In this document: positions 1-64,000 of the stretch, piece after piece
Position numbering within the stretch: position 1 is the stretch's first letter
How the letters are laid out: every line of letters begins with the position of its first letter
Source: Escherichia coli
GTDB taxonomy: Bacteria; Pseudomonadota; Gammaproteobacteria; Enterobacterales; Enterobacteriaceae
Length of the DNA: 64,000 nt
NCBI RefSeq assembly: GCF_046105845.1
Contig: NZ_CP151004.1
Reading direction: 5' to 3' (one strand)
Program-made: the position numbers and the translations under genes
The notes under the pieces: model-generated
Seen by the model: the letters and a program-made list of their open reading frames with translations, nothing else
The model's database searches: none
Told to the model about the DNA's origin: nothing

Positions 1-689
1 GAGTCCACCATTGATCCGCTTTGATCAACCAGTAAGACCAGTTGCCATTGTTCACTGTGGCGCTTAATGCGGCTGTTAAAGCGGGGGGATTCGATATACA
101 ACTTGCCGTGTTGCGGATGCCAGTGTTGCAGGTTGGCGCGCAGCGTACTTTTGAACTCAAAGTTTCGCGCCAGTGGAATAAATGAGCGGCGACGGCGATC
201 GCGGACACCAGAAAAAGCCTGACGAACTTCCTTTGCCAGTCGCGCCATAATCTCTTCAACAACCTGGTGCACTATCCGGCGGGCGGCAGCCAGCACTTCG
301 GGATTCATCAGATGTTTGGTGTGCAAAACGGCGCGTAGCAGGCTTTCAGAAGGCTGCATACGTTCCAGCACGTCGAGATTCGTCACCACATCTTCAATGC
401 CGTAGCGCAGTACGGCATCGCTTTCCAGCCGCTCGATCACCCGTTGCGGAAACAGCGTGTGAATACTGTTGATCCACTCAGGGGTGGTGAGATTTGAGCC
501 ACCTAATCCACCGGAGCGTTCACCACGCTGGAGCCGTTCAGGATCGCGCCCGTACAGCCACTCCAGCGCGTGGTCTATCTGCCGGGCATTGTCATCCAGC
601 CCACAAAGGGTCGTTTCTGCCGCTTCGCCAAGAATTAATCGCCAGCGTTGTAGCTCACGGATAGTCAGAAGATCGTTCAGTTCAGACAT
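1..689 (-). CDS. yehP: VWA-domain protein, N-terminal portion only (gene continues past window start)
   Basis: Manual minus-strand translation from ATG at 689..687 gives MSELNDLLTIRELQRW...QLVLLVDQSGSMVD, open to the window edge; MIDAS-like DxSGS motif; start overlaps the upstream stop (ATGTCTGA). Confidence 0.8.
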   Translation of the reverse strand, partial: MSELNDLLTIRELQRWRLILGEAAETTLCGLDDNARQIDHALEWLYGRDPERLQRGERSGGLGGSNLTTPEWINSIHTLFPQRVIERLESDAVLRYGIEDVVTNLDVLERMQPSESLLRAVLHTKHLMNPEVLAAARRIVHQVVEEIMARLAKEVRQAFSGVRDRRRRSFIPLARNFEFKSTLRANLQHWHPQHGKLYIESPRFNSRIKRHSEQWQLVLLVDQSGSMVD

Positions 690-2961
690 GGAAAACTCCC
701 CAGTGTTGCAGCGATGCCAGTGCCTGCTGTTCGAGTTGTTGATGATGTGCAATGGCTTGCGGTGGACAATGCAACGGCATTTGCAGCGCTGAAACGGGAA
801 GCTGTGTGAGCTGGTAATGCTCAAGCACCTGATGCGCCAGCGTCCCGCGTTCTCGTGGTGGTAGCCAGGCCATCGCCGCGCGTAAATCGGGCAGGGCGTT
901 AATAAAATCGTCGTCACTCAGTTGATTTAAATGACTACTGAAACCGGCGATAAATGCCGGCTGACAGGCCAGTTGATGGCGGGCCAGCGCCAGCAAACCG
1001 TGCAGCGCTTCGCCGGATTGTGCCGGGGATAATTGCGCCAGCATTGTCAGCGCCGCTTCGGCACTGGCGTTGGGATGTTCCAGACGCATTAGTGCGCCAA
1101 GAGCCGCGCCGCGATCCAGCGCCGGGGCATGAATCGCCTGACTGCGGCGCTCCAGTAAGGCTACCGCCGCAGAAAGCGAAACGCCGGGTAAATTAACGCC
1201 GCTATGTAGATCGCGCAGGATATGGCAAAGCGTCTGCCAGCTATGCAGGTGAGCGTGAAACTCCTTTTCCTCCGGTCTGCCGTTGGATTCACACAGCCAG
1301 AGTGTGCGATCGATAGCCGCGCATAACGTCGTCTGTAATATCTGCGCGCCTTGCATACCGCTAATTTCATCCAGCCGCCATAAGGCGTATAGCACTTCCA
1401 GCGCCTGGCCCATTTCGGCAAACTGATTTTCCTGGGCGATTAATAATGTAAGTTGCTCCAGTAATTGTTGACTGAAGGACGCCAGACCCGCTAACGCCGC
1501 TTGGCTAAGACATGTGGTGATACTGCCGATTCCACCCGCGTCCAGCATATCGGCTTCTAATTTATTGCGTGCGGCTTCCTGGAGTGTGGCACCAAAGCAG
1601 GCGGCCTCAATCAATGCCGCATGCTGGCTAAGCGGGCGGGTTAATTTCCAGCGTTCTTCACCGTTGCCTGCAAGTGTCAGTGTGCTTCCCTGCTGGCGTA
1701 CAACCCCTGGGATCTCCAGTATTGCCAACCGATGTAACACCTGACTTTGCGCCAGTCCATCGGGGGTAAAGCGATTTAAGGTAAGCTCCGCCGGAAGAGA
1801 GATTCCGGTACGTTCCAGTTCGCAGGTGACATCTTTTGGCAGAGGCGGTTGTGGCGTAGAAGGGGCAAGTTTACCGAATCCGTCACCCGCTAATGTGTCT
1901 ATCAACGTTAGCAGAATCGGATCGGTATCGGGATGAATAACGCCGCGATAGCTCCACGGCAGCGGCGCATTCAGGGCTTCTTTAATCAGCGAGCCTGCTA
2001 TGGCATCCAGCCAGTCAGTGCGTAACGGTAGTGTATGACCACGCAACTGTGCCAGTGCCATCGCATGCAGATGAGCGGCAGCCATATCAGCGGTAGAAGC
2101 GGGCAATTTGTGCTGGCGCAAACGGGTAAGGATAGTTTTTAGCAGTTGTTCACCGGCCTGCTGTAGGCCCCACTGCCAGCACCAGTTTTGCCAGACCGGG
2201 GCAGGCATACCAGAAAGGTATCCTGCCAGCACATCAAGGCGCTTTTCACTGTAGGGGGTGAGATAACAACCTGTAACGGCATCATCCAGTAAGAGCAATT
2301 CTGGCGTGTTAATTACCTGCGGACATTCGCGCCACATTTTTGCCAGTGCCGGAGCGTGCCAGCCACCGCAGACAACTAACACGTCGCCATTATTTTGCTG
2401 CATCGCCCATCCAATCCAGCGGGCCATAAAGGCTTCGCGCTGACGATTGAGAACATCTCCGGGGGAGTCGCCCCGCAGTTGGGCAAAATAGTGCGCAAGT
2501 GCAGAGGGTAATGCAGTTTGCTGGCTTTCATCTTCGAACAAGTGATCCCACAGGGTGTCGCTGTTATCCATGCGGGTGGCACGCAGCAGCAAGGTCTGGC
2601 TTTCCTCTTGCGTATCAGGCGAATCGTCCTCTTCTTCACTCTGCGCCCAGCAAGGCAAATCGATGAAGTAAGTTTGTGCCTGAATACGACGAGCGGCTTG
2701 TAGCGCCTGCCACTCCGGCGAAAATTCAGCAAATGGCGTCCAGGCACCACGCCCGGGGGCTACACCGTCCTGATACTGGCAATAACTGTAAATAGCTACC
2801 GGAAGCTGGTGAGCTAACAACAGTTCGTCTACCCGGTCATTAAAATCAGCCGGGCCTTCAATCAACACGTATCGTGGCCGCTGGCTTTCGATTAACGATT
2901 TCACCAGCCGGGCGCAGGCCGGACTATGATGCCGGATGCCGACAATTAACGGCTCGCTCAT
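682..2961 (-). CDS. yehM: Large uncharacterized protein of the yehLMP cluster (759 aa from internal start MSEPLIVGIRHH)
   Basis: ORF 682..3102; the 759-codon version starting at 2961 avoids overlap with the upstream gene; recognised as E. coli YehM. Confidence 0.8.
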   Translation of the reverse strand: MSEPLIVGIRHHSPACARLVKSLIESQRPRYVLIEGPADFNDRVDELLLAHQLPVAIYSYCQYQDGVAPGRGAWTPFAEFSPEWQALQAARRIQAQTYFIDLPCWAQSEEEDDSPDTQEESQTLLLRATRMDNSDTLWDHLFEDESQQTALPSALAHYFAQLRGDSPGDVLNRQREAFMARWIGWAMQQNNGDVLVVCGGWHAPALAKMWRECPQVINTPELLLLDDAVTGCYLTPYSEKRLDVLAGYLSGMPAPVWQNWCWQWGLQQAGEQLLKTILTRLRQHKLPASTADMAAAHLHAMALAQLRGHTLPLRTDWLDAIAGSLIKEALNAPLPWSYRGVIHPDTDPILLTLIDTLAGDGFGKLAPSTPQPPLPKDVTCELERTGISLPAELTLNRFTPDGLAQSQVLHRLAILEIPGVVRQQGSTLTLAGNGEERWKLTRPLSQHAALIEAACFGATLQEAARNKLEADMLDAGGIGSITTCLSQAALAGLASFSQQLLEQLTLLIAQENQFAEMGQALEVLYALWRLDEISGMQGAQILQTTLCAAIDRTLWLCESNGRPEEKEFHAHLHSWQTLCHILRDLHSGVNLPGVSLSAAVALLERRSQAIHAPALDRGAALGALMRLEHPNASAEAALTMLAQLSPAQSGEALHGLLALARHQLACQPAFIAGFSSHLNQLSDDDFINALPDLRAAMAWLPPRERGTLAHQVLEHYQLTQLPVSALQMPLHCPPQAIAHHQQLEQQALASLQHWGVFHV

Positions 2962-2971
2962 GCATCTTTCC

Positions 2972-4060
2972 TCACGGCAGGCGGTGGCGAGCTTGATAAT
3001 AAGACTGCCAGTGAGCTTCTTTATGTGTGGCGACGCGCTGTTCGAAGTAACGGCGCAGACGCGCGCGATCTTCTTCGTTATCTTTGACGATGGTTCCGGC
3101 AATACAGTCCACCAGGTCGGCAGGCTCCCCCGCGCGATTCGCTAAAAACCAGGCGCGGACACCCACAGCATGGGCCACGTTAACGGCTTCAGCGGTGGAC
3201 ATAATCGCTGTCAGTGTATCCATTGACGTTTTCTTTTCGCCGTTGGCACGCAGATCGCGGAACGTGCGCACCAGTAATTCCAGTACCGCGTCAGGCACTT
3301 TATGCGGAATACCGCTATGGGCCAGCAAACGCGCCGAAGCACTGGCGACCAGTTCGAGCTCCTGGGCGAAATCCATAATCGGAAAGACAGTTTCAAAATC
3401 GAAGCGACGCTTTAGCGCAGCACTCATTTCATTGACGCCGCGATCGCGGGTATTGGCAGTGGCAATAATATTAAAGCCTTCCCGCGCATAGAGCTGACTG
3501 GCTTCACCAGTGAGTTCCGGCACCGTCATTACCCTGTCAGAAAGCATACCTAACAGACAGTCTTGTACTTCCAGCGGTGTACGCGTTATCTCTTCAAAAC
3601 GGACAATTTTGCCGTCGCGCATTCCCTGGTAAAGCGGGGCTGGGACCAGCGCTTCCGTTGACGGACCATGGTTGATAAGCAGGGCGTAGTTCCAGCCGTA
3701 CTTGATTTGATCTTCGGTGGTAGATGCGCCGCCCTGGATGGTTAACCCGGCATCGCCGCTAATAGCGGTTGCCAGTAATTCAGACAGGAGAGATTTTGCG
3801 GTACCCGGTTCCCCCACCAACATCAAACCGCGCCCGGTGGCAAGAGTGACTAACATACGTTCGACAGCGGAGGGACTAATCACCACTTTACGGCTAATAT
3901 TTTGCGCGCTATCGCCAAGGATAAAAGCACGGGCCGCAGGCAAACTTAACTGCCAACCGGGCGGGCAAGGTGCGTTATCATTTTGTTTTAATTTTGCCAG
4001 TTCATCGGCGTATAACACAGCAGCAGGCGGACGCTGCAGATGATTATTCTGCGGTGACAT
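2972..4060 (-). CDS. yehL: MoxR-like AAA+ ATPase (Walker A GEPGTAKS)
   Basis: ORF 2972..4126; 362-codon version starts MSPQNNHLQ at 4060; P-loop motif visible. Confidence 0.85.
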   Translation of the reverse strand: MSPQNNHLQRPPAAVLYADELAKLKQNDNAPCPPGWQLSLPAARAFILGDSAQNISRKVVISPSAVERMLVTLATGRGLMLVGEPGTAKSLLSELLATAISGDAGLTIQGGASTTEDQIKYGWNYALLINHGPSTEALVPAPLYQGMRDGKIVRFEEITRTPLEVQDCLLGMLSDRVMTVPELTGEASQLYAREGFNIIATANTRDRGVNEMSAALKRRFDFETVFPIMDFAQELELVASASARLLAHSGIPHKVPDAVLELLVRTFRDLRANGEKKTSMDTLTAIMSTAEAVNVAHAVGVRAWFLANRAGEPADLVDCIAGTIVKDNEEDRARLRRYFEQRVATHKEAHWQSYYQARHRLP

Positions 4061-4138
4061 ATATTCATCCCTGAAATGTATTAATGAAATAAACGATATT
4101 TTACGCGCAATAAATGTTTTGCGCATTAGTTGTTTGAA

Positions 4139-4628
4139 CGGAAAATATCTGGAAAGCAGATCACAGTAAATAAAAAAACCTGCTGGTGAGGCAGGTTCTT
4201 TTATTTACTATTTTCAGGCCCAACACCGCAGCCTGTGCAACATCGTGTTCCAACGAACGAATTATAACCATCGGTGGACCCCGTTGCAATTAAGATAATG
4301 AGATTTATAATCCAGACGGTTGGGACGTTGCGCCGGATCGGACCAATTTCAAGTCCTGGCTACCGGACGGGTGGTGCTGCAGGTGGTGCCCTGATCCGGA
4401 GTGCAACATCGTGGTCCAACATACGTAAACCAGTATCGACAGGCAGTGTAAGGGTAAGGTGCTGGTGTTGCGCTCCTTAATAAGGAGAGCGGATGGACAC
4501 GCAGACACAAAAGTTAACCGTGCTCATTGCTGTACTGGAGCTATTAGTGGCTCTGTTACGGTTGATTGATTTGTTGAAGTAATGGGCAAATTGAAACGCA
4601 TCTAAGGGGGAATACCGCTTCCCCCTTT
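4139..4628 (+). repeat. Type I toxin-antitoxin repeat unit 1 (zor/orz-like), about 490 bp
   Basis: Near-identical to unit 2 at 4751..5240; begins gaaaatatctggaaag, ends with hairpin aagggggaataccgcttccccctt. Confidence 0.7.
4493..4582 (+). CDS. 29-aa hydrophobic type I toxin peptide MDTQTQKLTVLIAVLELLVALLRLIDLLK (ZorO/ZorP-like)
   Basis: AGGAGA ribosome-binding site 7 nt upstream of ATG; absent from ORF track because it is under 60 aa; sequence recalled from memory as Zor-family. Confidence 0.6.
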   Translation: MDTQTQKLTVLIAVLELLVALLRLIDLLK

Positions 4629-4750
4629 AATAAAATGATTACATCTTCCATTAATTCACCTGATAACTTTTTTCTTATTTATAAATTCATCGATTTTATA
4701 ATTAACGTACCATTTCGCCGGGATGTGAATATTTATGGTGGCTATTGGCG

Positions 4751-5240
4751 AAAAATATCTGGAAAGTAGATCGCAGAAAATAAAAGAACCTGCTGGTGAG
4801 GCAGGTTCTTTTATTTACTACTTTGATGTTAAGTTACTGATAGTGCAACATGGCATCTCAACGAACGAATTATAACCACCGCTGGACCGTGTTGCAATTA
4901 AGATAATGAGATTTATAATCCTGACTGTTGGGAAGTTGCGCCGGATCGAACCCATTTCAAGTCCTGGCTACCGGACGGGTGGTGCCGCAGGTAGTGCTCT
5001 GATCCGGAGTGCAACATGGCGACTCAACATACGTAAATCAGTATCGACAGGCAGTGTAAGGGTAAGGTGCTGGTGTTGCGCTCCTTAATAAGGAGAGCGG
5101 ATGGACACGCTGACACAAAAGTTAACCGTGCTCATTGCCGTACTGGAGCTATTAGTGGCTCTGTTACGGTTGATTGATTTGTTGAAGTAATGGGCAAATT
5201 GAAACGCAACTAAGGGGGAAAACCGCTTCCCCCTTTAATA
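4751..5240 (+). repeat. Type I toxin-antitoxin repeat unit 2 (zor/orz-like)
   Basis: Tandem copy of unit 1 with scattered substitutions; terminal hairpin overlaps the 3' end of yehK. Confidence 0.7.
5101..5190 (+). CDS. 29-aa hydrophobic type I toxin peptide MDTLTQKLTVLIAVLELLVALLRLIDLLK (ZorO/ZorP-like)
   Basis: Same ribosome-binding site and frame as copy 1; one Q/L difference at residue 4. Confidence 0.6.
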   Translation: MDTLTQKLTVLIAVLELLVALLRLIDLLK

Positions 5241-5563
5241 AAGTAATATTCTATTAGTTGGTTGAATATATTCTGTAGTTTACGATTAAAAATTGCTATT
5301 ACAGTTTCAGGTGATTCACCTCGTAATTTCCGCTCATCAATACACTCATCTCTTATATAAATCAACGCATCATTTATTAGCGGGTCAGCATCTTCTCGAT
5401 CACGTTGATGAAATGTTGGACGTAGCCGGAATCGCTCCAGTCGATAGACAGAACCTGTAAATAATTCAGAGCGTTTATGGATCTCAAGCCTGAAGGAAAA
5501 CGGCTCTTCAGGTACAGGGGCCTCATAATCGTAAATAGTGATCAGCTCTTTTTGCACGATCAT
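5210..5563 (-). CDS. yehK: Small hypothetical protein; last 8 codons lie inside the repeat hairpin
   Basis: ORF 117 aa between yehI and the repeats; position matches K-12 yehK; exact start and C-terminus uncertain. Confidence 0.55.
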   Translation of the reverse strand: MIVQKELITIYDYEAPVPEEPFSFRLEIHKRSELFTGSVYRLERFRLRPTFHQRDREDADPLINDALIYIRDECIDERKLRGESPETVIAIFNRKLQNIFNQLIEYYFIKGGSGFPP

Positions 5564-5623
5564 CGCTTTTCCCGGTGGCAGGTCGTGTTAATAACGAGCA
5601 GTCGCATCACTGCCCGCTGTGTT

Positions 5624-8600
5624 TTAATGGAAAATAACGTCGGGTGCGCTTAACGCTTCACTCAAATCAAACACATCAAGTTCGGCAAAAGTGACAGATT
5701 TATTGTCACGGTATACACAAAGAGAACGGAAGCTCATTAGCGCTTTGCTATCAACATTGTAGCGGTTAAAACTGGATGAAAACTTAAGGACCAGCCGGTA
5801 CTCGCCCAGGCCATAGACAAATGCGTCCTCATAGCCTGACTCCCAGCCTTTGTATCGCATTCCCATAAGCTGCCCAACGGTAGCGGATTTACCTTCCCAG
5901 CGAGTCAGGCTGTTACTGGTTGACTCGTCAGGCGTGAGCAGCACCGTGCGGCGCGACAACTGGCGAAAAGGCGGCATAATTTCGTAATCGGCAAAAAGCT
6001 GTGCAAATTCACTGCGCATTTCTGCTGTCATTTCTAACGGGTGGGCAATGCCAATCAGAGCATCCGCAGGAAGGTCAATGGGCTCATCCTGCGCATTGCA
6101 GAACTCCCCCTCAGCGGCCACACGAAAGGCGTTGAGTAAACGACGCGGTTCATTTGCCGGATAAACACCCCATATTAATCGCTGAGTAACCAGGCGGGTA
6201 AAGGGATGATTAACAAACAGAGAACGAAAATCTGCCAGCGACCAGCGTCGGATGGTGCGCAGGGCCGTTTCAAGACGCGGGAGCAGGTTTTTGCTCACCT
6301 GAGTAGCATCTTTTTTTAGCCCTTTTAGTCGTGCCAGTGCCTCGGGCGCTTTCAGTTGATCGTCATCGGCGCGCAACCGTGGAACGCTTTTCTGGCGAAC
6401 GTTTTGCTGATCAAAGATAACCGGGTTGAGGTTTTCATCGAAGCGAACGGTAAACTGCCGGGGACCAAAATCAAAACTCAACGCCTGCGGATCATCAAGG
6501 CCCAGTGTTGGGACTAATCTGTCCGCTAACTCTTCCTGGCTTAGCCCGCGATTTTCTGCGACTACCTGAAGAAATTCCGCCGCGTTATCACGTAAGGGGC
6601 GGGATTTCGCCCGTTGCGATATATGATGCAGCTGCATCAGCGCCATATCATTATTCATCAGGGTAAGGATGTTCAGGCCACTGACAGCACGGGCAGATTT
6701 GCCTTCTTGTGGCCAGGCGAGGATCTGTGTCGTCAGATCCCGAGCCGTGCTTTCGTCACCAAAGAGACTTAACGCCAGAAATGCCCAGTTGTCTTTTGCA
6801 GGGGCACCAGCTTGTTGCCAGGCGGTGAAGAGATCCCAGGCAAAAGCTGCGAGCGTTTGTGGTTGGCAAAACGTTTTCAGTTGTTCCAGCCCGCTATAAA
6901 AACGTCCCCCCTGGGTAAAGCGCAGCATTTCGCCGATAATTTCCAGAGCGTCATCGGTAACAGGTTGATTATTAGTGATAAGGCGCGGCCTGGACCACAT
7001 TTGCGGATGCCAGAAATCAGGGGCTTTTGGCATGCGCGCCGGGTAAATTTCCAGCGGGTTCTGGGTAAGTATTTTTTCCAGGGCTGGCCACACATCAGCA
7101 CGATCCCAGCGGTTTGCCACGGTTTGTAGTAATTCGCCATGTCCCTGTTCGTAAAGTAAACGCAGGGCAAATAATGCAGCTTCGCTATTATCGCTGGATT
7201 TAATGAAGACAAGAGGGATAAGTGCAGTAGCCGTATGTTCCGGCCATTGTAAAATCCACTGGCGGGCCAGATCACGCTGCGCCGCGAAACGTCGCCAGAC
7301 GCGGGCAACGGGCAGGGCCAGTTCGGTTGCGCCGAAATTTAAAATTAACGGAAATGTTTCTTTTGGACGATGTGAAAAAGCCAACAGCAGACCTGGTAGA
7401 GCATCCAATCCGAAGATACTGAGAAAATAGTCCTCACCCGCAGACAGATGCTTTTTCTCATTGATACGTAGCCAGAAAGTCAAAGCCATCTCACGCGGCA
7501 ACTGCGCCAATAAATACAGGTTCCAGATACTCTTTTCCCGACGATAGCGTGAGTAGCTGTCATTTTCCCATATGTTAATTAACACTTCTACGTGACCGCT
7601 GCGAAGCGCCTGTTCTGCTAATTGAGCTTCCGGGGAGCTCCAGCCATTCATGATCTCTTCAACCCGCCCTGGGTAGTAATGCCACTGAACAATGAGTGAA
7701 TTGCGTGCAGCATCCAGTTTTCCGGGGAGTATATAATTCAAAAACAGCCATACATCATCTCCAAAACCCAGCTCCTGTAGTACAACTCGTCCACTTTTAT
7801 GTTCCATGCGTTCCGCAAGAGATTCCGTGCTGAAATAACGGGCAGACTCAGTGGCGGCAAGCCTCTCTCGTTCGCCTGGTTGCCAGTAAACTTGCGGCGT
7901 TAATTCGAACGGTGCCAAATCAAGACGTGGAACTGTCATTTTTTTCTTACTACGCCACGGTGGTGAAACGAGGATTTCAGGCAGATTGCTGTTATCGGTG
8001 CCATCAATAACCGGTTTGGGCGGTGCCGATAAATAACTATTCAGCACTGCCCGGGCTTGAGTACTTAACCACGGCATCACTTCTGCTGCCAGTTGTGGCT
8101 GCGATGCCATCAGCGTTTGTAACAGTGTACGCCAGTATTCATCTCGAGCTTTTTGCTGTGCAGGCAGCTTTTTGTCTTCGATGATTGGATAACCAGGGCG
8201 CGCAGGTGGTTCTTTTAGCGCCAGAAGCTCTGCCAGTGCGGCAAGCGTCGCATGGGGGAAATTTTTACTGTATTTAGCTACACGTTGCAGGCTGGGTTTG
8301 TTTTTATCAGCAACTAACAGCAGGGTGCGGATGACCTGCGGATGGTTAATTTGTACCAGCAGACTGCCGCAATCTTCTTTATGGGCATACATTGCCAGGC
8401 GTGGAACGGCTGCCAGTCCTTGTTCGCGCAAAAGGGCAGCGCAGGCCGCGTAGCCGAAGTGGTTTTCATGCGACATGTAGCTGGCTTCCCGATCGCTAAA
8501 TATATCCTGGCTCCAGTAGCGTTCGAGTTTTTTCACCGCTCTGGGGTCATTAGCAACAACTTTTAACCACTCCTTAGAATGAAAATGAGTCCGCGGGCAT

Positions 8601-9256
8601 TCAAGGTCTACCAACTCATTGGCGATTTCTGGTTTTTCCGGGAGGATCAGCGCAATAAAAGGGCGGCGAACTTTGGTTATTCCTGGCAGTGCGGCAATGA
8701 GTTTGTCGGCGCAACGCTGCCAGCTGCTTTCCTCTGCCAGAGAGAGATGCTTACGCAGTCGGAGATCGAATTCGTTATAGGTTTCTGAGCGATAACCATA
8801 GCCATAATCCTCGTCCTGATACTGCAATGTCACTAGCAGAGGATCACTTTCATAACACCGTGCAATAAACTGGCGTGCAATCACCACCTCAGTCGCATAT
8901 TCCAGTCCCTCTTGTTGGACGATTTCGTCGAGCAACTGTTGGCTATCATTTTGCGCGATACAGGCTAGCGCCGCCATTGTCCGGGCCGGAACTGAGGGTT
9001 TGTGTTCTCCGATCAAGTTGATGGCCTGCGTAATGGCCGACTGCCACTCCAGTGAAAAATTTTCATAACGCCAGACAATGTTTTTTTTCTTCTCAGCTTT
9101 TTGTAGCAATTCATCACCCAGTGTCTGGATGAGGCTTTCAGTGATAACAGGCACTGGTTCGCCCGGCCAACTGCGATGGCTGAGCGGCGTTTTGCCTTTT
9201 TTATATTTCAGTTCCACTTGGGCGTTATCCGCCAGCCACGGTAATTCCTTGTCCAT
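5624..9256 (-). CDS. yehI: 1210-aa uncharacterized protein, paralog of MolR (DUF4132-type C-terminal region)
   Basis: Single long ORF; strong similarity to the adjacent molR reading frame. Confidence 0.85.
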   Translation of the reverse strand: MDKELPWLADNAQVELKYKKGKTPLSHRSWPGEPVPVITESLIQTLGDELLQKAEKKKNIVWRYENFSLEWQSAITQAINLIGEHKPSVPARTMAALACIAQNDSQQLLDEIVQQEGLEYATEVVIARQFIARCYESDPLLVTLQYQDEDYGYGYRSETYNEFDLRLRKHLSLAEESSWQRCADKLIAALPGITKVRRPFIALILPEKPEIANELVDLECPRTHFHSKEWLKVVANDPRAVKKLERYWSQDIFSDREASYMSHENHFGYAACAALLREQGLAAVPRLAMYAHKEDCGSLLVQINHPQVIRTLLLVADKNKPSLQRVAKYSKNFPHATLAALAELLALKEPPARPGYPIIEDKKLPAQQKARDEYWRTLLQTLMASQPQLAAEVMPWLSTQARAVLNSYLSAPPKPVIDGTDNSNLPEILVSPPWRSKKKMTVPRLDLAPFELTPQVYWQPGERERLAATESARYFSTESLAERMEHKSGRVVLQELGFGDDVWLFLNYILPGKLDAARNSLIVQWHYYPGRVEEIMNGWSSPEAQLAEQALRSGHVEVLINIWENDSYSRYRREKSIWNLYLLAQLPREMALTFWLRINEKKHLSAGEDYFLSIFGLDALPGLLLAFSHRPKETFPLILNFGATELALPVARVWRRFAAQRDLARQWILQWPEHTATALIPLVFIKSSDNSEAALFALRLLYEQGHGELLQTVANRWDRADVWPALEKILTQNPLEIYPARMPKAPDFWHPQMWSRPRLITNNQPVTDDALEIIGEMLRFTQGGRFYSGLEQLKTFCQPQTLAAFAWDLFTAWQQAGAPAKDNWAFLALSLFGDESTARDLTTQILAWPQEGKSARAVSGLNILTLMNNDMALMQLHHISQRAKSRPLRDNAAEFLQVVAENRGLSQEELADRLVPTLGLDDPQALSFDFGPRQFTVRFDENLNPVIFDQQNVRQKSVPRLRADDDQLKAPEALARLKGLKKDATQVSKNLLPRLETALRTIRRWSLADFRSLFVNHPFTRLVTQRLIWGVYPANEPRRLLNAFRVAAEGEFCNAQDEPIDLPADALIGIAHPLEMTAEMRSEFAQLFADYEIMPPFRQLSRRTVLLTPDESTSNSLTRWEGKSATVGQLMGMRYKGWESGYEDAFVYGLGEYRLVLKFSSSFNRYNVDSKALMSFRSLCVYRDNKSVTFAELDVFDLSEALSAPDVIFH

Positions 9257-9265
9257 GCTCTTTCC

Positions 9266-12200
9266 TTATTCAAACAGGGCTTCAATATCGTTAATGAGTT
9301 CGCTGGCGGTGATGTCGTCGAGCACGGAGAACTGCGCTTCCTGTGTTGAATTACTCCCCCAGCCATAGCTTTCCGCTTTGCCTTCCCATAGCCACAGCTT
9401 ACTCAAGAGTTGCTCGGCACTGAGTTCGGCTGGCGACATGCCGACCGCAAAACCTTCATCGATTTTCATGATTAACGACCAGCGGCCCAGCGGTTTGATC
9501 ATCCAGCCGATCCAGCCACCGTCCTGCGGTTCACCACGCATCCAGCCTTTATTCGCCAGCCCCATTACCCGACCGCTCGGGCATTTTCTGCCTGCCCAGC
9601 GGGTCAATTCGCTGGCATTGCGCTCGGTTTCTGTCAGGGCGTAACTGTTACGGTCGAGCTGGCGGAACGGCGGTAGCAGTTCGTAGTCGGCAAAAAGTTG
9701 ACCAAAGGCGGCAGCATCCGTGGGTGATATTTCCAGAACGTGAGGAATCCAACAGAGATATCGCCTTCCGGCAGGGTGAAAAGATCATCGTCTGCGGTGC
9801 TGTAGCTGTTATCTTCCGCCACGCGAAAGCAAGCCAGTAGCTCGTTTTCGGTGCTATAAACGCCCCAAATCAGACGGCGGGTTAAGTGACGAACCAGCGG
9901 ATGCTCAACCAGGAAGAGCTGAAAGTTTTCCGGCGACCAGCGGCGGCGCAGGCACATGGCGGATTCCAGCCTTGCTACCTGCTGGGCGGCGACGGTACGC
10001 GCATCTTTTTTCAGCAATTTGTAGCGGTTAACAGCATCGTTTGCCTGTGATTCATCATCGCTTTTATTGGGTTTAGGTAAGTCTTTCAGGCGGCTGCCGG
10101 AAACATCGCGCACAAACGGTTTTAAGGTTTCATCAAAGCTGACGGTGAACTGGCGTGGGCCAAAATCCAGCAGCAGCGAACCGTTATCATCCAGACCGAG
10201 ATCCGGTGCTAACCGATCTTCAAGCTCCGCTACCGTCAGTTCGCGACTCTCGGCAATGTCGGCAATTTTTTCTTTTGCCCGCTCCTGTAATGCTTTGAAT
10301 TTCAGTTTCTGGGCGATCCCGTTAAGCTGCATCAGGGCGATATCACTACCGATAGCAGCGAGAATATCCAGCCCGACGGTGGCGCGTTTATGCTGGGATT
10401 CACCAGGCCAGGCGCGAATCAAAGGCGTCAGTTTGCGGGCGGTGTCGTCGTTACCGAGAACGCCTAACGCAGTGAACGCCCAGCTCTCTTTCGATGGTGC
10501 GCCAGCGGCCAGCCAGGCGGTAAACAGATCCCAGGTAAATTCAGCCAGTGAGTCGGCGGTACAGGCGGCTTTCACCTGCAATAATCCCGGATACAGTGCC
10601 TCTTCCTGAGGGAAGCGGAGCATTTCACCGAGGCGTAGGAGGGCGCTATCTGGCAGTGATTGGGCATTTGCTTTTAATACCGGGCGGGTCCAGATCGATG
10701 GCTGATAAAAGGCCGGAAGAGTGGGGATTTTTGTCGGGTGATTATCTAAGGGATCGAGCGCAAGCATAGCGTTCACCGCATCTATTACTTCCGGCTGGTT
10801 ATAACGCCGGGCGATTTCTTGCAGTAATGGCTGATGATCGTTTTCGATAAGCATACGCAAGGCAGCGCGGGCGTTATCCTGGGCTTCACCGGCTTTGCCG
10901 AGCGCCGCAGGCAGTAGGCCGGTAATGGCGTGTTCCGGGTATTTCAGCAGCCAGGTGCGGGCGTCTTGTCGTAGGGTTTTGAGTTTGTTGAAGGCGCGGG
11001 CGATCAGTGGCGCTAATTCGATAGCCGCAAAATATTGTGCTACAGGCAGAGCTTCTTGTGGATAGCGTGAAAAGGAGTGAATAAAACCCTGTAACCCAGT
11101 GAGTTGCAGGTGCGTCATGACAAACTCGACACCGACGTGTGGCTCTTTACTGAGGACATTCCACGCCTGCGCTGTCTTTTCGATAGGCAGGGCGGCTAAC
11201 ATGTAAAGCTGCCATTCCCGTTGATAGGAGTGCCAGAAGGTTTTAAATTCGCTGATCAGCGCGGAATAATGTCCCCTTTGCCAGAGATCTATAGCAGCAT
11301 CAGGCGCTTTCATATACTGGCCATTATTCCAGCGATTGAAACCCAGACGTGCCAGGTAGTTCTGAATATCCTCTTTTTGGCCGATGTCTATTTGATGTGC
11401 GTGCCAGCGATGCCTTGCATGAATCTCTTTTTCTGCCGTCTCGGTCAATGTGCAGCATGACTCCAACGATAATGGCGTTAAATCCAATACCGGTATAACA
11501 GATTTTTTCTTTTTCGAAAGCCAGGGCGGTGAGACTAATACGGCAGGCAGTAGATCGGCGCAGGCATGGTTTGAGGGCTGTGTCAGTTGTTGCAGGCATG
11601 CTTTCAGCACTGCAACTGCGGGTGTTGAGAGCCAGGGAGTGACCTGATCTGCCAGTGCCGGTTGCGAGATAAGCATCGTCATCAGCATAATGCGCCAACT
11701 ATTCTCTTCTTTTTGCGCAAGAAGTTCCGCCAGTGCCGCCAGTGCCGTGTGTGGGAACGCAGCGCAAGCCTTAGTCATTCGTTCATGGCAGCGTTTAGTT
11801 TTGCCAGACACACGTATAAGTAGCATTAATGCTTGTGGGTGATTGATCTCTGCGAGAATGCTTCCGCAAAGATCAGCATAAGCATAGGGGGCGAAGCGAG
11901 CGATTCCAGCAATCCCTTGCTCCTGCAAAACGGTGACATTCCAGATGCAACCATGGTAATAGTCATTAAAAAGGTCGTACGCGCAATAAGATTCCAGTGC
12001 TTTGAGTAAGGAAGATTCTTGAACAACAAGTTTCAGCCATTCAACAGTTTGGACATTTTTCTGCTTCAGTAACCGTCGTGCGACTTCTTCTGCAATCTCC
12101 GGGCGTTCCGGTAGCATTAGCGCTACCATCGGTTGTTGAACGGGAGGAATATCAGGTAAAGCTGTAATGAATTTATCTACACAGCGTTGCCACAAAGTTT

Positions 12201-13014
12201 CTTCTGCAAGAGCCAAATGCTTACGCAGTCGAACGTCAAAGGGGGTAACACAATGTGCATGGTTTAATAATGGCTGAAAAGTAATGTGTATGCTTGTTCT
12301 GTGATAAGCGCAATCGAACGAGATATATTGCATGGCAATAAACATATCCACGGCAAATTCTAGTCCGTAGACATAGACAATTTCATCCATGAGTTCAGGG
12401 CATTCGCCCCAGAATTTACGCGAAACCAGACCAACCTGTACAGCCAACGCAGCAGGAGAAAGTGGACCATTAGCGAGAGCTTCATTGATATTCTGCTGCC
12501 AGTTAGCAGAACATGCACTGAAATCGTATGTTGTTAATTTTCCTGATAGATTATGAATATCCTGACCTAAATTCATAAGGAGGCTGTCTTGTGGTTCGCT
12601 TACAGCATCCCCAGGAAAACGTCGGGAAGGTAAGGCCTCCTGAGACTTTTTCTCCGATAGATGGATAGTGGAATCATCTGTAAGCCACGGGCATGGTGTC
12701 TCAGCAGGTTCAGCAACCATACTTTGGTCAAATACGACAGTGGTTTCTGCCACGCCAGTTGTATCTACTTCGATCGTTTCTATTTTGATTGCGGTTTGGG
12801 ATGGCGAAGATAATTCTTCCACATACCCCTTCTTCACCTTCTCCGCAATCAGCTTCAGTCCCGCTTTTTCCGCCGCTGCTGCATCCGCAAAACTTTTTAC
12901 CTGGCTTTGTCCGTTGGTGCCGACTTTACCCCAGTTGATGTGCAGTTCGTTTCCCTGCTGCTCCACCGCCCAGAATTTATGTGATTTTTCGTCCTGATAG
13001 ATAAAGTGTTTCAT
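9266..13014 (-). pseudogene. molR: molR-like paralog of yehI with WGR-type N-terminus, disrupted by a frameshift near 9607-9634
   Basis: ORF 9634..13014 (1126 aa) plus out-of-frame 9266..9607 whose product aligns with the YehI C-terminus; N-terminus FWAVEQQGNELHINWGKVGTNGQ is WGR-like. Confidence 0.75.
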
Positions 13015-13113
13015 TCTGCATCCCTGTAATTTTATCCAGTTGAATGCTGATGCTACCAGTATTTATGCGGGTTAGAGAGAGACAAAATCGCAAGAAAACA
13101 ACTTTAGGAATTT

Positions 13114-13143
13114 ATAAAGAAAAGGCGCTGTCGATGCAGCGCC
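13114..13143 (-). terminator. Rho-independent terminator downstream of metG
   Basis: GC stem ggcgctg/cagcgcc followed by a T-run on the minus strand. Confidence 0.6.
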
Positions 13144-13154
13144 TTGAAGGGGGA

Positions 13155-15188
13155 TTATTTCACCTGATGACCCGGTTTAGCACCGGCATCCGGGCTTAGC
13201 AGGAAAATATCTTTCCCGCCAGGACCGGCAGCCATCACCATGCCTTCAGAGATACCGAAGCGCATTTTACGTGGTGCCAGGTTAGCCACCATAATGGTGT
13301 GACGACCAATCAGTGCCTGCGGATCCGGGTAAGCAGAACGAATGCCGGAGAAGACATTGCGTTTTTCACCGCCGAGATCCAGCGTCAGGCGCAGCAGTTT
13401 GTCAGAACCTTCAACAAACTCTGCGTTTTCGATCAACGCCACGCGCAGGTCAACTTTGGCGAAGTCGTCAAAGGTGATGGTTTCCTGAATCGGATCATCT
13501 GCCAGCGGGCCAGTAACTGGTGCGGCAGCGGCTTTCACTTCTTCTTTAGAGGCTTCCACCAGTGCTTCAACCTGCTTCATGTCGATGCGGTTATACAGCG
13601 CTTTGAACGGATTCACTTTGTGGCCCAGCAGCGGTTGCTGGATACCATCCCAGGTCAGTTCCGTATTAAGGAATGCTTCTGCGCGCTCGGTCAGTATCGG
13701 CAGTACCGGCTTCAGGTAAGTCATCAGCACGCGGAACAGGTTTATGCCCATTGAGCAAATTGCCTGCAGGTCGACATCGCGGTCTTCCTGTTTCGCCACC
13801 ACCCACGGAGCCTGTTCATCGACATAGCGGTTAGCCAGATCAGCCAGCGCCATAATTTCGCGTACTGCTTTACCAAATTCGCGGCTTTCCCACGCTTCAC
13901 CAACCACTTCAGCGGCATCCGTGAAGGTTTTGTACAACTGCGGGTCAGCCAGTTCGCTTGCCAGCACGCCGTCAAAACGCTTGTTGATAAAGCCAGCGTT
14001 ACGGGATGCCAGGTTAACCACTTTATTCACGATATCGGCATTCACACGCTGAACGAAATCTTCCAGGTTGAGATCGATATCATCAATGCGCGAAGAGAGT
14101 TTCGCAGTGTAGTAGTAACGCAGGCTGTCAGCATCAAAATGATTCAGCCAGGTGCTGGCTTTAATAAAGGTGCCGCGAGACTTGGACATCTTCGCGCCGT
14201 TCACCGTCACATAGCCATGAACAAACAGGTTAGTCGGTTTGCGGAAGTTGCTGCCTTCCAGCATTGCTGGCCAGAACAGGCTGTGGAAGTAAACAATATC
14301 TTTACCGATGAAGTGGTACAGCTCGGCGGTGGAGTCTTTCTTCCAGTATTCATCGAAGCTTACGCTGTCGCCGCGCTTGTCGCACAGATTCTTGAAAGAA
14401 CCCATATAGCCAATCGGCGCATCCAGCCAGACGTAGAAATATTTGCCCGGTGCGTTCGGAATTTCAAAACCGAAGTACGGCGCATCGCGGGAGATATCCC
14501 ACTGTTGCAGGCCAGATTCAAACCACTCCTGCATTTTGTTTGCCACCTGCTCCTGCAACGCGCCACTGCGGGTCCATGCCTGCAACATTTCGCTGAAAGA
14601 GGGCAGATCAAAGAAGAAGTGTTCAGAATCACGCATTACCGGCGTAGCACCAGAAACCACCGATTTAGGCTCGATAAGCTCAGTCGGGCTGTAGGTCGCG
14701 CCGCAGACTTCGCAGTTATCGCCGTATTGATCCGGGGATTTACATTTCGGGCAGGTGCCTTTTACAAAACGGTCCGGCAGGAACATGCCTTTTTCTGGAT
14801 CGTACAGCTGTGAGATGGTGCGGTTTTTAATAAAACCGTTCTCTTTCAGGCGAGAATAAATAAGTTCTGACAACTGGCGGTTCTCTTCGCTGTGCGTCGA
14901 GTGATAGTTGTCATAGCTGATGTTAAAGCCCGCAAAATCAGTCTGATGTTCCTGACTCATTTCGCCAATCATCTGCTCCGGGGTGATACCAAGCTGCTGA
15001 GCTTTCAGCATGATCGGTGTGCCGTGGGCATCGTCGGCGCAGATGAAGTTGACCTCGTGGCCGCGCATTCGCTGGTAACGGACCCAGACATCAGCCTGGA
15101 TGTGCTCCAGCATATGGCCGAGGTGGATTGAGCCGTTAGCGTACGGCAGTGCGCACGTCACCAGAATTTTCTTCGCGACTTGAGTCAT
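13155..15188 (-). CDS. metG: Methionyl-tRNA synthetase
   Basis: 677 aa from [26 protein letters not shown] (HIGH motif) and KMSKS present. Confidence 0.97.
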
Positions 15189-15319
15189 AGTAGGCATTAC
15201 TTCTTAATAGTGAAAAGGGGTTAGATAGTACCAAATGGGAAAATGTTAAGTAAGTACTTCTCTATATTCTTCAGGTAAACTATCAGCTGATGGTTTATCT
15301 ATACAAAAAAGGAGTCGGG

Positions 15320-16429
15320 ATGAACGAACAATCCCAGGCCAAATCACCAGAAGCCTTGCGCGCAATGGTCGCCGGGACACTGGCCAATTTTCAGCACCCA
15401 ACCCTGAAGCATAACCTCACCACGCTGAAAGCGTTGCACCATGTCGCCTGGATGGACGACACGCTGCATGTGGAACTGGTTATGCCATTCGTCTGGCATA
15501 GCGCGTTCGAAGAGTTAAAAGAGCAATGTAGCGCCGAACTGCTGCGCATCACCGGAGCGAAAGCTATCGACTGGAAACTGTCGCATAACATAGCCACTCT
15601 GAAACGCGTGAAGAATCAGCCGGGAATTAACGGCGTGAAGAACATTATCGCGGTCAGTTCCGGTAAAGGTGGCGTGGGTAAATCCTCCACGGCGGTAAAC
15701 CTGGCGTTGGCACTGGCGGCGGAAGGGGCGAAAGTCGGCATTCTGGACGCCGATATCTACGGCCCATCAATCCCTACCATGCTGGGCGCAGAAAATCAGC
15801 GTCCAACTTCGCCGGACGGTACCCATATGGCACCGATTATGTCTCATGGACTGGCAACCAATTCAATTGGTTATCTGGTCACTGACGACAATGCGATGGT
15901 GTGGCGTGGTCCGATGGCGAGCAAGGCGTTAATGCAGATGTTGCAGGAAACCTTGTGGCCGGATCTCGACTATCTGGTGCTTGATATGCCGCCAGGCACC
16001 GGTGACATTCAATTGACACTGGCACAAAACATTCCAGTAACTGGTGCGGTCGTGGTCACCACCCCACAAGACATCGCGTTGATCGATGCGAAAAAAGGCA
16101 TTGTGATGTTCGAGAAAGTCGAGGTTCCGGTGCTTGGTATTGTCGAGAACATGAGTGTGCATATTTGCAGTAACTGTGGTCACCATGAACCGATTTTCGG
16201 TACCGGTGGTGCTGAGAAACTGGCTGAAAAATACCACACACAGCTGCTGGGGCAGATGCCGTTACACATCTCCTTACGTGAGGATCTCGATAAAGGCACG
16301 CCAACGGTTATCAGCCGTCCGGAGAGCGAATTTACCGCTATCTACCGCCAGCTGGCTGACCGCGTTGCAGCTCAGCTCTACTGGCAGGGTGAAGTCATTC
16401 CAGGCGAGATTTCCTTCCGCGCGGTCTAA
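15320..16429 (+). CDS. apbC: Fe-S cluster carrier ATPase Mrp/ApbC
   Basis: 369 aa from MNEQSQAKSPEAL; P-loop SGKGGVGKS; divergent from metG. Confidence 0.95.
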   Translation: MNEQSQAKSPEALRAMVAGTLANFQHPTLKHNLTTLKALHHVAWMDDTLHVELVMPFVWHSAFEELKEQCSAELLRITGAKAIDWKLSHNIATLKRVKNQPGINGVKNIIAVSSGKGGVGKSSTAVNLALALAAEGAKVGILDADIYGPSIPTMLGAENQRPTSPDGTHMAPIMSHGLATNSIGYLVTDDNAMVWRGPMASKALMQMLQETLWPDLDYLVLDMPPGTGDIQLTLAQNIPVTGAVVVTTPQDIALIDAKKGIVMFEKVEVPVLGIVENMSVHICSNCGHHEPIFGTGGAEKLAEKYHTQLLGQMPLHISLREDLDKGTPTVISRPESEFTAIYRQLADRVAAQLYWQGEVIPGEISFRAV

Positions 16430-16458
16430 CGCCTATTAACCATTCTGGTTATTCTTTA

Positions 16459-16500
16459 TACACCGCAGAGATGTTACATTGATGCGGTGTATTTGTTTTT
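16459..16500 (+). terminator. Rho-independent terminator after apbC
   Basis: 9-bp stem tacaccgca/tgcggtgta followed by tttgttttt. Confidence 0.6.
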
Positions 16501-16691
16501 GCTGCATTAATGAACACTTATTTAATGCTGCGAATATTCTGCGGACCTTCGTCCGAAACTCTATAAAGTCGATTGATCGTACAGGCAATGCTTCATTATC
16601 ATCCTTCGTGGCTGTGTAGTGGATGTACAGCTATAGTTTGTTATGCACTCATTCTATCCAGGCATAACCTTTACTACAGGGATAACGTTCA

Positions 16692-16973
16692 ATGAATAAG
16701 TACTGGCTGTCAGGAATTATTTTTCTTGCCTATGGAATGGCTTCTCCCGCGTTCTCTTCACAGACTGCCACATTAACGATTAATGGCAGGATCAGTCCCC
16801 CAACATGCAGTATGGCTATGGTTAATGGTCAACCTCAACAGCATTGTGGTCAGTTAACGTATGATGTTGATACCCGTCATCAGGTTTCTTCGCCAGTCAA
16901 AGGTGTAACGACAGAAGTGGTTGTTGCAGGTAGCGATAGCAAACGTCGAATCGTGTTAAATCGCTACGATTAA
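16692..16973 (+). CDS. yehE: Small secreted protein upstream of the yeh fimbrial operon
   Basis: 93-aa ORF with N-terminal signal peptide. Confidence 0.75.
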   Translation: MNKYWLSGIIFLAYGMASPAFSSQTATLTINGRISPPTCSMAMVNGQPQQHCGQLTYDVDTRHQVSSPVKGVTTEVVVAGSDSKRRIVLNRYD

Positions 16974-17006
16974 TTTGCCACCCTGGTTTTTTAATCGAAT
17001 TTAGAA

Positions 17007-17046
17007 AGCTGAAATCATTCGCGTGAATGATTTCAGCTTTTTTATT
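17007..17046 (+). terminator. Rho-independent terminator after yehE
   Basis: Stem agctgaaatcattc/gaatgatttcagct followed by tttttatt. Confidence 0.7.
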
Positions 17047-17268
17047 GATATCAATAATATCATTTACAAAAATCTGCATTAATTAATAGATGTGATAAAT
17101 ATTTAATATGCTTAAGTATTTGTTGTATTTATATTGCAATAGTTAATTTGTTTTAAATCAATAAAACAATATGTTTACATTGCGGCAACTTTTTTGATGT
17201 GAGAAATTTGTTTCCAAGAGATACAGACTCTTAACAACCAAAAAATAAATTTTATTAAGGAACATATT

Positions 17269-17811
17269 ATGAAACGTTCAATTATTGCTGCCGCTGTTTT
17301 TTCTTCTTTTTTTATGAGTGCTGGGGTATTTGCCGCAGACGTTGATACCGGAACATTAAGTATTAAAGGGAATATTGCAGAATCTCCGTGTAAATTCGAA
17401 GCGGGTGGCGATTCAGTAAGTATTAATATGCCAACTGTACCAACCACTGTCTTTGAAGGTAAAGCTAAATACTCGACCTATGATGATGCAGTCGGTGTAA
17501 CCAGCAGCATGTTAAAAATTAGCTGTCCGAAAGAAGTTGCTGGTGTAAAACTCTCGTTGATTACCAACGATAAAATAACCGGAAACGATAAGGCGATAGC
17601 CAGTAGCAACGATACCGTGGGGTACTATCTCTATTTAGGTGATAACAGCGATGTCCTGGATGTTTCTGCACCTTTTAACATTGAGAGTTATAAAACAGCG
17701 GAAGGTCAATATGCTATTCCGTTTAAAGCAAAATACCTGAAGCTGACAGATAATTCAGTGCAATCAGGTGATGTGTTATCTTCTCTGGTTATGCGTGTGG
17801 CGCAGGATTAA
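17269..17811 (+). CDS. yehD: Fimbrial major subunit (chaperone-usher family)
   Basis: 180 aa, signal peptide, conserved Cys pair, fimbrial-like C-terminus. Confidence 0.85.
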   Translation: MKRSIIAAAVFSSFFMSAGVFAADVDTGTLSIKGNIAESPCKFEAGGDSVSINMPTVPTTVFEGKAKYSTYDDAVGVTSSMLKISCPKEVAGVKLSLITNDKITGNDKAIASSNDTVGYYLYLGDNSDVLDVSAPFNIESYKTAEGQYAIPFKAKYLKLTDNSVQSGDVLSSLVMRVAQD

Positions 17812-17845
17812 TAAATAAAATTTCAAGTTTCTCCAGTTAATAAAC

Positions 17846-17875
17846 ATGGCCGCTATCCCCATGGCGGCCTTTTAA
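17846..17875 (+). terminator. Probable intra-operon attenuator between subunit and chaperone genes
   Basis: GC hairpin ggccgc...gcggcc followed by tttt. Confidence 0.45.
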
Positions 17876-17891
17876 TTTAAGAGGCATTAAG

Positions 17892-18566
17892 ATGAAAGGA
17901 TTATTAGCTTTACTCATTTCTTCTATGGTCCTTCCTGCACATGCCGGTATTGTTATCTACGGGACGCGTATTATTTACCCGGCAGAAAATAAAGAAGTGA
18001 TGGTGCAGTTGATGAATCAGGGAAACCGTTCTTCGCTGCTGCAGGCGTGGATTGATGATGGCGATACGTCGTTACCACCAGAAAAAATTCAGGTTCCTTT
18101 CATGTTAACGCCACCAGTGGCAAAAATAGGGGCAAATTCCGGGCAGCAAGTAAAAATCAAAATTATGCCGAATAAACTGCCTACTAATAAAGAGAGCATT
18201 TTTTATCTGAATGTTCTGGATATTCCACCAAATAGTCCAGAGCAAGAGGGCAAGAATGCACTGAAATTTGCAATGCAAAACAGAATTAAATTGTTTTACC
18301 GGCCTGCGGGTATTGCACCGGTAAATAAAGCGACATTTAAAAAGTTACTGGTAAATCGCAGTGGCAATGGATTGGTGATAAAAAATGACTCAGCAAATTG
18401 GGTAACGATTTCGGATGTCAAAGCTAATAATGTCAAAGTCAATTATGAAACTATTATGATTGCCCCCTTAGAAAGTCAGAGTATTAATGTCAAAAATAAT
18501 AATGCGAATAACTGGTACCTGACCATTATCGATGACCATGGCAACTATATTAGTGACAAAATTTAA
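17892..18566 (+). CDS. yehC: Periplasmic fimbrial chaperone
   Basis: 224 aa, signal peptide, PapD-like; GAGG ribosome-binding site upstream. Confidence 0.85.
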   Translation: MKGLLALLISSMVLPAHAGIVIYGTRIIYPAENKEVMVQLMNQGNRSSLLQAWIDDGDTSLPPEKIQVPFMLTPPVAKIGANSGQQVKIKIMPNKLPTNKESIFYLNVLDIPPNSPEQEGKNALKFAMQNRIKLFYRPAGIAPVNKATFKKLLVNRSGNGLVIKNDSANWVTISDVKANNVKVNYETIMIAPLESQSINVKNNNANNWYLTIIDDHGNYISDKI

Positions 18567-18581
18567 TTGCAGGAGCTGCCT

Positions 18582-21062
18582 ATGTTGAGAATGACCCCAC
18601 TTGCATCAGCAATCGTAGCGTTATTGCTCGGCATTGAAGCTTATGCAGCTGAAGAAACCTTTGATACCCATTTTATGATAGGTGGAGTGAAAGATCAGCA
18701 GGTTGCAAATATTCGTCTTGATGATAATCAACCCTTGCCGGGGCAGTATGACATCGATATTTATGTCAATAAGCAATGGCGCGGGAAATATGAGATCATT
18801 GTTAAAGACAACCCGCAAGAAACATGTTTATCAAGGGAAATTATCAAGCGGTTAGGCATTAATACCGATAACTTTGCCAGCGGTAAGCAATGTTTAACAT
18901 TTGAGCAACTTGTTCAGGGAGGGAGCTATACCTGGGATATCGGAGTTTTTCGTCTCGATTTCAGTGTCCCGCAGGCGTGGGTGGAAGAACTGGAAAGTGG
19001 CTATGTTCCACCGGAAAACTGGGAGCGGGGTATTAATGCGTTTTATACCTCTTATTATGTGAGTCAGTATTACAGCGACTATAAAGCGTCGGGTAATAGC
19101 AAGAGTACATATGTACGTTTTAACAGCGGGTTAAACTTACTGGGGTGGCAACTGCATTCTGATGCCAGTTTCAGTAAAACAAATAGCAATCCAGGGGTGT
19201 GGAAAAGCAATACCCTGTATCTGGAACGTGGATTTGCCCAACTTCTCGGCACGCTTCGCGTGGGTGATATGTACACATCAAGCGATATTTTTGATTCTGT
19301 TCGCTTCAGCGGTGTGCGGTTGTTTCGTGATATGCAGATGTTGCCTAACTCGAAACAAAATTTTACTCCACGGGTGCAGGGGATTGCTCAGAGTAACGCG
19401 CTGGTAACTATTGAACAGAACGGTTTTGTGGTTTATCAGAAAGAGGTTCCTCCTGGCCCGTTTGCGATTACAGATTTGCAGTTGGCCGGTGGTGGAGCGG
19501 ATCTTGATGTCAGCGTGAAAGAGGCGGACGGTTCGGTAACCACCTATCTGGTGCCTTATGCAGCGGTGCCAAATATGCTGCAACCTGGCGTATCGAAATA
19601 TGATTTTGCGGCGGGTCGTAGCCATATTGAAGGGGCAAGCAAACAAAGTGATTTTGTCCAGGCGGGTTATCAGTATGGTTTTAATAATTTATTGACGCTG
19701 TATGGTGGCTCGATGGTCGCGAATAATTATTACGCGTTCACTTTGGGGACTGGCTGGAATACACGCATTGGTGCCATTTCCGTCGATGCCACGAAGTCGC
19801 ATAGTAAACAAGACAACGGCGATGTGTTTGACGGGCAAAGTTATCAAATTGCCTACAACAAATTTGTGAGCCAAACGTCGACGCGTTTTGGTCTGGCGGC
19901 CTGGCGTTATTCGTCGCGTGATTACCGGACATTTAACGATCACGTTTGGGCAAACAATAAAGATAATTATCGCCGTGATGAAAACGATATCTATGACATT
20001 GCCGATTATTACCAGAACGATTTTGGCCGTAAAAATAGCTTTTCTGCCAATATGAGCCAGTCATTGCCAGAAGGCTGGGGTTCTGTGTCCTTAAGTACGT
20101 TATGGCGAGATTACTGGGGGCGTAGCGGCAGCAGTAAGGATTATCAGTTGAGTTATTCCAACAACCTGCGACGGATAAGCTATACCCTCGCGGCAAGCCA
20201 GGCTTATGACGAGAATCATCATGAAGAGAAACGTTTTAATATTTTTATATCGATTCCCTTTGATTGGGGTGATGACGTTACGACGCCTCGTCGGCAAATA
20301 TATATGTCTAACTCAACGACGTTTGATGATCAGGGTTTTGCCTCAAATAATACGGGATTATCGGGAACCGTTGGAAGCCGGGATCAATTTAACTATGGGG
20401 TCAACCTGAGTCATCAGCATCAGGGAAATGAAACGACAGCTGGAGCGAATTTAACCTGGAACGCGCCGGTTGCGACAGTGAATGGCAGTTATAGTCAGTC
20501 GAGTACTTATCGACAGGCTGGAGCCAGTGTTTCAGGGGGCATTGTCGCCTGGTCGGGGGGCGTTAATCTGGCGAACCGTCTTTCCGAAACGTTTGCAGTG
20601 ATGAATGCGCCAGGAATTAAAGATGCTTATGTCAATGGGCAAAAATATCGCACAACAAACCGTAATGGAGTGGTGGTATACGACGGAATGACACCTTATC
20701 GGGAAAATCACCTGATGCTGGATGTGTCGCAAAGCGATAGCGAAGCAGAATTGCGCGGTAACCGGAAAATTGCCGCCCCTTTTCGCGGCGCGGTTGTACT
20801 GGTTAATTTTGATACCGATCAGCGCAAGCCCTGGTTTATAAAAGCGTTAAGAGCGGATGGGCAACCATTAACGTTTGGTTATGAAGTCAATGATATCCAC
20901 GGTCATAATATTGGCGTTGTCGGCCAGGGAAGTCAGTTATTTATTCGCACCAATGAAGTACCGCCATCGGTTAATGTAGCAATTGATAAGCAACAAGGAC
21001 TTTCATGCACAATCACCTTCGGTAAAGAGATTGATGAAAGTAGAAATTATATCTGTTGGTGA
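18582..21062 (+). CDS. yehB: Outer-membrane fimbrial usher
   Basis: 826 aa from MLRMTPLASAIV; usher-family size and composition. Confidence 0.9.
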   Translation: MLRMTPLASAIVALLLGIEAYAAEETFDTHFMIGGVKDQQVANIRLDDNQPLPGQYDIDIYVNKQWRGKYEIIVKDNPQETCLSREIIKRLGINTDNFASGKQCLTFEQLVQGGSYTWDIGVFRLDFSVPQAWVEELESGYVPPENWERGINAFYTSYYVSQYYSDYKASGNSKSTYVRFNSGLNLLGWQLHSDASFSKTNSNPGVWKSNTLYLERGFAQLLGTLRVGDMYTSSDIFDSVRFSGVRLFRDMQMLPNSKQNFTPRVQGIAQSNALVTIEQNGFVVYQKEVPPGPFAITDLQLAGGGADLDVSVKEADGSVTTYLVPYAAVPNMLQPGVSKYDFAAGRSHIEGASKQSDFVQAGYQYGFNNLLTLYGGSMVANNYYAFTLGTGWNTRIGAISVDATKSHSKQDNGDVFDGQSYQIAYNKFVSQTSTRFGLAAWRYSSRDYRTFNDHVWANNKDNYRRDENDIYDIADYYQNDFGRKNSFSANMSQSLPEGWGSVSLSTLWRDYWGRSGSSKDYQLSYSNNLRRISYTLAASQAYDENHHEEKRFNIFISIPFDWGDDVTTPRRQIYMSNSTTFDDQGFASNNTGLSGTVGSRDQFNYGVNLSHQHQGNETTAGANLTWNAPVATVNGSYSQSSTYRQAGASVSGGIVAWSGGVNLANRLSETFAVMNAPGIKDAYVNGQKYRTTNRNGVVVYDGMTPYRENHLMLDVSQSDSEAELRGNRKIAAPFRGAVVLVNFDTDQRKPWFIKALRADGQPLTFGYEVNDIHGHNIGVVGQGSQLFIRTNEVPPSVNVAIDKQQGLSCTITFGKEIDESRNYICW

Positions 21063-21072
21063 GAGGTGGAAT

Positions 21073-22107
21073 ATGATGTTCAGAAATGGAATGTTACTAA
21101 TATTTATTTTATGGGTTAATTTTACCTGGGCTGGATGTCGTACCACTGCATCATTAAATATTACTGATAGTATTAATGTGGGGGAGATTTTAGCGAATGA
21201 GGTTTCCTTTAGTAAAAGTGTTGTGTTTACTGGGATATCTTGTGATACGAGCACGGATAAAATAGTCTATAAAAATATCCAAAGTGATTGGGTTGAAGTC
21301 GGGCCTTTTGGTAATGGCGAAAAGTTAAAGGTTAAAATAGAGTCTTTAGGTAAAACCAGTGACACGATTGGGAAATCCAGCAATGCGCAGGCAGTATTAC
21401 CCTATGTGGTTAAAATATCTAAAGGCACACCTGATTTTACTGGAGAAAGAAAACCTACCTGGTTTCTTTCAGATACTGTGATTGCAAATATTGGCGGTGA
21501 GTCATCTTCATCCATTGACTTTTGGTTGAGCATTTGTAAGACATTGAAGATTAACTGGTGTGTAAGTTATCTCACCAGTAAACTGGCGGGGGATACATTT
21601 ACGCTTGGATTAAGTATTTCCTATTATCCTAAAAATACGACCTGTAAGCCTGAAAACACAATAATAAAAGTAGATGATATTGCCTTGTCCCAATTCAGAA
21701 GTCAGGGAAAGATTACGGCGAATAGTAAGGAAGGAATAATTACGTTGAAATGTGATAATCTTTTCGGCGACACAAAACAAGCATCGCGGAATATGGTCGT
21801 ATATCTTTCCAGCAGTGACTTAGTTACAGGAAGCAATACAATTTTGCGCGGCAACATAGATAATGGTGTAGGATTTGTGTTGGATCTAAAAGAACCACCC
21901 AAAGGGACTGAAGCAGCCATCAAAATTTCTGCTAGCGGCGATCAGGGCGCGGCGACATCATTATGGAAAACAGATAAAACCGGGGCTTCTTTAAATAGTA
22001 ATATTATTAATATACCTGTCCTGGCCAGTTACTACGTCTACGATACAAACAAAGTAAAATCTGGCGCACTACAGGCAACCGCATTAATCAACGTGAAATA
22101 CGACTAA
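21073..22107 (+). CDS. yehA: Fimbrial tip/adhesin-like subunit
   Basis: 344 aa from MMFRNGMLLIF; last gene of the operon. Confidence 0.8.
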   Translation: MMFRNGMLLIFILWVNFTWAGCRTTASLNITDSINVGEILANEVSFSKSVVFTGISCDTSTDKIVYKNIQSDWVEVGPFGNGEKLKVKIESLGKTSDTIGKSSNAQAVLPYVVKISKGTPDFTGERKPTWFLSDTVIANIGGESSSSIDFWLSICKTLKINWCVSYLTSKLAGDTFTLGLSISYYPKNTTCKPENTIIKVDDIALSQFRSQGKITANSKEGIITLKCDNLFGDTKQASRNMVVYLSSSDLVTGSNTILRGNIDNGVGFVLDLKEPPKGTEAAIKISASGDQGAATSLWKTDKTGASLNSNIINIPVLASYYVYDTNKVKSGALQATALINVKYD

Positions 22108-22154
22108 TAACGAGCAAGTGGCTAATAATAAAAAATAACAAGGTGTCTGCATTT

Positions 22155-22181
22155 CCCCCTCATGATGAGGGGGCTTTTTTT
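22155..22181 (+). terminator. Terminator after yehA, overlapping the rcnB stop
   Basis: Perfect hairpin ccccctcatgatgaggggg followed by cttttttt. Confidence 0.75.
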
Positions 22182-22518
22182 AGCGATGATAAAAAATCTC
22201 ACCGTCGTAGGCTTTAATGATTTTACCGTCGGTGTCGCTGATCAACACGTACGCGCCACCCATATAGGTCCAGTGCGTCCCGGCATCAGGCGCGGGCAGG
22301 TTACGTAACTGCCACTGCTTAATGTTGTACTCATCGGTGCGGTACATCTCTGGGACGGTATCGCCTGGTTTGAAATGCTTAAAGTCAGCAATGAAACTGC
22401 TTAACTCATACTTAGAAATTCCCGAGGTATTGGTCGAACCCGCGGTGGCTGGTGCGGCCCAGGCGGCACTGGTAACCAGCAAAAGCGCACCCAGCAACAT
22501 CTTATTTTTAATGGTCAT
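22180..22518 (-). CDS. rcnB: Periplasmic nickel/cobalt homeostasis protein
   Basis: 112 aa from MTIKNKMLLGALLLVTSAAWA; downstream of rcnA. Confidence 0.85.
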   Translation of the reverse strand: MTIKNKMLLGALLLVTSAAWAAPATAGSTNTSGISKYELSSFIADFKHFKPGDTVPEMYRTDEYNIKQWQLRNLPAPDAGTHWTYMGGAYVLISDTDGKIIKAYDGEIFYHR

Positions 22519-22736
22519 AAACTCTCCACTTTGGGGATCTGTAATATCAGTCGCATATCTTTCCTGCCATACAATATAACTGACAAGCGATATTTTGTTA
22601 GTGATCCCATGATTTCGTAAAAAGTGTAAATGAAAGGATGCCCTAAAAGCATCCTTAGCGAGCAGAGAGTCAGCGGAAATAGCTGATTTAAGAATCATCC
22701 TGGGCTGAAGATAACATGCAAACCTAAAGGATTGAG

Positions 22737-23561
22737 TTATCGCATTATGCCCATAAAGCCATGCACACCCATATACACACCAACTAAGCCAATCAACAGA
22801 CTGGAAAAATAGGGGGCGCGTTTAGCGAGAGTGTTAAATCCGCTCCAGCGTTTTGCGACCTGCTGAACGCTGATTGCTGCGCCAACGCCTACGGTGACAA
22901 GCGTTAACGCCAGGCCAATGCTGAAACTGACGACCAGTGTTGCGCCCAGTGTCAGGGCTTTCAACTGAATGCAAATCAACAGCACGGTAATTGCTGCCGG
23001 GCAGGGGATAAGACCACCTGTTAAGCCAAATAGCAAAATTTGCCAGTTGGTGACCTCTCTACCATCAAAGCGTCGTTTAATGTCATTGGCATGGGCTCGT
23101 GCATGGGCATCCTGATACTCGCCATGTTCGTGATGGTGATGATGTCCATGGTCGTGGTGATCTTCGTGATCATGGTGATGATGCTCATGATCATGCCCGT
23201 GCATATTCTCCAGCCAGTTGCGTTCGCCGCGCCAGGTACGCCAGAACATCCAGAACGCGGTGCCAATAATGATCACCGCGGAAATCAACTGGAGCCACGG
23301 TTCCGCCGACTGCGTAGTAAAGCGTTTGCTGATCACCATCCCGCCAAAGGCAATCAACCAGACCACCGCGGTATGCGAAATGGTTGCTGCCAGTCCGAGC
23401 ATCACCGCCTGTTTAATGGTGCCTTTGATGGCGATGATAAACGCCGCCATCATCGTTTTTGAGTGCCCTGGTTCCAGGCCATGAAGCGCACCAAGTAAGA
23501 TGGCGCTGGGGATGAAGAACCAGGCGTTTCCTTGCTGAAGAAGAGTGGTAAATTCGGTCAT
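22737..23561 (-). CDS. rcnA: Nickel/cobalt efflux permease with His-rich loop
   Basis: 274 aa; loop HGHDHEHHHHDHEDHHDHGHHHHHEHGEY. Confidence 0.95.
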   Translation of the reverse strand: MTEFTTLLQQGNAWFFIPSAILLGALHGLEPGHSKTMMAAFIIAIKGTIKQAVMLGLAATISHTAVVWLIAFGGMVISKRFTTQSAEPWLQLISAVIIIGTAFWMFWRTWRGERNWLENMHGHDHEHHHHDHEDHHDHGHHHHHEHGEYQDAHARAHANDIKRRFDGREVTNWQILLFGLTGGLIPCPAAITVLLICIQLKALTLGATLVVSFSIGLALTLVTVGVGAAISVQQVAKRWSGFNTLAKRAPYFSSLLIGLVGVYMGVHGFMGIMR

Positions 23562-23598
23562 GATAATAATTCTTAGTATTAATTCGGCAATCTGATTC

Positions 23599-23633
23599 TA
23601 CTCCCCCCCAGTACCTGATACTACCCCCCAGTA
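23599..23633. promoter_or_regulatory. Two tandem RcnR operator sites (TACT-G/C tract-AGTA)
   Basis: tactcccccccagta at 23599..23613 and tactaccccccagta at 23619..23633 in the rcnA-rcnR divergent intergenic region. Confidence 0.85.
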
Positions 23634-23681
23634 GATTAATAGTGCTATGATTTTTCATGTTCTTGTTAACCAGGTGTTGCC

Positions 23682-23954
23682 ATGTCTCATACAATCCGTG
23701 ATAAACAGAAACTGAAAGCGCGTGCCAGTAAGATTCAGGGCCAGGTCGTGGCGCTCAAGAAAATGCTCGACGAGCCGCACGAATGCGCTGCAGTTTTACA
23801 ACAGATTGCTGCTATCCGTGGCGCGGTAAACGGTCTGATGCGGGAAGTGATTAAAGGTCATCTGACGGAACACATCGTTCACCAGGGGGATGAGCTAAAA
23901 CGTGAAGAAGATCTGGATGTCGTTCTGAAGGTGCTGGATTCATATATCAAATAA
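23682..23954 (+). CDS. rcnR: Ni/Co-responsive transcriptional repressor (CsoR/RcnR family)
   Basis: 90-aa ORF divergent from rcnA. Confidence 0.95.
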
Positions 23955-24039
23955 TTTATTAACGCGATTGTAAAACTGCCGGTTTTCCTCGTTTACAACG
24001 CGTGCGCTGGACATTACCATCCTCCTCTGCGATTTATCA

Positions 24040-24176
24040 TCGCAACCAAACGACTCGGGGTGCCCTTCTGCGTGAAGGCTGAGAAATACCCGTATCACCT
24101 GATCTGGATAATGCCAGCGTAGGGAAGTCACGGACCACCAGGTCATTGCTTCTTCACGTTATGGCAGGAGCAAACT
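24040..24176 (+). ncRNA. TPP (thi-box) riboswitch in the thiM leader
   Basis: Contains ctggggtgcccttctgcgtgaaggctgagaaatacccgtatcacctgatctggataatgccagcgtaggga immediately upstream of thiM. Confidence 0.9.
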
Positions 24177-24965
24177 ATGCAAGTCGACCTGCTGAGTTCC
24201 GCGCAATCTGCGCACGCGTTACACCTTTTTCACCAACATTCCCCTCTTGTGCACTGCATGACCAACGATGTGGTGCAAACCTTTACTGCCAATACCTTGC
24301 TGGCGCTCGGTGCATCGCCAGCGATGGTTATCGAAACCGAAGAGGCCAGTCAGTTTGCGGCTATCGCCAGTGCGTTGCTGATTAACGTTGGCACGCTGAC
24401 GCAGCCACGCGCACAGGCGATGCGTGCCGCCGTTGAACAGGCAAAACGCTCTCAAACACCCTGGACGCTTGATCCAGTAGCGGTGGGTGCACTCGACTAT
24501 CGCCGCCGTTTTTGTCTGGAACTTCTGTCTCATAAGCCAACCGCCATACGTGGTAATGCTTCGGAAATCATGGCATTAGCTGGCATTGCTAATGGCGGAC
24601 GGGGAGTGGATACCACTGACGCCGCAGCTAATGCGATACCCGCTGCACAAACACTGGCACGGGAAACTGGCGCAATCGTCGTGGTCACAGGCGAGGTGGA
24701 TTATGTTACCGATGGTCATTGCACCGTTGGCATTCACGGTGGCGATCCGCTAATGACCAAAGTGGTAGGAACTGGCTGTGCATTATCGGCGGTTGTCGCT
24801 GCCTGTTGTGCGTTACCAGGCGATACGCTGGAAAATATCGCATCTGCCTGTCACTGGATGAAACAAGCCGGAGAACGCGCAGTCGCCAGAAGCGAGGGGC
24901 CAGGCAGTTTTGTTCCACATTTCCTTGATGCGCTCTGGCAATTGACGCAGGAGGTGCAGGCGTGA
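24177..24965 (+). CDS. thiM: Hydroxyethylthiazole kinase
   Basis: 262 aa; follows the thi-box. Confidence 0.95.
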
Positions 24966-25762
24966 AACGAATTAACGCTCTGACGATTGCTGGTACTGAT
25001 CCGAGTGGTGGTGCGGGGATTCAGGCCGATCTTAAAACCTTCTCGGCACTTGGCGCTTATGGTTGCTCAGTGATTACTGCACTGGTGGCGCAAAATACCC
25101 GTGGCGTACAGTCGGTGTATCGCATTGAGCCTGATTTTGTCGCCGCCCAGCTCGATTCGGTGTTCAGCGATGTGCGAATCGATACCACTAAAATCGGTAT
25201 GTTGGCGGAAACCGATATTGTTGAAGCGGTGGCAGAACGGTTGCAACGTTATCAGATCCAAAACGTGGTACTCGACACCGTTATGCTGGCAAAAAGCGGC
25301 GACCCGCTGCTTTCACCTTCGGCGGTTGCTACGCTGCGCAGTCGATTATTGCCACAGGTTTCATTAATAACGCCAAACTTGCCCGAAGCTGCCGCCTTGC
25401 TCGACGCGCCACACGCGCGCACCGAACAGGAAATGCTGGAACAAGGGCGATCGCTGTTGGCGATGGGCTGTGGCGCAGTGCTAATGAAAGGTGGTCATCT
25501 GGATGATGAGCAAAGCCCGGACTGGCTGTTTACTCGTGAGGGGGAACAACGATTTACTGCACCGCGCATTATGACCAAAAACACCCACGGCACTGGTTGT
25601 ACGCTCTCTGCGGCGTTGGCTGCACTACGCCCGCGCCATACAAACTGGGCTGACACCGTACAGGAGGCAAAAAGCTGGCTTTCATCGGCGTTAGCCCAGG
25701 CCGACACGCTGGAAGTTGGTCACGGTATTGGTCCGGTTCACCACTTCCACGCCTGGTGGTGA
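24962..25762 (+). CDS. thiD: Hydroxymethylpyrimidine/phosphomethylpyrimidine kinase
   Basis: 266 aa; 4-bp overlap with thiM. Confidence 0.95.
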
Positions 25763-25817
25763 GCACCGTACTATAGCTGCTTTGGTTATTGTCAGCCTTT
25801 GGCGCTGACATTCAGGG

Positions 25818-26645
25818 ATGAAACCAATGCAACTGAGAATCACCAGTCGAAAAAAATTCACCGCTTTATTATGCGCTCTTGGGCTAATTTCCATCGTTGC
25901 AATTTATCCGCGTCAGACGGTGAATTTTTTCTACTCGACAGCAATTCAGATTAAAGACTACATCCACTTCTACGGTTATCGTCCGGTCAAATCTTTTGCT
26001 ATTCGCATTCCTGCCAGTTACACCATTCATGGTATTGATGTTTCACGCTGGCAGGAGCGAATCGACTGGCAGCGGGTGGCAAAAATGCGCGATAACGGTA
26101 TTCGCTTGCAGTTTGCCTTTATCAAGGCGACGGAAGGCGAAAAGCTGGTGGACCCCTATTTTTCGCGTAACTGGCAACTAAGCCGCGAAAATGGCCTGCT
26201 GCGCGGGGCGTATCATTATTTCTCCCCGTCAGTATCCGCTTCAGTTCAGGCGCGATTATTTCTGCAAACGGTGGATTTCTCACAAGACGATTTCCCTGCG
26301 GTACTGGACGTAGAAGAGCGAGGAAAATTATCGGCAAAAGAATTACGTAAGCGGGTAAGTCAGTGGCTAAAAATGGTCGAAAAAAGTACGGGAAAAAAGC
26401 CGATTATTTACTCAGGAGCCGTTTTTTATCACACCAATCTGGCGGGCTATTTCAATGAATATCCGTGGTGGGTGGCTCACTATTATCAACGTCGTCCGGA
26501 CAATGACGGCATGGCCTGGCGCTTCTGGCAGCATTCCGACCGTGGACAGGTAGATGGCATTAATGGTCCGGTGGATTTTAATGTGTTTAATGGCACGGTG
26601 GAGGAGTTGCAGGCATTCGTTGATGGGATGAAAGAAACGCCTTAA
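25818..26645 (+). CDS. yegX: GH25-family lysozyme-like muramidase with N-terminal membrane anchor
   Basis: 275-aa ORF (alternative start 25827); GH25-like IDVSRWQERIDWQRV. Confidence 0.8.
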   Translation: MKPMQLRITSRKKFTALLCALGLISIVAIYPRQTVNFFYSTAIQIKDYIHFYGYRPVKSFAIRIPASYTIHGIDVSRWQERIDWQRVAKMRDNGIRLQFAFIKATEGEKLVDPYFSRNWQLSRENGLLRGAYHYFSPSVSASVQARLFLQTVDFSQDDFPAVLDVEERGKLSAKELRKRVSQWLKMVEKSTGKKPIIYSGAVFYHTNLAGYFNEYPWWVAHYYQRRPDNDGMAWRFWQHSDRGQVDGINGPVDFNVFNGTVEELQAFVDGMKETP

Positions 26646-26696
26646 ATAAGAAGCAGTGATATACTCCCACCAGACTCCCTGGCAGGAAAAAGACAA

Positions 26697-27443
26697 ATGG
26701 AACAAGCGCATACCCAGCTGATTGCCCAACTGAACGAACGTATTTTAGCGGCGGATAACACGCCGCTTTATATTAAGTTTGCCGAAACGGTAAAAAATGC
26801 CGTGCGCAGCGGGGTGCTGGAGCATGGCAATATTTTGCCCGGTGAGCGTGATTTAAGTCAGTTAACCGGCGTTTCGCGCATTACGGTGCGCAAGGCGATG
26901 CAGGCGCTGGAAGAAGAGGGCGTGGTGACGCGTTCGCGTGGTTACGGCACGCAGATCAACAACATCTTCGAATACTCGTTGAAAGAAGCGCGAGGTTTTT
27001 CTCAGCAGGTGGTATTGCGCGGGAAAAAGCCCGATACGCTATGGGTTAACAAGCGTGTCGTGAAATGTCCCGAAGAAGTCGCGCAGCAGCTAGCGGTCGA
27101 AGCAGGAAGTAATGTCTTTTTGCTTAAGCGTATTCGCTATGTCGATGAAGAAGCGGTATCAATTGAGGAATCGTGGGTTCCTGCGCATTTAATTCATGAT
27201 GTTGATGCCATCGGAATTTCTCTTTATGACTACTTCCGCAGCCAGCACATTTACCCACAACGTACGCGTTCCCGCGTTAGCGCCCGGATGCCGGATGCCG
27301 AGTTTCAGTCACATATTCAGTTAGATAGCAAAATACCGGTGCTGGTGATCAAGCAAGTGGCGCTTGACCAACAGCAACGGCCTATTGAGTACAGCATTAG
27401 CCACTGTCGCAGCGATCTATACGTTTTTGTGTGCGAGGAGTAG
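26697..27443 (+). CDS. yegW: GntR/HutC-family transcriptional regulator
   Basis: 248 aa; N-terminal winged-helix region, C-terminal UTRA-like region. Confidence 0.85.
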   Translation: MEQAHTQLIAQLNERILAADNTPLYIKFAETVKNAVRSGVLEHGNILPGERDLSQLTGVSRITVRKAMQALEEEGVVTRSRGYGTQINNIFEYSLKEARGFSQQVVLRGKKPDTLWVNKRVVKCPEEVAQQLAVEAGSNVFLLKRIRYVDEEAVSIEESWVPAHLIHDVDAIGISLYDYFRSQHIYPQRTRSRVSARMPDAEFQSHIQLDSKIPVLVIKQVALDQQQRPIEYSISHCRSDLYVFVCEE

Positions 27444-28382
27444 TTCCTCGCGCGTTGGCGCACAATCACCGCCCCGATGCCCGACAACCCACGACGCCAC
27501 TGCATTGCCCAGTAATACAGCATCCGCCAGTGGCAGACCAGAGGCCAGCCCGGCAAGTACGCCACCTGCATGACTGTCGCCCGCCCCAATGGTGTCGACA
27601 ACTTGCGTTGGAAATGCCGGAATGCAGCCAGAAGCATCGTTGCTGAAATACCATGCACCCTCTTTATCGAGACGAACGATCAACGGCGCGGCAAATTTCT
27701 CCTGCCATTGCTTGCCAAGTGTTGTTATCTCTGCGGATAAAGCAAAACGTTCGGCGGCAATCTCAGCCTCTTGACGATTGAGTGATACTAAAGGTCGACA
27801 GGCCATGATCCGCGCCAGTAATGCGTCCGGGATATCGCCGATACGTGGGCCAAAATCGATAAACGGCGTCACGTCTTGCAGCTCTTCCAGCCATTCCACT
27901 AACAATTCGCCGCAGAGCGAGGCCAGTTGATAACCGGAAAAATAGAGCAGGCTGCCAGGCGCAACGGTTAATCGTGCCAACCATTGGCGATTCCATTGAT
28001 TTTCCACGCCGCTGAATGACATAAAAGTGCGTTCGCCATCCGGCTCAACCAGCGCCAGACACCAGCCGTTATCACCTTCGGCGTTATCGATCAGGCTGAT
28101 TAAGCCCTCTTTTGCCATCCGGTTGCGAATAATCTCCGCCCAAACCCCCTGACCGAGCGGCAAGGCATTACCCGCTTCGATGCCGAGGCGCTTTAACGCC
28201 ACGGCAATATTCAGTGCGCAGCCGCCAACGTTAACGCTCTGCTGTTTCAGTTCGATATCGCACCCACGCCAGGGGAGGGCATAAGCGTCGGCGATCACAT
28301 CAATGACCGCCGCGCCAATCACCATAACTGGCTGACGCGTGGTTAATTCAGGCAGCAGCGTGTGTAATCGAGCGCCGCTCAT
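27417..28382 (-). CDS. yegV: PfkB-family sugar/nucleoside kinase
   Basis: 321 aa; ribokinase-like motifs GAGD and DTIGAGD. Confidence 0.85.
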   Translation of the reverse strand: MSGARLHTLLPELTTRQPVMVIGAAVIDVIADAYALPWRGCDIELKQQSVNVGGCALNIAVALKRLGIEAGNALPLGQGVWAEIIRNRMAKEGLISLIDNAEGDNGWCLALVEPDGERTFMSFSGVENQWNRQWLARLTVAPGSLLYFSGYQLASLCGELLVEWLEELQDVTPFIDFGPRIGDIPDALLARIMACRPLVSLNRQEAEIAAERFALSAEITTLGKQWQEKFAAPLIVRLDKEGAWYFSNDASGCIPAFPTQVVDTIGAGDSHAGGVLAGLASGLPLADAVLLGNAVASWVVGHRGGDCAPTREELLLAHKNV

Positions 28383-29383
28383 ACCGCCTCCCGTTGTTGA
28401 CGATATTTCGCCAGCGCTGTGGCATAGCGGTTGAAATCAAGCTGATTTACCGCATCCAGCTCCGCCTTTAACGCAGGATCGATAGCGTTAATGCCATGCA
28501 ACGCGCCGCAGATTGCCGTCGCCATAGCACCGATGGTGTCTGTATCGCCGCCAAGGTTAGCGCACAGGACGGCGCAACGGTTCGGGTCGGTTTGTGCCAG
28601 TTCAACCAGCGCAATGGCGCACGGAACGGACTCAATAGTGCTGGTACCTGCGCCAACGACCTGGTAAAGCTGTTCGCTGGCGGATTCAGTGCCGTCGGCA
28701 TTGCGCACAATTTTCAGCGCAATCTCCAGCCGCGCCGCCAATGAGGCGCTGAACGTGGTCGTGCGTTTTTGCTGTGCATGTTGCGCAATTGAAGGCAGTG
28801 AATCAACAATCGCTGACCAGCTTTCTCCGTCAATGGCACGAGAAATCGCCCATGCGATGACTACCGCACCTGCAACTGCCAGATCGGATTTATGGGTCGG
28901 GCTCGACGCCAGCGCCACATCATCAATAAAGGAATCAACATCACGCGCCGGAAGCAAACAACCTAATGGCGAGACGCGCATCGCTGCGCCGTTGGTCACG
29001 CCGTTGTTTTCCAGTTCAGCAACGGGTTTACCGTCGCGAATGGCGTTGAGAGCAATCTTCGAGGTCGGACCTAGTACGTTTTTGTTAAAGGCATCGAAAC
29101 GCAGCGCCCAGTCGAGAATATTACGCCCAATCAGATCCGGATCGATCTTGCCTTCACGTTCCAGTAACGCATCCGCCAGACACAGCGCCATCGAGGTATC
29201 GTCGGTGAATTCGGCGCGGTTAAAATAACAGGCTGCGTTATTCTCCTTTGGTCCAGGCAGAAAACGATCAATCCAGCCAAAGTGTGCTTTAACGCGGCTG
29301 CGTGGCCAAAGCTCGGAGGGCATCCCCATCGCATCCCCTAACGCCTGCCCATAAAGAGCACCGAGAATACGTTCTGTTTTCAT
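28379..29383 (-). CDS. yegU: ADP-ribosylglycohydrolase-family protein
   Basis: 334 aa; 4-bp overlap with yegV. Confidence 0.85.
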   Translation of the reverse strand: MKTERILGALYGQALGDAMGMPSELWPRSRVKAHFGWIDRFLPGPKENNAACYFNRAEFTDDTSMALCLADALLEREGKIDPDLIGRNILDWALRFDAFNKNVLGPTSKIALNAIRDGKPVAELENNGVTNGAAMRVSPLGCLLPARDVDSFIDDVALASSPTHKSDLAVAGAVVIAWAISRAIDGESWSAIVDSLPSIAQHAQQKRTTTFSASLAARLEIALKIVRNADGTESASEQLYQVVGAGTSTIESVPCAIALVELAQTDPNRCAVLCANLGGDTDTIGAMATAICGALHGINAIDPALKAELDAVNQLDFNRYATALAKYRQQREAV

Positions 29384-30657
29384 TTAACTTCCCCTTGTGT
29401 CAACGCAATATCGCGATCATCGACCTTGATAGCCGTAATTTCGTTGTCGGATTCGCGGAAAAAAATCATGAACAGCACGGCGATAATGGCAATCATCACC
29501 GCGCCAAAAGTCCACATCCCGGACCAGTTGAAAGTCAGTCCGTTTACCGGTTCCTGATAAGCGAACATCTTTTCCATCATCACACCGCCAAGACGATAGC
29601 CGAGCAAACTGCCGAAGCCCTGGCAGCAGAGCGTGATCAGCCCCTGCGCAGCGGTACGCATATGCACGGGGGCTTTTTTATCGACATAGATGTAAGCGGT
29701 AACGTAGTAAAAATCGTAACTTACTCCATGCAGCAAAATGCCGAGGAACAGTAACGCGTAGGTGAAATATTCATCCGCACTACCGTAAATAAAGAAGCCA
29801 TAGCGGATCGCAGCGGTGACCAGACCAAGCAACAATACCTTTTTGATACCAAAGCGTTTAGTGAAAAACGGCAATGCCAGCATAAAGAAGATTTCAGAGA
29901 ACTGGCCGAGCGTCATCCAGCCGGTGGCGTTTTTCATGCCGACTTCTGTCAGATAACCGTTGGCAAAGATGTAATAGAACGCCAGTGGCATCGCAAACAG
30001 GAATGAACAGAAGAAAAAGACGAGGAAGTTTTTATCGCGCAGCAGGATCAGCGCATCCAGGCCGAGCATGACTTTAATGTCCATTTTGCCGGTGCTTTTT
30101 GGCGGCGTGTCGGGCAGGAAAAACGCAAACACACCGAGCAGAGCAGAACTTCCGGCGGTAATCAGCAGCGGGATGTTAGTCGGAGAGATATCGGCATAAC
30201 CCAGCATTTGCGGCAAAAATCCACATGCCAGACCGGAGGCAATCCAGCCGATAGTGCCCATCACACGAATGCGTGGGAAATCACGCTCCACATCCGGCAC
30301 GTTGGCAAAAGCGATACTGTTAGTCAGCGCAATGGTCGGCATATAGGTTAGCGAGTAGGCCAGCAGTAACGGGAAGAACCCGGCAAAAGTGGTCTGTTGC
30401 GCAGCGAAATACATCAGCGCCGCACCAGCGAACATCAATACCGCCAGCACTTTCTGCGCCGAGAAAAAGCGGTCAGTGATGGAGCCAACCAGAATTGGCG
30501 ACAGGATCGCCGCAATGGCGGTACAGGCATACGACCAGCCAATTTCTCCGGCACTAAAACCGCTTTTACTTAACCACAACCACAATGGCACAAACCACGC
30601 GCCCCAGATAAACCATTCAACAAACATCATGAACGACAGCTTTGCTGTTGTTTTCAT
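29380..30657 (-). CDS. yegT: Nucleoside:H+ symporter-family transporter (NupG/XapB-like MFS)
   Basis: 425 aa, multi-pass membrane protein; first gene of yegTUV. Confidence 0.85.
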   Translation of the reverse strand: MKTTAKLSFMMFVEWFIWGAWFVPLWLWLSKSGFSAGEIGWSYACTAIAAILSPILVGSITDRFFSAQKVLAVLMFAGAALMYFAAQQTTFAGFFPLLLAYSLTYMPTIALTNSIAFANVPDVERDFPRIRVMGTIGWIASGLACGFLPQMLGYADISPTNIPLLITAGSSALLGVFAFFLPDTPPKSTGKMDIKVMLGLDALILLRDKNFLVFFFCSFLFAMPLAFYYIFANGYLTEVGMKNATGWMTLGQFSEIFFMLALPFFTKRFGIKKVLLLGLVTAAIRYGFFIYGSADEYFTYALLFLGILLHGVSYDFYYVTAYIYVDKKAPVHMRTAAQGLITLCCQGFGSLLGYRLGGVMMEKMFAYQEPVNGLTFNWSGMWTFGAVMIAIIAVLFMIFFRESDNEITAIKVDDRDIALTQGEVK

Positions 30658-30913
30658 CTTTTAATTCCTTCATGACAGGTAATGTAAGGTACGCGATGAC
30701 AATACCATTTAATAATACCTTTTAAATACCTTTGCGGTGAAAACTTGACCGCGGTAACATTTTTTCTGATGAATCGAGCCAACAGAAAACGCTGATAAAA
30801 CATCCAAAAGATGGAAAAACTCGCCTGTAACGACCAGGATTATGATTGCCCGCAAAAGGCGGGCCAGGACAATCCATAGCCGATATCCAATCGGAATTTA
30901 CGGGAGCATAGTA

Positions 30914-31966
30914 ATGACAGATATTGCGCAGTTGCTTGGCAAAGACGCCGACAACCTTTTACAGCACCGTTGTATGACTATTCCTTCTGACCAGCTTTAT
31001 CTCCCCGGACATGACTACGTAGACCGCGTGATGATTGACAATAATCGCCCGCCAGCGGTGTTACGTAATATGCAGACGTTGTACAACACCGGGCGTCTGG
31101 CTGGCACAGGATATCTTTCTATTCTGCCGGTTGACCAGGGCGTTGAGCACTCTGCCGGAGCTTCATTTGCCGCTAACCCGCTCTACTTTGACCCGAAAAA
31201 CATTGTTGAACTGGCGATCGAAGCGGGCTGTAACTGTGTGGCGTCAACTTACGGCGTGCTGGCATCGGTATCGCGGCGTTACGCGCATCGCATTCCATTC
31301 CTCGTCAAACTTAATCACAACGAGACGCTAAGTTACCCGAATACCTACGATCAAACGCTGTATGCCAGCGTGGAGCAGGCCTTCAACATGGGCGCGGTGG
31401 CGGTTGGGGCGACTATCTATTTTGGCTCGGAAGAGTCACGTCGCCAGATTGAAGAAATTTCTGCGGCCTTTGAACGCGCGCATGAGCTGGGCATGGTGAC
31501 CGTGCTGTGGGCCTATTTGCGTAACTCCGCCTTTAAGAAAGATGGCGTTGATTACCATGTTTCCGCCGACCTGACAGGTCAGGCGAATCATCTGGCGGCA
31601 ACCATAGGTGCAGATATCGTTAAACAAAAAATGGCGGAAAATAACGGCGGCTATAAAGCGATTAATTACGGTTATACCGACGATCGCGTGTACAGCAAGT
31701 TGACCAGCGAAAACCCGATTGATCTGGTGCGTTATCAGTTAGCTAACTGCTATATGGGCCGCGCAGGGTTGATAAACTCCGGCGGTGCTGCAGGCGGTGA
31801 AACTGACCTCAGCGATGCAGTGCGTACTGCGGTTATCAACAAACGCGCTGGCGGAATGGGGCTGATTCTTGGACGTAAGGCGTTCAAGAAATCGATGGCT
31901 GACGGCGTGAAACTGATTAACGCCGTGCAGGACGTTTATCTCGATAGCAAAATTACTATCGCCTGA
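30914..31966 (+). CDS. fbaB: Class I fructose-bisphosphate aldolase
   Basis: 350 aa from [19 protein letters not shown]; ORF track adds a 24-codon N-terminal extension. Confidence 0.9.
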
Positions 31967-31995
31967 TACGCCTCATACGAACAGCACTACCACGT

Positions 31996-32029
31996 ATGCC
32001 GGAAAAGGCGTTTACGTTGCATCCGGCAT
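31996..32029. repeat. REP-like palindromic unit
   Basis: atgccggaaaaggcgtttacgttgcatccggcat. Confidence 0.6.
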
Positions 32030-32139
32030 AAAAACACGCGCACTTCGTTACGGCTTCCCCCAGGAGGCCGTTTTTTTTTGCCTGTCATTCTGATTAATTT
32101 TCATATTGTCGTTTTTGTGATCATTATCTCGACATTTAA

Positions 32140-33075
<936 letters not shown>

Positions 33076-33076
33076 T

Positions 33077-34339
<1,263 letters not shown>

Positions 34340-34348
34340 GGACGGTAT

Positions 34349-34801
34349 ATGACTAACCTGTTTGTTCGTAGCGGAATTTCTTTTGTCGATCGTAGCGAAG
34401 TTTTAACCCATATCGGTAATGAGATGCTCGCGAAAGGTGTGGTTCATGATACCTGGCCACAGGCATTAATTGCCAGAGAAGCAGAATTCCCTACCGGGAT
34501 AATGCTTGAGCAGCACGCCATTGCAATACCGCATTGTGAGGCGATTCATGCTAAGTCGTCAGCCATTTATCTGTTAAGGCCTACAAATAAAGTTCATTTT
34601 CAGCAAGCGGATGATGATAACGACGTGGCGGTATCGTTGGTTATTGCGTTAATTGTGGAAAATCCGCAGCAGCAATTGAAACTTTTACGCTGTTTATTTG
34701 GCAAGTTACAACAGCCCGATATCGTCGAGACACTAATCACTCTTCCTGAAACCCAGTTAAAGGAATACTTCACAAAGTATGTTTTAGATTCAGACGAATA
34801 A
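34349..34801 (+). CDS. gatA: Galactitol PTS EIIA
   Basis: 150 aa. Confidence 0.95.
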   Translation: MTNLFVRSGISFVDRSEVLTHIGNEMLAKGVVHDTWPQALIAREAEFPTGIMLEQHAIAIPHCEAIHAKSSAIYLLRPTNKVHFQQADDDNDVAVSLVIALIVENPQQQLKLLRCLFGKLQQPDIVETLITLPETQLKEYFTKYVLDSDE

Positions 34802-34831
34802 ATCCCTCTGTAACAATAAAAAGGACTATTT

Positions 34832-35116
34832 ATGAAACGCAAGATTATTGTCGCTTGCGGAGGCGCGGTTGCGACCTCCACGATGGCGGCGGAAGAAATT
34901 AAAGAGTTGTGTCAGAGTCATAATATTCCTGTTGAATTAATCCAGTGTCGGGTTAATGAAATAGAGACCTATATGGATGGCGTGCATTTGATATGTACTA
35001 CCGCCAAAGTTGACCGTAGTTTTGGCGATATTCCGTTAGTTCACGGCATGCCTTTTGTTTCTGGTGTCGGTATCGAAGCATTACAAAATAAAATTCTGAC
35101 TATCTTACAGGGGTGA
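34832..35116 (+). CDS. gatB: Galactitol PTS EIIB
   Basis: 94 aa. Confidence 0.95.
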
Positions 35117-35119
35117 CCT

Positions 35120-36475
35120 ATGTTTTCAGAAGTCATGCGTTATATTCTCGACCTCGGCCCTACGGTGATGCTGCCGATTGTCATCATTATTTTTTCTAAA
35201 ATATTAGGCATGAAGGCAGGCGATTGCTTTAAAGCGGGTCTGCATATCGGGATTGGCTTTGTTGGCATTGGCCTTGTGATTGGCTTAATGCTGGATTCCA
35301 TTGGTCCGGCGGCGAAAGCGATGGCGGAAAATTTCGACCTGAAACTGCATGTGGTCGATGTCGGTTGGCCGGGCTCTTCACCAATGACCTGGGCGTCGCA
35401 AATTGCGCTGGTGGCGATTCCGATTGCGATTCTGGTTAACGTGGCGATGCTACTGACCCGTATGACGCGGGTGGTAAATGTTGATATCTGGAATATCTGG
35501 CATATGACCTTCACCGGCGCATTGCTGCATCTGGCAACCGGTTCATGGATGTTAGGGATGGCGGGTGTGGTAATTCACGCGGCGTTTGTTTATAAGCTCG
35601 GCGACTGGTTTGCCCGCGATACCCGAAATTTCTTTGAGCTGGAAGGCATTGCTATTCCGCACGGTACGTCGGCGTATCTGGGGCCAATTGCGGTGCTGGT
35701 GGATGCTATCATCGAGAAAATCCCAGGCGTTAACCGTATTAAATTTAGCGCCGACGATATTCAGCGCAAATTTGGCCCATTTGGCGAACCTGTCACCGTG
35801 GGCTTTGTGATGGGGCTGATTATCGGCATCCTCGCGGGTTACGATGTCAAAGGTGTATTGCAGCTGGCGGTAAAAACGGCGGCAGTTATGCTGCTGATGC
35901 CACGGGTGATTAAACCCATCATGGATGGTTTAACGCCTATCGCTAAGCAGGCCCGTAGTCGTTTACAGGCGAAGTTCGGCGGTCAGGAGTTCCTGATTGG
36001 CCTTGATCCGGCGTTGCTGCTGGGGCATACGGCGGTGGTATCGGCAAGCCTGATTTTTATCCCGCTCACCATTTTAATTGCTGTTTGTGTGCCGGGTAAT
36101 CAGGTGCTGCCGTTTGGCGATCTTGCAACTATCGGCTTCTTTGTGGCGATGGCAGTTGCCGTGCATCGTGGAAATCTGTTCCGCACCTTAATCTCGGGTG
36201 TCATCATTATGAGCATCACCCTGTGGATCGCGACGCAAACTATTGGTTTGCACACCCAACTGGCGGCTAATGCTGGGGCGTTAAAAGCCGGAGGTATGGT
36301 GGCTTCAATGGATCAGGGCGGTTCTCCCATTACCTGGTTACTGATTCAGCTTTTCTCCCCGCAAAATATTCCCGGTTTCATTATTATCGGCGCAATTTAT
36401 CTTACCGGTATTTTCATGACCTGGCGTAGAGCGCGTGGTTTTATTAAACAAGAGAAAGCCGTTCTCGCAGAATAA
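35120..36475 (+). CDS. gatC: Galactitol PTS EIIC permease
   Basis: 451 aa, polytopic membrane protein. Confidence 0.95.
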   Translation: MFSEVMRYILDLGPTVMLPIVIIIFSKILGMKAGDCFKAGLHIGIGFVGIGLVIGLMLDSIGPAAKAMAENFDLKLHVVDVGWPGSSPMTWASQIALVAIPIAILVNVAMLLTRMTRVVNVDIWNIWHMTFTGALLHLATGSWMLGMAGVVIHAAFVYKLGDWFARDTRNFFELEGIAIPHGTSAYLGPIAVLVDAIIEKIPGVNRIKFSADDIQRKFGPFGEPVTVGFVMGLIIGILAGYDVKGVLQLAVKTAAVMLLMPRVIKPIMDGLTPIAKQARSRLQAKFGGQEFLIGLDPALLLGHTAVVSASLIFIPLTILIAVCVPGNQVLPFGDLATIGFFVAMAVAVHRGNLFRTLISGVIIMSITLWIATQTIGLHTQLAANAGALKAGGMVASMDQGGSPITWLLIQLFSPQNIPGFIIIGAIYLTGIFMTWRRARGFIKQEKAVLAE

Positions 36476-36522
36476 TTTTTACCTGAGGGGGAGTTTATCC
36501 CCCTTAATAATCAGGAGTTTTT

Positions 36523-37563
36523 ATGAAATCAGTGGTGAATGATACTGATGGTATCGTACGCGTTGCCCAACGAGTCATTCCTGAAATTAAACATCAGGAT
36601 GAGGTGCGGGTAAAAATTGCCAGCTCGGGATTATGTGGTTCCGATTTACCCAGAATTTTTAAAAATGGTGCACATTATTATCCAATAACGTTAGGCCATG
36701 AATTTAGCGGCTATATTGATGCTGTGGGATCCGGTGTTGATGATTTACATCCTGGCGATGCGGTTGCCTGTGTGCCGTTATTACCCTGTTTTACTTGTCC
36801 AGAGTGTCTGAAAGGGTTTTATTCCCAGTGCGCAAAATATGATTTTATTGGTTCACGGCGTGATGGTGGGTTTGCCGAATATATTGTCGTTAACCGAAAA
36901 AATGTCTTTGCTCTACCTGCGGATATGCCTATTGAGGATGGGGCTTTTATTGAACCGATTACCGTTGGCCTGCATGCTTTTCATTTAGCGCAAGGTTGTG
37001 AGAATAAAAACGTTATTATTATTGGTGCCGGAACCATTGGCCTGCTGGCTATTCAGTGCGCTGTCGCGCTGGGAGCAAAGAGTGTGACGGCGATCGACAT
37101 TAGCTCAGAAAAACTGGCACTGGCAAAATCTTTCGGTGCGATGCAAACATTTAACAGCCTTGAAATGAGCGCGCCGCAAATGCAGGGCGTTTTACGCGAG
37201 CTGCGCTTTAATCAGCTTATCCTCGAGACGGCTGGCGTCCCGCAAACCGTCGAACTGGCGGTAGAGATTGCCGGGCCTCATGCCCAGCTGGCGCTGGTGG
37301 GCACGTTGCATCAGGATCTGCATTTAACATCGGCAACGTTTGGCAAAATATTACGTAAAGAGCTGACGGTTATCGGCAGCTGGATGAACTACTCCAGCCC
37401 TTGGCCGGGGCAGGAGTGGGAAACGGCGAGCCGGTTGCTGACAGAACGTAAGTTAAGCCTGGAGCCATTAATCGCTCACCGTGGAAGCTTTGAAAGCTTC
37501 GCCCAGGCGGTGCGTGACATCGCTCGTAATGCTATGCCGGGCAAAGTATTGCTCATTCCCTGA
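36523..37563 (+). CDS. gatD: Galactitol-1-phosphate 5-dehydrogenase (Zn-dependent)
   Basis: 346 aa. Confidence 0.95.
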   Translation: MKSVVNDTDGIVRVAQRVIPEIKHQDEVRVKIASSGLCGSDLPRIFKNGAHYYPITLGHEFSGYIDAVGSGVDDLHPGDAVACVPLLPCFTCPECLKGFYSQCAKYDFIGSRRDGGFAEYIVVNRKNVFALPADMPIEDGAFIEPITVGLHAFHLAQGCENKNVIIIGAGTIGLLAIQCAVALGAKSVTAIDISSEKLALAKSFGAMQTFNSLEMSAPQMQGVLRELRFNQLILETAGVPQTVELAVEIAGPHAQLALVGTLHQDLHLTSATFGKILRKELTVIGSWMNYSSPWPGQEWETASRLLTERKLSLEPLIAHRGSFESFAQAVRDIARNAMPGKVLLIP

Positions 37564-37662
37564 AACCGCGGGCCAGCGTGATGCTGGCCCGGTATTGTGC
37601 AAAACAGATCATTCACCAATGGTCCCCCTTCGTTTACACTAGCCACAATTGAATATGGGTAA

Positions 37663-38442
37663 ATGACGATGAATTCATTCGAGCGAAGGAATAAGATCAT
37701 CCAATTAGTGAATGAACAGGGAACCGTGCTTGTTCAGGATCTGGCGGGAGTATTTGCTGCCTCGGAAGCGACAATCCGTGCCGATTTGCGCTTTCTTGAA
37801 CAAAAAGGCGTGGTTACGCGCTTTCATGGCGGTGCGGCGAAAATAATGTCCGGTAATAGTGAAACCGAGACCCAGGAAGTCGGGTTTAAAGAGCGATTTC
37901 AGCTCGCCAGTGCGCCAAAAAACAGAATAGCGCAGGCGGCAGTCAAAATGATCCACGAAGGGATGACCGTTATTCTCGACAGCGGAAGTACGACAATGCT
38001 TATCGCCGAAGGTTTAATGACCGCCAAAAATATCACGGTGATTACCAACAGTCTCCCGGCGGCGTTTGCCCTTTCCGAAAATAAAGACATTACTCTGGTC
38101 GTCTGTGGTGGGACCGTCCGCCATAAAACACGCTCGATGCATGGTTCCATTGCCGAGCGTTCATTGCAGGATATTAATGCCGATTTAATGTTTGTGGGTG
38201 CTGATGGTATTGATGCGGTTAATGGTATTACGACCTTTAATGAAGGCTATTCGATTAGCGGGGCGATGGTCACAGCCGCAAATAAAGTGATTGCCGTTCT
38301 CGATTCATCGAAATTTAATCGTCGCGGTTTTAATCAGGTACTGCCAATCGAAAAAATCGACATTATTATTACCGACGATGCTGTGTCAGAGGTGGATAAA
38401 CTGGCATTGCAGAAGACACGGGTGAAATTAATTACGGTGTAG
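37663..38442 (+). CDS. gatR: DeoR-family repressor of the gat operon, uninterrupted
   Basis: 259-aa continuous ORF; no insertion sequence. Confidence 0.9.
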   Translation: MTMNSFERRNKIIQLVNEQGTVLVQDLAGVFAASEATIRADLRFLEQKGVVTRFHGGAAKIMSGNSETETQEVGFKERFQLASAPKNRIAQAAVKMIHEGMTVILDSGSTTMLIAEGLMTAKNITVITNSLPAAFALSENKDITLVVCGGTVRHKTRSMHGSIAERSLQDINADLMFVGADGIDAVNGITTFNEGYSISGAMVTAANKVIAVLDSSKFNRRGFNQVLPIEKIDIIITDDAVSEVDKLALQKTRVKLITV

Positions 38443-38452
38443 TATTGCTCTG

Positions 38453-38486
38453 TATGCCGGATAAAGTTTTTACACCGCATCCGGCA
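38453..38486. repeat. REP palindromic unit between convergent gatR and yegS
   Basis: atgccggataaagtttttacaccgcatccggcat. Confidence 0.6.
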
Positions 38487-38523
38487 TTACGGATTCTCCC
38501 TGGTTCAAGAGAGAATAGTGTGA

Positions 38524-39423
38524 TTAACGCAACAATGGGCAATCTGGTGGTAATCGACAACGCAACGCCGCCGGAAGTATTTCAATATGAAAGTTTTGTC
38601 CGCTCAACGGTTCGCCATCAAGATTAAAAGTGATTTCGTGTGGGGCTTGTATATCAAACCACGACGAAGCGCCTTCGATAATATTCGGGTTATCTTCGTC
38701 AGATTTTAATGTTGATACGAGAGCCGGAAGAATTTCATCGCCGGTAAAAATGCGCAGTTGCAGCAAGCCATCGTTAATTAACGCGTTCGGGCACAATTGC
38801 TGACCGCCACCGGCCTGACGCCCGTTACCAATACCAATGACCAGGGCGTCACCTTGCCAGTGAAAGTTTTCACCGCGGATCTCACAACGGTCCGGTTGCA
38901 GAGTATCCATGCGCATTAAGCCATGAATGATGTAAGAGACGCCACCCAGCGCGGCTTTTAATTTTTCCGGCGTTTCTGTGGTAATACGCGTCCCAAATCC
39001 GCCTGTCGCCATATTAATAAAACAGGTTTGTTTGTTGACCTGCGCCATATCTATCGCAATGGCGTCACCGGCAATTGCCAGTTTCAGCGCCTTATCCAGT
39101 GCCTCAGGAATCCCTACACTGGTGGCAAAATCATTGGCGGTTCCTAATGGTAAAATTCCCAGCGCGGGTATGTCATCCCCCTCACACTGAATCAACGCCG
39201 TAGAAACTTCATTAATGGTGCCATCGCCACCACCGGCAATCACCGTTGCGACGCCCAACTTCCGGGCCTCCTCTACATATCGTGCGGCATCGCCTTTCTC
39301 CCAGGTGACCCGCACATGGATCGTCATTCCTTCCTCACGCAACAGCATAATTGCTTCGCGCAAGGGTAGATTGTCAGTACTTTTGCCATTAAGAATCAGT
39401 AAGCTGGCGGGAAAATCTGCCAT
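38524..39423 (-). CDS. yegS: Lipid kinase (DAG-kinase-like fold)
   Basis: 299 aa; GGDGT motif. Confidence 0.9.
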
Positions 39424-39836
39424 GATCGTATGTGCCTTTATGATTGGTCTGTAGATAGTGTAGAGCAGAAAAGAAAAGGTGGAGTCAGAACAGGATGAAA
39501 GTCTGAGGATAAAAAGTCAGTTCAAGTATGGGGGATTCAGTGGTTACCACCAGGAGCTTGCAATGGGAACCGCGAATATTAACGGTAGCCACCGATAAAT
39601 TTCAAAAAAGAGCATATGCCTAATATTCAACCAAACAGTGGCATCTTAAATATACTATTCCAAATATATTAAAGCCCCATGGAGTTACTTGGAAAGGGCC
39701 TTCATGTCTGTAATTCCTACTTATGTAGGAAATGTTGTACAGAACATTTATTATAATCCTATTCAAATATAATAATCAGCCATTATTATATTTAAACACT
39801 AGAGAGTGTCGTTGGTATTTAATGGGGGAAGGTGAG

Positions 39837-40154
39837 ATGAAAAAGATAGCTGCTATATCATTAATTAGTATTTTTATTATGTCTGGTTGTGCTGTGCATA
39901 ATGATGAGACAAGTATCGGTAAATTTGGTCTTGCATATAAAAGTAATATTCAGCGTAAACTCGATAACCAATACTACACCGAAGCCGAAGCTTCTTTAGC
40001 CAGGGGCAGAATATCTGGTGCAGAAAATATAGTAAAAAATGATGCAGCCCATTTCTGTGTTACTCAGGGCAAAAAAATGCAGATAGTTGACCTGAAGACA
40101 GAAGGTGCAGGATTACATGGCGTCGCTCGTCTGACATTCAAATGTGGAGAGTGA
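39837..40154 (+). CDS. yegR: Small lipoprotein
   Basis: 105 aa from MKKIAAISLISIFIMSGC (lipobox). Confidence 0.7.
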   Translation: MKKIAAISLISIFIMSGCAVHNDETSIGKFGLAYKSNIQRKLDNQYYTEAEASLARGRISGAENIVKNDAAHFCVTQGKKMQIVDLKTEGAGLHGVARLTFKCGE

Positions 40155-40312
40155 GAATATTTTTTGGTAAGCGTCAAACATGCGCGTTCTGGTTGTGCTT
40201 AGCCGGAACCAGTGCGAGCACGATGCCGTTACGTGAAAGGCATCGTGCTATGAAGGGAGATTCTATCGATGTGGTCAATGGAAGACGGTGACCAGGGATA
40301 GGGCTTATGCAT

Positions 40313-40339
40313 AAAAAATAAGCCCGTGTAAGGGAGATT
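40313..40339. other. Bacteriophage P2 attachment core sequence (unoccupied att site)
   Basis: Exact match to the 27-nt core aaaaaataagcccgtgtaagggagatt as recalled; no flanking prophage genes. Confidence 0.6.
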
Positions 40340-40483
40340 ACACAGGCTAAGGAGGTGGTTCCTGGTACAGCTAGCATTTTATGGGTTATGTTTTTCAGCG
40401 AAACGGATGATAACCTTAATAAATGCAGCTGTATGTGATCGGTTTCTAAGAATTTTCCATCCGGGAAAAATAATCGAAATTAA

Positions 40484-41845
40484 TCACTTACCGTGGGGGT
40501 TACGCGTGGTTTCCCCGGAGAAATTACGCATCAGCAGCGCGTAATTTAGCTCAAGATCCTGCGGCACCGGGATCCACACAGTATAACCATCGCCCGGTGC
40601 GACCGGCATTGCTTCGCCTTTGGCGTTTTCCATCTGCTCAAGGGTAAAGTTAATGTTGCCATGCGGCGTCATCAGCTCAAGGCTGTCGCCAACGGAGAAT
40701 TTATTTTTCACCGCTACCGCCGCGAGGTCGCCCTTGCGCTCACCGGTAAACTCACCAACAAACTGCTGGCGGTCAGAAACTGAATAACCGTATTCGTAGT
40801 TCTGATAATCATCGTGAGTATGACGACGCAGGAAACCTTCGGTATAGCCACGATGCGCCAGACCTTCCAGAGTTTCCAGCAGGCTGGTATCGAACGGTTT
40901 GCCCGCAGCGGCGTCATCGATAGCTTTACGATAAACCTGCGCGGTGCGTGCGCAATAGTAGAAAGATTTGGTACGGCCTTCGATTTTCAGCGAATGCACG
41001 CCCATTTTGGTCAGGCGTTCAACGTGGGCGATGGCACGCAGATCTTTCGAGTTCATGATGTAAGTGCCGTGCTCATCTTCAAACGCGGTCATATACTCGC
41101 CCGGACGCTGGGCTTCTTCGATCATAAACACTTTGTCGGTCGGCGCGCCGATACCCAGCGTCGGCTCAACATTTTGCACCGGAATCGGCTCGTACTTATG
41201 TACGATGTTGCCAACATCATCTTCTTTCCCTTCCTGGACGTTGTACTCCCAGCGGCAGGCGTTGGTGCAGGTGCCCTGGTTCGGGTCGCGCTTGTTGATA
41301 TAGCCAGAGAGCAGGCAGCGACCGGAGTAGGCCATGCACAGCGCGCCGTGAACGAAGATTTCGATCTCCATATCTGGCACCTGATTGCGGATCTCTTCAA
41401 TCTCTTCCAGCGACAGCTCGCGAGAGAGGATCACGCGGGTCAGGCCCATTTGCTGCCAGAATTTCACCGTCGCCCAGTTCACGGCGTTAGCCTGTACCGA
41501 GAGATGGATTGGCATTTCAGGGAAGTGCTCACGCACCAGCATAATCAGCCCTGGATCAGACATAATCAGCGCATCCGGCCCCATTTCCACCACCGGTTTC
41601 AGGTCACGGATAAAGGTTTTCAGCTTGGCGTTGTGCGGTGCAATGTTGACCACGACATAAAACTTTTTCCCCAGCGCATGGGCTTCATTAATGCCGAGCT
41701 GAAGATTTTCGTGGTTGAATTCGTTGTTGCGCACACGCAGGGAGTAACGCGGCTGGCCCGCATAAACAGCATCTGCGCCATAAGCGAAAGCGTAACGCAT
41801 ATTTTTCAGCGTTCCCGCCGGGGAAAGGAGTTCCGGTTTAAACAT
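40484..41845 (-). CDS. yegQ: Peptidase U32-family protein (tRNA U34 hydroxylation factor)
   Basis: 453 aa. Confidence 0.9.
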   Translation of the reverse strand: MFKPELLSPAGTLKNMRYAFAYGADAVYAGQPRYSLRVRNNEFNHENLQLGINEAHALGKKFYVVVNIAPHNAKLKTFIRDLKPVVEMGPDALIMSDPGLIMLVREHFPEMPIHLSVQANAVNWATVKFWQQMGLTRVILSRELSLEEIEEIRNQVPDMEIEIFVHGALCMAYSGRCLLSGYINKRDPNQGTCTNACRWEYNVQEGKEDDVGNIVHKYEPIPVQNVEPTLGIGAPTDKVFMIEEAQRPGEYMTAFEDEHGTYIMNSKDLRAIAHVERLTKMGVHSLKIEGRTKSFYYCARTAQVYRKAIDDAAAGKPFDTSLLETLEGLAHRGYTEGFLRRHTHDDYQNYEYGYSVSDRQQFVGEFTGERKGDLAAVAVKNKFSVGDSLELMTPHGNINFTLEQMENAKGEAMPVAPGDGYTVWIPVPQDLELNYALLMRNFSGETTRNPHGK

Positions 41846-41992
41846 AATTCTCTCGTTCTGATGACAGGTCAGATCCGCTTCACCTGATGAAGCGGTTAGG
41901 GGAGTGCCCCCACTTTAAGGGCGGGCATTGTAGCGCTGTAGGGGGGAGCTGGTAAAGCGCCAGACGCCAACAACACGCGCCCGGCATCGTAA

Positions 41993-42325
41993 TTACGTAT
42001 TGTCTTTCACCGTCTGGCTTGTGCCATTGGCTTTAACGGAGGCAATTCCGGTTTCACGAGATTGCGCGGTGGCGTACATCTGGCTGGAGCCGATAATTTG
42101 ATGATTGGCGGCTTTCAGATTGAAATAGAATTTGCCGTTGCTTGCCGTTTTTTTCTCATAGCGTTCTTCTTGCGGGCTGTTGCTACGCACCGACGCGATA
42201 CCCTTTTCCGCAGAGGCTTTTGAGGTATATAGCTCGCTGGTGAGGATAGTCTCACCATTGCCCGCTTTTAGCACAAACCGGAACTGATTATCACTGCTCT
42301 TACTGAGTTCAAACCAACCAGCCAT
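41993..42325 (-). CDS. yegP: DUF1508/UPF0339 tandem-repeat small protein
   Basis: 110 aa from MAGWFELSKSSDNQFRF; internal duplication visible. Confidence 0.8.
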   Translation of the reverse strand: MAGWFELSKSSDNQFRFVLKAGNGETILTSELYTSKASAEKGIASVRSNSPQEERYEKKTASNGKFYFNLKAANHQIIGSSQMYATAQSRETGIASVKANGTSQTVKDNT

Positions 42326-42453
42326 AATGACTCCTTGATTGAAATTGCGTATCGAAAACAGCATCTAAAAGGACTGTTTACCGATTAAAGTATGAGCGAT
42401 TTTCAGGCGGTTGCCAGGGCGAAGAGATAATGTCAGATAGCCGACAATGCATG

Positions 42454-42483
42454 GGATAATGTTGCCGGATGCGGCGTGAATGC
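42454..42483. repeat. REP element
   Basis: gccggatgcggcgtgaatgccttctccggc, near the canonical REP consensus. Confidence 0.7.
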
Positions 42484-42504
42484 CTTCTCCGGCAGGTAAA
42501 AATG

Positions 42505-43227
42505 TTAAACGATGCGGCAGGCGTCGGCTTCCCAGCGGTAACCGACGCCGTAAACGGCACGGATAAAGGACTGTTCGGCGTCGAGAGATTCCAGCTTGCG
42601 ACGCAGGTTTTTAATGTGGCTGTCGATGGTGCGGTCGGTTACTACGCGGTAGTCGTCATAAAGATGATTGAGCAATTGCTCGCGGGAGAACACTTTTCCT
42701 GGTTCATGAGAGAGCGTTTTCAACAGACGAAATTCCGCAGGCGTCAGGTCAAGCATTTTTCCGCGCCAGGAAGCCTGAAAACGACCTTCGTCGATAATCA
42801 ACGGGCTTTCAGCATCCTGTTGCTGCAACTCACGCTGGGGTTTGCAACGGCGCAAAATGGTTTTGACGCGCGCTACCACTTCCCGTGGGCTGTACGGTTT
42901 GCAGATGTAGTCATCAGCGCCAATTTCCAGCCCCAGCAGGCGGTCGATCTCTTCGATTTTTGCTGTCACCATCACGATCGGAATGTCAGAAAAACGACGA
43001 ATTTCCCGGCACAGCGTCAGGCCATCGGTGCCAGGGAGCATCAGATCCAGCAGGATCAGATCCGGTGGTGTCTGGCGCACATACGGCAGTACCTGATCGC
43101 CGTGGCTGATAAGCGTCGGCGCATAGCTCGCAGCACGCAGATAATCAATGAGCAACTGCCCCAGCTTCGGTTCATCTTCCACGATCAAAATACGCGGTGT
43201 GTTTTCGTCGATTGGTAACTCGGTCAT
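42505..43227 (-). CDS. baeR: Envelope-stress response regulator (OmpR family)
   Basis: 240 aa. Confidence 0.95.
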
Positions 43228-44627
43228 ACTTCTCTCTGTAAATCCCGTTCCAGCGGTAACTCTACTGTAATGCTTACCCCGCCAAAAGGCGAATGGGTAG
43301 CAATAATGCGGCCATTATGTGCTTCAACAATGTTCAGGCAAATCGCCAGCCCCAGCCCGGAACCGCCGCTGGCACGGTTGCGGGAGCCTTCGGTGCGATA
43401 AAAACGTTCAAACAATTTTTGTAGTTGATCGTCACTGACACCCGGCGCGCTGTCGGCAAAGGTCAGGCGCACCGTTTTGTCGTGCTGCTCGGCAGAGATT
43501 TTCAGGCTGCCGCCGCTGTCAGTGTAGCGCAGGCTGTTTTCCAGTAAGTTATTGAATAACTGCATTAAACGGTCGCGATCGCCAAATACGGTAATACTGT
43601 CTGGCAGGGAAAATTGCAGTTTCAGGCCACGGCTGGCGAATCGTTCGCGAAATGCGCCGCCCGCCACTTCCAGCAGTGGGATCAAATCTACTGATGCTTT
43701 TTGATAGGCGAGAGCGCCTTCATCAGACATCGACAACTGATGAAGATCGTCAACCAGTTTGGTCAGTGTACCGACCTCCGCCTGTAAAGACGCCACCGTC
43801 TCCGGCGTGAATTTGCGCACGCCATCCTGAATGGCTTCCAGTTCACCGCGCAGCACCGCTAATGGCGTACGCAGTTCGTGAGAAATATCGGCCATAAAAT
43901 CGCGCCGCATTTGCTGGTTTTTCTCCAGCGTGCTGGCGAGCTGGTTGAAGTCCTGCGCCAGTTTGCCCAGTTCATCTTCACTGGTGGGCGTCACGCGGGT
44001 TGTGAAATCGCCCGCCGCCAGTTTGTGCGTGCCGTCCACCAGCCGTTTGACCGGGGCCAACAGACCACGCGCCAGCAGAAAGGTGGCGAGCGCCGCGAGT
44101 AACGTTGCCAGGGCGACAATCAGCCAGCTGGTTTGCCGCTGTTGTTTATCGAAATTGATATCAGTATTGCGGGTCAGTCGCTCAACAGGGGAGGCAATCA
44201 CCGCACCCACTTCCGCACCGTTGACCAGAATGGGTCGCCGTGTACCGTCAGGTGGAATCGGCGCTCGCGGACCAACCAGCACTTTGTTGTTTTGATCGAC
44301 CACCCAGAATTGAGTACGCCAGCCGTGCGGTGGCATACCCGGGCCGGGTTTATCTTCCGAATTATCGTGTTCAAATGAACGCAGGATCTGAAAGACAAAG
44401 CGATCATTGTTGCGCAGGAAGCGCCAGTTGCCATGCTGCGCATACTGCTCGCCAAGCGCATCACTTAACAGTTGTAATCGCTGTTCATTACCATGCTTGA
44501 TGTAATCAATAAAGCCACGCTCAAAACTGATACGCACCGCCCAGTGCATACTGATCAGCAAGACAATGCAGGTGGCGAAAATCGCCAGAAACAGTTTGCC
44601 AGTAATACCGGGTCGCCAGAACTTCAT
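43224..44627 (-). CDS. baeS: Envelope-stress sensor histidine kinase
   Basis: 467 aa; H-box SHELRTPL. Confidence 0.95.
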
Positions 44628-46039
44628 TGCGCGCTCCTTTTTCGCCGCGAAATAGCTACATTTTGATGCGTATCGTTCGGCACTCTGGCAAAGATGAACG
44701 CCGGAAGGGCGATGATAAACGCCATGCTAAGCCAGGTGTACATAAAGACGGTTTGTGTGGTGCCGCTGTCGACGCTGACATGCTGTGAACCAAAAAGTCC
44801 CAGCAACAGCCCGGCGATAGTGACACCGATACTCATCGACAATTGCATAATCATCGACAGCAGGCTGTTTCCGCTGCTCGCCAGATTGTCCGGGAGATCT
44901 TTCAGCGTCAGGGTGTTCATGGAGGAGAAACGCGTTGAGTTGACCATTCCTTGTAAAAACAGGACGAACGGCAAAACGTAGTACCAGCCCAGCAGGGCGG
45001 TAGTCATAAACAACAGGGTGACCAGCGACAGACCCAGCGTGGTCGCTACCAGTACCCGACGATAACCAAAGCGATTCACCACCTGTACCACAATTCGCTT
45101 CATTCCCATGCTGCCGAGTACCATCGGGATCATCATCAGTCCGGCATGAAACGGCGAGAAACCGAGGCCAATTTGCAGGAAAACCGGTGTCATAAAGGGC
45201 AACATGCCACTGCCAATACGTCCGGCAAAGCTCCCCGCCAGGCCCAGCGAAAAGGTACGAGTGCGGAACAGTTTCAGACTGAACAGGGCGCGGTTGTTAT
45301 TTCTGGCGTGCAGCAGATAAAGCACCAGTGCCACCACGCCAACTGCGACCAGGCCAGCAATCGCCAGCGGCGATAAACCTGTACCTTTACTGCCGTCCAG
45401 CGCCAGGGTTAATACCGCCATGCCAACCGCCAGCAATAAAAAGCCGGAGAGATCAAAGCGCCGCGTCTGCATGGTGTAGTTCGGCATTAACATCAGTGTG
45501 GCGATCGCACCGATAATCCCCACCGGAATGTTGATCAAAAAGATCCAGTGCCAGGAGGCGTACTCCACCAGCAGGCCGCCGAGCGCCGGACCGAGCAGCG
45601 GCCCGACCTGACCGGGTAACGTGACAAAGGTCATCGCCGCCATATATTGCTCGCGTGGTACGATTTTCATCACCGTCAACCTGCCGACCGGCACCATCAT
45701 CGCGCCGCCAACGCCCTGTAACGCGCGTGCCAGCAACAGTTCGTTCAGCGTGCCGGAAAGCGCGCAAAACAGTGAACCGAGAGTAAACAGCACGATGGCG
45801 GTAAAGAAAATATTGCGCACGCCGACTTTGTCCGCCAGCCAGCCGCTGGCGGGCAGCATCACCGCCACGGTCAGTACATAAGAGACAATGACCATGTGCA
45901 TATGCAACGGACTTTCCCCGAGGCTTTGCGCCATTGAGGGAAGCGCGGTGTTAACGATGGTGGTGTCCAGCGACTGCATAAAAAAGCCGAAAGCCACAAT
46001 CCACAATTGCCAGCGGGTGCTGTCGGGAAGATCTGTCAT
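44624..46039 (-). CDS. mdtD: MFS transporter
   Basis: 471 aa. Confidence 0.95.
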
Positions 46040-49000
46040 TTACTCGGTTACCGCTTGTTTAGGTTTACGCGAAAAACGCAGCCGCAGACGGTCGAAAAAG
46101 AGATACACCACCGGAGTGGTATACAGCGTCAGAAGCTGGCTCATTACCAGACCGCCGACAATGGTGATCCCCAATGGTTGCCGCAGCTCCGAGCCGTCAC
46201 CGCCCGACAATACCAGCGGCAGCGCGCCAAACAGCGCCGCCAGGGTAGTCATCATAATCGGGCGAAAACGCAGCAGGCAGGCCTGGAAAATAGCTTCCTG
46301 CGGCGTCAGGTTACCGTGCCGTTGAGCTTCAAGCGCAAAATCGACCATCATAATGGCGTTTTTCTTCACGATGCCGATTAATAGCATGATCCCTATCAGG
46401 GCGATTAGGCTGAACGGGGCATTGAACAGCTCCAGCGCCAACAGCGCTCCAACGCCCGCCGAGGGCAGGGTGGAGAGAATCGTCAGCGGATGTACGTAAC
46501 TCTCGTAAAGGATACCCAGCACGATATACACCGTGGCGATGGCGGCGATAATCAGGATCACCTGCGAGTTCATCGTCTCCTGGAACACCTGCGCCGTGCC
46601 GGCAAAACTGCCGCGCACCGTCGAAGGCACACCAAGCTGGGTCATTGCGCGATCGATCGCCGTACTGGCGTCCGAGAGCGATTTCCCGGTCGGCAGGTTA
46701 AACGAAATGGTCGATGCCGCCGATAATCCCTGATGATTCACCGACAGCGGAGCATTCGCCGGTTGCCATTTAGCGAAATACGACAGCGGGATCGCTTTTC
46801 CTTCGTTATTGATAACGAACATTTTTTCCAGCGCGCTGATGTCCTGGGTATAGCGCGGATCCACTTCCATCACCACTTTGTACTGGTTCATCGGCTGGTA
46901 AATGGTCGAGATTTGCCGCTGACCGAAGGCGTTATTTAACAGGCTGTTGGCGGCCTGCACGTCGATTCCCAGCCGCGCCATGGTGTCGCGGTCGTAAACC
47001 AGATTCATCTCCGCGCCGTTATCCTGCTGATCGGAGTTCACGTCCGCCAGCTCTGGCAATGTCGCCAGTTTTTTGCTGATTTTCGGCTCCCATTCGCGCA
47101 GTGCCGCCAGGTCGTCGGATAGCAACGTGTACTGATAGCTGGCGTTCGACTGACGTCCGCCAACGCGAATATCCTGTACCGCCATCAGGAACAGATTCGC
47201 CCCCGGTTCTTTCGCCAGTTTTACGCGCAGACGGTCGATAATTTGCTGCGCCGTTTCGCTGCGTTCGTCGCGTGGCTTGAGGGTGATAAACATCATCCCA
47301 CTGTTCACCCGCGAACCGCCGGTAAATCCGGTGACATTATCCACCGCCGGATCGTCACGGATAATTTTCATGAAATCCTGCAACTTACCGCGCATTGCCT
47401 GAAACGAAATACTCTGATCCGCCTGTATCCCGCCCATCAACACGCCGGTGTCCTGCTCCGGGAAGAAGGTTTTCGGGATCGAGATATATAGCCAGATATT
47501 CAGCGCAATGGTGCCAAGCAGCACCACGCCCACCAGACGGGTATGATTGAGCACCCATTTCAGCGACTTGCCATAGCCTTGTTGCAGGGCTACCAACATG
47601 CGACCAAAACCACGCAGTCGCTTTTGCTCGCGCGGCTTGCTGGCTTTCAGCATCCAGCCACACATCATCGGCGTTAGCGTCAGGGAAACCAGCAACGAAA
47701 TACCAATGGCGACAGAAAGCGTCACGGCAAACTCGCGTAACAGTCGGCCCGGCAATCCGCCCATCAACAGCAGCGGCAGGAACACCGCCACCAGTGACAG
47801 ACTCATCGACAGCACCGTAAAACCGACTTCGCGAGTACCTTGCAGTGCGGCTTGCAACGGTTTCATTCCCGCTTCCAGATGACGTGCAATGTTTTCCAGC
47901 ACCACGATGGCGTCATCCACCACGAAACCAGTAGCAATGGTGAGCGCCATTAACGAAAGATTATTGAGACTGAAACCGCACAGGTACATCGCCGCAAACG
48001 TACCAATCAGCGAAACCGGCACCGCAACGGCGGGAATAATAGTGGCGCGACCCGAGCGCAGGAATAAAAAGACCACCAGAATGACCAGCGCCACCGAGAT
48101 AATCAGCGTTTGCTCGACTTCCTCCAGCGAGGCGCGAATAGTGGGGGAGCGATCCTGGGCAATTTGCAGATCAATCGCCGCCGGAATGGTCTCCTGCAAC
48201 TCCGGTAATTTTGCCCGGATGCTGTCAACCGTCTGGATAATATTGGCTTCCGGCAGCTTGCGGATCATCAGCAAAATAGCCGGTTTGGCATTGGTCATCC
48301 CGGCGTTACGTACATCCTGTACAGAGTCGGTCACCGTCGCCACATCGCCCAGACGAACCGCGCCGCCGTTGTTGTAATGAATAATCAACGGCTGATATTC
48401 AGCGGCTGTTTTCAGTTCATCGTTGGTCTGGATCTGCCAGCGGTGAGTGCCATCTTCCAGCGCGCCCTGCGGTTTACGCACGTTGGCATTGCTGATGGCG
48501 GTGCGTACGTCGTCCAGCGACACGCCCTGATTAAACAGCGCCTGCGGATTCAGCCCGACGCGTACGGCGGGCAGTGAGCTGCCGCCGACATCGACATCAC
48601 CAACACCGTCGATTTGCGAAATCGTCGGAGCCAGCTGCGTCGAGGCGAAATCGTACAGTTCACCCTGCGAATAAGTATCGGACGTCAGCGTGAGGATCAT
48701 AATTGGCGCATCCGACGGGTTCGCTTTGCGATAGGTCGGACGGCTGGGCATCCCACTGGGCAGCAAACTTTGTGCAGCGTTGATCGCCGCCTGCACATCA
48801 CGCGCTGCGCCGTTGATATCCCGGTCAAAATCAAACTGCAAAATAATGCGCGTGCTGCCGAGCGAACTGCTGGAGGTCATTTCACTAACCCCGGCAATGC
48901 GCCCAAGTGAGCGCTCCAGCGGTGTGGCAACGGAAGACGCCATTGTTTCTGGTGACGCACCGGGCAGCGAGGCGCTGACCATAATCACCGGAAAATCGAC

Positions 49001-49117
49001 CTGCGGCAGTGGGGCGACCGGCAGCATACGGAAGCCCAGTATGCCGCACAGGGTAATGGCGACCGACAGTAAAATCGTCGCCACCGGGCGGTAAATGAAG
49101 AGGGCAAAAAACTTCAC
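46040..49117 (-). CDS. mdtC: RND multidrug efflux pump subunit
   Basis: 1025 aa. Confidence 0.95.
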
Positions 49118-52100
49118 TTACGCCTCCTCTTCATGACGGGCAAAGCGACTTTTGGTCCACAATGCCAGGCGGTCGAACAGCAGATAAATCACCGGCGTGG
49201 TGAACAGCGTCAGCACCTGGCTGACAATCAGACCGCCGACCATGCCGATACCTAACGGACGACGCAGTTCCGCGCCGACCCCGGTACTCAACATCAGCGG
49301 CAGCGCGCCAAGCAGAGCCGCCAGAGTGGTCATCAGGATCGGCCGAAAACGCAACAGACAAGCCTGGTAGATGGCATCGCGCGGCGACATGCCTTGCTCG
49401 CGCTCAGCAGCCAGCGCGAAGTCGATCATCATGATGGCGTTCTTCTTCACGATACCGATCAGCAAAATAATGCCGATAATTGCAATCACATCCAGTTCGC
49501 TACCAGCAATCATTAACGCCAGCAGTGCGCCAACACCTGCGGTGGGTAGCGTCGAGAGAATGGTGATCGGGTGAATAAAGCTCTCGTACAGAATGCCGAG
49601 CACGATATACATCGCCACCACCGCCGCGACAATCAGCCAGACAGTGCTGCCTAGCGCCGACTGGAAGGCGAGGGTGCTGCCCTGGAATTGCGTGGTGATA
49701 TCCACCGGCAGATTCAGCGTCTTTTCGGTGTCCATAATCGCCTGCACCGCATCGCCCAGCGAATAGTTATCCGGCACGTTAAAGGAGATAGTCGTTACCG
49801 GGAACTGATCCAGATGGTTGATGGAGAGCGGCGCAAAACGCTGCTCAATTTTGGCAATTGAGCTTAGCGGCACCACGCCGCCGTCGCTGCTGGTCAGGCG
49901 AATGGTATCCAGCGCCGCGAGGCCTGGGGTATTTTCGGTGTTGTGTTCCAGCACCACGCGATACTGGTTAGCCTGAGTATAAATAGTGGAAATCAGCCGC
50001 TGACCAAACGCGTTGTACAGGGCGTTATCGACGTCCGCCATGCTGATCCCCAGACGGCTGGCGCTGTCGCGATCAACATTGACATACGCCACCAGCCCTT
50101 TGTCCTGCCAGTCGCTGGAGACATCAGATAGCTGTGGCAACTGCTGGAGTTTTTCCATCAACTGTGGCACCCAGGTACTGAGCGCATCCAGTGACGTGGC
50201 CTGCAAGGTAAACTGGTACTGGGTGCGGCTGACCTGAGTATCGATGGTCAGGTCCTGCGTTGGTTGCAGGAAGAGATCGACGCCCGGCACTTTATCCACC
50301 GCCGTTTGCAGACGGGCGATGACTTTTTGCACCCGATCATCACGTTCATCCAACGGTTTGAGGTTGATCTGCAAACGCGCACTGTTCAGCGACGGGTTAG
50401 TGCCATCAACGCCAACAAATGAGGTCAGACTTTGCACTGCCGGATCCTGCAAAATCACATCCGCGACCTGGCGTTGCCGCTGGGCCATATTGGTAAAGGA
50501 GCTGGATTGCGGTGCCTGCAAAGTGCCCTGAATAATGCCGTTGTCCTGTACCGGGAAGAAACCTTTCGGAATGAACACCCACAACAGCACGCTAAGCAGC
50601 AGCGTGCTGAGCGCCACGCTTAAGGTCAGCCACGGATGATTCAGCACTTTCGCCAGTCCACGACCATAGGCGGCGATTATCCTGTCGAACATTTTCTCCG
50701 AGGCTCGGGAGAAGCGATTCTGTTTACGCAGCGACTCCTGGCTGAGCATCCGCGCGCACATCATCGGCGTCAGAGTCAGCGACACCACGGCTGAGATCAA
50801 AATCGCGACTGCCAGAGTAATAGCAAATTCGCGGAACAGTCGCCCGACGATATCGCCCATAAATAGCAGTGGGATCAACACTGCAATCAGTGAGAAGGTC
50901 AGCGAGATAATGGTAAAGCCGATTTCACCCGCGCCCTTGAGCGCCGCCGCCAACGGTTTTTCGCCTTTTTCGATATAGCGGGAAATGTTTTCGATTACCA
51001 CGATGGCGTCATCGACCACGAATCCGGTGGCGATAGTTAACGCCATCAGCGTCAGGTTATTGATTGAAAAATCGAGAAACACCATAACCGCAAAGGTGCC
51101 AATTAACGACAGCGGCACTGCGACGCCAGGAATGATGGTCGCCGGAATATTGCGCAAAAACAGGTAGATAATCATGACTACCAGCGCGATAGCCATCATC
51201 AGTTCAAACTGGGTATCGTCGACCGATGCGCGGATGTTGGTGGTGCGGTCAGAAAGCACCGTCACTTTTACCGATTTCGGCAAACTCTCGGTGAGTTGTG
51301 GCAGCATCTGCCGGATGCTGTCGGCGGTGGAGATAATGTTAGCACCGGGCTGGCGCTGAACATTCATCACAATGGCCTGTTCTTTGTTCGCCCACGCGCC
51401 GAGCCAGCTGTTTTCTGCTCCTTGCTCTACGGTTGCGACATCGCCCAGACGAATCGGCGCGCCGTTCTGGTAGGCGATGATCAGCTGGCGATACTCTTCG
51501 GCGGATTGCATCTGGTCGTTCGCGGAAAGTGTGACCGCACGGGAAGGGCCGTCGAGGCTACCTTTTGCCGAGTTAACGTTAGCGCCGGTAATAGCGGTGC
51601 GCACGGTTTCGCTGGTCAGGCCGAGGGCGGCAATCGCCTGGGCGTTAAGTTTGACGCGAACAGCCGGACGCTGGCCGCCGGAAAGCGTCACCAGGCCGAC
51701 GCCGGAAATCTGCGAGATTTTTTGCGCGACGCGGGTTTCCACCATATCTTCCACCTGGGTCATCGGCATGGCGGTTGAGGTGACAGCGAGCGTCATGATT
51801 GGCGGATCTGCCGGGTTCACTTTGCTGTAAACCGGCGGGTTAGGCAGATCGCTCGGTAGCAGGTTGGTCGCAGCGTTAATCGCGGCCTGCACTTCCTGCT
51901 CGGCGACATCCAGCGGTAATGTTAGCTGGAACTGCAAAGTGATAACTGACGCACCGCCGGAACTTTGCGACGACATCTGTTTCAGGCCAGACATCTGCCC
52001 AAACTGGCGTTCAAGCGGCGCGGTAACGGCAGAGGTCATGACATCCGGGCTCGCACCTGGGTAGAGCGTGACTACCTGAATGGTCGGATAGTCCACTTCC

Positions 52101-52240
52101 GGCAGCGCCGAAACGGGCAGGGCACGATAACCGATAATCCCGGCGAGTAAGATCGCCACCATCAGCAGCGTGGTGGCGACAGGACGCATAATAAACAGGC
52201 GCGATGGGCCGCCTGTGATGCTCGGGGGTAACACCTGCAT
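49118..52240 (-). CDS. mdtB: RND multidrug efflux pump subunit
   Basis: 1040 aa. Confidence 0.95.
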
Positions 52241-53487
52241 CAGGAGCGTGCTCCTTTTTTCGCGTATTCGCGGCTGGTGGCTTTCTCTTCCGGAGTGGTG
52301 GCGCTCTGGGCTTCCACTACTTCCACTTTCGCCCCTTCGGTCAGGCGATCAATGCCGTCTGTCACTACGCGGTCGCCCGCAGAAATACCTGCGCGGATCA
52401 CTACTTTCTGACTGTCCTGAATGCCCGGCGTCACCAGATGTTTGCTGACCTTGTTTTCGCTATTCAGCACCCAGACAAAATGGCCTTCGTTGCCCATTTG
52501 CAGAGCGGCGGTGGGGATCACCACGGCGTTTTGTTCGGTGTCGACTAACATACGCGCGTTAACAAACTGATTGGGAAACAGCGCATCATCCTGATTATTA
52601 AAGCGTGCTTTCACTTTAATCGTACCGGTAGTGGCATCGATTTGGTTATCGAGGCTTAACAGCGTGCCTTCACTTAATTTCTTCGAGTTGGTGCGATCCC
52701 AGGCTTCTACCACCAGCGGTTTTCCGGTTTTTTGCGCCTGTACTACGGTAGCGATATCGCTTTCCGGCAGGGTAAAGAGCAAATCGATAGGATGCGTCTG
52801 GGTGATCACCACAATCCCGGTGGTATCACCACTGGAGATTTGGTTACCAACATCAACCTGCTTGAGACCAACGCGACCATCGACTGGCGCGGTGATGCGG
52901 CTCCAGTCGAGTTGCAGCTGTGCGCTGGCGACGCTTGCTTCATCAGCCTTAATGGTGCCTTCGGTTTCACTGACCAGCGCCTGTTGGGCATCCAGTTCCT
53001 GACGAGATACGAGATTGGTTTTTACCAGTTGTTGATAACGCGCCAGGTCACGGCGGGCGTTGGCAAGCGTGGCTTTATCTTTTGCCAGTTGGCCCTGGGC
53101 TTGTGCTAATGCAACTTTGAACTGGCTTGGGTCAATTTCTGCCAGTAAATCGCCTGCTTTGACCTGCTGGCCTTCCTGGAAATGTAACGCCATCAGTTGA
53201 CCGTCCACGCGGCTGCGCACCGTAACGGTATTAGCGGCGGTAATGGTGCCAAGCCCGGTGAGATAACGTGGCACAGCTTGTTCTACGGCAGTCGCCGCCT
53301 GAACCGGGGCTAATGGACCGGAACGCATACCACGGCGACCACCCGCTGGCGATTGCTGCGCTTGTTTCGTCGCCCCTGGGGCTGCACTCTGGGAGTCATT
53401 GCGGCCTTGCCAGAACCAGAATGCGGCGATGGCGGCGATAACCACCACGATTACGATTACCCAACGGGATTTATAACTGCCTTTCAT
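52240..53487 (-). CDS. mdtA: RND membrane-fusion (periplasmic adaptor) protein
   Basis: 415 aa from [12 protein letters not shown]; ORF track extends 49 codons further upstream. Confidence 0.9.
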
Positions 53488-53540
53488 CGTTAAGAGTTTC
53501 TCTTCCTGAAACGTTTCGCGGAATGATACTAGTGTAGCCA

Positions 53541-53558
53541 GCCAATAAGGGAGAAAAA
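53541..53558 (-). promoter_or_regulatory. BaeR box upstream of mdtA
   Basis: Minus-strand TTTTTCTCCCTTATTGGC, 17 of 18 match to recalled consensus TTTTTCTCCATDATTGGC. Confidence 0.6.
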
Positions 53559-53689
53559 TGGAGGAATTATGAAACACTGTCGGGAATCGTCTGAATGACG
53601 GGCACATTTGCGAGCACGCATCCAGTAATAACACATGAAACTATTTTATCTACGCGTTAGCGATAGACTACGTGCATGGCGAAAGGAGG

Positions 53690-53850
53690 TAAGCCGATGA
53701 TTTCAGCGGGACGCTGAAACGGGAAAGCCCCTCCCGAGGAAGGGGCCATAAATAAGGAAAGGGTCATGATGAAGCTACTCATCATCGTGGTGCTCTTAGT
53801 CATTAGCTGGCCAGCTTACTAAGACTACCAGGGCGGGGGAAACCCCGCTC
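53690..53850 (-). ncRNA. Sib-type antisense sRNA antitoxin, copy 1 (approximate ends)
   Basis: Inferred from known ibs/sib architecture; hairpins flank the ibs ORF. Confidence 0.45.
53766..53822 (+). CDS. Ibs-family toxin peptide MMKLLIIVVLLVISWPAY
   Basis: 18-aa hydrophobic ORF with AGGAAAGGG ribosome-binding site; not in ORF track. Confidence 0.75.
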   Translation: MMKLLIIVVLLVISWPAY

Positions 53851-54019
53851 TACCCTCACTCCTGAAAGTATGCCTTCACGATAAGATTGTCAATCTGCAG
53901 GCTTTGCAGTCTGCGATCCTGCCAGCAAATATTCTTTGCGAGACGTTACGCAATAATCACACTGGAAACTATTTTATCCGCAAGTCAGCGATAGACTGCA
54001 TTCAGGGCGAAAGGAGGTA

Positions 54020-54180
54020 AGCCGACGATTTCAGCGGGACGCTGAAACGGGAAAGCCCCTCCCGAGGAAGGGGCCTTAAATAAGGAAAGGGTCATGATGA
54101 AGATACTCATCATCGTGGTGCTCTTAGTGATTAGCTACCCAGCATACTAAGACTACCAGGGCGGGGGAAACCCCGCTCTA
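54020..54180 (-). ncRNA. Sib-type antisense sRNA antitoxin, copy 2 (approximate ends)
   Basis: Inferred from repeat architecture. Confidence 0.45.
54094..54150 (+). CDS. Ibs-family toxin peptide MMKILIIVVLLVISYPAY
   Basis: Second repeat unit, same architecture. Confidence 0.75.
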   Translation: MMKILIIVVLLVISYPAY

Positions 54181-54349
54181 CCCTCACTCCTGAAATTATG
54201 CCTTCACGATAAGATTGTCAATCCGCAGGCTTTGCAGTCTGCGATCCTGCCAGCAAATATTCTTTGCGAGTCGTTACGCAATAATCACAGAGGAAACTAT
54301 TTTATTCACGCGTTAGCGATAGACTGCATTCAGGGCGAAAGGAGGTAAG

Positions 54350-54510
54350 CCGACGATTTCAGCGGGACGCTGAAACGGGAAACCCTCTCCCGGAGAAGAG
54401 GGCTTTTAATAAGGAAAGGGTTATGATGAAGCACGTCATCATACTGGTGATACTCTTAGTGATTAGCTTCCAGGCTTACTAAGAACACCAGGGGGAGGGG
54501 GAAACCTCTC
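54350..54510 (-). ncRNA. Sib-type antisense sRNA antitoxin, copy 3 (approximate ends)
   Basis: Inferred from repeat architecture. Confidence 0.45.
54423..54482 (+). CDS. ibsA: Ibs-family toxin peptide MMKHVIILVILLVISFQAY
   Basis: Third repeat unit; peptide matches recalled K-12 IbsA. Confidence 0.75.
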   Translation: MMKHVIILVILLVISFQAY

Positions 54511-54702
54511 CCTAACCCTCACTCCTGAAATTATGTCACTCCGCCCTTAGTGTCAATCGACGGCTCTCCGTTCTTGCGAGGCGAATAGCAAAATTTTCTG
54601 CGCCGCCGGGCCTAATTCTGAAAGTTTCTTCGTTTGCTCTTATTTCATTATTGCAATCGGTATGATACCGGACCTCGATAATTCTCTAAGAAAGGATTTC
54701 TT

Positions 54703-55362
54703 ATGAGCGAACAAATCACGTTTGCCACCAGCGATTTTGCCAGTAACCCGGAACCACGTTGCCCCTGCATTTTGCTGTTGGATGTTTCTGGTTCGATGAG
54801 TGGTAGACCTATTAATGAACTTAACGCCGGATTGGTTACCTTTCGCGATGAACTGCTTGCCGATTCGCTGGCCTTAAAAAGAGTGGAACTCGGCATTGTG
54901 ACGTTCGGCCCGGTGCATGTGGAACAACCCTTTACCAGCGCCGCTAATTTTTTCCCGCCCATCCTGTTTGCCCAGGGCGATACACCAATGGGCGCTGCCA
55001 TTACCAAAGCCCTGGATATGGTTGAGGAGCGCAAACGTGAGTATCGTGCAAATGGTATTTCCTATTATCGCCCGTGGATTTTCCTGATCACCGATGGCGC
55101 TCCAACCGATGAGTGGCAGGCTGCCGCCAACAAAGTGTTTCAGGGGGAAGAAGATAAGAAGTTTGCCTTCTTTACCATTGGTGTACAGGGGGCGGATATG
55201 AAGACGCTGGCACAAATCAGCGTTCGTCAGCCTTTGCCACTGCAGGGATTACAATTCCGTGAACTGTTTAGCTGGTTATCCAGTTCGCTGCGTTCGGTTT
55301 CCCGCTCCACGCCGGGAACGGAAGTTGTGCTGGAAGCGCCAAAAGGCTGGACGTCAGTGTGA
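54703..55362 (+). CDS. yegL: VWA-domain protein ([13 protein letters not shown])
   Basis: 219 aa. Confidence 0.9.
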
Positions 55363-56120
55363 GCTGGCGTCTGGTCTATGCATCAGCTGTTGGAACGTCG
55401 CACATCAGCGCGGACTTGCCTTGCCAGGATGCCTGCCAGATGCAGGTTGCCTGGCTAAATGACCAGCAGCCATTATTGACGGTATTTGTCGCTGATGGCG
55501 CAGGCAGTGTCTCGCAGGGTGGCGAAGGCGCGATGCTCGCCGTCAATGAAGCGATGGCTTATATGTCGCAAAAAGTGCAGGGTGGGGAATTGGGGCTTAA
55601 TGATGTCCTCGCCACGGATATTGTGCTGACTATTCGTCAGCGACTTTTTGCCGAGGCAGAGGCCAAAGAATTAGCGGTTCGCGATTTTGCCTGCACATTT
55701 CTGGGACTGATTTCATCGCCTGACGGCACCTTGATTATGCAGATTGGCGATGGCGGCATGGTGGTAGATTTGGGTCACGGTCTGCAATTGCCTCTCACGC
55801 CGATGGTGGGTGAATATGCCAATATGACGCACTTCATTACCGACGAAGATGCCGTTTCCAGACTGGAAACTTTCACCAGCACTGGGCGTGCGCACAAAGT
55901 TGCAGCATTTACGGATGGTATCCAGCGACTGGCGTTAAATATGCTGGATAATTCTCCTTATGTGCCTTTCTTTACCCCGTTTTTCAATGGACTGGCGTCA
56001 GCAACGCAGGAACAATTCGATTTATTACCTGAATTGTTAAAGCAGTTTTTGTCCAGCCCGGCGGTAAACGAGCGTACGGATGATGATAAAACGTTGGCAC
56101 TGGCGCTGTGGGCAGAGTGA
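55359..56120 (+). CDS. yegK: PP2C-like Ser/Thr protein phosphatase
   Basis: 253 aa, GTG start overlapping yegL stop; recalled as PphC. Confidence 0.85.
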
Positions 56121-56184
56121 GTTTCTCATGGCGGTTGAAGACAACAATTCAACCGCCAGTTTAAACAATAAATATAACGGCTGA

Positions 56185-56646
56185 TTAGCGAACTAATTTT
56201 GCTCTTAGCTCGTCGGCTTCTTCTTTTGGATAGGTGACCAATAAAGGATCAATGGTATAACCGCCGTAAATTTTATCCCCGCGTGTATACATCCAGTCTG
56301 AAATATCTTCTTTCTTGATTTTCCACTCCTGGCCATATTCTACGTTTGTAACAATACCAGGGTCATTGCTAATTACGCCAATAAACATGCCGTTAGAATA
56401 AGTGACATCCGTAAGCCAGAAATGCTCGGTTCTTCCGTGATCGGTTATCGGGGCTTTGACTGCGAAAGTATCGGCATCTTTTTTATTCATAACCTCGATG
56501 AATTTATCGGTTTCTTTCCGCGCATGTTGAATGGCGTCAGACATCGCTTGTTTATCATAACCTCCCGTCACTAACGTATCCGAAACTTCACTAAAGCCCG
56601 CGGTAGTAAAAAATAGCAGACTCAACATAAGTAATATCTTTTTCAT
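56185..56646 (-). CDS. yegJ: Secreted DUF2314-type small protein
   Basis: 153 aa with signal peptide. Confidence 0.8.
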   Translation of the reverse strand: MKKILLMLSLLFFTTAGFSEVSDTLVTGGYDKQAMSDAIQHARKETDKFIEVMNKKDADTFAVKAPITDHGRTEHFWLTDVTYSNGMFIGVISNDPGIVTNVEYGQEWKIKKEDISDWMYTRGDKIYGGYTIDPLLVTYPKEEADELRAKLVR

Positions 56647-56846
56647 CTTTTCTCCAGAATCCCTGTGTAGTAAAAGTTAGCAAAAAACCTGTGGAAGTGA
56701 ATCATTATCAGGTTGGAATTGAATTGTATCCTGATGAAATTGCATTATCATTTTTATTCTTGAGTGGGACTCTTCCAATATGGAAATAATTATAATGGGC
56801 AGTGTTATTATTCATTAAAATATAATATGACTGCCCTTGAAACATT

Positions 56847-58793
56847 ATGAAGACAAATATAAAAGTATTTACATCGACAAGTGAATTGACCACTCTCGGC
56901 CGTGAACTGGGCAAAGGTGGCGAAGGCGCGGTTTATGATATCGAGGAGTTTGTCGATAGCGTCGCTAAGATTTATCACACGCCGCCACCCGCCTTAAAAC
57001 AGGACAAACTTGCCTTTATGGCTGCGACAGCTGACGCGCAGTTGTTGAATTATGTCGCCTGGCCGCAGGCAACGCTTCACGGTGGACGAGGCGGAAAGGT
57101 TATCGGTTTTATGATGCCAAAAGTTTCTGGTAAAGAACCGATTCATATGATCTATAGCCCGGCACATCGTCGCCAGAGTTACCCTCATTGTGCGTGGGAT
57201 TTTCTACTCTATGTTGCGCGCAATATTGCTTCATCTTTTGCTACGATTCACGAGCACGGGCACGTCGTGGGTGACGTAAACCAGAACAGCTTTATGGTGG
57301 GCCGTGACAGCAAAGTGGTGTTGATTGATAGCGACTCCTTTCAGATTAACGCCAATGGCACGCTGCATTTATGCGAAGTCGGCGTGTCGCATTTTACGCC
57401 GCCAGAGCTGCAAACCTTGCCATCATTTGTCGGCTTTGAACGCACCGCGAATCACGATAATTTTGGCCTTGCGTTGCTGATTTTTCACGTCTTGTTTGGT
57501 GGGCGGCATCCTTATTCCGGTGTACCGCTTATCTCTGATGCGGGTAATGCACTGGAGACGGATATTGCCCATTTCCGTTATGCCTACGCGTCAGATAATC
57601 AGCGACGTGGTTTAAAACCGCCGCCACGATCTATTCCGCTGTCGATGTTACCGGGTGATGTTGAAGCCATGTTTCAGCAGGCATTCACGGAAAGTGGCGT
57701 GGCAACCGGGCGTCCGACGGCAAAAGCGTGGGTAGCGGCACTTGATTTACTACGCCAACAGTTAAAGAAATGTACCGTTTCGGCAATGCATGTTTACCCC
57801 GGTCATTTGACTGACTGCCCGTGGTGTGCGCTGGATAATCAAGGCGTTATCTATTTTATTGATCTCGGCGAAGAGGTCATTACCACCGGCGGTGATTTTG
57901 TGCTGGCGAAAGTCTGGGCAATGGTGATGGCGTCAGTAGCACCACCAGCATTGCAACTGCCATTACCCGATCATTTCCAGGCTGCTGGCAGGCCGCTTCC
58001 TTTAGGCCTGTTACGGCGTGAATACATCATTCTGATTGAGATCGCACTGTCAGCGTTATCGCTGTTGCTTTGCGGCCTTCAGACAGAACCGCGTTATATT
58101 ATTTTGGTTCCTGTGCTGGCGGCTATCTGGATTATTGGCAGCCTGACAAGCAAAGCGTACAAAGCAGAAATCCAGCAACGCCGTGAGGCGTTTAATCGTG
58201 CGAAAATGGACTATGACCATTTAGTCCGCCAGATCCAACAGTTGGGCGGGCTGGAAGGTTTTATCGCCAAACGGACGATGCTCGAAAAAATGAAGGACGA
58301 CATTCTTGGGTTACCGGAAGAAGAAAAGCGCGATCTGGCAGCATTTCAGGACACCGCAAGGGAACGGCAGAAGCAGAAGTTTCTGGAGGGATTTTTTATT
58401 GATGTTGCCTCTATTCCCGGCGTTGGCCCTGCGCGTAAAGCGGCGTTACGGTCCTTTGGTATTGAAACAGCGGCAGACGTTACCCGACGGAGCGTTAAGC
58501 AAGTTAAAGGTTTTGGTGATCATCTGACCCAGGCGGTTATCGACTGGAAAGCGAGTTGCGAACGCCGTTTTGTTTTCAGGCCGAACGAAGCGGTAACGCC
58601 TGCAGACAGACAAGCGGTAATGGCAAAAATGGCCGCCAAACGACATCGGCTGGAATCGGCGCTGACTGTCGGTGCGACAGAGTTGCAGCGATTCCGCCTT
58701 CATGCTCCAGCACGGACCATGCCGTTGATGGAACCGTTACGTCAGGCGGCAGAAAAACTGGCTCAGGCGCAGGCTGATTTAAGCCGTTGCTGA
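56847..58793 (+). CDS. yegI: Eukaryotic-like Ser/Thr protein kinase with C-terminal membrane/coiled-coil region
   Basis: 648 aa; glycine-rich loop LGKGGEGAVY, catalytic-loop-like GDVNQNSF. Confidence 0.85.
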   Translation: MKTNIKVFTSTSELTTLGRELGKGGEGAVYDIEEFVDSVAKIYHTPPPALKQDKLAFMAATADAQLLNYVAWPQATLHGGRGGKVIGFMMPKVSGKEPIHMIYSPAHRRQSYPHCAWDFLLYVARNIASSFATIHEHGHVVGDVNQNSFMVGRDSKVVLIDSDSFQINANGTLHLCEVGVSHFTPPELQTLPSFVGFERTANHDNFGLALLIFHVLFGGRHPYSGVPLISDAGNALETDIAHFRYAYASDNQRRGLKPPPRSIPLSMLPGDVEAMFQQAFTESGVATGRPTAKAWVAALDLLRQQLKKCTVSAMHVYPGHLTDCPWCALDNQGVIYFIDLGEEVITTGGDFVLAKVWAMVMASVAPPALQLPLPDHFQAAGRPLPLGLLRREYIILIEIALSALSLLLCGLQTEPRYIILVPVLAAIWIIGSLTSKAYKAEIQQRREAFNRAKMDYDHLVRQIQQLGGLEGFIAKRTMLEKMKDDILGLPEEEKRDLAAFQDTARERQKQKFLEGFFIDVASIPGVGPARKAALRSFGIETAADVTRRSVKQVKGFGDHLTQAVIDWKASCERRFVFRPNEAVTPADRQAVMAKMAAKRHRLESALTVGATELQRFRLHAPARTMPLMEPLRQAAEKLAQAQADLSRC

Positions 58794-58805
58794 GCCAGTT
58801 TTCAA

Positions 58806-60158
58806 TTAACGAAACACGACTTCTGCCCAGCGTGCCAGCCCGGCGGTGACGGAGCCAAAGTCATCGCCACCTGCAATCGGAATGCCCGGCAACTGTTCTG
58901 TCAGCGCTTTTTTAATCAGCGGTGAACGGGCGCTACCGCCGGTCAGATAGATAACATCCGGTTTTTCCTGGGCGTTATCCAGCGCCAGTTGCACCTGTTC
59001 CAGAATCCGCGCCAGTGGCTGGTTGAGGGCGCTTTCCAGCCCTTGCTGGCTAATCAGCGTAGCCAGTTCATCGCTGATAAACGGCAGTGAGGCGCGGGTT
59101 TCCGCTACGCTTGAAAGCGCAATTTTGCTCTCTTCTGCGCTACGTACCAGGCGATAGCTTAAACGCTGACGCCAGACTTTCTGTAACAGGGCCACTTTTT
59201 CCGGTTCGCGGGCATCGCGTACCAGATCGTTAAGCAGACGACCGTTGGCACTACTGTAGAAATCACTTTGCGCAGGTACGTCGTTGATGGCAACCGCATT
59301 CCACCACGGCAGAATCGGCAGGGCGATGCCTTTTTCGGTTTCGCCACCCATGCCCAGTAACGGCATCAGGTTTTTAAACGCCAGTGCGATATCCAGATCG
59401 TTACCGCCAATACGGCAACCACTGTGACCCAGCAGGCTGGCTTCACGATCGAGACGCGAACGCCACTGCGGCCCCATCAGCAGCAATGAACAGTCAGTCG
59501 TACCACCGCCGATATCCACCACCAGCACCCGTTTTTCTTCCTGCAAGGTGGCTTCGTAATCCAGCCCAGCCGCGACCGGCTCGTACTGGAATACCACATC
59601 CTTAAACCCGGCACGCTTTGCCGCGCGTTCCAGAATCCCTTGCGCCTGGGTGTTTGCTTCATCGCCGCCCAGCCCCTGGAAGTTGATCGGGCGACCAATC
59701 ACCGCCTGAGTAATCGCATCCGGCAGCTGCGCCTGCGCCTGCTGGCGAATGTGCAACATCATTGCGCAGACCAGATCCTCAAACAGCGCTACCTGCTGCG
59801 GTTTTAAGCCGCTGGCACCGAGGAATGATTTTGGTGATTTCACAAACCACACCTCTTCTGGATCATCAATGTACTGTGCCAGTGAGGAAAGACCGAACTG
59901 CACGCTTTTCGCCGTAACATCGATATCTTCTTCGCGGTTATAACGAATCGCCCGACGCAAAAGCGCCTGCGTTTCATCGTCGTCTGCCGGAACATCATGA
60001 TGGCGGTACAGCCATTCGCTTACCGCTTCACGCGTTGGCGCGCAAAGCATTGAAGGCAGCAGCGTGCTGTCGTTTTCCATTTTTAGCAAATGCGGTTTAC
60101 CGTCGCGCATGACCGCCACTGAACAGTTTGCTGTACCGTAATCAAAACCAATAAACAC
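58806..60158 (-). CDS. yegD: Hsp70/actin-fold ATPase (DnaK-like)
   Basis: 450 aa from GTG start (FIGFDYGTANCSVAV); GGGG ribosome-binding site upstream. Confidence 0.85.
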   Translation of the reverse strand: MFIGFDYGTANCSVAVMRDGKPHLLKMENDSTLLPSMLCAPTREAVSEWLYRHHDVPADDDETQALLRRAIRYNREEDIDVTAKSVQFGLSSLAQYIDDPEEVWFVKSPKSFLGASGLKPQQVALFEDLVCAMMLHIRQQAQAQLPDAITQAVIGRPINFQGLGGDEANTQAQGILERAAKRAGFKDVVFQYEPVAAGLDYEATLQEEKRVLVVDIGGGTTDCSLLLMGPQWRSRLDREASLLGHSGCRIGGNDLDIALAFKNLMPLLGMGGETEKGIALPILPWWNAVAINDVPAQSDFYSSANGRLLNDLVRDAREPEKVALLQKVWRQRLSYRLVRSAEESKIALSSVAETRASLPFISDELATLISQQGLESALNQPLARILEQVQLALDNAQEKPDVIYLTGGSARSPLIKKALTEQLPGIPIAGGDDFGSVTAGLARWAEVVFR

Positions 60159-60291
60159 GAAATAATCCCCATGCCGGTGAAGAAGGGGCGAGACTTTAGC
60201 GAAATGTTGCCGTCGCGACAACCGGAATATGAAAGCAAAGCGTAGCGTCTGAATAACGTTTATGCTGAAAGCGGATTAAAAAGGAGATGCG

Positions 60292-61149
60292 ATGTATACC
60301 CTGAACTGGCAGCCGCCATATGACTGGTCGTGGATGTTGGGATTTCTCGCCGCCCGTGCGGTGAACGGTGTGGAAACGGTCGCGGACAGTTATTATGCCC
60401 GTAGTCTGGCGGTGGGCGAATATCGCGGCGTGGTGACTGCTATTCCGGATATAGCCCGCCATACTCTGCACATAAATTTAAGTGCAGGTTTAGAACCTGT
60501 TGCCGCAGAGTGTCTGGCGAAAATGAGCCGCCTGTTTGATCTGCAATGTAACCCGCAGATTGTTAACGGTGCGTTGGGCAAGTTAGGCGCGGCGCGGCCC
60601 GGATTGCGTTTACCCGGCAGTATTGATGCTTTTGAGCAGGGCGTGCGGGCGATTTTAGGCCAACTGGTGAGCGTGGCGATGGCGGCAAAATTGACCGCCA
60701 GAGTGGCACAGCTTTATGGCGAACGGCTGGATGATTTTCCGGATTATGTCTGCTTCCCCACGCCTCAGCGGCTGGCTGCAGCCGACCCGCAGGCATTAAA
60801 AGCGTTAGGTATGCCGTTGAAACGGGCAGAGGCACTGATTCATCTGGCAAATGCGGCGCTGGAGGGCACCTTATCAATGACAATTCCGGGCGACGTAGAG
60901 CAAGCGATGAAAACGCTGCAAACTTTTCCGGGTATCGGGCGCTGGACGGCGAATTATTTCGCCTTACGTGGCTGGCAGGCGAAAGATGTTTTCCTGCCGG
61001 ATGATTATCTGATTAAACAGCGATTTCCGGGAATGACACCGGCACAAATCCGCCGTTATGCCGAACGCTGGAAGCCCTGGCGTTCTTATGCGCTGTTGCA
61101 TATCTGGTATACGGAAGGCTGGCAACCAGACGGAACGGACGAATTGTAG
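60292..61149 (+). CDS. alkA: 3-methyladenine DNA glycosylase II
   Basis: 285 aa from MYTLNWQPPYDWSWMLGFLAARAV. Confidence 0.95.
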   Translation: MYTLNWQPPYDWSWMLGFLAARAVNGVETVADSYYARSLAVGEYRGVVTAIPDIARHTLHINLSAGLEPVAAECLAKMSRLFDLQCNPQIVNGALGKLGAARPGLRLPGSIDAFEQGVRAILGQLVSVAMAAKLTARVAQLYGERLDDFPDYVCFPTPQRLAAADPQALKALGMPLKRAEALIHLANAALEGTLSMTIPGDVEQAMKTLQTFPGIGRWTANYFALRGWQAKDVFLPDDYLIKQRFPGMTPAQIRRYAERWKPWRSYALLHIWYTEGWQPDGTDEL

Positions 61150-61152
61150 GCC

Positions 61153-61173
61153 TGATACGCCGCATCAGGCGAT
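61153..61173. repeat. REP-like hairpin between convergent alkA and yegE
   Basis: gcctgatacgccgcatcaggc (7-bp stem). Confidence 0.5.
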
Positions 61174-61186
61174 GGGGAAGCACGCC

Positions 61187-64000
61187 TTAGTTAATCGCGA
61201 AATAACTGCTATTCACCAGCAAATCCAGCGGTTGGGCATCGGCAATCACATCGCCATAAATCAGATCGACGCCGATGCCAGAAAGCGTATCCATCACCAG
61301 GGGTAAAACTACTGGCCCGGCGATGGTCTTCATCCCGAGCCGCTGAGCGTGCCCCTGAATGATCGTAATCAGCATCTCATCCATCAAATTTCCCTGCACG
61401 TTGGCGCATAACTCACCATCAAGTAGTAGGTAATCTGCCATATTTGCTTTCAGCGAGTTGAAGATTTGCAGATCGCGGCCCACCTGATTGAATACGATCC
61501 GACATCCCGCCAGCCGCAGTTTTTGCACGTTTTCTGCGTGATCTAAAATCGCGTCTGCCGGAATAATCAGATGTAATAACCGTGGTGGTAGAGGGCTATT
61601 TTCCAGCTGCTCAATTAGTTCATTCACCAGCGTGGCGCTACTCAAACCGGCAACGGAAAGCGGGAGGGCGATGCTTATACCTTTACTGGCAACCGCTTTG
61701 GCGGCCTGCTGGAAAAAATCGTGGAATACCCGTCGGTCAAGAGCATGGCTAAGTGCCGGATCGCTGAAGCTACGACGAAATGTTTGTTCATCAATAATCT
61801 CGCCTTCGCAACTCCAGAGCTTAAGTGAAATCAGCCACAAATTACGCGCTTCCGGGATCCGCGGCGAAGCGACACCGTGGGCGATCATCATCAACTGATT
61901 CTCTTTAATCATCCGCCACTGTTCATCAAGCGACATCGCCGCCCGTTCGCTATGTGCGGTAGCTTGCTGCGGTTCGTAAATCGTCACCCGGCCCCGGCCA
62001 CCATTTTTGGAGGCATAACAGGCGATATCAGCCTGCGACATCACTTCAGCCGCCTGATGATTGTTGTCATCAATCAAGGTAATCCCGGCACTGGCACCTA
62101 CCCGATGTACACGTCCTTCCCAGATAAAGTGATAGTCATTCACGGCGCTGATAATGCGTGTAGCGATAAAACGCGCACTTTCGACATTACAATCTGGCAG
62201 CAGCAGACCAAATTCATCGCCACCGAGTCGCGCTAGCACGTCGCTGGAGCGCAGCATACTCAGCATCAATGACGCCAGTTCGCGCAACAAAGCGTCGCCA
62301 GCGGCGTGCCCGGCGCTGTCATTCACCGCTTTAAAGCGATCAAGATCGATAAACACCAGTGCATGTCGCTGATGTGTACTGTTTACCGTTTGCAGCAGGA
62401 TGCGTAGTTGCTTCTCAAAACTGGCGCGATTGGCGAGATGCGTCAGTGCATCATGGGAGGCGCTGTAGCTCAGCTGGCGCAGCATTTTGCGTGATTCGGT
62501 GACGTCCTGAATCACCAGAACCGAGCCTATATTGCTGCCGTCCAGAGTACTTAACGGCGTAATACTGTAATGCACGTCGTAGCTGCCGCCGCTCCGACAG
62601 TGCAACACCACATCTTGTTCAATCGCGGAACGTGAGGTGTCGGCACTGTAAATGTTCTCCATTAATGGTCCGTTGTCGCCAAAAGTAATATGCAACACCG
62701 TCAGGAGCGGAACACCTAATGCTTCTTCCTGCGTCCAGCCGCTCATCTTCTCCGCCACCGGATTCATAAAGGTAATTTTCATTGCCATATCAATACAGAC
62801 CACGGCTTCGCCGATGGAATCCAGCGTTATGTGCAGGCGCTCTTTTTCCTGAAACAATGCCTCGTTAAGCTGTTTCACTTCGGTCATATCCATATTAATG
62901 CCGAGCAGGCGTTCGACTTCGCCTTCTTTATTCAGTACCCGGTTAGCGAGGGCGCGGATATGGCGAATGCCGTCTTTCACGGTAATGCGAAATTCCAGTT
63001 TAAAGGGAGAGCGCGATTGCAATGAATCGCGAATCACTTTTTCGGCGTGCTGGCGATCTTCCGGCAGCACGCACTCGTACCACACCTGCCAGTTCGGTTT
63101 GATATGCGGAGGAATTTCATACAGCTCGAACATCCGCTTATCCCAGCTAAAAATATTCGGCTTAAGCTCCCACTCCCAGATGCCAATTCCGCCCGCTTCG
63201 TTAGCCAGCGTGATGCGCTCCATCAGTTGCTGGTTCACCTGTTCGGTGCGTTTTAGCTCGTTAATGTCTTCAATCTGAGCGATAAAATAGAGCGGCGTAC
63301 CATCGGTGTGGCGCACCAGTGAGACGGCAAGCAACGCCCAGACAACATCGCCATTGCGGTTGTAGTAGCGTTTTTCCATTGAATAGGTGTTTATTTCACC
63401 GCTGATCAGCTTTTCAACCTGTTGCAGATCTTTATTGAGATCCTCCGGCCAGGTCAGTTGCTGAAAGGTGAGTCCGCGCAGTTCTTCCTGACTGTAACCG
63501 AGAAACTGGCAGAGCGCTTTGTTGGATTGCAGCCATTGCCCCTCGGTGCCCACTAATGCCATGCCGATGGCGGAATATTCCATGGCATTACGAAAACGGG
63601 TTTCGCTTTCAGAGATGTGTTTGCGTTCCGCACGAAAGGCATACATCACCATGGTCATGATGTTGGCGGGCAGCAGGATCAGCAAAAACGGTAGCCACGG
63701 CATATGGCTCATCAGGTATGTACGCGGCGTAGCAAGCAGGGAGGGATCAGCGGCCATCATCAGTGACACCATCATCACCGTGGTAAGGAAGATCAAAAAG
63801 GCTTCCATTCGTGGCAGGCGCACGGCGCTCCACATCAACAGCACAATAATGAAAGTAAAAGGCCACGGCAGATACAGCATCGAAAGCCAGCTTAACGTCA
63901 GTGTGATGGCTAACGTGAGCAGCGACTCAAAAAGCAACCGTGGGTTGCGATGGCGCAGCAGATAGTGTGGTTTAAATAACAACCCCAGCGGCACCAGTGC
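61187..64000 (-). CDS. dgcE: Diguanylate cyclase / phosphodiesterase, multi-PAS GGDEF-EAL protein; C-terminal about 935 codons, N-terminus beyond window end
   Basis: GGDEF motif RLGGDEFG, PAS repeats and EAL region visible; reading frame open to the window edge. Confidence 0.85.
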   Translation of the reverse strand, partial: ALVPLGLLFKPHYLLRHRNPRLLFESLLTLAITLTLSWLSMLYLPWPFTFIIVLLMWSAVRLPRMEAFLIFLTTVMMVSLMMAADPSLLATPRTYLMSHMPWLPFLLILLPANIMTMVMYAFRAERKHISESETRFRNAMEYSAIGMALVGTEGQWLQSNKALCQFLGYSQEELRGLTFQQLTWPEDLNKDLQQVEKLISGEINTYSMEKRYYNRNGDVVWALLAVSLVRHTDGTPLYFIAQIEDINELKRTEQVNQQLMERITLANEAGGIGIWEWELKPNIFSWDKRMFELYEIPPHIKPNWQVWYECVLPEDRQHAEKVIRDSLQSRSPFKLEFRITVKDGIRHIRALANRVLNKEGEVERLLGINMDMTEVKQLNEALFQEKERLHITLDSIGEAVVCIDMAMKITFMNPVAEKMSGWTQEEALGVPLLTVLHITFGDNGPLMENIYSADTSRSAIEQDVVLHCRSGGSYDVHYSITPLSTLDGSNIGSVLVIQDVTESRKMLRQLSYSASHDALTHLANRASFEKQLRILLQTVNSTHQRHALVFIDLDRFKAVNDSAGHAAGDALLRELASLMLSMLRSSDVLARLGGDEFGLLLPDCNVESARFIATRIISAVNDYHFIWEGRVHRVGASAGITLIDDNNHQAAEVMSQADIACYASKNGGRGRVTIYEPQQATAHSERAAMSLDEQWRMIKENQLMMIAHGVASPRIPEARNLWLISLKLWSCEGEIIDEQTFRRSFSDPALSHALDRRVFHDFFQQAAKAVASKGISIALPLSVAGLSSATLVNELIEQLENSPLPPRLLHLIIPADAILDHAENVQKLRLAGCRIVFNQVGRDLQIFNSLKANMADYLLLDGELCANVQGNLMDEMLITIIQGHAQRLGMKTIAGPVVLPLVMDTLSGIGVDLIYGDVIADAQPLDLLVNSSYFAIN

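Follow-up and report, generated by a model that had tools for sequence, protein, structure and literature searches.

What is encoded between yehK and yehL in the Escherichia coli chromosome analyzed here, and are the two similar units of DNA that stand in tandem at this site both complete? The window is the whole stretch of 64,000 nucleotides that was analyzed; standard annotation marks neither of the two toxins described below and neither of their antitoxin RNAs. A sequence-only reading had proposed that the two units form a tandem ZorO/OrzO-type toxin-antitoxin module that annotation had overlooked. Using comparisons with Rfam, with a collection of 15 billion proteins, and with 5426 complete E. 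coli genomes, we find that this is almost certainly the zor-orz type I toxin-antitoxin locus known from the Escherichia chromosome, here made up of two pairs in tandem. [quoted passage not shown] The proposal has therefore stood, in that the Rfam matches, the identity to ZorO, the map register, and the corresponding site in E. coli O157:H7 Sakai all agree.

The zor-orz locus was reportedly predicted by Fozo in 2010. It was first described in EDL933 as z3289/z3290, and a 2014 study (Wen, PMC3919570) proved that it encodes a toxin and its antitoxin; its mechanism was dissected from 2017 to 2022 (Wen 2017, PMC5397157), and a BLASTn survey of >2000 genomes appeared in 2024 (PMC11264685). The locus itself is already known, and what is new here consists only of allelic details, i.e., a ZorO-L4Q toxin and a stop-loss YehK, and of small evolutionary notes.

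RESULTS

Two tandem units lie between yehL and yehK

Unit 1 (4139..4632; 494 bp) adjoins yehL, and unit 2 (4749..5240; 492 bp) adjoins yehK. Each comprises a complete zor/orz pair, that of unit 1 being of the zorP/orzP type and that of unit 2 of a third specificity type. In a global alignment, the two units are 90.3% identical with two gap columns, and the zor open reading frame (ORF) is the best-conserved segment between them (97.8% identity versus 93.1% for the leader). A repeat finder returned two repeat families, one of 300 nt (4235-4534 and 4843-5142; 92% identical; spacing 608 bp) and one of 76 nt (4139-4214 and 4749-4824; 92% identical; spacing 610 bp). Thus, the unit length of ~490 bp given in the sequence-only reading was correct, but the spacing of ~612 bp has to be adjusted to 608-610 bp.

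The left neighbor of the locus is yehL (2972..4060, minus strand), which encodes a MoxR-type AAA+ ATPase; it was taken from the ORF list and has annotated homologues in PCN033, K-12, and Sakai. On the other side, yehK (5210..5563, minus strand; 117 aa) was delimited using the ORF list, the alignment, and translations. The spacer between the two units (4628..4716) is probably a relic of the yehK 3′ end, i.e., a decayed copy of it: in a local alignment with 5287-5376, it reached a score of 35 (shuffle mean ~18, SD 2.1-2.5), and the same signal was also detected, although more weakly, in Sakai (score 30) and PCN033 (score 28). If the spacer is such a copy, this would mean that the duplication of the unit arose in situ.

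Both units contain a candidate orz gene divergent from zor

Scanning positions 3900-5700 with Rfam, we found that both units match RF02083 (OrzO-P) on the minus strand over the full length of the model, unit 1 at 4172-4247 (101.3 bits; E = 3.6e-17) and unit 2 at 4782-4855 (90.2 bits; E = 7.3e-15), the gathering score of this family being 60. A scan of the whole window repeated both matches. With these E-values for the two orz genes, the repeats are not due to chance. The other Rfam matches (Thr and Trp leaders, STnc370, ncr1015, RUF4, and rliD) all scored below their gathering scores, lay on the Orz terminator, and were rejected.

We place the orz genes on the minus strand at 4172..4254 in unit 1 (OrzP type; ~83 nt; 5′ end GUUGGAACACGAUGUUGCAC), where the 3′ end is formed by a terminator hairpin and a U-run, and at 4782..4862 in unit 2 (~81 nt; 5′ end GUUGAGAUGCCAUGUUGCACU). 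Both Orz RNAs have a 12-pair terminator stem in the predicted fold, and the fold of the unit-2 Orz has a z-score of −4.56. The putative 5′ ends at 4254 and 4862 derive from the spacing to the −10 hexamers and from the published 18-nt pairing of OrzO, of which the first 18 nt pair with zorO (PMC3919570). Consistently, if Sakai OrzO is started at the equivalent G, a pairing run of exactly 18 nt results.

A promoter scan identified four promoters, and in each unit, a single palindromic −35 hexamer, TTGCAA, is common to zor on the plus strand and orz on the minus strand. In the divergent promoter block of unit 1 (4261..4311), the orz −10 TATAAT is located at 4266-4261 (minus strand), the −35 TTGCAA at 4284-4289, and the zor −10 TATAAT at 4306-4311 (plus strand); in that of unit 2 (4869..4919), the orz −10 is located at 4874-4869 (minus strand), the −35 TTGCAA at 4892-4897, and the zor −10 at 4914-4919. 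The zor and orz genes of EDL933 have a −35 TTGCAA and a −10 TATAAT, together with the RBS AAGGAG and a 29-aa ORF (PMC11264685, Table 3), and the promoter hexamers found here are the published ones. In both units, orz is divergent from zor, and the two genes do not overlap. The sequence-only reading had envisaged a short antisense RNA overlapping the 5′ UTR; this is not the arrangement found, in which Orz would be made divergently from upstream and its first ~20 nt are complementary to the leader.

Both units encode a ZorO-type peptide

As the sequence-only reading had described, each unit has a plus-strand ORF for a 29-aa peptide behind a long 5′ UTR (174 nt) and an RBS (AAGGAG), and its suggestion that the peptide would match ZorO in a database was confirmed for unit 2. 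The unit-2 zor ORF (5101..5190) encodes the peptide MDTLTQKLTVLIAVLELLVALLRLIDLLK, which has exactly the sequence of E. coli O157:H7 ZorO: a look-up in the collection of 15 billion proteins gave an exact match to "Small toxic protein ZorO, ZORO_ECO57," and the peptide is letter for letter the synthetic ZorO peptide used previously (PMC6669753). The unit-1 zor ORF (4493..4582) encodes the peptide MDTQTQKLTVLIAVLELLVALLRLIDLLK, which differs from ZorO by a single change, L4Q. The ALLRL motif (residues 20-24) is intact in both units.

The L4Q peptide had no exact match in the same protein collection; since genes of 29 codons are seldom called, this absence is weak evidence, and the 5426 complete E. 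coli genomes were therefore also searched with a 53-mer across the CAG codon of L4Q, which gave 0 matches. Scanning both Zor peptides against NCBIfam, we found no family, and NCBIfam holds no model for this peptide. The N-terminal 13 residues of ZorO are dispensable for toxicity, while ALLRL is required (PMC6669753). Because L4Q lies within the dispensable N-terminal residues and ALLRL is intact, the unit-1 toxin ZorO-L4Q is expected, by analogy with ZorO, to be active.

The zor leaders have the published layout

We infer the transcription starts of zor and orz from promoter spacing and from the mapping in EDL933. The zor +1 was set 174 nt before the ATG, i.e., at G4319 in unit 1 and G4927 in unit 2, which is 7 nt after TATAAT, and the resulting plus-strand leaders extend over 4319..4492 and 4927..5100. 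With +1 placed in this way, AAGGAG lies at exactly +164 to +169 in both units (4482-4487 and 5090-5095), 5 nt upstream of the ATG, and the EAP region (+73 to +102; 4391-4420 and 4999-5028) holds GGAGTG in both units. The candidate Orz pairing sites are located at 4401-4420 and 5008-5028. The published zor leader has a length of 174 nt, with the RBS at +164 to +169 and the EAP at +73 to +102 (PMC5397157). On the plus strand, terminator hairpins are located at 4604..4627 in unit 1, as an arm of the repeat pair with its stem seen in the fold, and at 5212..5235 in unit 2, where the minus strand resembles a terminator too and contributes the final eight codons of yehK. From +1 to the terminator, the zor transcript is predicted to be ~310 nt long, and zorO transcripts of ~310 and ~280 nt have been reported on northern blots (PMC3919570).

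In the minimum free energy (MFE) folds of both full-length mRNAs, the RBS is part of a six-pair hairpin (CUCCUU, loop AAU, AAGGAG), and in the unit-1 mRNA, the first 7 nt are paired with +96 to +102. This predicted fold of the full-length unit-1 mRNA fits the published model, in which the removal of 28 nt opens the EAP. The MFE folds of the processed leaders were no better than those of shuffled sequences (z-scores of −0.4 and −0.8), and the "open EAP" state is therefore without support from the folds.

Each Orz is predicted to pair with its own zor leader

Pairing between Orz and the zor leaders was compared with the register fixed at +102 and over the published pairing segment only; this comparison replaced whole-length RNAduplex predictions of Orz against the UTR, which returned long, meaningless duplexes. 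The unit-1 Orz and the unit-1 zor leader form 6 pairs, 1 mismatch, and 13 pairs, or 6(1)13, covering 19 of the 20 positions from +83 to +102, and the unit-2 Orz and the unit-2 zor leader form 6(1)14 with one G-U, covering 20 of the 21 positions from +82 to +102. By comparison, either Orz forms only 9-10 contiguous bp with the leader of the other unit, with at least 3 mismatches. Experiments have set the minimum for pairing at 15 contiguous nt or, where there is one internal mismatch, at 17 nt (PMC11264685, PMC3919570); by this rule, both cognate pairs pass and both cross pairs fail. Because the pairing segments differ between the units, with matched changes in the RNA and its target, each Orz should control only its own zor.

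In unit 1, the V1 triplet, as defined previously (PMC3919570), is that of OrzP, ACG; unit 2 has GCC, and EDL933 OrzO has GAA. The pairing-region sequences of unit 1 are identical to those of Sakai unit 1 (zorP/orzP) and of the orphan orz of K-12. Because unit 1 has both the V1 triplet of OrzP and the pairing segment of Sakai unit 1, we assign it to the zorP/orzP type. Unit 2 is 99.6% identical to its counterpart in PCN033 and 98.8% identical to a unit of the O45:H2 strain FWSEC0003, the toxin of which has A20S. This substitution is the hallmark of ZorQ, and the zorQ/orzQ type has been defined by a BLASTn bit score of >650 to a reference query (PMC11264685). The unit-2 toxin keeps A20 and with it the protein sequence of ZorO. 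We suggest that unit 2 probably belongs to the published zorQ/orzQ class, an assignment made by way of the A20S-bearing relative in FWSEC0003 and not by way of the reference zorQ/orzQ sequence.

The locus is common in E. coli and extends to other Escherichia species

In 5231 of the 5426 complete E. coli genomes, unit 2 was matched at least in part. A full unit occurred one or more times in 3393 of the 5426 genomes (62.5%), the orz part only in ~34%, and nothing in 3.6%; ~859 genomes had a unit that shared 95% or more identity with unit 2. The genomes that have no full unit mostly keep only the first ~210 bp, i.e., the orz-only state. These copy-number counts agree with the published survey, in which 67% of the genomes had a full pair, 30% orz only, and 3% neither (PMC11264685). 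In K-12 MG1655, the orz gene is intact (99.9 bits) and followed by ~30 nt of the zor leader, after which the sequence jumps to just before the yehK stop codon; this orphan orz has been named OrzPmg and is expressed (PMC11264685). The statement in the sequence-only reading that the locus is absent from K-12 is thus correct for the toxin but not for the antitoxin, since K-12 has kept orz and the beginning of the leader.

In O157:H7 Sakai, the 1240-bp gap between ECs_2926 (yehK) and ECs_2927 (yehL), in which RefSeq has no feature, aligns end to end with the locus in the window and encodes MDSLTQ... (ZorP, T3S) and MDTLTQ... (ZorO). None of the RefSeq records examined has a zor or orz annotation. 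Among the complete E. coli genomes, PCN033 is the best match to the locus (97.7%). Elsewhere in the window, a 6-kb piece from the gat region has a best complete-genome match of 98.9%.

Outside E. coli, positions 3000-9000 of the window are 87-89% identical over most of their length to E. whittamii and two other Escherichia species, the E. coli strains being 95-97% identical; over the first 1.6 kb, identity rises to ~93-94% in the two species other than E. whittamii. A source of the window in another Escherichia species was therefore rejected; it comes from a lineage at the level of E. coli that the set of complete genomes lacks. Other Escherichia species have the locus as well, E. whittamii with two units at the yehL site. 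The Zor reading frame is preserved in E. whittamii and in the two other species.

The yehK reading frame extends into the unit-2 zor terminator

The 117-aa yehK ORF ends inside the terminator hairpin of unit 2 (5212-5235), and this hairpin, on its opposite strand, provides the final eight codons (KGGSGFPP). The ORF is 11 codons longer than the 106-aa allele, the additional codons extending into the zor terminator; the allele in K-12 and Sakai has 105 aa. The sequence-only reading had recognized the origin of these eight codons, which is correct, and had gone on to suggest that the acquisition of the module remodelled the yehK 3′ end. According to this idea, the insertion of the module rewrote the end of yehK, and the longer YehK would have arisen through the gain of a toxin module. 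The spacer between the units, which looks as if the yehK 3′ end had once been copied there, would add to the shared hairpin in pointing to a common rearrangement history of the module and yehK; however, we consider this scenario very unlikely in the light of other strains. Sakai has the module together with an ordinary 105-aa YehK, and its terminator is separated from the stop region by 54 bp that are lacking in the window. The yehK stop is the same in K-12, where the remnant goes back to a locus of this kind. FWSEC0003 has the short junction, yet its YehK ends with TAG at 106 aa, and the window differs by the single change to TAC at that codon. The exact junction of the window, represented by a junction-spanning 81-mer that includes TAC, was found in only 123 of the 5426 genomes, while the short junction, taken as at least 80% coverage of the 81-mer, was found in 712. 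Finally, the junction with TAC is also that of PCN033, in which yehK is a pseudogene. The comparison of these alleles indicates that the extension of YehK is the result of an indel of 54 bp at the junction and a TAG>TAC stop loss in a minority lineage, and not of the acquisition of the module.

DISCUSSION

Having identified the locus as very likely a tandem zor-orz locus, we considered whether the units could nevertheless be without function as toxin-antitoxin pairs. It seems to us most improbable that one or both units are decaying relics, i.e., silent toxin pseudogenes kept as repeats in the manner of the orz-only remnant in K-12. Decay of this kind would be in line with the approximately one-third of E. 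coli genomes that have no toxin part and with the occurrence of the unit-1 L4Q change in no other complete genome; however, the promoters, the RBS, the 29-codon frame, ALLRL, the terminators, and cognate pairing above the threshold are intact in both units, the ORFs are the segment best conserved between the units (97.8%), and L4Q affects the N-terminal segment of 13 residues that toxicity does not require. Even smaller, and close to negligible, is the probability that the units are a repeated intergenic element working as RNA only, in which the short hydrophobic ORFs arose by chance. While ORFs of just 29 codons that are uncalled in RefSeq might suggest as much, a chance frame is difficult to reconcile with a peptide identical to a protein that has been found experimentally to be toxic and membrane localized (PMC6669753), with an ORF that is more conserved between the units than the leader (97.8% versus 93.1%), and with a frame that is kept in three further Escherichia species, E. 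whittamii among them. We therefore retain the reading that the locus comprises two complete zor-orz pairs.

For these pairs, we infer that the mechanism described in EDL933, comprising expression, processing, and toxicity, holds in the present strain. According to this model, a σ70 promoter would give rise to a ~310-nt zor mRNA. In its 174-nt leader, the Shine-Dalgarno sequence would be hidden in a hairpin, and in the full-length mRNA, the 5′ end would also cover the EAP at +73 to +102. Removal of the first 28 nt would expose the EAP, which would serve as a ribosome standby site from which the 29-residue inner-membrane peptide could be made, and the Zor peptide would then depolarize the membrane. 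On the opposite strand, a promoter with the same palindromic −35 hexamer would produce an Orz RNA of ~80 nt, and Orz would bind the 3′ part of the EAP through its first ~20 nt, by which standby ribosomes would be blocked and the mRNA would be cleaved by RNase III, keeping the toxin off. The toxicity, the 5′ processing, the standby role, and the dependence on RNase III, with Hfq not being needed, come from experiments in EDL933 (PMC3919570, PMC5397157); growth arrest on overproduction of the toxin and the RNase III-dependent rescue by the cognate Orz refer to EDL933 zorO-orzO only (PMC3919570). The sequence analyzed here itself shows every signal and where it lies, the hairpins predicted by folding, the patterns of pairing, the identity to ZorO, and the genomic site.

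The locus has in common with zorO-orzO/zorP-orzP of EDL933 and Sakai the yehK-yehL site, the tandem layout, the promoter hexamers, the 174-nt leader, the position of the RBS, the EAP motif, and the terminators. Moreover, the 5′ end of the unit-1 Orz and its target are those of Sakai zorP/orzP, and the unit-2 toxin is ZorO. It differs from these loci in that the unit-1 toxin is ZorO-L4Q rather than ZorP (T3S) and in that the yehK junction is 54 bp shorter; in addition, unit 2 has its own pairing segment and the V1 triplet GCC, whereas the orzO type in EDL933 has GAA. In the case of zorQ/orzQ, unit 2 is close (98.8%) to the FWSEC0003 unit that encodes A20S, but its own toxin retains A20. Altogether, the two units provide a worked example of how neighboring copies may avoid cross-talk by means of matched changes in a 20-nt pairing segment. 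The small evolutionary notes that can be added concern the presence of the locus in other Escherichia species, the spacer that is probably a yehK relic, and the stop loss into the terminator in a minority lineage.

We also considered whether the combination of alleles, i.e., a P-type unit with ZorO-L4Q, a unit of a third specificity, and a yehK frame that runs through the zor terminator, has a functional consequence, and we think that there is only a very slight chance of this. If it had, ribosomes on the extended yehK might, for example, melt the common hairpin and alter the formation or stability of the zor mRNA 3′ end, and the level of toxin would be coupled to the expression of yehI-yehK.

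With respect to other type I systems, the shoB-ohsC pair is similar in its divergent arrangement and its short 5′ pairing. Membership in this family was rejected: the unit-2 Orz scored 35.4 bits against the Rfam ohsC gathering score of 50, most of it from the terminator, and the toxin and the leader differ. The tisB-istR1 pair has no sequence relationship to zor-orz; moreover, zor is without a known LexA/SOS control signal, and the full-length zor mRNA is weakly translatable, in contrast to the tisB +1 mRNA. In other respects, the two systems are alike, and this comparison has been made previously (PMC5397157): in both, a divergent small RNA pairs far upstream of a sequestered RBS, the translatable mRNA is generated by 5′ processing, the standby site is the target of the antitoxin, and the toxin is a 29-aa peptide that depolarizes the membrane.

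Results and Discussion

According to Wen et al. (2014; PMC3919570), zor-orz is confined to E. coli and Shigella. Among species representatives, we found Zor ORFs accompanied by the full promoter, EAP (the zor leader region whose 3' part is targeted by the Orz 5' end) and Orz signals in three non-coli Escherichia species, i.e., Escherichia whittamii, Escherichia sp. E1V33 and Escherichia sp. MOD1-EC7003. Contrary to the 2014 paper, the range of zor-orz therefore extends beyond E. coli and Shigella. The E. whittamii locus can be aligned to the yehL-to-yehI region of the window and comprises two units, of which one is P-type, with the toxin variant Q6R, and the other O-type. Because both the tandem arrangement and the two pairing specificities are present in E. 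whittamii, we suggest that the duplication and the P/O types are both old.

As for how the two copies arose, the spacer between the units (4628-4716) matches the 3' part of yehK (5287-5376) with a local alignment score of 35, compared with a mean of ∼18 (standard deviation, 2.1 to 2.5) for shuffled sequences; in other strains, the corresponding scores are lower (30 in O157:H7 Sakai and 28 in PCN033). Read on the minus strand, the same spacer contains a decayed YehK-like frame. Together, these two observations suggest that the tandem duplication arose in situ and included the end of yehK. The yeh genes beside zor-orz are themselves in decay in some lineages: in PCN033, the annotation marks yehK as a pseudogene because of an internal stop (4132-4485 of locus L001), and yehM of Sakai is a pseudogene (5505-7784 of locus L003).

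Within unit 1, the zor mRNA begins almost identically to the Orz RNA (GUUGGGAC at 4319-4327 and GUUGGAAC at 4254-4246 on the minus strand, respectively), a pattern repeated in unit 2, and the two promoters form an imperfect inverted repeat centered on the palindromic −35 element. Moreover, in the predicted fold of unit 1, the 5' end of the zor mRNA pairs with UCCAAC (+97 to +102), which is also the target of the 5' end of Orz. Based on these similarities, the trans-acting antitoxin and the cis-inhibitory end of the zor leader look like mirror copies of one another.

The unit 1 toxin carries CAG at 4502-4504 and is, thus, ZorO-L4Q. This exact peptide had no match in a collection of 15 billion proteins, and a 53-mer spanning the codon had no match among 5426 complete E. 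coli genomes.

The window also contains a second type I toxin-antitoxin family. On the minus strand, three Sib antitoxin RNAs lie in tandem (53751-54556; Rfam RF00113; 140 to 150 bits), each faced on the plus strand by an Ibs-like hydrophobic ORF of 18 to 19 codons (MMKLLIIVVLLVISWPAY, MMKILIIVVLLVISYPAY, and MMKHVIILVILLVISFQAY). Because K-12 has two pairs at this locus (ibsA/sibA and ibsB/sibB), the three-pair array may be a copy number variant. The CyaR/RyeE sRNA (40316-40401, minus strand; 100.7 bits) and the TPP riboswitch (24046-24142, plus strand; 71.2 bits) are already known, ordinary features.

Follow-up and report, generated by a model that had tools for sequence, protein, structure and literature searches.

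Apparent loss of two tandem stop codons extends Escherichia coli yehK into the hairpin downstream of the zorO toxin gene

The window considered here, the whole 64,000-nucleotide stretch of Escherichia coli DNA that was analysed, carries two tandem zor-orz toxin-antitoxin modules, a GC-rich hairpin behind each toxin gene and, converging on the second of these hairpins, a yehK reading frame that is longer than the canonical gene. In this region of the E. coli chromosome yehI, yehK and yehL all lie on the minus strand. The type I module zor-orz was discovered in the yehI-yehL interval, where it forms a tandem repeat (Fozo 2010, PMC2887945), the zorO-orzO/zorP-orzP locus has been characterised (Wen 2014, PMC3919570), and a survey across E. 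coli describes the variants ZorP (T3S) and ZorQ (A20S) (PMC11264685). The features discussed below are the following.

4139..5242, tandem repeat: unit 4139-4640, spacer 4641-4748, unit 4749-5242; period 608-610 nt
4172..4247, minus strand, Orz antitoxin sRNA gene, yehL-proximal (Rfam RF02083, 101.3 bits)
4493..4582, plus strand, zor toxin ORF of the yehL-proximal copy, L4Q variant (MDTQTQKL...), 29 aa (ORF list)
4606..4625, both strands, hairpin of the yehL-proximal zor copy, GGGGGAATACCGCTTCCCCC (reading and folding)
4641..4748, minus strand, intermodule spacer of 108 nt, degenerate remnant of the yehK 3' part (about codons 62-89)
4782..4855, minus strand, Orz antitoxin sRNA gene, yehK-proximal (Rfam RF02083 OrzO-P, 90.2 bits)
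4892..4919, plus strand, zorO promoter-like sequence TTGCAA-16-TATAAT (promoter scan)
5101..5190, plus strand, zorO toxin ORF, 29 aa, MDTLTQKLTVLIAVLELLVALLRLIDLLK (MDTLTQKL...; ORF list)
5210..5242, minus strand, ten additional read-through codons of yehK (FIKGGSGFPP) and the new TAG stop (direct reading)
5214..5233, both strands, palindromic GC-rich hairpin GGGGGAAAACCGCTTCCCCC, stem-loop 3' of zorO, candidate bidirectional terminator (folding and scan)
5210..5563, minus strand, yehK, 117-aa stop-loss allele; canonical YehK has 105 aa (ORF list and alignment)
5243..5245, minus strand, yehK codon 107, TAC (Tyr), second stop loss (junction alignments)
5246..5248, minus strand, yehK codon 106, TAT (Tyr), first stop loss (junction alignments)

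Both modules follow the same plan. Each Orz gene, scored against an Rfam gathering threshold of 60 for RF02083, lies divergent from a TTGCAA/TATAAT promoter that is followed by a 5' UTR of about 175 nt and a hydrophobic 29-aa ORF, and these hexamers are the conserved zor promoter (PMC11264685). The 5' end of Orz is complementary to the zor 5' UTR over 20 nt with one mismatch in copy A; in copy B the complementarity covers 13 nt, followed by a G.U pair, one mismatch and 6 nt more. The length expected of a zor-orz pair is roughly 15-19 nt in the part of PMC3919570 that PMC11264685 quotes. Judged by its Orz genes, toxin ORF and complementarity, the module in the window is predicted to be a bona fide zor-orz locus. 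Toxicity of Zor and its repression by the cognate Orz have been established experimentally only for the EDL933 genes (PMC3919570).

The closest described relative is the O157:H7 zorO-orzO/zorP-orzP locus, with which the window shares the site between yehI/yehK and yehL, the 29-aa ZorO, divergent Orz genes above the Rfam threshold, the conserved promoter hexamers and the two tandem copies. No residue distinguishes the yehK-proximal zorO from the toxin in that position in an EHEC-like strain, and the published descriptions are in accord with its sequence and arrangement (PMC3919570, PMC11264685). Unlike at O157:H7, the yehL-proximal toxin is the L4Q variant and neither ZorP (T3S) nor ZorQ (A20S), the hairpin follows yehK with no ERIC element in between, and the yehK frame continues across this zorO 3' hairpin.

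The two repeat units are about 92% identical. Alignability of these units of about 609 nt stops at ...CCCCCTTTAATAAA (4640 in the first copy, 5242 in the second), 9 nt beyond the hairpin, so the hairpin closes the yehK-proximal unit, as an earlier sequence-only reading of this DNA had said. Single-copy strains are shorter by exactly one unit (607-608 nt), a state consistent with collapse through recombination between the copies.

The hairpin between the convergent genes zorO and yehK is a 20-nt palindrome at 5214-5233 within an extended stem at 5212-5235. On the plus strand it folds at -14.8 kcal/mol (z = -2.97; one of 200 shuffles was equally stable) and on the minus strand at -15.2 kcal/mol (z = -1.71), with a stem of 9-10 bp. 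It recurs about 23 nt after the zor ORF in 11 loci, including those of single-copy strains and of E. whittamii, and is missing solely from the K-12-like locus, where the toxin is lost. The distance from the start site implied by the promoter (about 4927) to the hairpin (about 5236) is some 310 nt, and zorO transcripts of about 280 and 310 nt have been seen on Northern blots (PMC3919570). Because the hairpin accompanies every zor and this distance equals the larger transcript, we read it as the zorO 3' terminator; it is most likely the intrinsic terminator of the toxin mRNA. Since yehK converges on the same element, it may also be a bidirectional terminator shielding zorO from yehK-sense transcription.

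The tracts that could serve as U-tracts are weak in both directions, so the terminator activity is one that we infer. On the zorO side the tract reads UUUAAUAAA, and the terminator scan made no call on the plus strand; on the yehK side it reads UUAGUUGCGUUU, and a lenient terminator-like scan did call the minus strand. In having one GC-rich palindrome between convergent genes, flanked by A/T-rich sequence that could supply a U-tract either way, the element resembles known bidirectional intrinsic terminators. It differs from them in that the candidate U-tracts are short or interrupted and in that the yehK ORF crosses the stem-loop, which is unusual.

The sequence-only reading had further observed that the yehK frame ends inside this hairpin, and both the sequence and the ORF list (117 aa, 5210..5563) bear this out. 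The C-terminus in the window is ...NQLIEYYFIKGGSGFPP, and the TAG stop, which is the reverse complement of 5210-5212, lies only 19 nt from that of zorO. The palindrome at 5214-5233 supplies codons 111-117 (GGSGFPP) as well as the final base of the Lys110 codon.

How the frame came to enter the hairpin can be followed at the junction between yehK and the hairpin. The window yehK was aligned with annotated yehK from eight E. coli genomes and from three genomes of Escherichia outside E. coli. In the protein alignment every form of YehK is collinear up to E105, and the differences begin at the next codon. The junctions fall into the following types.

E. whittamii: ...CAA ATA GAA TAA TAG TTTATTAAAGGGGG; 105 aa, two stops in tandem, 9 nt ahead of the hairpin
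K-12-like, EHEC-like and B2 E. coli and Escherichia sp. E1V33: GAA TAA, ERIC, hairpin (K-12-like without the hairpin); 105 aa
XJ6.1 type: GAA AAA TAG C TTTATT...; 106 aa, ending ...EIEK
Combat11I9: CTA ATA GAA TAT TAG TTTATTAAAGGGGG; 106 aa, ending ...LIEY
Window, 2012C-4502 and PCN033: CTA ATA GAA TAT TAC TTTATTAAAGGGGG; 117 aa

At codon 106 the window thus has TAT where E. whittamii, Escherichia sp. E1V33 and the K-12-like and EHEC-like E. coli have the stop TAA. Codon 107, here TAC, is a TAG stop in Combat11I9, which is the closest two-copy E. coli, as well as in XJ6.1 and E. whittamii, and this TAG versus TAC difference alone separates the 106-aa from the 117-aa form. Alleles with an extra C after the TAG are in a different frame, in which read-through would end after three codons. 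The E. whittamii protein is 79% identical to that of the window, and its locus likewise holds two zor copies.

The alleles were counted among 5,426 complete E. coli genomes with junction-specific 40-45-mers, for which each 28-nt megablast seed spans the diagnostic base, so that the counts are lower bounds. The form ending ...EIE and followed by the left end of ERIC was found in at least 3,790 genomes, the form ending ...EIEK in at least 679, the TAG form ending ...LIEY in at least 485 and the 117-aa TAC form in at least 226. An ERIC element of 55-130 nt lies between the yehK stop and the hairpin in about 70% of E. coli.

These junctions indicate that the extension is due to loss of stop codons and not to an insertion: two successive losses, TAA to TAT and TAG to TAC, let the yehK frame run into the hairpin and yield the 117-aa ORF. 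The ancestral gene would have ended at Glu105 with TAA, directly adjoined by an in-frame TAG, 9 nt ahead of the hairpin; with yehK stopping there, a single palindrome could serve both convergent transcripts. Change of TAA to TAT would then have given the 106-aa form ending ...LIEY, and with the further change of TAG to TAC ribosomes would proceed 11 codons over the hairpin to the in-frame TAG at 5210-5212. We infer this order, TAA to TAT before TAG to TAC, from one distant outgroup and from allele parsimony rather than from a genome phylogeny.

A second trace of yehK lies within the repeat. Local alignment of the spacer to yehK scores 32-34, against 17.4 +/- 2.3 for shuffled sequences, and between 0 and 6 of 300 shuffles reach the observed score, depending on the lineage. 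Seven spacers, drawn from different lineages, were combined into an nhmmer profile; run against the 64-kb window (a 128-kb search space), it had yehK at 5298-5377 on the same strand as its top match (E = 0.0011), while the second match had only E = 2. In the reciprocal search with a yehK profile the spacer again ranked first, at a weaker E = 0.2, so that the assignment depends on the spacer profile, combined with collinearity and with the expected location beside the internal hairpin. Identity is about 66% across some 80 nt. A conceptual translation of the spacer over two frameshifts gives NGT.NYKIDEFINKKK-LSGELMEDVI, to be compared with NDALIYIRDE(C/F)IDERKLRGESPETVI in yehK. Relative to yehK, about 52 nt have been deleted beside the hairpin, between two TTT(T)ATTAA-like motifs. 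Duplicated DNA from upstream of yehL was also considered as the source of the spacer and was rejected, as alignment to that flank (3950-4138) scored at shuffle level (17 and 25).

Since the hairpin accompanies every zor copy and the spacer is a yehK fragment, it appears that orz, zor, the hairpin and the yehK tail were copied together. The copied segment would have extended from just past orz, through zor and the hairpin, to about 160 nt into yehK, after which the internal yehK fragment decayed. Because the repeat unit includes part of the flanking yehK, the zor-orz duplication probably arose in place. The same spacer is carried by E. whittamii, and the duplication is therefore either older than the split of that species from E. 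coli, or the locus was exchanged by recombination; the former is most likely, unless the E. whittamii locus was recombined in. Other type I modules, such as ibs-sib and ldr-rdl, similarly lie head-to-tail within one intergenic region, but unlike these the zor-orz repeat unit demonstrably took in part of a flanking protein-coding gene. Taken together, we consider it very probable that the hairpin is a zorO 3' stem-loop and likely terminator, that yehK lost two stop codons and that zor-orz was duplicated in place.

Neither of the two origins that the sequence-only reading had proposed accounts for the entry of the yehK ORF into the hairpin, for which the two stop losses are responsible. One of these proposals was that insertion of the toxin module replaced the original 3' end of yehK, so that the last residues of YehK would be foreign. 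The final codons of the 117-aa allele are indeed hairpin, and hence module, sequence; the yehK stop lies a few nucleotides from the repeat boundary, and the last one to three residues vary with the junction type. Yet residues 1-105 are collinear and nearly identical with or without the toxin module: they are intact in the K-12-like HB101, which has neither toxin ORF nor hairpin, in strains with one or two modules, in those where ERIC parts yehK from the hairpin, and in the three non-coli genomes, E. whittamii included. Nothing of yehK has been lost, and the nearest relative, whose hairpin is the same, differs by the one base between TAG and TAC and stops 11 codons sooner. Replacement of the 3' end is therefore exceedingly unlikely. 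Comparing YehK C-termini between strains with and without the repeat, which had been suggested as the means of deciding the matter, turns out to be non-discriminating: the ends do vary (EIE, EIEK, LIEY, LIEYYFIKGGSGFPP or EIELYSK before the stop) but do not track the presence of the repeat. The other proposal, in which the module took up a yehK terminator and was duplicated together with it, is right about joint copying, to which the hairpin and the yehK-derived spacer both attest, and does not explain the longer ORF. In its fuller form the hairpin would originally have been the yehK terminator, carried along in the duplication, with its use by the zor mRNA secondary. The decayed yehK 3' fragment adjoins the internal hairpin, with tail, hairpin and zor copied as a block, and it is the yehK strand on which the terminator-like scan scores the hairpin. 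On the other hand, no locus was found with the hairpin and without zor, or with zor and without the hairpin. The ERIC element parts yehK from the hairpin in about 70% of strains whereas the gap between hairpin and zor is fixed at about 23 nt, the zorO transcript of about 310 nt fits an end at the hairpin, and the extension of the ORF is left unexplained. A hairpin that first belonged to yehK is thus improbable.

The extension could also be functional. In this scenario translation of yehK over the shared hairpin, ending in Pro-Pro and stop, would suppress the hairpin: ribosomes would melt or occlude it, yehK-sense transcription would run antisense through zorO, and antisense read-through and toxin expression would be coupled to yehK. 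Toxin expression would then be tied to the translation of a neighbouring gene in about 4% of E. coli strains, a natural insulation switch. The entire hairpin does lie within the translated ORF, whose stop is so close to that of zorO, and the allele is common, being present in 226 of the 5,426 complete genomes and on more than 1,000 contigs. A C-terminal Pro-Pro before the stop codon is reported to slow termination and provoke tmRNA tagging (Hayes, Bose and Sauer 2002). Against such a role, the sister TAG allele occurs twice as often, several strains carry yehK as a pseudogene, and the constraints on the hairpin fully account for the sequence of the tail. Moreover, no antisense RNA to the zor coding region or to either of its UTRs was seen in EHEC (PMC2887945), although the EHEC junction allele is a different one. 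A regulatory role for the extension is accordingly very unlikely. Faulty sequencing or assembly, or an ORF called too long, might be suspected as the source of the 117-aa form because the 106-aa and 117-aa forms are one base apart and the product name given by PGAP is merely 'hypothetical protein'. However, 226 complete genomes contain the junction 45-mer of the window yehK with that very base, and the 3.3-kb locus is identical across two independent public E. coli assemblies, which leaves an artefact with practically no chance.

With the two stop losses as the preferred reading, the tail YFIKGGSGFPP follows from the terminator sequence and is most likely a by-product that is neutral or carries a slight cost. 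Its neutrality is itself deduced, and as the allele occurs on several yehK backgrounds and many contigs, selection for the tail may operate. The gene shows defects elsewhere: F11 carries a frameshift, PCN033 an internal stop and Escherichia sp. MOD1-EC7003 a further changed end (...EIELYSK). This suggests that only weak constraint acts on the precise C-terminus, and at times on the gene as a whole. Scans of YehK and of both Zor peptides against Pfam and NCBIfam returned no families, and a comparison of the YehK sequence with solved structures found no relative. An AlphaFold2 model of YehK, built on a 9-sequence alignment, is of low confidence throughout (pLDDT 60); within it residues 111-117 have pLDDT below 50 and are predicted to be disordered. 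As in other stop-codon-loss extensions, a single-base change from stop to sense carries yehK to the next in-frame stop, the tail derives from formerly non-coding 3' DNA, and the change is polymorphic. Unlike the usual case, yehK lost two tandem stops in succession, and its added codons, the last two of them for Pro-Pro, derive from the palindrome of a putative terminator that a convergent toxin gene has in common with it.

In the three zor papers the hairpin, the yehK overlap and the yehK-derived spacer are not discussed. The gene yehK is absent from the text of PMC3919570 and PMC11264685, whose BLAST queries end at the zor stop codon, and PMC2887945 refers to the region only as yehI-yehL intergenic. 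In a literature search for yehK, the only paper naming yehK, yehL and yehI together was a genome announcement. The hairpin, the convergent yehK overlap and the yehK-derived spacer are small additions to the known zor-orz system. The finding is accordingly of small import, since zor-orz has been described in detail and stop-loss tails are a commonplace kind of polymorphism. It does identify the zorO 3' hairpin as a shared convergent element lying outside the published conservation analyses, and the zorO-orzO/zorP-orzP spacer as a yehK relic that points to duplication in place.

The 117-aa yehK is an ordinary strain-to-strain polymorphism and no new system, and it is already in the databases as an unnamed CDS. 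The exact YehK protein of the window occurs on 8 public E. coli contigs in a cluster table and on 15 in a contig look-up, the commonest 117-aa variant is found on at least 1,000 contigs, and the 117-aa allele has been seen on at least three yehK backgrounds (P0001, P0004 and P0006). The RefSeq entry for a product of this length is WP_000636928.1 (strain 2012C-4502), named 'hypothetical protein' by PGAP; this 'hypothetical protein' of several percent of E. coli is YehK with both stops mutated, and it could be renamed.

Roughly 70% of complete E. coli genomes carry a repeat positioned precisely between the TAA stop codon of yehK and the zor hairpin, which we take to be an ERIC/IRU element from the ERIC PCR primer sequences. 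The full form includes GTGAATCCCCAGGAGCTTAC...AGTGACTGGGGTGA; in EHEC-like strains it has collapsed to ~55 nt (TATACTC...GAGTATA). Among the comparison loci, the repeat occupies this position in two EHEC-like strains (L003 and L008), in F11 (L007) and in two other Escherichia (L009 and L010). The window has no ERIC/IRU repeat at the corresponding site, 5243-5246.

The left end of ERIC also marks one boundary of a deletion that accounts for the K-12-type intergenic region, as seen in the K-12-like strain HB101 (L001, 462-767). The deletion extends from there to ~30 nt into the 5' UTR of the yehL-proximal zor, removing both toxins and both hairpins; the promoters and orz are left in place. The resulting arrangement fits the 'orz-only' OrzPmg locus that has been described (PMC11264685). 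In the O157:H7 strain PV15-279 (L012, 2228-2858), a yehK-yehL distance of only 631 nt suggests a single zor-orz copy, compared to two in EDL933. At the same locus, the annotation treats yehM (3958-4440) as a pseudogene because of an internal stop codon.

yehK itself is decaying in several lineages, including F11, PCN033 and Escherichia sp. MOD1-EC7003:

L007 (F11), 1165-1481: yehK with a frameshift
L006 (PCN033), 1412-1765: yehK with an internal stop
L010 (Escherichia sp. MOD1-EC7003), 3001-3312: yehK with 5 codons deleted; its end, ...EIELYSK*, extends into ERIC

In the window, the N-terminal half of YehK carries R31, a residue shared with non-coli Escherichia, whereas the 3' end is the same as that of the common 117-aa allele. 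Across the whole locus (3900-5700), identity to any of 5,426 complete RefSeq E. coli genomes is at most ~97%. These features suggest a divergent or recombinant background for the window lineage.

The toxin modules and their surroundings include two further plus-strand reading frames in the window:

4493-4582, plus strand: yehL-proximal toxin, L4Q variant (MDTQTQKL...)
4635-4769, plus strand: 44-aa ORF (MITSSINSPDNFF...), antisense to the yehK-derived spacer that it spans

The L4Q toxin differs from all named forms, namely ZorO, ZorP (T3S) and ZorQ (A20S), and the E. whittamii toxin at the same yehL-proximal position is a Q6R variant. Complementarity between the yehL-proximal Orz and zor covers 20 nt with one mismatch. 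For the yehK-proximal pair (5008-5028 against 4842-4862), it comprises 13 contiguous nt, beyond which come a G.U pair, a single mismatch and another 6 nt; this is near the published minimum for repression. The 44-aa ORF is most likely spurious. Of the possible yehL reading frames in the window, the longest begins at 4126 on the minus strand (384 aa). Its 22 additional codons (4061-4126, minus strand) are probably untranslated; the annotated start of yehL orthologues is the equivalent of window position 4060, giving 362 aa.

What the first reader, a model, noticed from the sequence alone, without database searches (positions are those of the whole stretch)
16974..22181. Cryptic chaperone-usher fimbrial operon with an internal attenuator-like hairpin
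A 295-bp AT-rich region precedes yehD, consistent with H-NS-type silencing. A GC hairpin with a T-run (17846..17875) sits between the subunit and chaperone genes, which would set the stoichiometry of subunit to assembly machinery. A strong terminator closes the operon.
Basis: partly seen in the sequence, partly recalled or inferred. Interest (0 to 1): 0.3.

Follow-up and report, generated by a model that had tools for sequence, protein, structure and literature searches.

The report
Known yeh fimbrial operon, conserved hairpin
This is the well-known, normally silent yehDCBA fimbrial operon of E. coli. The hairpin after its first gene is real and conserved, and is an ordinary example of how such operons make more pilus subunit than assembly machinery.

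Summary
The region is the E. coli core locus apbC-yehE-yehDCBA/rcnB, an intact chaperone-usher operon already published as cryptic and H-NS-repressed.

- **AT-rich spacer:** the 295-bp region has 24.4% GC, the lowest in the 64-kb window.
- **Hairpin:** the yehD-yehC hairpin (17848-17869, 9 bp, -14.5 kcal/mol, tail UUUUAAUUU) is supported by three compensatory pairs across Escherichia.
- **Wider family:** a strong GC hairpin sits in the subunit-chaperone spacer of 38/38 closely related loci.
- **T-run:** it is not conserved. It occurs in 5 of 11 Yeh orthologues and 15 of 38 close loci, and is absent from the O157:H7-type allele. The flanking yehE and yehA terminators keep theirs.

The conserved function is therefore a 3'-end-forming or protecting hairpin that favours yehD mRNA. 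Leaky intrinsic termination is an added, allele-specific feature, present in this window.

This is the pap/fim design, not a new mechanism. In passing: yehA here is a recombinant O157-type adhesin allele on a K-12-type operon.

The parts
17003..17046 (+). Intrinsic terminator of the upstream gene yehE. Stem 17003-17042 (core 17005-17020 / 17025-17040, loop GCGT) plus a T-run. It separates yehE from the yehD promoter region.
   Evidence: The fold of the 87-nt stretch gives -28.2 kcal/mol, z = -6.9. Alignment across Escherichia shows compensatory arm changes, and the T-run is kept in all 6 sequences.
17044..17268 (+). AT-rich (21% GC) promoter and regulatory region of yehDCBA, the presumed H-NS target. 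The proximal block, about 17125-17268, is highly conserved.
   Evidence: GC statistics are. The 140 bp before the ATG are 88-90% identical to the O157-type allele and to E. albertii, against about 80% for the yehD coding sequence. H-NS regulon membership and derepression are from the literature. No transcription start site was mapped, and the consensus promoter hits are no more than chance.
17269..17811 (+). yehD, the major fimbrial subunit (180 aa).
   Evidence: Pfam Fimbrial PF00419, E = 2.5e-7. RefSeq annotation.
17848..17869 (+). Intercistronic GC-rich RNA hairpin: 9-bp stem with one U-G pair, loop CCCC.
   Evidence: Covariation: 3 pairs changed on both sides and 95% of cells paired in 8 distinct Escherichia sequences. 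The sequence is unique in the window.
17870..17878 (+). Interrupted U-tract (TTTTAATTT) after the hairpin. It is specific to the K-12-type allele.
   Evidence: It is absent from the O157-type allele, E. albertii, E. whittamii and the two further Escherichia species genomes. The terminator score is +13.5 here and -37 for the O157 allele (formula recalled from memory).
17879..17884 (+). Shine-Dalgarno sequence AAGAGG of yehC, 7 nt before the ATG.
   Evidence: Read directly from the sequence. AGAGG is invariant in all 9 Escherichia sequences; the first base is T in one of them.
17892..18566 (+). yehC, the periplasmic chaperone (224 aa).
   Evidence: PapD_N E = 1.7e-41 and PapD_C E = 4.1e-8.
18582..21062 (+). 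yehB, the outer-membrane usher (826 aa). It starts 15 nt after yehC.
   Evidence: PapC_N, Usher (E = 5e-196) and PapC_C. Annotation.
21073..22107 (+). yehA, a two-domain putative tip adhesin (344 aa). This is the O157-type allele.
   Evidence: Pfam Fimbrial domain at residues 186-344. It is 91% identical to O157 YehA, and only 46% identical to K-12 YehA over the C-terminal 200 aa.
22155..22181 (+). Operon-end intrinsic terminator: 8-bp stem with 6 G-C pairs, a 3-nt loop, then C and T7. The T-run overlaps the stop codon of the convergent gene rcnB.
   Evidence: Conserved with its T7 in K-12 and O157 alleles.

Best explanation
The region is the intact, normally silent yehDCBA chaperone-usher fimbrial operon. 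Transcription starts somewhere in the ~225-bp, 21%-GC region between the yehE terminator and yehD. H-NS normally holds it off, and antagonists such as SlyA relieve this. Inside the operon, the only sizeable spacer (80 nt, yehD-yehC) carries a conserved GC-rich RNA hairpin. Its conserved job is to create and protect a 3' end just after the major-subunit cistron, so that yehD mRNA outlasts and outnumbers yehCBA mRNA. That yields many subunits per chaperone, usher and adhesin. In the K-12-type allele carried by this window, the hairpin is followed by U4AAU3. It should therefore also act as a leaky intrinsic terminator, producing the same yehD-only RNA directly. In the O157-type allele and in most related operons there is no U-tract. 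There the 3' end must arise by processing or decay stalling at the stem. The sequence features, their conservation and the covariation are shown here. The RNA 3' end, read-through fraction, half-lives and effect on protein ratio are inferred.
For: Operon identity. Silencing: GC 24.4%, the lowest in the window; the published H-NS regulon listing (codes K, O), SlyA induction and H-NS repression (PMC5797941). Hairpin: -14.5 kcal/mol, spacer z = -4.06; 3 compensatory pairs, 95% pairing, and slid and shuffled controls far lower. Four sequences carry U-G where the others carry C-G, which fits an RNA stem on the + strand. A strong hairpin is present in 38/38 close and 21/38 distant subunit-chaperone spacers; mean z is -3.1 in the close set, with 30 of 38 below -2. 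In Citrobacter and the UBA5654 genome the hairpin has an unrelated sequence and a different position. The T-run occurs in only 5/11 Yeh orthologues, 15/38 close loci and 5/21 distant loci. The yehE and yehA terminators in the same genomes keep their T-runs. This allele scores as a terminator (+13.5) and the O157 allele does not (-37). Precedents: a partial terminator between papA and papH (PMC6524683); an RNase-resistant 3' structure on papA mRNA and 3' protective hairpins in general (PMC5927463); a fimA primary 3' end inside the fimA-fimI spacer, without a U-tract.
Against: There are no expression data for yeh. No 3' end is reported for any yeh gene in the Term-seq supplement, as expected for a silent operon. 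yeh is also absent from the differential-decay operon list. The U-tract here is short and interrupted, so termination efficiency cannot be predicted. PMC5797941 states that all genes of the operon followed the same direction of regulation; that neither supports nor contradicts a level difference. Covariation rests on only 8 distinct, closely related sequences.
Confidence: 0.55

Rival explanations
1. A pure transcriptional attenuator. The hairpin plus T-run terminates a fixed fraction of RNA polymerases after yehD, and that alone sets the ratio. RNA stability plays no part.
For: This allele has a canonical stem plus a U-rich tail. Its terminator score is +13.5. The pap operon has a documented partial terminator after papA (PMC6524683).
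Against: The T-run is missing in 6 of 11 Yeh orthologues and in 23 of 38 close loci, although the stem is conserved by compensatory change. The flanking terminators keep their T-runs. The tract here is only U4 before it is interrupted.
Confidence: 0.2
2. A stabiliser only. The hairpin merely blocks 3'-to-5' exonucleases after endonucleolytic cleavage in yehCBA. The T-run in the K-12-type allele is incidental AT-rich sequence and causes negligible termination.
For: Hairpins without U-tracts dominate in related operons. The operon is AT-rich, so T-rich tails can arise by composition. The malE-type and papA-type protective hairpins are precedents.
Against: A 9-bp, 6-GC stem directly followed by UUUU is the core of a functional intrinsic terminator. 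The T4 is kept in all four K-12-type E. coli alleles examined (window, K-12 C600, L004, L005).
Confidence: 0.15
3. The spacer is the source of a 3'UTR-derived small RNA, like FimR2 from the fimA-fimI spacer, with regulatory targets elsewhere.
For: It has the same genomic position as FimR2, between the major-subunit gene and the next gene (PMC9723502). It contains a stable hairpin that could serve as an sRNA 3' end.
Against: There are no GGA (CsrA-type) motifs in the hairpin loop or flanks (direct reading). The sequence outside the stem is poorly conserved: the spacer is 65-70% identical between haplotypes. There is no Rfam match. The operon is silent under the conditions where sRNAs have been catalogued.
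Confidence: 0.05
4. The palindrome has no RNA function. It is either a chance inverted repeat or a DNA-level binding site for a dimeric protein.
For: Compensatory changes also preserve a DNA palindrome. The simple terminator-pattern scan is not enriched in the region.
Against: U-G pairs in 4 of 8 sequences would be A-C mismatches on the other strand or in a DNA palindrome. Hairpins of unrelated sequence occupy the same spacer in 38/38 related loci, which argues for structure rather than a sequence motif. None of 200 shuffles fold as well.
Confidence: 0.05

Closest known systems
E. coli K-12 yehDCBA (Yeh fimbriae; Stc in Salmonella)
   Same: Same locus, gene order and neighbours (apbC-yehE ... 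rcnB). yehE, yehD, yehC and yehB are 96-97% identical in nucleotide sequence to K-12. The operon is published as cryptic but functional, H-NS-repressed and SlyA-induced, and as core in E. coli and shared with Salmonella and Citrobacter (PMC3559732).
   Different: yehA here is the O157-type adhesin allele. It is 91% identical to O157 YehA, but only 46% identical to K-12 YehA over the C-terminal half, and the N-terminal domain does not align.
The pap operon terminator between papA and papH, and the stable papA mRNA
   Same: A stem-loop directly after the major-subunit gene lowers downstream transcripts and caps a stable subunit mRNA (PMC6524683; PMC5927463). The logic is the same: many subunits, little machinery.
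   Different: In pap the mechanism is shown experimentally, and a 5' RNase E processing step (papB-papA) also contributes. yeh has no upstream regulator cistron and no experimental data. The next gene is the chaperone, not a minor subunit.
The fimA-fimI spacer: fimA 3' end and the FimR2 sRNA
   Same: A structured spacer after the major-subunit gene. In fim an RNA 3' end maps inside it without a U-tract and it is processed by RNase E (PMC9723502). This resembles the Yeh alleles that lack a U-tract.
   Different: FimR2 is a CsrA-binding sRNA with GGA motifs. The yeh spacer has none, and no small RNA is known from it.
3' protective hairpins of differential operon decay (malE-malF type)
   Same: A stable, evolutionarily conserved stem-loop downstream of the most abundant, 5'-most cistron (PMC5927463).
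   Different: The malEFG element is described in that paper only as a protective structure in the malE-malF spacer. The yeh hairpin is a single-copy sequence in this window. yeh is not in that study's operon list.

Membership tests
Chaperone-usher fimbrial operon | A PapD-like periplasmic chaperone with both N- and C-terminal domains. | tested here: met
   YehC: PapD_N E = 1.7e-41 and PapD_C E = 4.1e-8, both above the Pfam cut-offs.
Chaperone-usher fimbrial operon | An outer-membrane usher with PapC_N, Usher and PapC_C domains. | tested here: met
   YehB: Usher E = 5.2e-196, PapC_N E = 5.6e-34, PapC_C E = 5.9e-9.
Chaperone-usher fimbrial operon | A fimbrial subunit gene, plus a larger two-domain adhesin with a C-terminal pilin domain. 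| tested here: met
   YehD has the Fimbrial domain at residues 31-169. YehA (344 aa) has it at 186-344, with an N-terminal ~185 aa that match no Pfam family.
Chaperone-usher fimbrial operon | Assembly of surface fimbriae when expressed. | not testable with these tools
   Korea et al. 2010, as cited in PMC5797941, placed the seven cryptic K-12 operons under a constitutive promoter; six proved functional and yeh expression enhanced biofilm formation. This was not tested for the present allele.
Intrinsic (Rho-independent) terminator or attenuator, for the yehD-yehC hairpin | A GC-rich stem-loop of about 5-14 bp with a short loop. | tested here: met
   9 bp, 6 G-C pairs, 4-nt loop, -14.5 kcal/mol.
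Intrinsic (Rho-independent) terminator or attenuator, for the yehD-yehC hairpin | An uninterrupted U-tract immediately 3' of the stem. | tested here: inconclusive
   The tail is UUUUAAUUU: 4 U, then an interruption. It passes the 5-of-8 T rule and a recalled d'Aubenton-Carafa-type score (+13.5). It is weaker than the T6-T7 tracts of the yehE and yehA terminators.
Intrinsic (Rho-independent) terminator or attenuator, for the yehD-yehC hairpin | The U-tract is conserved together with the stem in orthologues. | tested here: not met
   A T-run is present in 5 of 11 Yeh orthologues. It is absent in the O157-type allele, E. albertii, E. whittamii, the two further Escherichia species genomes and UBA5654. 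It occurs in 15/38 close loci.
Intrinsic (Rho-independent) terminator or attenuator, for the yehD-yehC hairpin | An RNA 3' end at the U-tract in vivo or in vitro, with partial read-through. | not testable with these tools
   No yeh 3' ends appear in the Term-seq supplement of PMC7815308, because the operon is silent.
3' protective hairpin of differential operon mRNA decay | A stable stem-loop just downstream of the favoured cistron. | tested here: met
   The hairpin lies 36 nt after the yehD stop codon. It is present in 38/38 close loci, usually 8-40 nt after the stop.
3' protective hairpin of differential operon mRNA decay | The structure, not the sequence, is conserved through compensatory substitutions. 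| tested here: met
   3 pairs changed on both sides and 95% of cells paired. The covariation score is 0.149, against 0.107 +/- 0.011 in shuffles (0 of 500 reach it). With the 3' partners slid by 1-3 columns, 31-62% of cells pair, against 94% for the structure (both helices) as given. Citrobacter and UBA5654 carry hairpins of unrelated sequence.
3' protective hairpin of differential operon mRNA decay | A longer half-life or higher steady-state level of the upstream segment, dependent on the stem. | not testable with these tools
   This needs a rifampicin chase or Northern blots in a strain that expresses yeh.
H-NS-silenced locus | A markedly AT-rich promoter region relative to the genome. | tested here: met
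   GC is 24.4% (21% after the yehE terminator) against 50.7% for the window, the lowest in 64 kb. The operon is 42.5% GC.
H-NS-silenced locus | H-NS occupancy, and derepression in an hns mutant. | not testable with these tools
   Reported in the literature. PMC5797941 Table 2 marks yehDCBA in its H-NS regulon column (codes K and O), and its text says the operon is repressed by H-NS, citing Korea 2010. A scan for the 10-bp H-NS motif was uninformative.
FimR2-like 3'UTR-derived sRNA | GGA motifs for CsrA binding, and a discrete processed small RNA. | tested here: not met
   There is no GGA in the hairpin or its flanks between 17812 and 17891. There is no Rfam hit. The presence of the RNA itself could not be tested.

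The most novel reading that the evidence does not exclude
The T-run after the conserved hairpin is a natural on/off polymorphism. About 90% of complete E. coli genomes (K-12-type spacer, 4906 of 5426) would terminate part of transcription after yehD. The O157-type haplotype (369 of 5426), E. albertii and the other Escherichia species examined rely on RNA processing alone. The two deep haplotypes would then differ heritably in subunit-to-machinery ratio, and hence in fimbrial length or number. A weaker variant is that the hairpin-capped spacer is released as a FimR2-like regulatory RNA.
Probability: 0.12. Interest if true: 0.4.

Novelty: new member of a known kind. Interest (0 to 1): 0.18.

Why it matters
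The practical value is modest. The operon, its cryptic state and its H-NS control are already published. The hairpin adds one more instance of the classic arrangement of a stem-loop after the major pilin gene.

The comparative result does sharpen how such elements should be read. Across 76 related chaperone-usher loci the stem is the conserved part and the U-tract is optional. Annotating these hairpins as 'attenuators' from sequence alone therefore overstates termination and understates RNA 3'-end protection.

The paired K-12-type and O157-type alleles offer a ready-made natural experiment for separating the two mechanisms.

Tried and rejected
1. **Sequestration of the yehC Shine-Dalgarno.** The minimum-energy fold pairs AGAGG with an upstream GUUUCU tract, enclosing the hairpin. 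Predicted pairing probability is 0.59-0.86 in all 9 orthologues. However, shuffling the flanks gives mean pairing of 0.64-0.81. The observed value is exceeded in 3.5-80% of shuffles depending on the species. The helix also shows no two-sided covariation. Rejected as no better than composition.

2. **H-NS high-affinity motif (TCGATAAATT, up to 2 mismatches).** There are 85 hits in the window against 68 +/- 8 expected, and only 2 in the AT-rich spacer. Uninformative.

3. **Rfam scan of 16400-22700 at E <= 1.** It returned only two sub-threshold chance hits on the yehE and yehA terminator hairpins.

4. **REP or other repeat family, or an invertible element.** The hairpin is unique in the window at up to 3 mismatches. 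No meaningful direct or inverted repeat pairs flank the promoter.

5. **Direct transcript evidence.** No yeh entries appear in the Term-seq supplement of PMC7815308 or in the differential-decay tables of PMC5927463. Full-text searches combining yehD with terminator, sRNA or Term-seq found no paper containing yehD.

6. **Consensus sigma-70 promoter scan.** It found 12 hits against 17 +/- 5 expected, so no promoter can be assigned from sequence.

Full report
**What is there.** The stretch 16974-22181 lies in the E. coli chromosomal segment metG / apbC - yehE - yehD - yehC - yehB - yehA / rcnB - rcnA / rcnR.
- A 6-kb query around it matches 5423 of 5426 complete E. coli genomes, 5186 of them over at least 80% of its length. 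RefSeq annotation of three of these gives the same gene order.
- In window coordinates, all on the + strand: yehE 16692-16973, yehD 17269-17811, yehC 17892-18566, yehB 18582-21062 and yehA 21073-22107. rcnB converges from 22518 down to 22180.
- Pfam confirms a complete chaperone-usher system. YehD is a fimbrial subunit. YehC has PapD_N and PapD_C. YehB has PapC_N, Usher and PapC_C. YehA has a C-terminal pilin domain behind an unassigned N-terminal ~185 residues. YehE is a DUF2574 protein.
- All four operon genes are full length.

**Check of the three observations.**
- **AT-rich spacer.** The yehE-yehD spacer is exactly 295 bp with 24.4% GC, against 50.7% for the window. Only 0.09% of 295-bp windows are as low, and it is the only place in 64 kb at or below 30% GC.
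- **A missed terminator.** The first ~70 bp of that spacer hold a long A/U-rich hairpin with a T-run at 17003-17046. The 87-nt stretch folds at -28.2 kcal/mol with z = -6.9. Its arms change in a compensatory way across Escherichia and it always keeps its T-run. This is the yehE terminator. yehE is therefore a separate transcription unit, and the candidate yehD control region is about 225 bp with 21% GC.
- **The hairpin.** GGCCGCUAU-CCCC-AUGGCGGCC sits at 17848-17869 with tail UUUUAAUUUA. Its energy is -14.5 kcal/mol. The whole 80-nt spacer folds with z = -4.06. The sequence is unique in the window.
- **The operon-end terminator.** CCCCCUCA-UGA-UGAGGGGG is followed by C and U7 at 22155-22181. 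It is conserved in K-12 and O157 alleles. Its T-run overlaps the rcnB stop codon.
- **A caveat on counts.** Generic terminator-pattern hits are not enriched in the region (3 found, 4.8 expected). The argument rests on placement and conservation.

**H-NS and 'cryptic' are already known.**
- PMC5797941 lists yehDCBA as a cryptic chaperone-usher operon and marks it in the H-NS regulon column of its Table 2 (codes K and O). It reports 3.6-fold induction when the H-NS antagonist SlyA is over-produced.
- The same paper cites Korea et al. 2010 for two points: the operon is poorly expressed in the laboratory, enhances biofilm formation when driven by a constitutive promoter, and is repressed by H-NS.
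- PMC3559732 classes Yeh as a core-associated E. coli fimbria shared with Salmonella (Stc) and Citrobacter.
- The AT-richness measured here fits this picture but adds nothing new. A scan for the 10-bp H-NS motif was uninformative.

**The hairpin in comparison.** A scan of one genome per species with YehC returned 80 loci.
- **Covariation within Escherichia.** Nine sequences were aligned, eight of them distinct: the window, K-12, O157:H7, two other E. coli, E. whittamii, E. albertii and two further Escherichia species genomes.
  - The stem is paired in 95% of cells.
  - Three pairs are changed on both sides, for example G-C to A-U at two positions.
  - Four sequences carry U-G where the others have C-G.
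  - Shuffled and slid controls score far lower.
  - The U-G pairs point to an RNA stem on the + strand rather than a DNA palindrome.
- **More distant Yeh orthologues.** Citrobacter sp. Res13 and the UBA5654 genome (YehD 59-64% identical) carry a hairpin of unrelated sequence at a different distance from the stop codon.
- **The wider family.** All 38 close loci have a strong hairpin (at least 6 bp and 4 G-C pairs) in the subunit-chaperone spacer. This set includes paralogous operons in Salmonella, Citrobacter, Klebsiella, Superficieibacter and Edwardsiella. Mean folding z is -3.1, and 30 of 38 fall below -2. Of 38 more distant loci (Serratia, Acinetobacter, Pseudomonas, Burkholderiales), 21 have a strong hairpin.

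**The T-run is not part of the conserved element.**
- Only 15 of the 38 close hairpins and 5 of the 21 distant ones are followed by at least 5 T in 8.
- Among Yeh orthologues the figure is 5 of 11. The K-12-type E. coli alleles have UUUUAA. The O157:H7-type allele, E. whittamii, E. albertii and the two further Escherichia species genomes have tails such as AGCAUAAAUAU.
- A terminator score of the d'Aubenton-Carafa type (formula from memory) is +13.5 for the window allele, -37 for O157 and -28 for E. albertii.
- In the same genomes the yehE and yehA terminators keep their T-runs.
- Within E. coli the K-12-type spacer is found in 4906 of 5426 complete genomes. The O157-type is found in 369.

**Mechanism.**
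- The other two junctions of the operon are 15 and 10 nt long, so the yehD-yehC spacer is the only place for such an element.
- The best reading is that the hairpin defines and protects the 3' end of a yehD-only RNA, so that subunit message exceeds chaperone, usher and adhesin message.
- In this window's allele the U4AAU3 tail should add leaky intrinsic termination. In alleles without a U-tract the end must come from decay stalling at the stem.
- Both routes are established for other fimbrial operons:
  - a partial terminator between papA and papH (PMC6524683);
  - an RNase-resistant 3' structure on the stable papA mRNA, and protective 3' hairpins in general (PMC5927463);
  - a primary fimA 3' end inside the fimA-fimI spacer that lacks a U-tract, a region processed by RNase E into the sRNA FimR2 (PMC9723502).
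- For yeh none of this has been measured. No yeh 3' ends or decay data exist in the supplements searched, as expected for a silent operon.
- One microarray study of CFT073 mentions a change in yehD only, of 1.75-fold. This is anecdotal.

**Ideas that failed.**
- Occlusion of the yehC ribosome-binding site by a helix around the hairpin looked attractive in the minimum-energy fold. It is no stronger than in shuffled flanks and shows no covariation.
- No Rfam family matches.
- The hairpin is not a repeat family.
- There are no GGA motifs that would suggest a FimR2-like CsrA-binding sRNA.
- Consensus promoter hits are below the chance level, so the promoter remains unmapped.

**Verdict.**
The operon identity and the H-NS reading are right, but already published. 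The 'attenuator' label fits this allele, but comparative evidence shifts the conserved function to 3'-end formation and protection.
- The hairpin is a new, undocumented member of a well-known kind of element. Interest is low.

Noticed in passing
window 21073-22107 (yehA): yehA is a recombinant allele. It is 91% identical at the protein level to O157:H7 YehA. Against K-12 YehA it is only 46% identical over the C-terminal 200 aa, and the N-terminal (presumed receptor-binding) domain does not align. The rest of the operon is 96-97% identical to K-12. Nucleotide identity to the O157 haplotype rises steadily along the locus, from 75.5% in yehE to 91.5% in yehA.
   Followed up: partly
window 16692-22107; L003, L007: The whole yeh locus exists as two deep haplotypes within E. 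coli, about 76-92% identical gene by gene between the window and the O157 type. That is far more divergence than is typical for core genes (the last point is from general knowledge). The O157-type yehD-yehC spacer occurs in 369 of 5426 complete genomes. It is base-for-base identical to the spacer of Escherichia sp. E1V33, which suggests introgression or an old balanced polymorphism.
   Followed up: partly
window 17125-17268: The ~140 bp just upstream of the yehD start codon are more conserved than the yehD coding sequence itself. They are 88-90% identical to the O157-type allele and to E. albertii, against about 80% for yehD. The distal part of the spacer is only 66-69% identical. This points to constrained promoter, 5'UTR or regulator sites in a supposedly cryptic operon.
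   Followed up: partly
window 17003-17046: There is a strong intrinsic terminator for yehE, with an 18-bp A/U-rich stem and a T-run. The arms show compensatory changes across Escherichia. It makes the DUF2574 gene yehE a separate transcription unit from yehDCBA.
   Followed up: yes
window 22155-22182: The yehA terminator T-run overlaps the stop codon of the convergent gene rcnB (TAA, complement of 22180-22182). On the minus strand the same stem is followed by AAAUGC, not by a U-tract. It is therefore a one-directional terminator that rcnB transcripts also run into.
   Followed up: no
window about 22111 (yehA 3' untranslated region): The window lacks 9 bp (AAGCAAGAC/T) that are present in both the K-12 and O157 alleles. 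The missing bases lie within a short GCAAG direct repeat, which looks like a slippage deletion.
   Followed up: no
L017 (QFQM01000522.1): A 1980-bp contig binned as 'Flavobacterium psychrophilum' (a metagenome-assembled genome) carries a Yeh-like subunit-chaperone junction. Its 47-nt subunit-chaperone spacer differs from that of Citrobacter werkmanii (L015) only in the hairpin loop. It is probably a mis-binned enterobacterial contig.
   Followed up: no

Follow-up and report, generated by a model that had tools for sequence, protein, structure and literature searches.

The two short palindromes that lie between rcnA and rcnR on this Escherichia coli chromosome are almost certainly a tandem type 1 RcnR operator, common to the divergent rcnAB and rcnR promoters. 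They fall within a stretch of 64,000 nucleotides that was analysed as a whole and is referred to here as the window; unless a strain or locus is named, all coordinates are positions in it. The operator pair is already known in full—it is the canonical E. coli RcnR operator, real but ordinary because it is identical to the sequence characterised in the laboratory strain. We add a compact map of operator sites, promoter elements, and transcription start sites (TSSs) in window coordinates (Table 1), along with a survey of the motif across species. The motif footprint is useful for regulon annotation and biosensor design, and no discovery is claimed.

Read on the plus strand, site 1 is TACTCCCCCCCAGTA (TACT-C7-AGTA) and site 2 is TACTACCCCCCAGTA (TACT-A-C6-AGTA); on the rcnA-sense strand the corresponding 15-mers are TACTGGGGGGGAGTA for site 1 and TACTGGGGGGTAGTA for site 2. 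An earlier note on this DNA had described these two palindromes, 5 bp apart, and its coordinates and letters are exact. Both sites sit inside the 120-bp gap between the divergent rcnA and rcnR open reading frames (ORFs), and the spacer places their centres 20 bp apart. Searching both strands of the window with the relaxed pattern TACTNNNNNNNAGTA (TACT-N7-AGTA) returned two matches, both of them the operator sites; in shuffled windows the mean was 0.28 matches, with two or more in 3 of 100 shuffles. The stricter pattern TACTGGGGGGNAGTA fits both sites on the minus strand with no mismatches, which bears out the note's claim that they follow the known RcnR recognition pattern. When up to two mismatches to TACTGGGGGGNAGTA were allowed, no third match was found in the 64 kb window (0.18 expected; none of 100 shuffles reached two).

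Table 1. Features of the rcnB–rcnA–rcnR region, ordered by window position; operator sites are given at the confidence stated in the text, and site positions in the last column are relative to the TSS named.
Feature	Position	Strand	Evidence and remarks
rcnB, 112-aa periplasmic accessory protein, downstream of rcnA	22180..22518	-	ORF; Pfam RcnB, 67.8 bits
rcnA, 274 aa, NicO-family Ni/Co efflux, His-rich loop, 23 His in total	22737..23561	-	ORF; Pfam NicO, 234 bits; NCBIfam NF007454, 557 bits
rcnA main TSS	23588	-	25 reads; 27-nt 5' UTR; site 1 at -25..-11, site 2 at -45..-31
-10 hexamer TAGAAT of main PrcnA	23595..23600	-	Position relative to TSS; overlaps outer AGTA half-site of site 1
RcnR operator site 1, rcnA-proximal	23599..23613	-	Pattern matches, K-12 identity, TSS mapping, literature
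rcnA minor TSS	23609	-	12 reads; 48-nt 5' UTR; site 1 at -4..+10, site 2 at -24..-10
Spacer, 5 bp, CCTGA (+) / TCAGG (rcnA-sense)	23614..23618	.	
RcnR operator site 2, rcnR-proximal	23619..23633	-	Pattern matches, K-12 identity, TSS mapping
Extended -10 TGcTATGAT of PrcnR	23643..23651	+	Position relative to TSS; TG and TATnnT partly conserved across species
rcnR TSS	23659	+	11 reads; 23-nt 5' UTR; site 1 at -60..-46, site 2 at -40..-26
rcnR, 90 aa, Ni(II)/Co(II)-responsive repressor	23682..23954	+	ORF; Pfam PF02583; NCBIfam RcnR equivalog NF011613

Our account of RcnR recognition draws on quotations and reviews of the primary work. As quoted in PMC7055735, PMC3902906, and PMC7105576, apo-RcnR binds TACT-G6-N-AGTA, of which two copies are present between the rcnA and rcnR genes (Iwig & Chivers, J Mol Biol 2009; Blaha et al., Biochimie 2011); the same work, as relayed by reviews, assigns one RcnR tetramer to each site in the type 1 tandem of the CsoR/RcnR family. 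The window has this layout, with two copies in its rcnA–rcnR intergenic region. In these secondary accounts RcnR is described as reading the TACT/AGTA arms together with the A-form-like shape of the unbroken G/C tract, and reviews describe the operator as common to the rcnA and rcnR promoters. Moved behind a heterologous promoter, it gives RcnR-dependent, cobalt-inducible expression. For the identical K-12 sequence, the literature reports that apo-RcnR binds and that Ni(II)/Co(II) releases it, and it describes Ni(II)/Co(II) as bound through the N-terminus, His3, Cys35, His60, and His64, upon which DNA affinity drops. The text of PMC5709419 gives affinities and does not contain the Salmonella rcnA operator sequence.

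K-12 RcnR and the repressor encoded beside the operator are the same protein (100% identity), with His3, Cys35, His60, and His64 in place; it is the H-C-H-H (W-X-Y-Z) ligand motif that sets RcnR apart from CsoR and FrmR. Against the RcnR equivalog model NF011613 the protein scores 197 bits (cut-off 138), and the FrmR model gives it 76.5 bits, under the cut-off of 133. The note had gone on to say that the palindromes confirm an intact Ni/Co-responsive switch. At the sequence level intactness holds—RcnR is that of K-12 with its ligands kept, the rcnA and rcnB ORFs are both full length, and the promoter elements defined by the K-12 TSSs are present—but "confirm" goes a little far, since the functional claim is drawn from identity to a characterised allele. 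Of the 5,426 complete E. coli genomes, 5,363 match a 261-bp stretch across the rcnA–rcnR region, strain 19KM1831 at 100% identity; RefSeq gives the gene order at the E. coli locus as yehA-like/rcnB/rcnA/rcnR/TPP riboswitch/thiM/thiD. The window's TPP riboswitch (24046-24142, plus strand), directly downstream of rcnR and upstream of thiMD, is a standard E. coli feature, as is a CyaR sRNA gene at 40316-40401 (minus strand).

The 35 bp of the operator match E. coli K-12 at every base, and the spacing, orientation, flanking genes, RcnR, promoter elements, and TSS context are alike. Over the intergenic region as a whole there is a single difference from K-12 (strain J53), at 23659, with G here and A in K-12; this is exactly the rcnR +1 base, and the exchange is purine to purine and outside the operator. 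RcnA differs from its K-12 counterpart by at least one residue in the His-rich loop, which reads HGHDHEH here and HGHDYEH in K-12. In 543 of 5,361 E. coli genomes (about 10%), identity to the window's 161-bp stretch reaches 99% or more. A more drastic change is seen in E. coli ETEC4085 (locus L006, 1694-2499; about window position 23576), where an inserted IS5-family element sits between the operator and the rcnA start codon and parts rcnA from its RcnR-controlled promoter.

TSSs were taken from a K-12 genome-wide map (Kim et al. 2012, PMC3415461, Table S1), which gives 50 nt of upstream sequence for each, and were transferred by identical sequence; the K-12 read counts are low, at 11–25 reads. 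Placed on these TSSs, the operator pair spans -45 to -11 of the main rcnA promoter (PrcnA) and -60 to -26 of the rcnR promoter (PrcnR), so that it overlaps core elements of both: the -10 and -35 regions of PrcnA, and the -35 region of PrcnR together with DNA upstream of it, this -35 region being covered by site 2. A generic promoter scan had proposed two -35/-10 pairs, one with its end 1 bp ahead of the rcnA ATG and the other overlapping the rcnR start; we rejected both, as they are contradicted by the K-12 TSSs.

This geometry suggests a simple mechanism. Two apo-RcnR tetramers, with centres 20 bp or roughly two helical turns apart, would lie on one face of the DNA. Because the sites together lie over core elements of both promoters, we infer that bound RcnR keeps RNA polymerase off PrcnA and PrcnR alike; Ni(II) or Co(II) would then weaken RcnR–DNA binding, leading to derepression of rcnAB (efflux) and of rcnR (autoregulation). 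Judged by its letters, then, this E. coli is a carrier of the unaltered textbook RcnR-controlled Ni/Co efflux switch.

The motif was also examined beyond E. coli by scanning one genome per species, from about 100,000 species and 298 Gb of DNA, for the exact pattern TACTGGGGGGNAGTA-N3-8-TACTGGGGGGNAGTA; exact matches were required, so the scan gauges the specificity of the motif for rcnR loci and not the share of rcnR loci that are without it. The exact tandem was found in 77 species loci, all of them beside an rcnR and/or rcnA homologue and in the same order and orientation, where chance would supply about 5e-5 (2 strands x 6 gap lengths x 2.98e11 / 4^28) in 298 Gb. The genera include Escherichia, Salmonella, Citrobacter, Enterobacter, Klebsiella, Raoultella, Kosakonia, Rahnella, Serratia, Hafnia, Erwinia, Tatumella, Vibrio, Shewanella, and Chromobacterium, with others besides. 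With the window proteins as tblastn queries, 74 of the 77 loci show an RcnR homologue (58–100% identity) whose start is 45–99 bp away from the motif, and in the other three the sequence ends 42–101 nt from the motif on the rcnR side. From the other end of the motif an RcnA homologue starts at a distance of 32–42 bp in 69 of the 77; the eight that remain are four at a sequence end, one with a partial match 568 bp off, and three from Shewanella. Across Enterobacterales, Vibrio, Shewanella, and Chromobacterium, we take the tandem motif as a diagnostic mark of rcnR loci.

The three Shewanella loci come from uncultured Shewanella spp. (L011 631-1137, L033, and L036) and carry the exact tandem operator by an rcnR homologue that is 67–68% identical; tblastn found no NicO gene on the rcnA side in them. 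In L011, a divergent ORF at 787-1137 encodes a small membrane protein of 116 aa with sub-threshold GlpM-like similarity, and this ORF may be a different RcnR target.

Alignment of the 77 loci shows which positions are held and which are free. The N of the motif is T in the rcnR-proximal site in every locus and G in the rcnA-proximal site in all except one (76/77). Of the tandem spacers, 61 have a length of 5 bp and 16 one of 6 bp; the longer form is found in 15 loci with RcnR 58–64% identical to that of E. coli and in a single Escherichia sp. with identical RcnR. Species differ in the letters of the spacer, save for the T adjoining site 2. Beyond the motif, the information content drops to background at all but two places. 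Right after the rcnA-proximal AGTA stands GAAT, its T present in 77/77, which completes the TAGAAT -10; on the rcnR side, a partly conserved TG...TATnnT fits the extended -10. The 15 loci with divergent RcnR and a 6-bp spacer belong to Enterobacter, Klebsiella, Lelliottia, and Chromobacterium (L019, L020, L047, L051, L052, L055, L057, L059, L060, L062, L070, L078, L079, L083, and L087), and in the Klebsiella members the rcnR start is farther off, at about 98 bp.

Related operators are found on plasmids and in the wider repressor family. The rcnR–rcnA module of IncHI2 plasmids of Enterobacteriaceae is like the window in having both 15-mers (15/15 each), a 5-bp spacer, and divergent genes; it differs in the spacer sequence, AAATA (1/5 identical), in the flanks (22/37 and 20/48 identical), and in its proteins, with RcnR 92% identical and RcnA longer, at 369 aa by annotation. 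In the 90–95% identity band, which corresponds to this IncHI2-type module, there are 411 plasmid records. On a Ralstonia solanacearum megaplasmid (L008 2400-2500), an rcnR homologue 62% identical lies by one perfect site whose tract runs the opposite way and which reads TACTCCCCCCTAGTA on the rcnR-sense strand; 6 bp further on comes a degenerate second one, TGCTACCCTCCCGTC. The type 2 operators of CsoR (for example in Streptomyces lividans or B. subtilis) are likewise G/C-tract pseudopalindromes with GTA-containing arms, recognised by a tetrameric four-helix-bundle repressor; however, they have two short G/C tracts with 2–4 bases between them, about 11 bp between the AT-rich arms, and two tetramers per site, whereas RcnR sites have one unbroken tract, 7 bp between the arms, and one tetramer per site. 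A type 2 CsoR operator was considered for the window and is ruled out by the single unbroken C7 or C6 tract and the 7 bp between arms. Compared with the RcnR sites, the FrmR operator of frmRAB has a shorter tract (C4/G4) between arms that differ in sequence and are longer (ATAGTAT); FrmR itself has Pro2, is without the fourth His ligand, and responds to formaldehyde and not to Ni/Co. An FrmR operator was likewise rejected, as the window sites are without ATAGTAT-type arms and a C4-5/G4-5 tract and their neighbours are rcnA and rcnR, not frmA.

The window has tracts of canonical length (C7 and AC6), but the length differs in a minority of E. coli genomes. Variants were counted by identity bands to a query with C8 in site 1 and AC7 in site 2, which makes the count a lower bound: 88 of 5,361 E. 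coli genomes are at least 99% identical to this query, and at least 88 thus have longer tracts, for the most part C8 in site 1. Three of these 88 have exactly C8 and AC7, one has C9 and AC7, and about 84 are longer by just one base. We read the sequence of five C8/AC6 genomes, and all have C8 in site 1—four from the group of 88, plus O103 ML775—and the C8 carriers read include an O121:H19 strain, PCN061, and MS 115-1. The variant loci (L003, L004, and L088-L092) correspond to window positions 23603-23609 and 23623-23629. Longer tracts shift the half-site spacing from 7 bp to 8–9 bp inside the -35/-10 spacer of PrcnA. Several O121 or O121:H19 assemblies fall in the group with one extra base, and this recurrence therefore favours inheritance over random sequencing error. 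It is conceivable, although we consider it unlikely, that the tracts are mutational hot spots whose variants could heritably reset or abolish RcnR repression and so give lineage-specific Ni/Co efflux set-points; this idea concerns the locus in general and not the window's copy. In E. coli BE2-5 (L090), which also has a C8 operator variant, rcnA is annotated as frameshifted (a pseudogene), which may reflect a homopolymer or assembly-quality issue or a real decay of the system.

Other explanations of the palindromes have to be weighed against the RcnR operator. They could be chance intergenic matches with no regulatory role, given that the arms are just 4 bp and that two TACT-N7-AGTA sites did arise in a few shuffles; yet no shuffle in 100 produced two matches to the G6 pattern, the 35-bp tandem is kept by rcnR/rcnA in 77 species while the flanks diverge, and the sequence is identical to the experimentally characterised K-12 operator. 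Because of the conservation we exclude chance, which we hold to be exceedingly improbable. The inverted repeats, of which the region does have short ones, could instead form a DNA or RNA hairpin (a terminator, attenuator, or cruciform) and be no protein site at all. Folding of 23590-23645 gives only -2.5 kcal/mol (z = -1.33), a value that 21 of 200 shuffles equalled or bettered, a terminator scan found no terminator-like site in the region, and the main TSSs place the region in promoter DNA upstream of them, which is not transcribed; the probability of a hairpin role is, in our view, vanishingly small.

A protein site need not be an RcnR site, and a different regulator, such as the paralogue FrmR or Fur, might be the main ligand. 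FrmR and RcnR share about 40% identity, and FrmR operators, too, are palindromes with C/G tracts; Fur-box-like sequences with 13–14 of 19 matches to GATAATGATAATCATTATC occur at 23556-23580, beside the rcnA start. An influence of iron on rcnA was reportedly described by Koch and colleagues in 2007. The regions upstream of frmR (L009 and L010), however, carry a different motif, ATACT-C4-TATAGTAT and ACTATAGTGGGGTAT, and not TACT-G6-N-AGTA; the Fur-like matches lie outside both palindromes and are at background frequency, with 44 of at least 13/19 in the window; and the motif co-occurs with rcnR homologues across the 77 species. We therefore judge another main regulator to be highly improbable. 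It is also very unlikely that the C-tracts serve chiefly as slippage-prone homopolymers that switch promoter strength by phase variation, with RcnR binding secondary. Such a role would draw on the position of the tracts inside the core rcnA promoter and on their differing lengths among E. coli genomes (C7, C8, or C9 in site 1; AC6 or AC7 in site 2), but for a contingency locus a tract of 6–7 bases is short, no fewer than 98% of the matching E. coli genomes are outside the longer-tract group, and some of the length calls may be homopolymer sequencing errors. Additionally, 77 of 77 species have G6-N, though here the search pattern itself imposed G6-N, and the recurrence of C8 in several O121/O121:H19 assemblies (one, strain 16-9255, sequence-checked) speaks for inheritance over frequent switching. 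A slippage role is not indicated for the window's copy, and RcnR binding remains our reading of both sites.

Elsewhere in the window, two loci of antitoxin sRNAs were noted. Three tandem Sib antitoxin sRNA genes lie on the minus strand at 53751-53893, 54079-54221, and 54408-54556 (Rfam SIB_RNA, 140–150 bits); K-12 has two Sib genes, sibA and sibB, at the corresponding locus. Two OrzO-P antitoxin sRNAs (Rfam RF02083) are found at 4172-4247 and 4782-4855, also on the minus strand, and the two copies imply a duplicated zor-orz type I toxin–antitoxin locus. Beside each OrzO-P copy, at 4294-4312 and 4902-4920, is a Fur-box-like sequence with 15 of 19 matches.

Follow-up and report, generated by a model that had tools for sequence, protein, structure and literature searches.

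The leader of the thiMD operon in an Escherichia coli chromosome segment carries the TPP riboswitch known from strain K-12

The window, i.e. the whole stretch of 64,000 nucleotides of E. coli DNA that was analysed (contig NZ_CP151004.1), contains thiM and thiD preceded by rcnA and rcnR, in the same gene order as the rcnR-thiMD locus of E. coli K-12. Downstream of thiMD follow genes for a GH25 protein (yegX by comparison with RefSeq) and a GntR/UTRA regulator (yegW). The features of the locus are the following:

22737-23561, - strand: rcnA, upstream of the riboswitch
23682-23954, + strand: rcnR, upstream of the riboswitch
23992-24020, + strand: promoter-like site of thiMD, with the -35 hexamer TTTACA (23992-23997), a 17-nt spacer and the -10 hexamer TACCAT (24015-24020)
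24046-24142, + strand: TPP aptamer (THI element, RF00059), located by cmscan and annotated by RefSeq at the equivalent place in other E. coli
24177-24965, + strand: thiM, the regulated gene, encoding hydroxyethylthiazole kinase (TIGR00694, 334.7 bits; cutoff, 256.4)
24962-25762, + strand: thiD, HMP / HMP-P kinase, the second gene of the operon (TIGR00097, 362.6 bits against a cutoff of 204.95)

The thiM open reading frame of 262 amino acids starts with the ATG at 24177, and the GTG start of thiD overlaps the thiM stop by 4 nt; the gene boundaries in RefSeq agree. The promoter-like site was the only one found in a consensus scan, compared with 0.4 expected. Transcription probably starts at about 24027, 7 nt past the -10 hexamer, because the RBS mutant G142C and the AUG mutant U152A of a published study (PMC5499598) correspond, in the numbering of that study, to G24168 and U24178 of the window. 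It should be noted that 23982, which lies 10 nt before the -35 hexamer, is a G in the window and a T in K-12 MG1655 and in two other E. coli genomes that were compared base by base.

A search with cmscan (Rfam 15) matched RF00059 (TPP) to 24046-24142 on the + strand with a score of 71.2 bits, compared with a gathering score of 54.3, and the match spans the full model (positions 1-105 of 105). The E-value was 5.1e-12 when the entire 64 kb were scanned with 4227 families and 3.2e-14 in a local rerun, so that a chance match is excluded, and no second match to RF00059 was obtained in the 64 kb. In the local alignment all conserved thi-box positions match, and the optional P3a stem is absent. A sequence-only reading of this DNA had claimed a TPP riboswitch in the thiMD leader, had quoted a canonical thi-box and had named a covariance-model scan as the way to check the claim. 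The scan, together with the location of thiM and thiD directly downstream on the same strand, bears out the claim, and the quoted string, ctgagaaatacccgtatcacctgatctggataatgccagcgtaggga (47 nt), has one exact copy in the window, at 24079-24125. The conserved CUGAGA is found exactly at 24079-24084 and ACCUGAUCUGGAUAAUGCCAGCGUAGGGAA exactly at 24097-24126; in the crystal structures, the former belongs to the pyrimidine-sensor arm and the latter to the pyrophosphate-sensor arm. The THI element sits in the sense-strand 5' leader of a thiamine gene, the end of the aptamer lying 34 nt before the thiM ATG, with thiD as the next gene. A match of the family Ms_IGR-8 to 23951-23986 was discarded as chance (15.5 bits against a gathering score of 44, E-value 0.62).

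The leader 24027-24176 is identical to that of K-12 MG1655 (NC_000913.3) at 150 of 150 nt. The differences between the window and MG1655 are distributed as follows:

rcnR, 23682-23954: 0 of 273 nt
5' part of the intergenic region, 23955-24026: 1 of 72 nt (23982, G instead of T)
inferred start to aptamer, 24027-24045: 0 of 19 nt
aptamer, 24046-24142: 0 of 97 nt
expression platform, 24143-24176: 0 of 34 nt
thiM coding sequence, 24177-24965: 40 of 789 nt (11 amino acids)

Thus, the riboswitch of the window is the same molecule as the one that has been studied experimentally in K-12. The two have the flanking genes rcnR, thiM and thiD, the aptamer helices, the anti-SD/SD helix and the alternative helix in common, and there is no difference in the riboswitch; only position 23982 upstream of it and the thiM coding sequence differ. 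The TPP riboswitch of K-12 thiM was reportedly described by Winkler, Nahvi and Breaker in 2002, and crystal structures of the thiM aptamer are said to have been published in 2006. The element is already known and is among the most thoroughly characterised riboswitches, it shows no departure from the published description, and no open question is touched. The value of its identification lies in correct annotation, with thiMD marked as repressed by TPP in translation and with secondary Rho termination, and the riboswitch anchors the window as a segment of the E. coli chromosome with the K-12 gene order rcnR-thiMD-yegX. RefSeq annotates a "TPP riboswitch" at equivalent coordinates in other E. coli genomes; the MG1655 record itself (NC_000913.3, 2184000-2186200) has no riboswitch feature in the rcnR-thiM spacer, while genomes annotated with PGAP have one.

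The aptamer and the expression platform are composed of the following elements, the helices P1 to P5 being taken from the Rfam alignment:

24052-24055 with 24126-24129, + strand: P1
24056-24059 and 24061 with 24086 and 24089-24092, + strand: P2
24062-24064 and 24066-24068 with 24074-24079, + strand: P3, re-registered around the bulged C24065
24098-24101 with 24120-24123, + strand: P4
24104-24107 with 24114-24117, + strand: P5
24079-24125, + strand: thi-box core, CUGAGA ... ACCUGAUCUGGAUAAUGCCAGCGUAGGGA, an exact single match
24133-24144, + strand: linker hairpin between aptamer and anti-SD, in which GACC (24133-24136) pairs with GGUC (24141-24144)
24146-24153, + strand: anti-SD UUGCUUCU, the mobile strand of the switch, from folding
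24166-24173, + strand: ribosome-binding site AGGAGCAA, with the Shine-Dalgarno core GGAG at 24167-24170
24112-24130 with 24147-24166, + strand: alternative ON (anti-sequestering) helix, from the unconstrained MFE structure

Standard pairs are formed in the window sequence by 23 of the 24 modelled pairs of the aptamer. The Shine-Dalgarno sequence AGGAG (24166-24170) ends 6 nt before the thiM ATG at 24177, and its G24168 is G142, the site of the RBS mutant in PMC5499598. The linker hairpin is present in the unconstrained fold, whereas the aptamer-enforced MFE structure pairs the same bases with the thiM coding sequence. G24141 and G24142 of this hairpin correspond to G100 and G101, and the mutation M4 at these positions abolishes control (PMC1920254).

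Unconstrained folding of 24040-24195 yielded an MFE of -44.9 kcal/mol and a structure in which the 3' half of the aptamer (24112-24130) is paired with 24147-24166, the anti-SD nucleotides 24147-24154 pairing with 24122-24130 of the aptamer. In the free ensemble, the Shine-Dalgarno sequence is mostly open, with probabilities of being unpaired of about 0.8 for G24167, G24168 and A24169. When the aptamer was enforced, the fold had -37.9 kcal/mol, UUGCUUCU (24146-24153) was paired with AGGAGCAA (24166-24173), and the probability of being unpaired was at most 0.01 for 24167-24171. A comparison of the free and the enforced folds shows that pairing of the anti-SD with the SD and with the 3' half of the aptamer is mutually exclusive, and the gap of about 7 kcal/mol between the two folds could be offset by the tight binding of a ligand. 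The MFE of the leader was no stabler than that of shuffled sequences (z = -0.25), which is uninformative and is usual for a bistable RNA.

The chemical probing model of Rentmeister et al. (PMC1920254) has nt 71-86 paired with nt 108-125 in the TPP-free state and the SD at nt 126-129. With nt 1 of that study set to 24042, these positions and the site of M4 map to 24112-24127, 24149-24166, 24167-24170 and G24141/G24142, with all bases correct, and both predicted helices coincide nucleotide for nucleotide with the probing model. Selective binding of TPP has been demonstrated by experiment for the identical K-12 sequence (PMC1920254 and references within) and would be expected of the aptamer of the window. 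Judged from the sequence, everything testable that defines RF00059 and the thiM-type translational platform appears to be present. The further claim of the sequence-only reading, that a region sequestering the ribosome-binding site precedes the thiM start, agrees with the pairing of the anti-SD and the ribosome-binding site that is predicted for the folded aptamer, and with the identity of the leader to that of K-12, in which the mechanism was demonstrated by experiment (PMC1920254, PMC5499598). Its range of 24040-24176 encloses the aptamer and the entire expression platform, the start of the transcript probably lying slightly upstream, at about 24027.

TPP has an additional effect in K-12, i.e. 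it lowers the level of thiM mRNA via Rho-dependent termination, for which codons 20-34 of thiM are needed (Bastet et al., PMC5499598). A rut site was located at nt 201-210 and termination at 231, 237 and 262; RBS and AUG mutants lose the mRNA regardless of TPP, and termination by Rho is accordingly reported to result from the block of translation (PMC5499598). In the same study, transcriptional fusions with the K-12 leader and six codons were insensitive to TPP, whereas the respective translational fusions responded. By the numbering of PMC5499598, these elements map to the window as follows:

24234-24278, + strand: published Rho module, codons 20-34
24227-24236, + strand: rut site
24257, 24263 and 24288, + strand: Rho termination sites

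The module is assumed to work in the thiM of the window as it does in K-12, the coding sequences differing at 40 of 789 nt. Four of the substitutions are within codons 1-40 and one of these (24266) is inside codons 20-34; that the Rho-dependent layer differs quantitatively in a lineage with a rare diverged thiM allele is conceivable, but quite unlikely.

From these results, the following course of events can be proposed. Transcription would begin at about 24027, and the five helices of the TPP aptamer (24046-24142) would form in the 5' leader. When TPP is scarce, the aptamer segment 24112-24130 would pair with 24147-24166, which includes the anti-SD, the SD at 24166-24170 would be free, and thiM and thiD would be translated. 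Binding of TPP would lock P1, P4 and P5, and the liberated anti-SD UUGCUUCU would pair with AGGAGCAA (24166-24173), blocking the binding of the 30S subunit. A C-rich rut site near the beginning of the coding sequence would then become exposed in the untranslated thiM mRNA, Rho would terminate at about codons 20-34, and the level of thiMD mRNA would fall. In this scheme family membership, gene context, K-12 identity, the mutually exclusive pairings and their conservation were computed here, and the binding of TPP, the repression of translation and the Rho-dependent step are taken from the literature on the identical sequence.

Terminator-type thi-box riboswitches of Firmicutes, for example those of the thiamine genes of Bacillus subtilis, have the same thi-box aptamer and the same ligand, TPP, but form an intrinsic terminator upon TPP binding, and this type is common among the TPP riboswitches of that group. 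A genuine aptamer might also act in the thiMD leader mainly on transcription, via an intrinsic terminator or via direct ligand-controlled loading of Rho, instead of sequestering the ribosome-binding site, and the decrease of thiM mRNA with TPP and the termination by Rho within thiM (PMC5499598) could be read in this way. However, this is very improbable. A terminator-type platform was rejected because 0 terminator-like sites were found in 23900-24250, and from the aptamer to 24250 there is no terminator-like hairpin followed by a T run; in contrast to the Firmicutes type, the platform of the window acts on the ribosome-binding site, and the lack of an intrinsic terminator fits translational control. 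Furthermore, the anti-SD/SD helix is both predicted and conserved, and the loss of mRNA in RBS and AUG mutants whatever the TPP level shows that Rho termination follows from the repression of translation (PMC5499598). The region is almost certainly the TPP riboswitch of the E. coli thiMD operon, with a translational block and secondary termination by Rho, and no evidence contradicting the identification as a riboswitch was found in any of the analyses.

The conservation of the pairings was analysed by searching a single genome of each species with a sequence pattern, and at least 120 loci were obtained. Among the matches listed, the thi-box is followed at 94 of 120 loci, at a distance of about 50 nt and in the same orientation, by the start of a ThiM homologue. 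A MAFFT alignment was made of 92 distinct leaders from other Enterobacterales and that of the window, i.e. of 93 leaders. The search pattern fixed 45 thi-box bases, including CUGAGA, ACCC and the 3' half of the aptamer, so that no variation was possible in P4, in P5 or in the aptamer strand of the ON helix. CUGAGA and ACCC, both fixed in this way, are invariant in all 93 leaders, as are P1, P2, P4 and P5, in part as a result of how the set was collected; the invariance of P4, P5 and the GGGAAG strand was rejected as evidence for conservation because it is an artefact of the collection by pattern.

Compensatory changes were found at three pairs of P3, i.e. UA to CG in 15 leaders, UA to AU in 8, and CG to UA or GC in 14. 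For the OFF structure, 88.6% of the cells in the 93 leaders are standard pairs, compared with 37-56% when the 3' partners are slid by one to three columns, and 14 of its pairs have changes on both sides. The GGAG of the SD is nearly invariant, and the CUUC core of the anti-SD can pair with the SD in 88-92 of the 93 leaders and with the GAAG of the aptamer, as in the ON structure, in 89-93. The sequence of the linker hairpin varies across species and the hairpin is kept (e.g. GAUGCC..GGCAUC and GACAC..GUGUC), three of its four pairs having changes on both sides in the 93 leaders, in a part that is poorly aligned. The linker hairpin and the outer pairs of the SD helix were set aside as support because of the poor MAFFT alignment, with 66-73% of the cells paired, and the core pairs were used.

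Equilibrium folding was also applied to the 92 homologous leaders. The median probability of the SD being unpaired was 0.28 in the free and 0.25 in the aptamer-enforced state, and only nine leaders differed by at least 0.3, in a calculation that is a weak proxy and depends on the fragment ends and on equilibrium assumptions. Enforcing the aptamer clearly lowers the SD accessibility of the window and of its close relatives, and in the absence of a general difference among the 92 leaders, the thermodynamic model clearly supports the switch only for the E. coli-type sequence.

On the - strand, an ATG-initiated open reading frame of 68 amino acids exists at 23940-24146, and a protein encoded antisense to the leader might be what conserves the sequence. 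This is hardly credible, since the frame belongs to no Pfam family and is unannotated in the RefSeq records inspected, and the conservation across species follows the RNA helices, with compensatory changes and with loop indels that would break the reading frame; the frame itself is probably spurious. A resemblance due to chance, or a decayed relic without function, for which the failure of the leader MFE to exceed that of shuffles is the sole weak point, has a vanishingly small probability given the E-value of 5e-12 over the full RF00059 model, the 100% identity to the experimentally validated K-12 element, the conservation of the leader in 5424 of 5426 complete E. coli genomes and its position ahead of thiM at 94 of the 120 species loci among the matches listed.

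At 26 of the 120 loci among the matches listed, the same 31-nt 3' half of the thi-box is present, but the 1.5 kb that follow on that strand contain no ThiM homologue, a few of these loci ending only 100-500 nt past the thi-box match. They include loci from Photorhabdus, Xenorhabdus, Proteus, Providencia and Erysipelotrichaceae MAGs, and are presumably TPP riboswitches of other thiamine genes.

Within E. coli, the genome count given above was obtained with a 246-nt leader query, for which no complete genome had 100% identity, the best value being 99.6%. An identity of at least 99% over the riboswitch and thiM was found in 57 of the 5424 complete genomes, compared with 3499 for the leader alone. 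The differences of thiM from K-12 are clustered at nt 200-400 and 500-600 of the coding sequence, whereas rcnR and the leader differ at 1 of 495 nt. To judge from these sequences, the divergent thiM behind a common leader may represent either a mosaic produced by recombination or a rare allele.

Two E. coli strains deviate upstream of or within the aptamer. In O55:H7 DEC5E (locus 1400-1520, equivalent to 23942-24062 of the window), homology to the window begins only at 24043, and the place of rcnR, rcnA and the thiM promoter of the K-12 type is taken by unrelated DNA with hypothetical genes, which extends to the 5' edge of the aptamer. The leader query is covered to less than 80% by about 700 genomes, in which the arrangement may be the same. 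In the strain 'ExPEC' (NZ_CM172609.1, locus 1420-3068), unrelated sequence replaces the 5' two-thirds of the aptamer, and homology resumes at about 24102 (AATGCCAGCG...), so that P1 to P3 are lost together with the 5' strands of P4 and P5; anti-SD, SD and thiM are retained, and no riboswitch is annotated there. This loss was likely caused by an IS3 insertion, because the breakpoint is preceded, at a distance of about 440 nt, by the end of an IS3-family transposase gene.

The thiC and thiB (tbpA) riboswitches of E. coli belong to the same class, RF00059, and bind the same ligand, and they are also reported to repress translation initiation (PMC5234074, PMC11487190, PMC10578472). They are located at other loci outside the window and have other expression platforms; for thiC, a regulatory pause and the action of Rho within the leader are reported in addition.

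Further regulatory RNAs were detected elsewhere in the window:

4172-4247 and 4782-4855, - strand: OrzO-P antitoxin sRNAs (RF02083, 101 and 90 bits)
40316-40401, - strand: CyaR/RyeE sRNA (RF00112, 100.7 bits)
53751-53893, 54079-54221 and 54408-54556, - strand: SIB RNAs (RF00113)

The zor-orz type I toxin-antitoxin locus was described in O157:H7 and is not known to occur in K-12, and the presence of the OrzO-P sRNAs thus indicates that the window is not from K-12, although its thiM leader is identical to that of K-12. The SIB antitoxin RNAs form a tandem array of three on the - strand, about 330 nt apart and with scores of 140-150 bits each. K-12 has two SIB RNAs, sibA and sibB, at the equivalent locus, and the strain may carry an extra copy of the Ibs/Sib type I toxin-antitoxin system.

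Follow-up and report, generated by a model that had tools for sequence, protein, structure and literature searches.

Lysozymes of glycoside hydrolase family 25 (GH25) act through a neighbouring-group mechanism. Two of them, Cellosyl (the N-acetylmuramidase M1 of Streptomyces coelicolor, 1JFX) and the Bacillus anthracis enzyme 2WAG, share family and fold with the YegX protein of Escherichia coli and are 32-33% identical to it. Both are secreted, soluble proteins of Gram-positive bacteria whose solved chains begin at the barrel; beyond this common part, YegX has a basic tail and a membrane helix, joined to the barrel by a conserved spacer of some 40 residues, and it is predicted to work in a Gram-negative periplasm. 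Phage endolysins of the same family (Psm of Clostridium phage phiSM101, 4KRT; the TP-84 endolysin; Cpl-1) have a catalytic domain 31-37% identical to that of YegX, whose barrel and acidic residues they share. They are encoded beside a holin (as seen for TP-84), bear C-terminal wall-binding domains (SH3 in Psm, by annotation) and have no N-terminal anchor, whereas YegX has neither lysis-cassette neighbours nor a wall-binding domain.

In terms of layout, the best analogy for a membrane-tethered enzyme acting on nascent strands is MltG (YceG), an inner-membrane-anchored endolytic lytic transglycosylase of E. coli that leaves 1,6-anhydroMurNAc ends. MltG resembles YegX in joining a single N-terminal membrane helix to a periplasmic glycan-cleaving domain; however, its fold is unrelated, and YegX would be expected to leave reducing MurNAc ends instead. 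Members of the YegX subfamily proper are the anchored GH25 proteins of Sphingobacteriales, Chitinophagales and Saprospiraceae. Annotated as "glycoside hydrolase family 25" or "lysozyme", these proteins have the same tail-helix-spacer-GH25 layout and are 42-53% identical to YegX over nearly the full length, spacer included. They differ from YegX in that their tails are longer and much more basic, their anchors more hydrophobic and their genomic contexts different.

The yegX gene analysed here lies in a 64,000-nt stretch of E. coli contig NZ_CP151004.1 (the window). An earlier note, made from the letters of this DNA, had described a GH25 muramidase-like gene next to thiMD and had suggested that its product could be a domesticated endolysin or a housekeeping peptidoglycan hydrolase. 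In our reading, to which we give a probability of about 70%, YegX is an exported GH25 muramidase, most likely tethered to the inner membrane, encoded by an old chromosomal gene and probably expressed in part by read-through from thiMD. The features on which the analysis is built are listed below. Residue numbers refer throughout to the 272-aa product made from the RefSeq start.

24046..24142, plus strand: TPP riboswitch, 5' of thiM (Rfam RF00059; 71.2 bits, gathering score 54.3; E=2.8e-13)
24177-24965, plus strand: thiM (Pfam HK)
24962-25762, plus strand: thiD (Pfam Phos_pyr_kin)
25763..25826, plus strand: thiD-yegX spacer, 64 nt, terminator-like site absent
25814..25818, plus strand: Shine-Dalgarno-like AGGGA, read from the sequence, 8 nt before the ATG at 25827
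25827..26645, plus strand: yegX coding sequence as started in RefSeq, 272 aa and a stop codon
25857..25907, plus strand: hydrophobic helix FTALLCALGLISIVAIY, residues 11-27, predicted N-in signal anchor
25908..26021, plus strand: subfamily-specific spacer, residues 28-65, comprising a helix (28-47) and two short strands
26034..26561, plus strand: GH25 catalytic domain, residues 70-245 (73-248 in the 275-aa open reading frame), from Pfam and Foldseek
26037..26039, plus strand: codon of D71, equivalent to Cellosyl D9
26307..26315, plus strand: codons of D161-V162-E163, the D-x-E motif, equivalent to Cellosyl D98/E100
26574..26576, plus strand: codon of D250, equivalent to Cellosyl D198
26697-27443, plus strand: yegW, GntR regulator, downstream of yegX

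In the list of open reading frames, yegX appears as an uninterrupted frame from 25818 to 26645 on the plus strand (275 aa, ATG to stop). RefSeq annotates an 819-nt gene, "yegX, glycoside hydrolase family 25 protein", in a syntenic E. coli genome and has it start at the second ATG; WP_409023913.1 is the identical 272-aa product. The ATG at 25818 is in frame, three codons 5' of the one at 25827. Because the AGGGA motif overlaps the first ATG, the second is favoured, and from the sequence 25827 is the more probable start. Both the gene and its assignment to GH25 are existing database annotation and were already known. A search of NCBIfam returned no model naming YegX.

The GH25 likeness noticed in the earlier note was confirmed, by matches far stronger than chance would give. 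Pfam profile PF01183 (Glyco_hydro_25) matches YegX with E=1.8e-54 and 185.2 bits (gathering score 27), covering profile positions 1-180 of 180. YegX also matches the sequences of the solved GH25 lysozymes 2wag (4.6e-33), 4kru (1.3e-28) and 1jfx (7.8e-28), which are the B. anthracis GH25 enzyme, Psm of phage phiSM101 and Streptomyces Cellosyl, respectively. In the HMMER alignment to 1jfx, residues D71, D161, E163 and D250 fall on Cellosyl D9, D98, E100 and D198, the catalytic acidic residues of the family. These catalytic Asp and Glu residues, whose lack of conservation the earlier note had named as a ground for refutation, are all found among the 12 columns that are invariant in 116 homologs. 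The AlphaFold model of YegX, made with an alignment of 116 sequences, has a pLDDT of 94.7 and a pTM of 0.87. When this predicted model was used as a Foldseek query against the PDB, the 19 best matches were all GH25; 1jfx (9.9e-19), 2wag (3.1e-18) and Psm (4krt/4kru) led the list with E values from 1e-19 to 1e-16, and fungal GH25 enzymes, SleM and LytC were matched as well. The best superpositions gave TM-scores, normalised to the target, of 0.82-0.85 and an rmsd of 1.8-2.3 A. Judged from sequence and predicted structure, YegX belongs to GH25 (Chalaropsis-type) with its active-site residues intact. We also considered a lytic transglycosylase and discarded it: no SLT, MltA, YceG or RlpA-type domain is present, Glyco_hydro_25 is the only Pfam domain and the structural neighbours are all GH25.

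Ahead of the catalytic domain, residues 1-10 of YegX are basic (R4, R8, K9 and K10), with RITSRKK directly preceding the helix. The segment FTALLCALGLISIVAIY has a Kyte-Doolittle value of 2.38 over 17 residues and is the sole N-terminal hydrophobic stretch of the protein, in agreement with the single segment claimed at first reading. Net charge is +4 ahead of the helix and +2 behind it. In the AlphaFold model a helix spanning residues 8-26 is followed by a second helix (28-47), by short strands at 51-54 and 59-62 and then by the barrel; the block-mean pLDDT across the N-terminal helices and the spacer is 89-98. Within the spacer, P62 is invariant and Y51 and I59 are nearly so (alignment A1). 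Since GH25 chains from the PDB align to YegX only from about residue 65, the spacer is specific to the YegX subfamily; its family median is 31 residues, compared to about 40 in YegX itself.

These traits are conserved in the family. Of 114 representative homologs, 99 have a hydrophobic segment at the N-terminus that scores 1.8 or more. In a set of 147 homologs, the uncharged segments measure 20 residues in the median and have a Kyte-Doolittle value of 2.41, net charge is +6 before the segment and +1 after it, and 82% of the proteins obey the positive-inside rule. This pattern predicts an N-in/C-out orientation, which would place the enzyme in the periplasm. A lipoprotein was considered as well. 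The lipobox, [LVI][ASTVI][GAS]C, closes the signal sequence of such proteins; YegX has none, the only Cys of the segment lying in A-L-L-C with Leu at -1, and this Cys is missing in the Salmonella and P0004 orthologs.

The alternative that holds up best is that the N-terminal segment serves as a Sec signal peptide and is cleaved off, and that mature YegX, from about residue 26 on, is a soluble, untethered periplasmic lysozyme. The enteric sequences show the classic n-h-c layout, with basic residues at 4-10, some 15 hydrophobic residues and, closing the segment, I-V-A with I-Y-P behind it, where signal peptidase I could cut. Relatives have V-I-A/V-Y-P or F-V-A/V-Y-P at this point, positions -3 and -1 being small or aliphatic, and the uncharged stretch of enteric YegX is 18 residues long, towards the lower end of the range seen in the family. 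In most family members, however, the segment is strongly hydrophobic and measures 19-23 residues. In Sphingobacteriales it is followed by S-P-F-Y-Y-G, where a Pro in position +1 would keep signal peptidase I from cutting; moreover, the stretch just past the helix is retained and is confidently modelled as a continuation of the helix. We consider cleavage to be unlikely, uncleaved anchoring being better supported.

If YegX is indeed a tethered muramidase, the basic tail and the hydrophobic helix would direct its export, and the protein would most likely remain in the inner membrane in the N-in/C-out (type II) orientation, with the barrel in the periplasm. With D71, the D161-x-E163 pair and D250 as its catalytic site, the enzyme would cleave peptidoglycan glycan chains there by hydrolysing the beta-1,4 linkage between MurNAc and GlcNAc. 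The shortness of the tether, one helix and a spacer of some 40 residues, points to action near the membrane. Candidate substrates are nascent or uncross-linked strands or turnover fragments; the sacculus would not be dissolved. We know of no hydrolytic muramidase described among the cell-wall enzymes of E. coli itself, the glycan cleavers reported being lytic transglycosylases, and for this reason any activity of YegX in vivo is probably low, conditional or confined. An active YegX would generate glycan ends of a different chemistry from lytic transglycosylase products. While the peptidoglycan enzymes of E. coli are very well studied, yegX is a conserved gene of a lysozyme family without an assigned role; its thiamine-linked expression, its Bacteroidota-centred family and its conserved juxtamembrane spacer are what draw attention to it.

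The position next to thiMD was verified, thiD ending 64 nt upstream of yegX. A terminator scan of the 64-nt spacer detected no terminator-like site. A hairpin in this spacer (TGTCAGC...GCTGACA) was examined as a possible terminator or regulator and set aside, as it has no U-tract and its fold does not exceed shuffled sequences in stability (z=-1.2). RNA-seq data from three EHEC strains, comparing lamb's lettuce medium to M9 glucose, place yegX among the strongest shared down-regulated genes, alongside thiC, thiE, thiF, thiG, thiH and thiD (PMC6729007). Values of log2 fold change in the three strains are -3.75, -6.42 and -3.80 for yegX and -3.74, -5.56 and -4.09 for thiD (PMC6729007). These parallel changes suggest read-through from the thiMD operon with its TPP riboswitch. 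Co-transcription of thiM, thiD and yegX, with the riboswitch as upstream controller, is probable, and E. coli yegX would be transcribed at least in part by this route. A literature search for an explicit statement of thiM-thiD-yegX co-transcription found none. A genomic SELEX table places a site for the RpoD holoenzyme in the thiD-yegX interval (PMC3946193); judging from this site, yegX may also own a (weak) promoter.

In Salmonella, the homolog has rcnB on one side and the riboswitch on the other, which puts it upstream of thiM. Because it sits upstream of the riboswitch, coupling to this element would be specific to Escherichia rather than family-wide, and it is perhaps incidental. On the other side of yegX, past yegW, the yegV, yegU and yegT genes lie on the opposite strand. 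Control of yegX by the yegW product (GgaR) was considered and rejected: the GgaR study reports yegTUV as its single ChIP target (PMC10819704), and this paper does not figure among those found to mention yegX.

Of 5426 complete E. coli genomes, 5424 contain the yegX region, making yegX a core gene of this species; the same flanks recur in 5420 complete genomes, with thiD and yegW in every row listed. Outside E. coli and Shigella the picture is more scattered. The E. albertii protein is 90% identical to YegX. The E. fergusonii form (77%) makes up a cluster of only 6 sequences, and the Salmonella form (68%) is represented by 33 distinct sequences from subsp. indica, salamae and some enterica. Next in line, at 54-57% identity, are proteins encoded beside fnr and hemN in uncultured bacteria. 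The HemN sequences adjoining them are 74-78% identical to those of Gulbenkiania, Aquitalea, Vogesella and Chromobacterium, suggesting a Chromobacteriaceae-like lineage. Beyond this group the named matches are almost wholly from Bacteroidota. Among the best 80 listed loci of species representatives, 78 come from Sphingobacteriales, Chitinophagales, Saprospiraceae, one Prevotellaceae MAG and MAGs labelled Bacteroidota or Bacteroidetes; the scan of species-representative contigs comprises at least 600 stretches, and absence of a taxon from the list, other Escherichia included, does not equate with absence of the gene. The tail-helix-spacer-GH25 layout thus recurs mostly in Bacteroidota, with further instances in the Chromobacteriaceae-like lineage, in scattered Salmonella and in E. 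fergusonii.

A neighbour-joining tree was made from 162 sequences and 218 columns and rooted on two phage endolysins. Out of 200 bootstrap replicates, 199 recovered the enteric clade and 198 the grouping of enteric with Chromobacteriaceae-like sequences. The sister group holding named Bacteroidota was recovered in 143 replicates and a two-level nesting among Bacteroidota in 122, so that placement within Bacteroidota has 61-72% support. The tree is compatible with a transfer into Proteobacteria out of a family centred on Bacteroidota, support for this direction being only moderate. As for the timing, dN to the Salmonella homolog is 0.22 for yegX and 0.22 for thiM; given this equality, long residence and subsequent repeated loss fits at least as well as recent transfer. 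In the Bacteroidota loci, an enolase-superfamily gene adjoins the homolog in 20 of 78 cases (its best NCBIfam match, L-Ala-D/L-Glu epimerase, is below the model cutoff) and an M20 dipeptidase gene does so in 13 of 78. These neighbours offer a weak hint at a murein-recycling context, the loci being related and hence not independent.

The boldest reading of these data would be that YegX is an active, tethered true lysozyme that came by horizontal transfer from the Bacteroidota-centred family into the Escherichia/Salmonella lineage and, in E. coli, became wired to thiamine status through read-through of thiMD with its TPP riboswitch. We regard this as quite unlikely. If true, YegX would be, to our knowledge, the first hydrolytic muramidase among the wall enzymes of E. 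coli itself, and thiamine limitation would raise the level of a cell-wall hydrolase, be it for wall remodelling or for muropeptide scavenging.

A further question is whether YegX acts on the cell's own wall at all. One could envisage a GH25 fold with no such role, encoded by a marginal, horizontally acquired gene or directed at another substrate or at the walls of other bacteria. This possibility draws on the patchy spread of the gene: E. coli is the only species in which it is core, E. albertii has it too, E. fergusonii rarely carries it and some Salmonella do, while none of the best 120 of 6655 matches is a protein named as coming from Klebsiella, Citrobacter or Enterobacter. Shigella records include truncated forms, and yegX has a G+C content of 47.4%, whereas the window averages 50.7% and thiM and thiD have 55-56%. 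In addition, the Keio deletion mutant is viable, indicating that yegX is non-essential; in screens with boron compounds its phenotypes are mild, namely a low sensitivity to boric acid and a growth delay on epetraborole. A literature search for enzymatic, localisation or phenotype studies of YegX returned only screen and expression tables. They include a 2.3-fold induction of yegX in ground beef and an intergenic mutation in an evolved strain.

Several observations weigh on the opposite side. Values of dN/dS (Nei-Gojobori) for yegX are 0.069 relative to E. albertii, 0.060 relative to an E. fergusonii-like sequence and 0.089 relative to a divergent E. coli; those of the neighbouring thiM gene are 0.089-0.118. 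By this sequence measure yegX evolves under purifying selection, and a dN/dS of 0.06-0.09 combined with retention in 5424 of 5426 genomes argues for a selected function. All of the catalytic residues are intact. Furthermore, a protein confined to membrane or periplasm would need a secretion route to reach other bacteria, and none is encoded nearby. We find it unlikely that YegX lacks a role in the wall of its own cell. As to the housekeeping hydrolase proposed in the earlier note, the chromosomal side of that proposal is supported by the same retention and dN/dS figures, but the word "housekeeping" is not, given a viable deletion and a distribution limited to Escherichia and scattered relatives.

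The flanks were inspected for phage remnants, as the earlier note had advised. In a syntenic complete RefSeq genome, the 15 kb to each side of yegX are free of phage and lysis genes, in line with the note's placement of the gene outside a phage lysis cassette; these intervals hold metG, apbC, yehABCDE, rcnABR, thiMD, yegWVUT, fbaB and gatYZABCD. When 50,697 phage records were searched by tblastn, no match exceeded 40.5% identity to YegX. This top value belongs to an unverified faecal scaffold of 5.6 kb, and the protein encoded there has a basic tail like those of Bacteroidota. Verified phages (TP-84, Bacillus phages, phiSM101) infect Gram-positive hosts and match at 30-39%, over the catalytic domain only. 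Chromosomal homologs, by comparison, are 45-57% identical to YegX over the full length. A record named "Acinetobacter phage MD-2021a" does carry a yegX gene, but this record is really an Acinetobacter chromosomal contig with dinP and creBCD. We conclude that yegX is not a prophage remnant but an old chromosomal resident of Escherichia.

GH25 is common among endolysins, and PHROG endolysin families match the YegX catalytic domain (phrog_291, 1.1e-46). The membrane domain of SAR (signal-arrest-release) endolysins is weakly hydrophobic, rich in Gly, Ala and Ser, and able to leave the bilayer. In its share of small residues (G/A/S/T/C), the YegX helix core, with 41%, is intermediate between the family median of 25%, taken over the whole uncharged segment, and the 53-59% of the SAR domains from P1 Lyz and R21. 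Even so, with holin, spanin and other phage genes absent from the flanks, phage matches at or below 40.5% (the verified ones from Gram-positive hosts and restricted to the catalytic domain), a sole yegX-bearing "phage" record that is chromosomal, nearest relatives that are chromosomal too (Bacteroidota, Neisseriales) and have stable, strongly hydrophobic anchors, and purifying selection acting since the split of E. coli and E. albertii, it is very unlikely that YegX is a domesticated phage endolysin, possibly SAR-like, that is held inactive in the membrane and released on depolarisation to lyse the cell. The PHROG collection contains one more family related to YegX, phrog_23704, a fragment family of 134 positions with no function assigned, which matches residues 152-272 with E=2e-82. 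We did not count it as phage evidence, since it was probably built from chromosomal yegX sequence.

In RNA-seq data published for three EHEC strains (PMC6729007), yegX and thiD show parallel fold changes. The genes concerned lie in the window as follows:

24046-24142, TPP riboswitch
24177-24965, + strand, thiM
24962-25762, + strand, thiD
25827-26645, + strand, yegX, a GH25 lysozyme-family gene

A terminator scan of the window found no terminator-like site between thiD and yegX. Together with the position of the riboswitch 5' of thiM (riboswitch-to-yegX region, 24046-26645), these data suggest that thiM, thiD and yegX are carried on one transcript, unreported so far, and that a lysozyme-family gene is thus placed under thiamine control.

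In those Salmonella lineages that carry a yegX homolog (68% identity; Salmonella enterica contig L001, 5038-9497), yegX and thiMD stand in the opposite order to that in E. coli: the homolog is placed upstream of thiM, with rcnB on one side and the TPP riboswitch on the other, and rcnA/rcnR are missing from this locus. In an E. fergusonii-like contig (L002, 2631-8574), the gene following yegX is not yegW as in E. coli; the genes that come next encode a pair of large DUF6493/DUF7824/DUF7825 proteins and one SWIM-domain protein.

More distant YegX-like genes, with 54-57% identity, adjoin fnr and hemN in uncultured bacteria (L003, 3446-7265; L084, 3049-6293) whose HemN is nearest to that of Chromobacteriaceae. 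These genes form one clade with the enteric ones (99% bootstrap). Among the 78 loci listed for Bacteroidota (L006-L083), 20 have the GH25 gene next to a member of the enolase superfamily that resembles dipeptide epimerases (its best match, L-Ala-D/L-Glu epimerase, is below the cutoff), and 13 have it next to an M20 dipeptidase. Such a neighbourhood may represent a murein-peptide recycling context; examples are:

L047, 7413-8540
L025, 1185-2633

Within E. coli, the segment spanning 25700-26700 of the window reaches at best 98.2% identity among 5,426 complete genomes, most of which fall at 95-97%, and the exact YegX protein is found on 3 contigs only; the yegX allele of the window is therefore uncommon. 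In the closest complete genome (98.2% identity), at L085 11168-13132, approximately 2.3 kb of additional DNA separates rcnR from the thiM riboswitch; its annotated features are an outer membrane protein, a hypothetical protein and an HTH-like fragment. At the corresponding place, 23955-24045, the window is without this insert. In E. coli strain FLI21 (NZ_CP139808.1), three places match the yegX region; one of them, elsewhere on the chromosome, is a partial copy (60% of the query, 95.7% identity) that carries a GH25 protein annotation. A single plasmid-borne match was present in the whole collection.

Residues 152-272 of YegX are matched by PHROG family 23704 (phrog_23704; 2e-82), and a membrane-anchored GH25 gene is present in a record named 'Acinetobacter phage MD-2021a' (L087, CAKLQH020000037.1). 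The latter is a chromosomal contig with dinP, creBCD and hsrA; both the record and the PHROG family look like bacterial sequence that got into phage resources.
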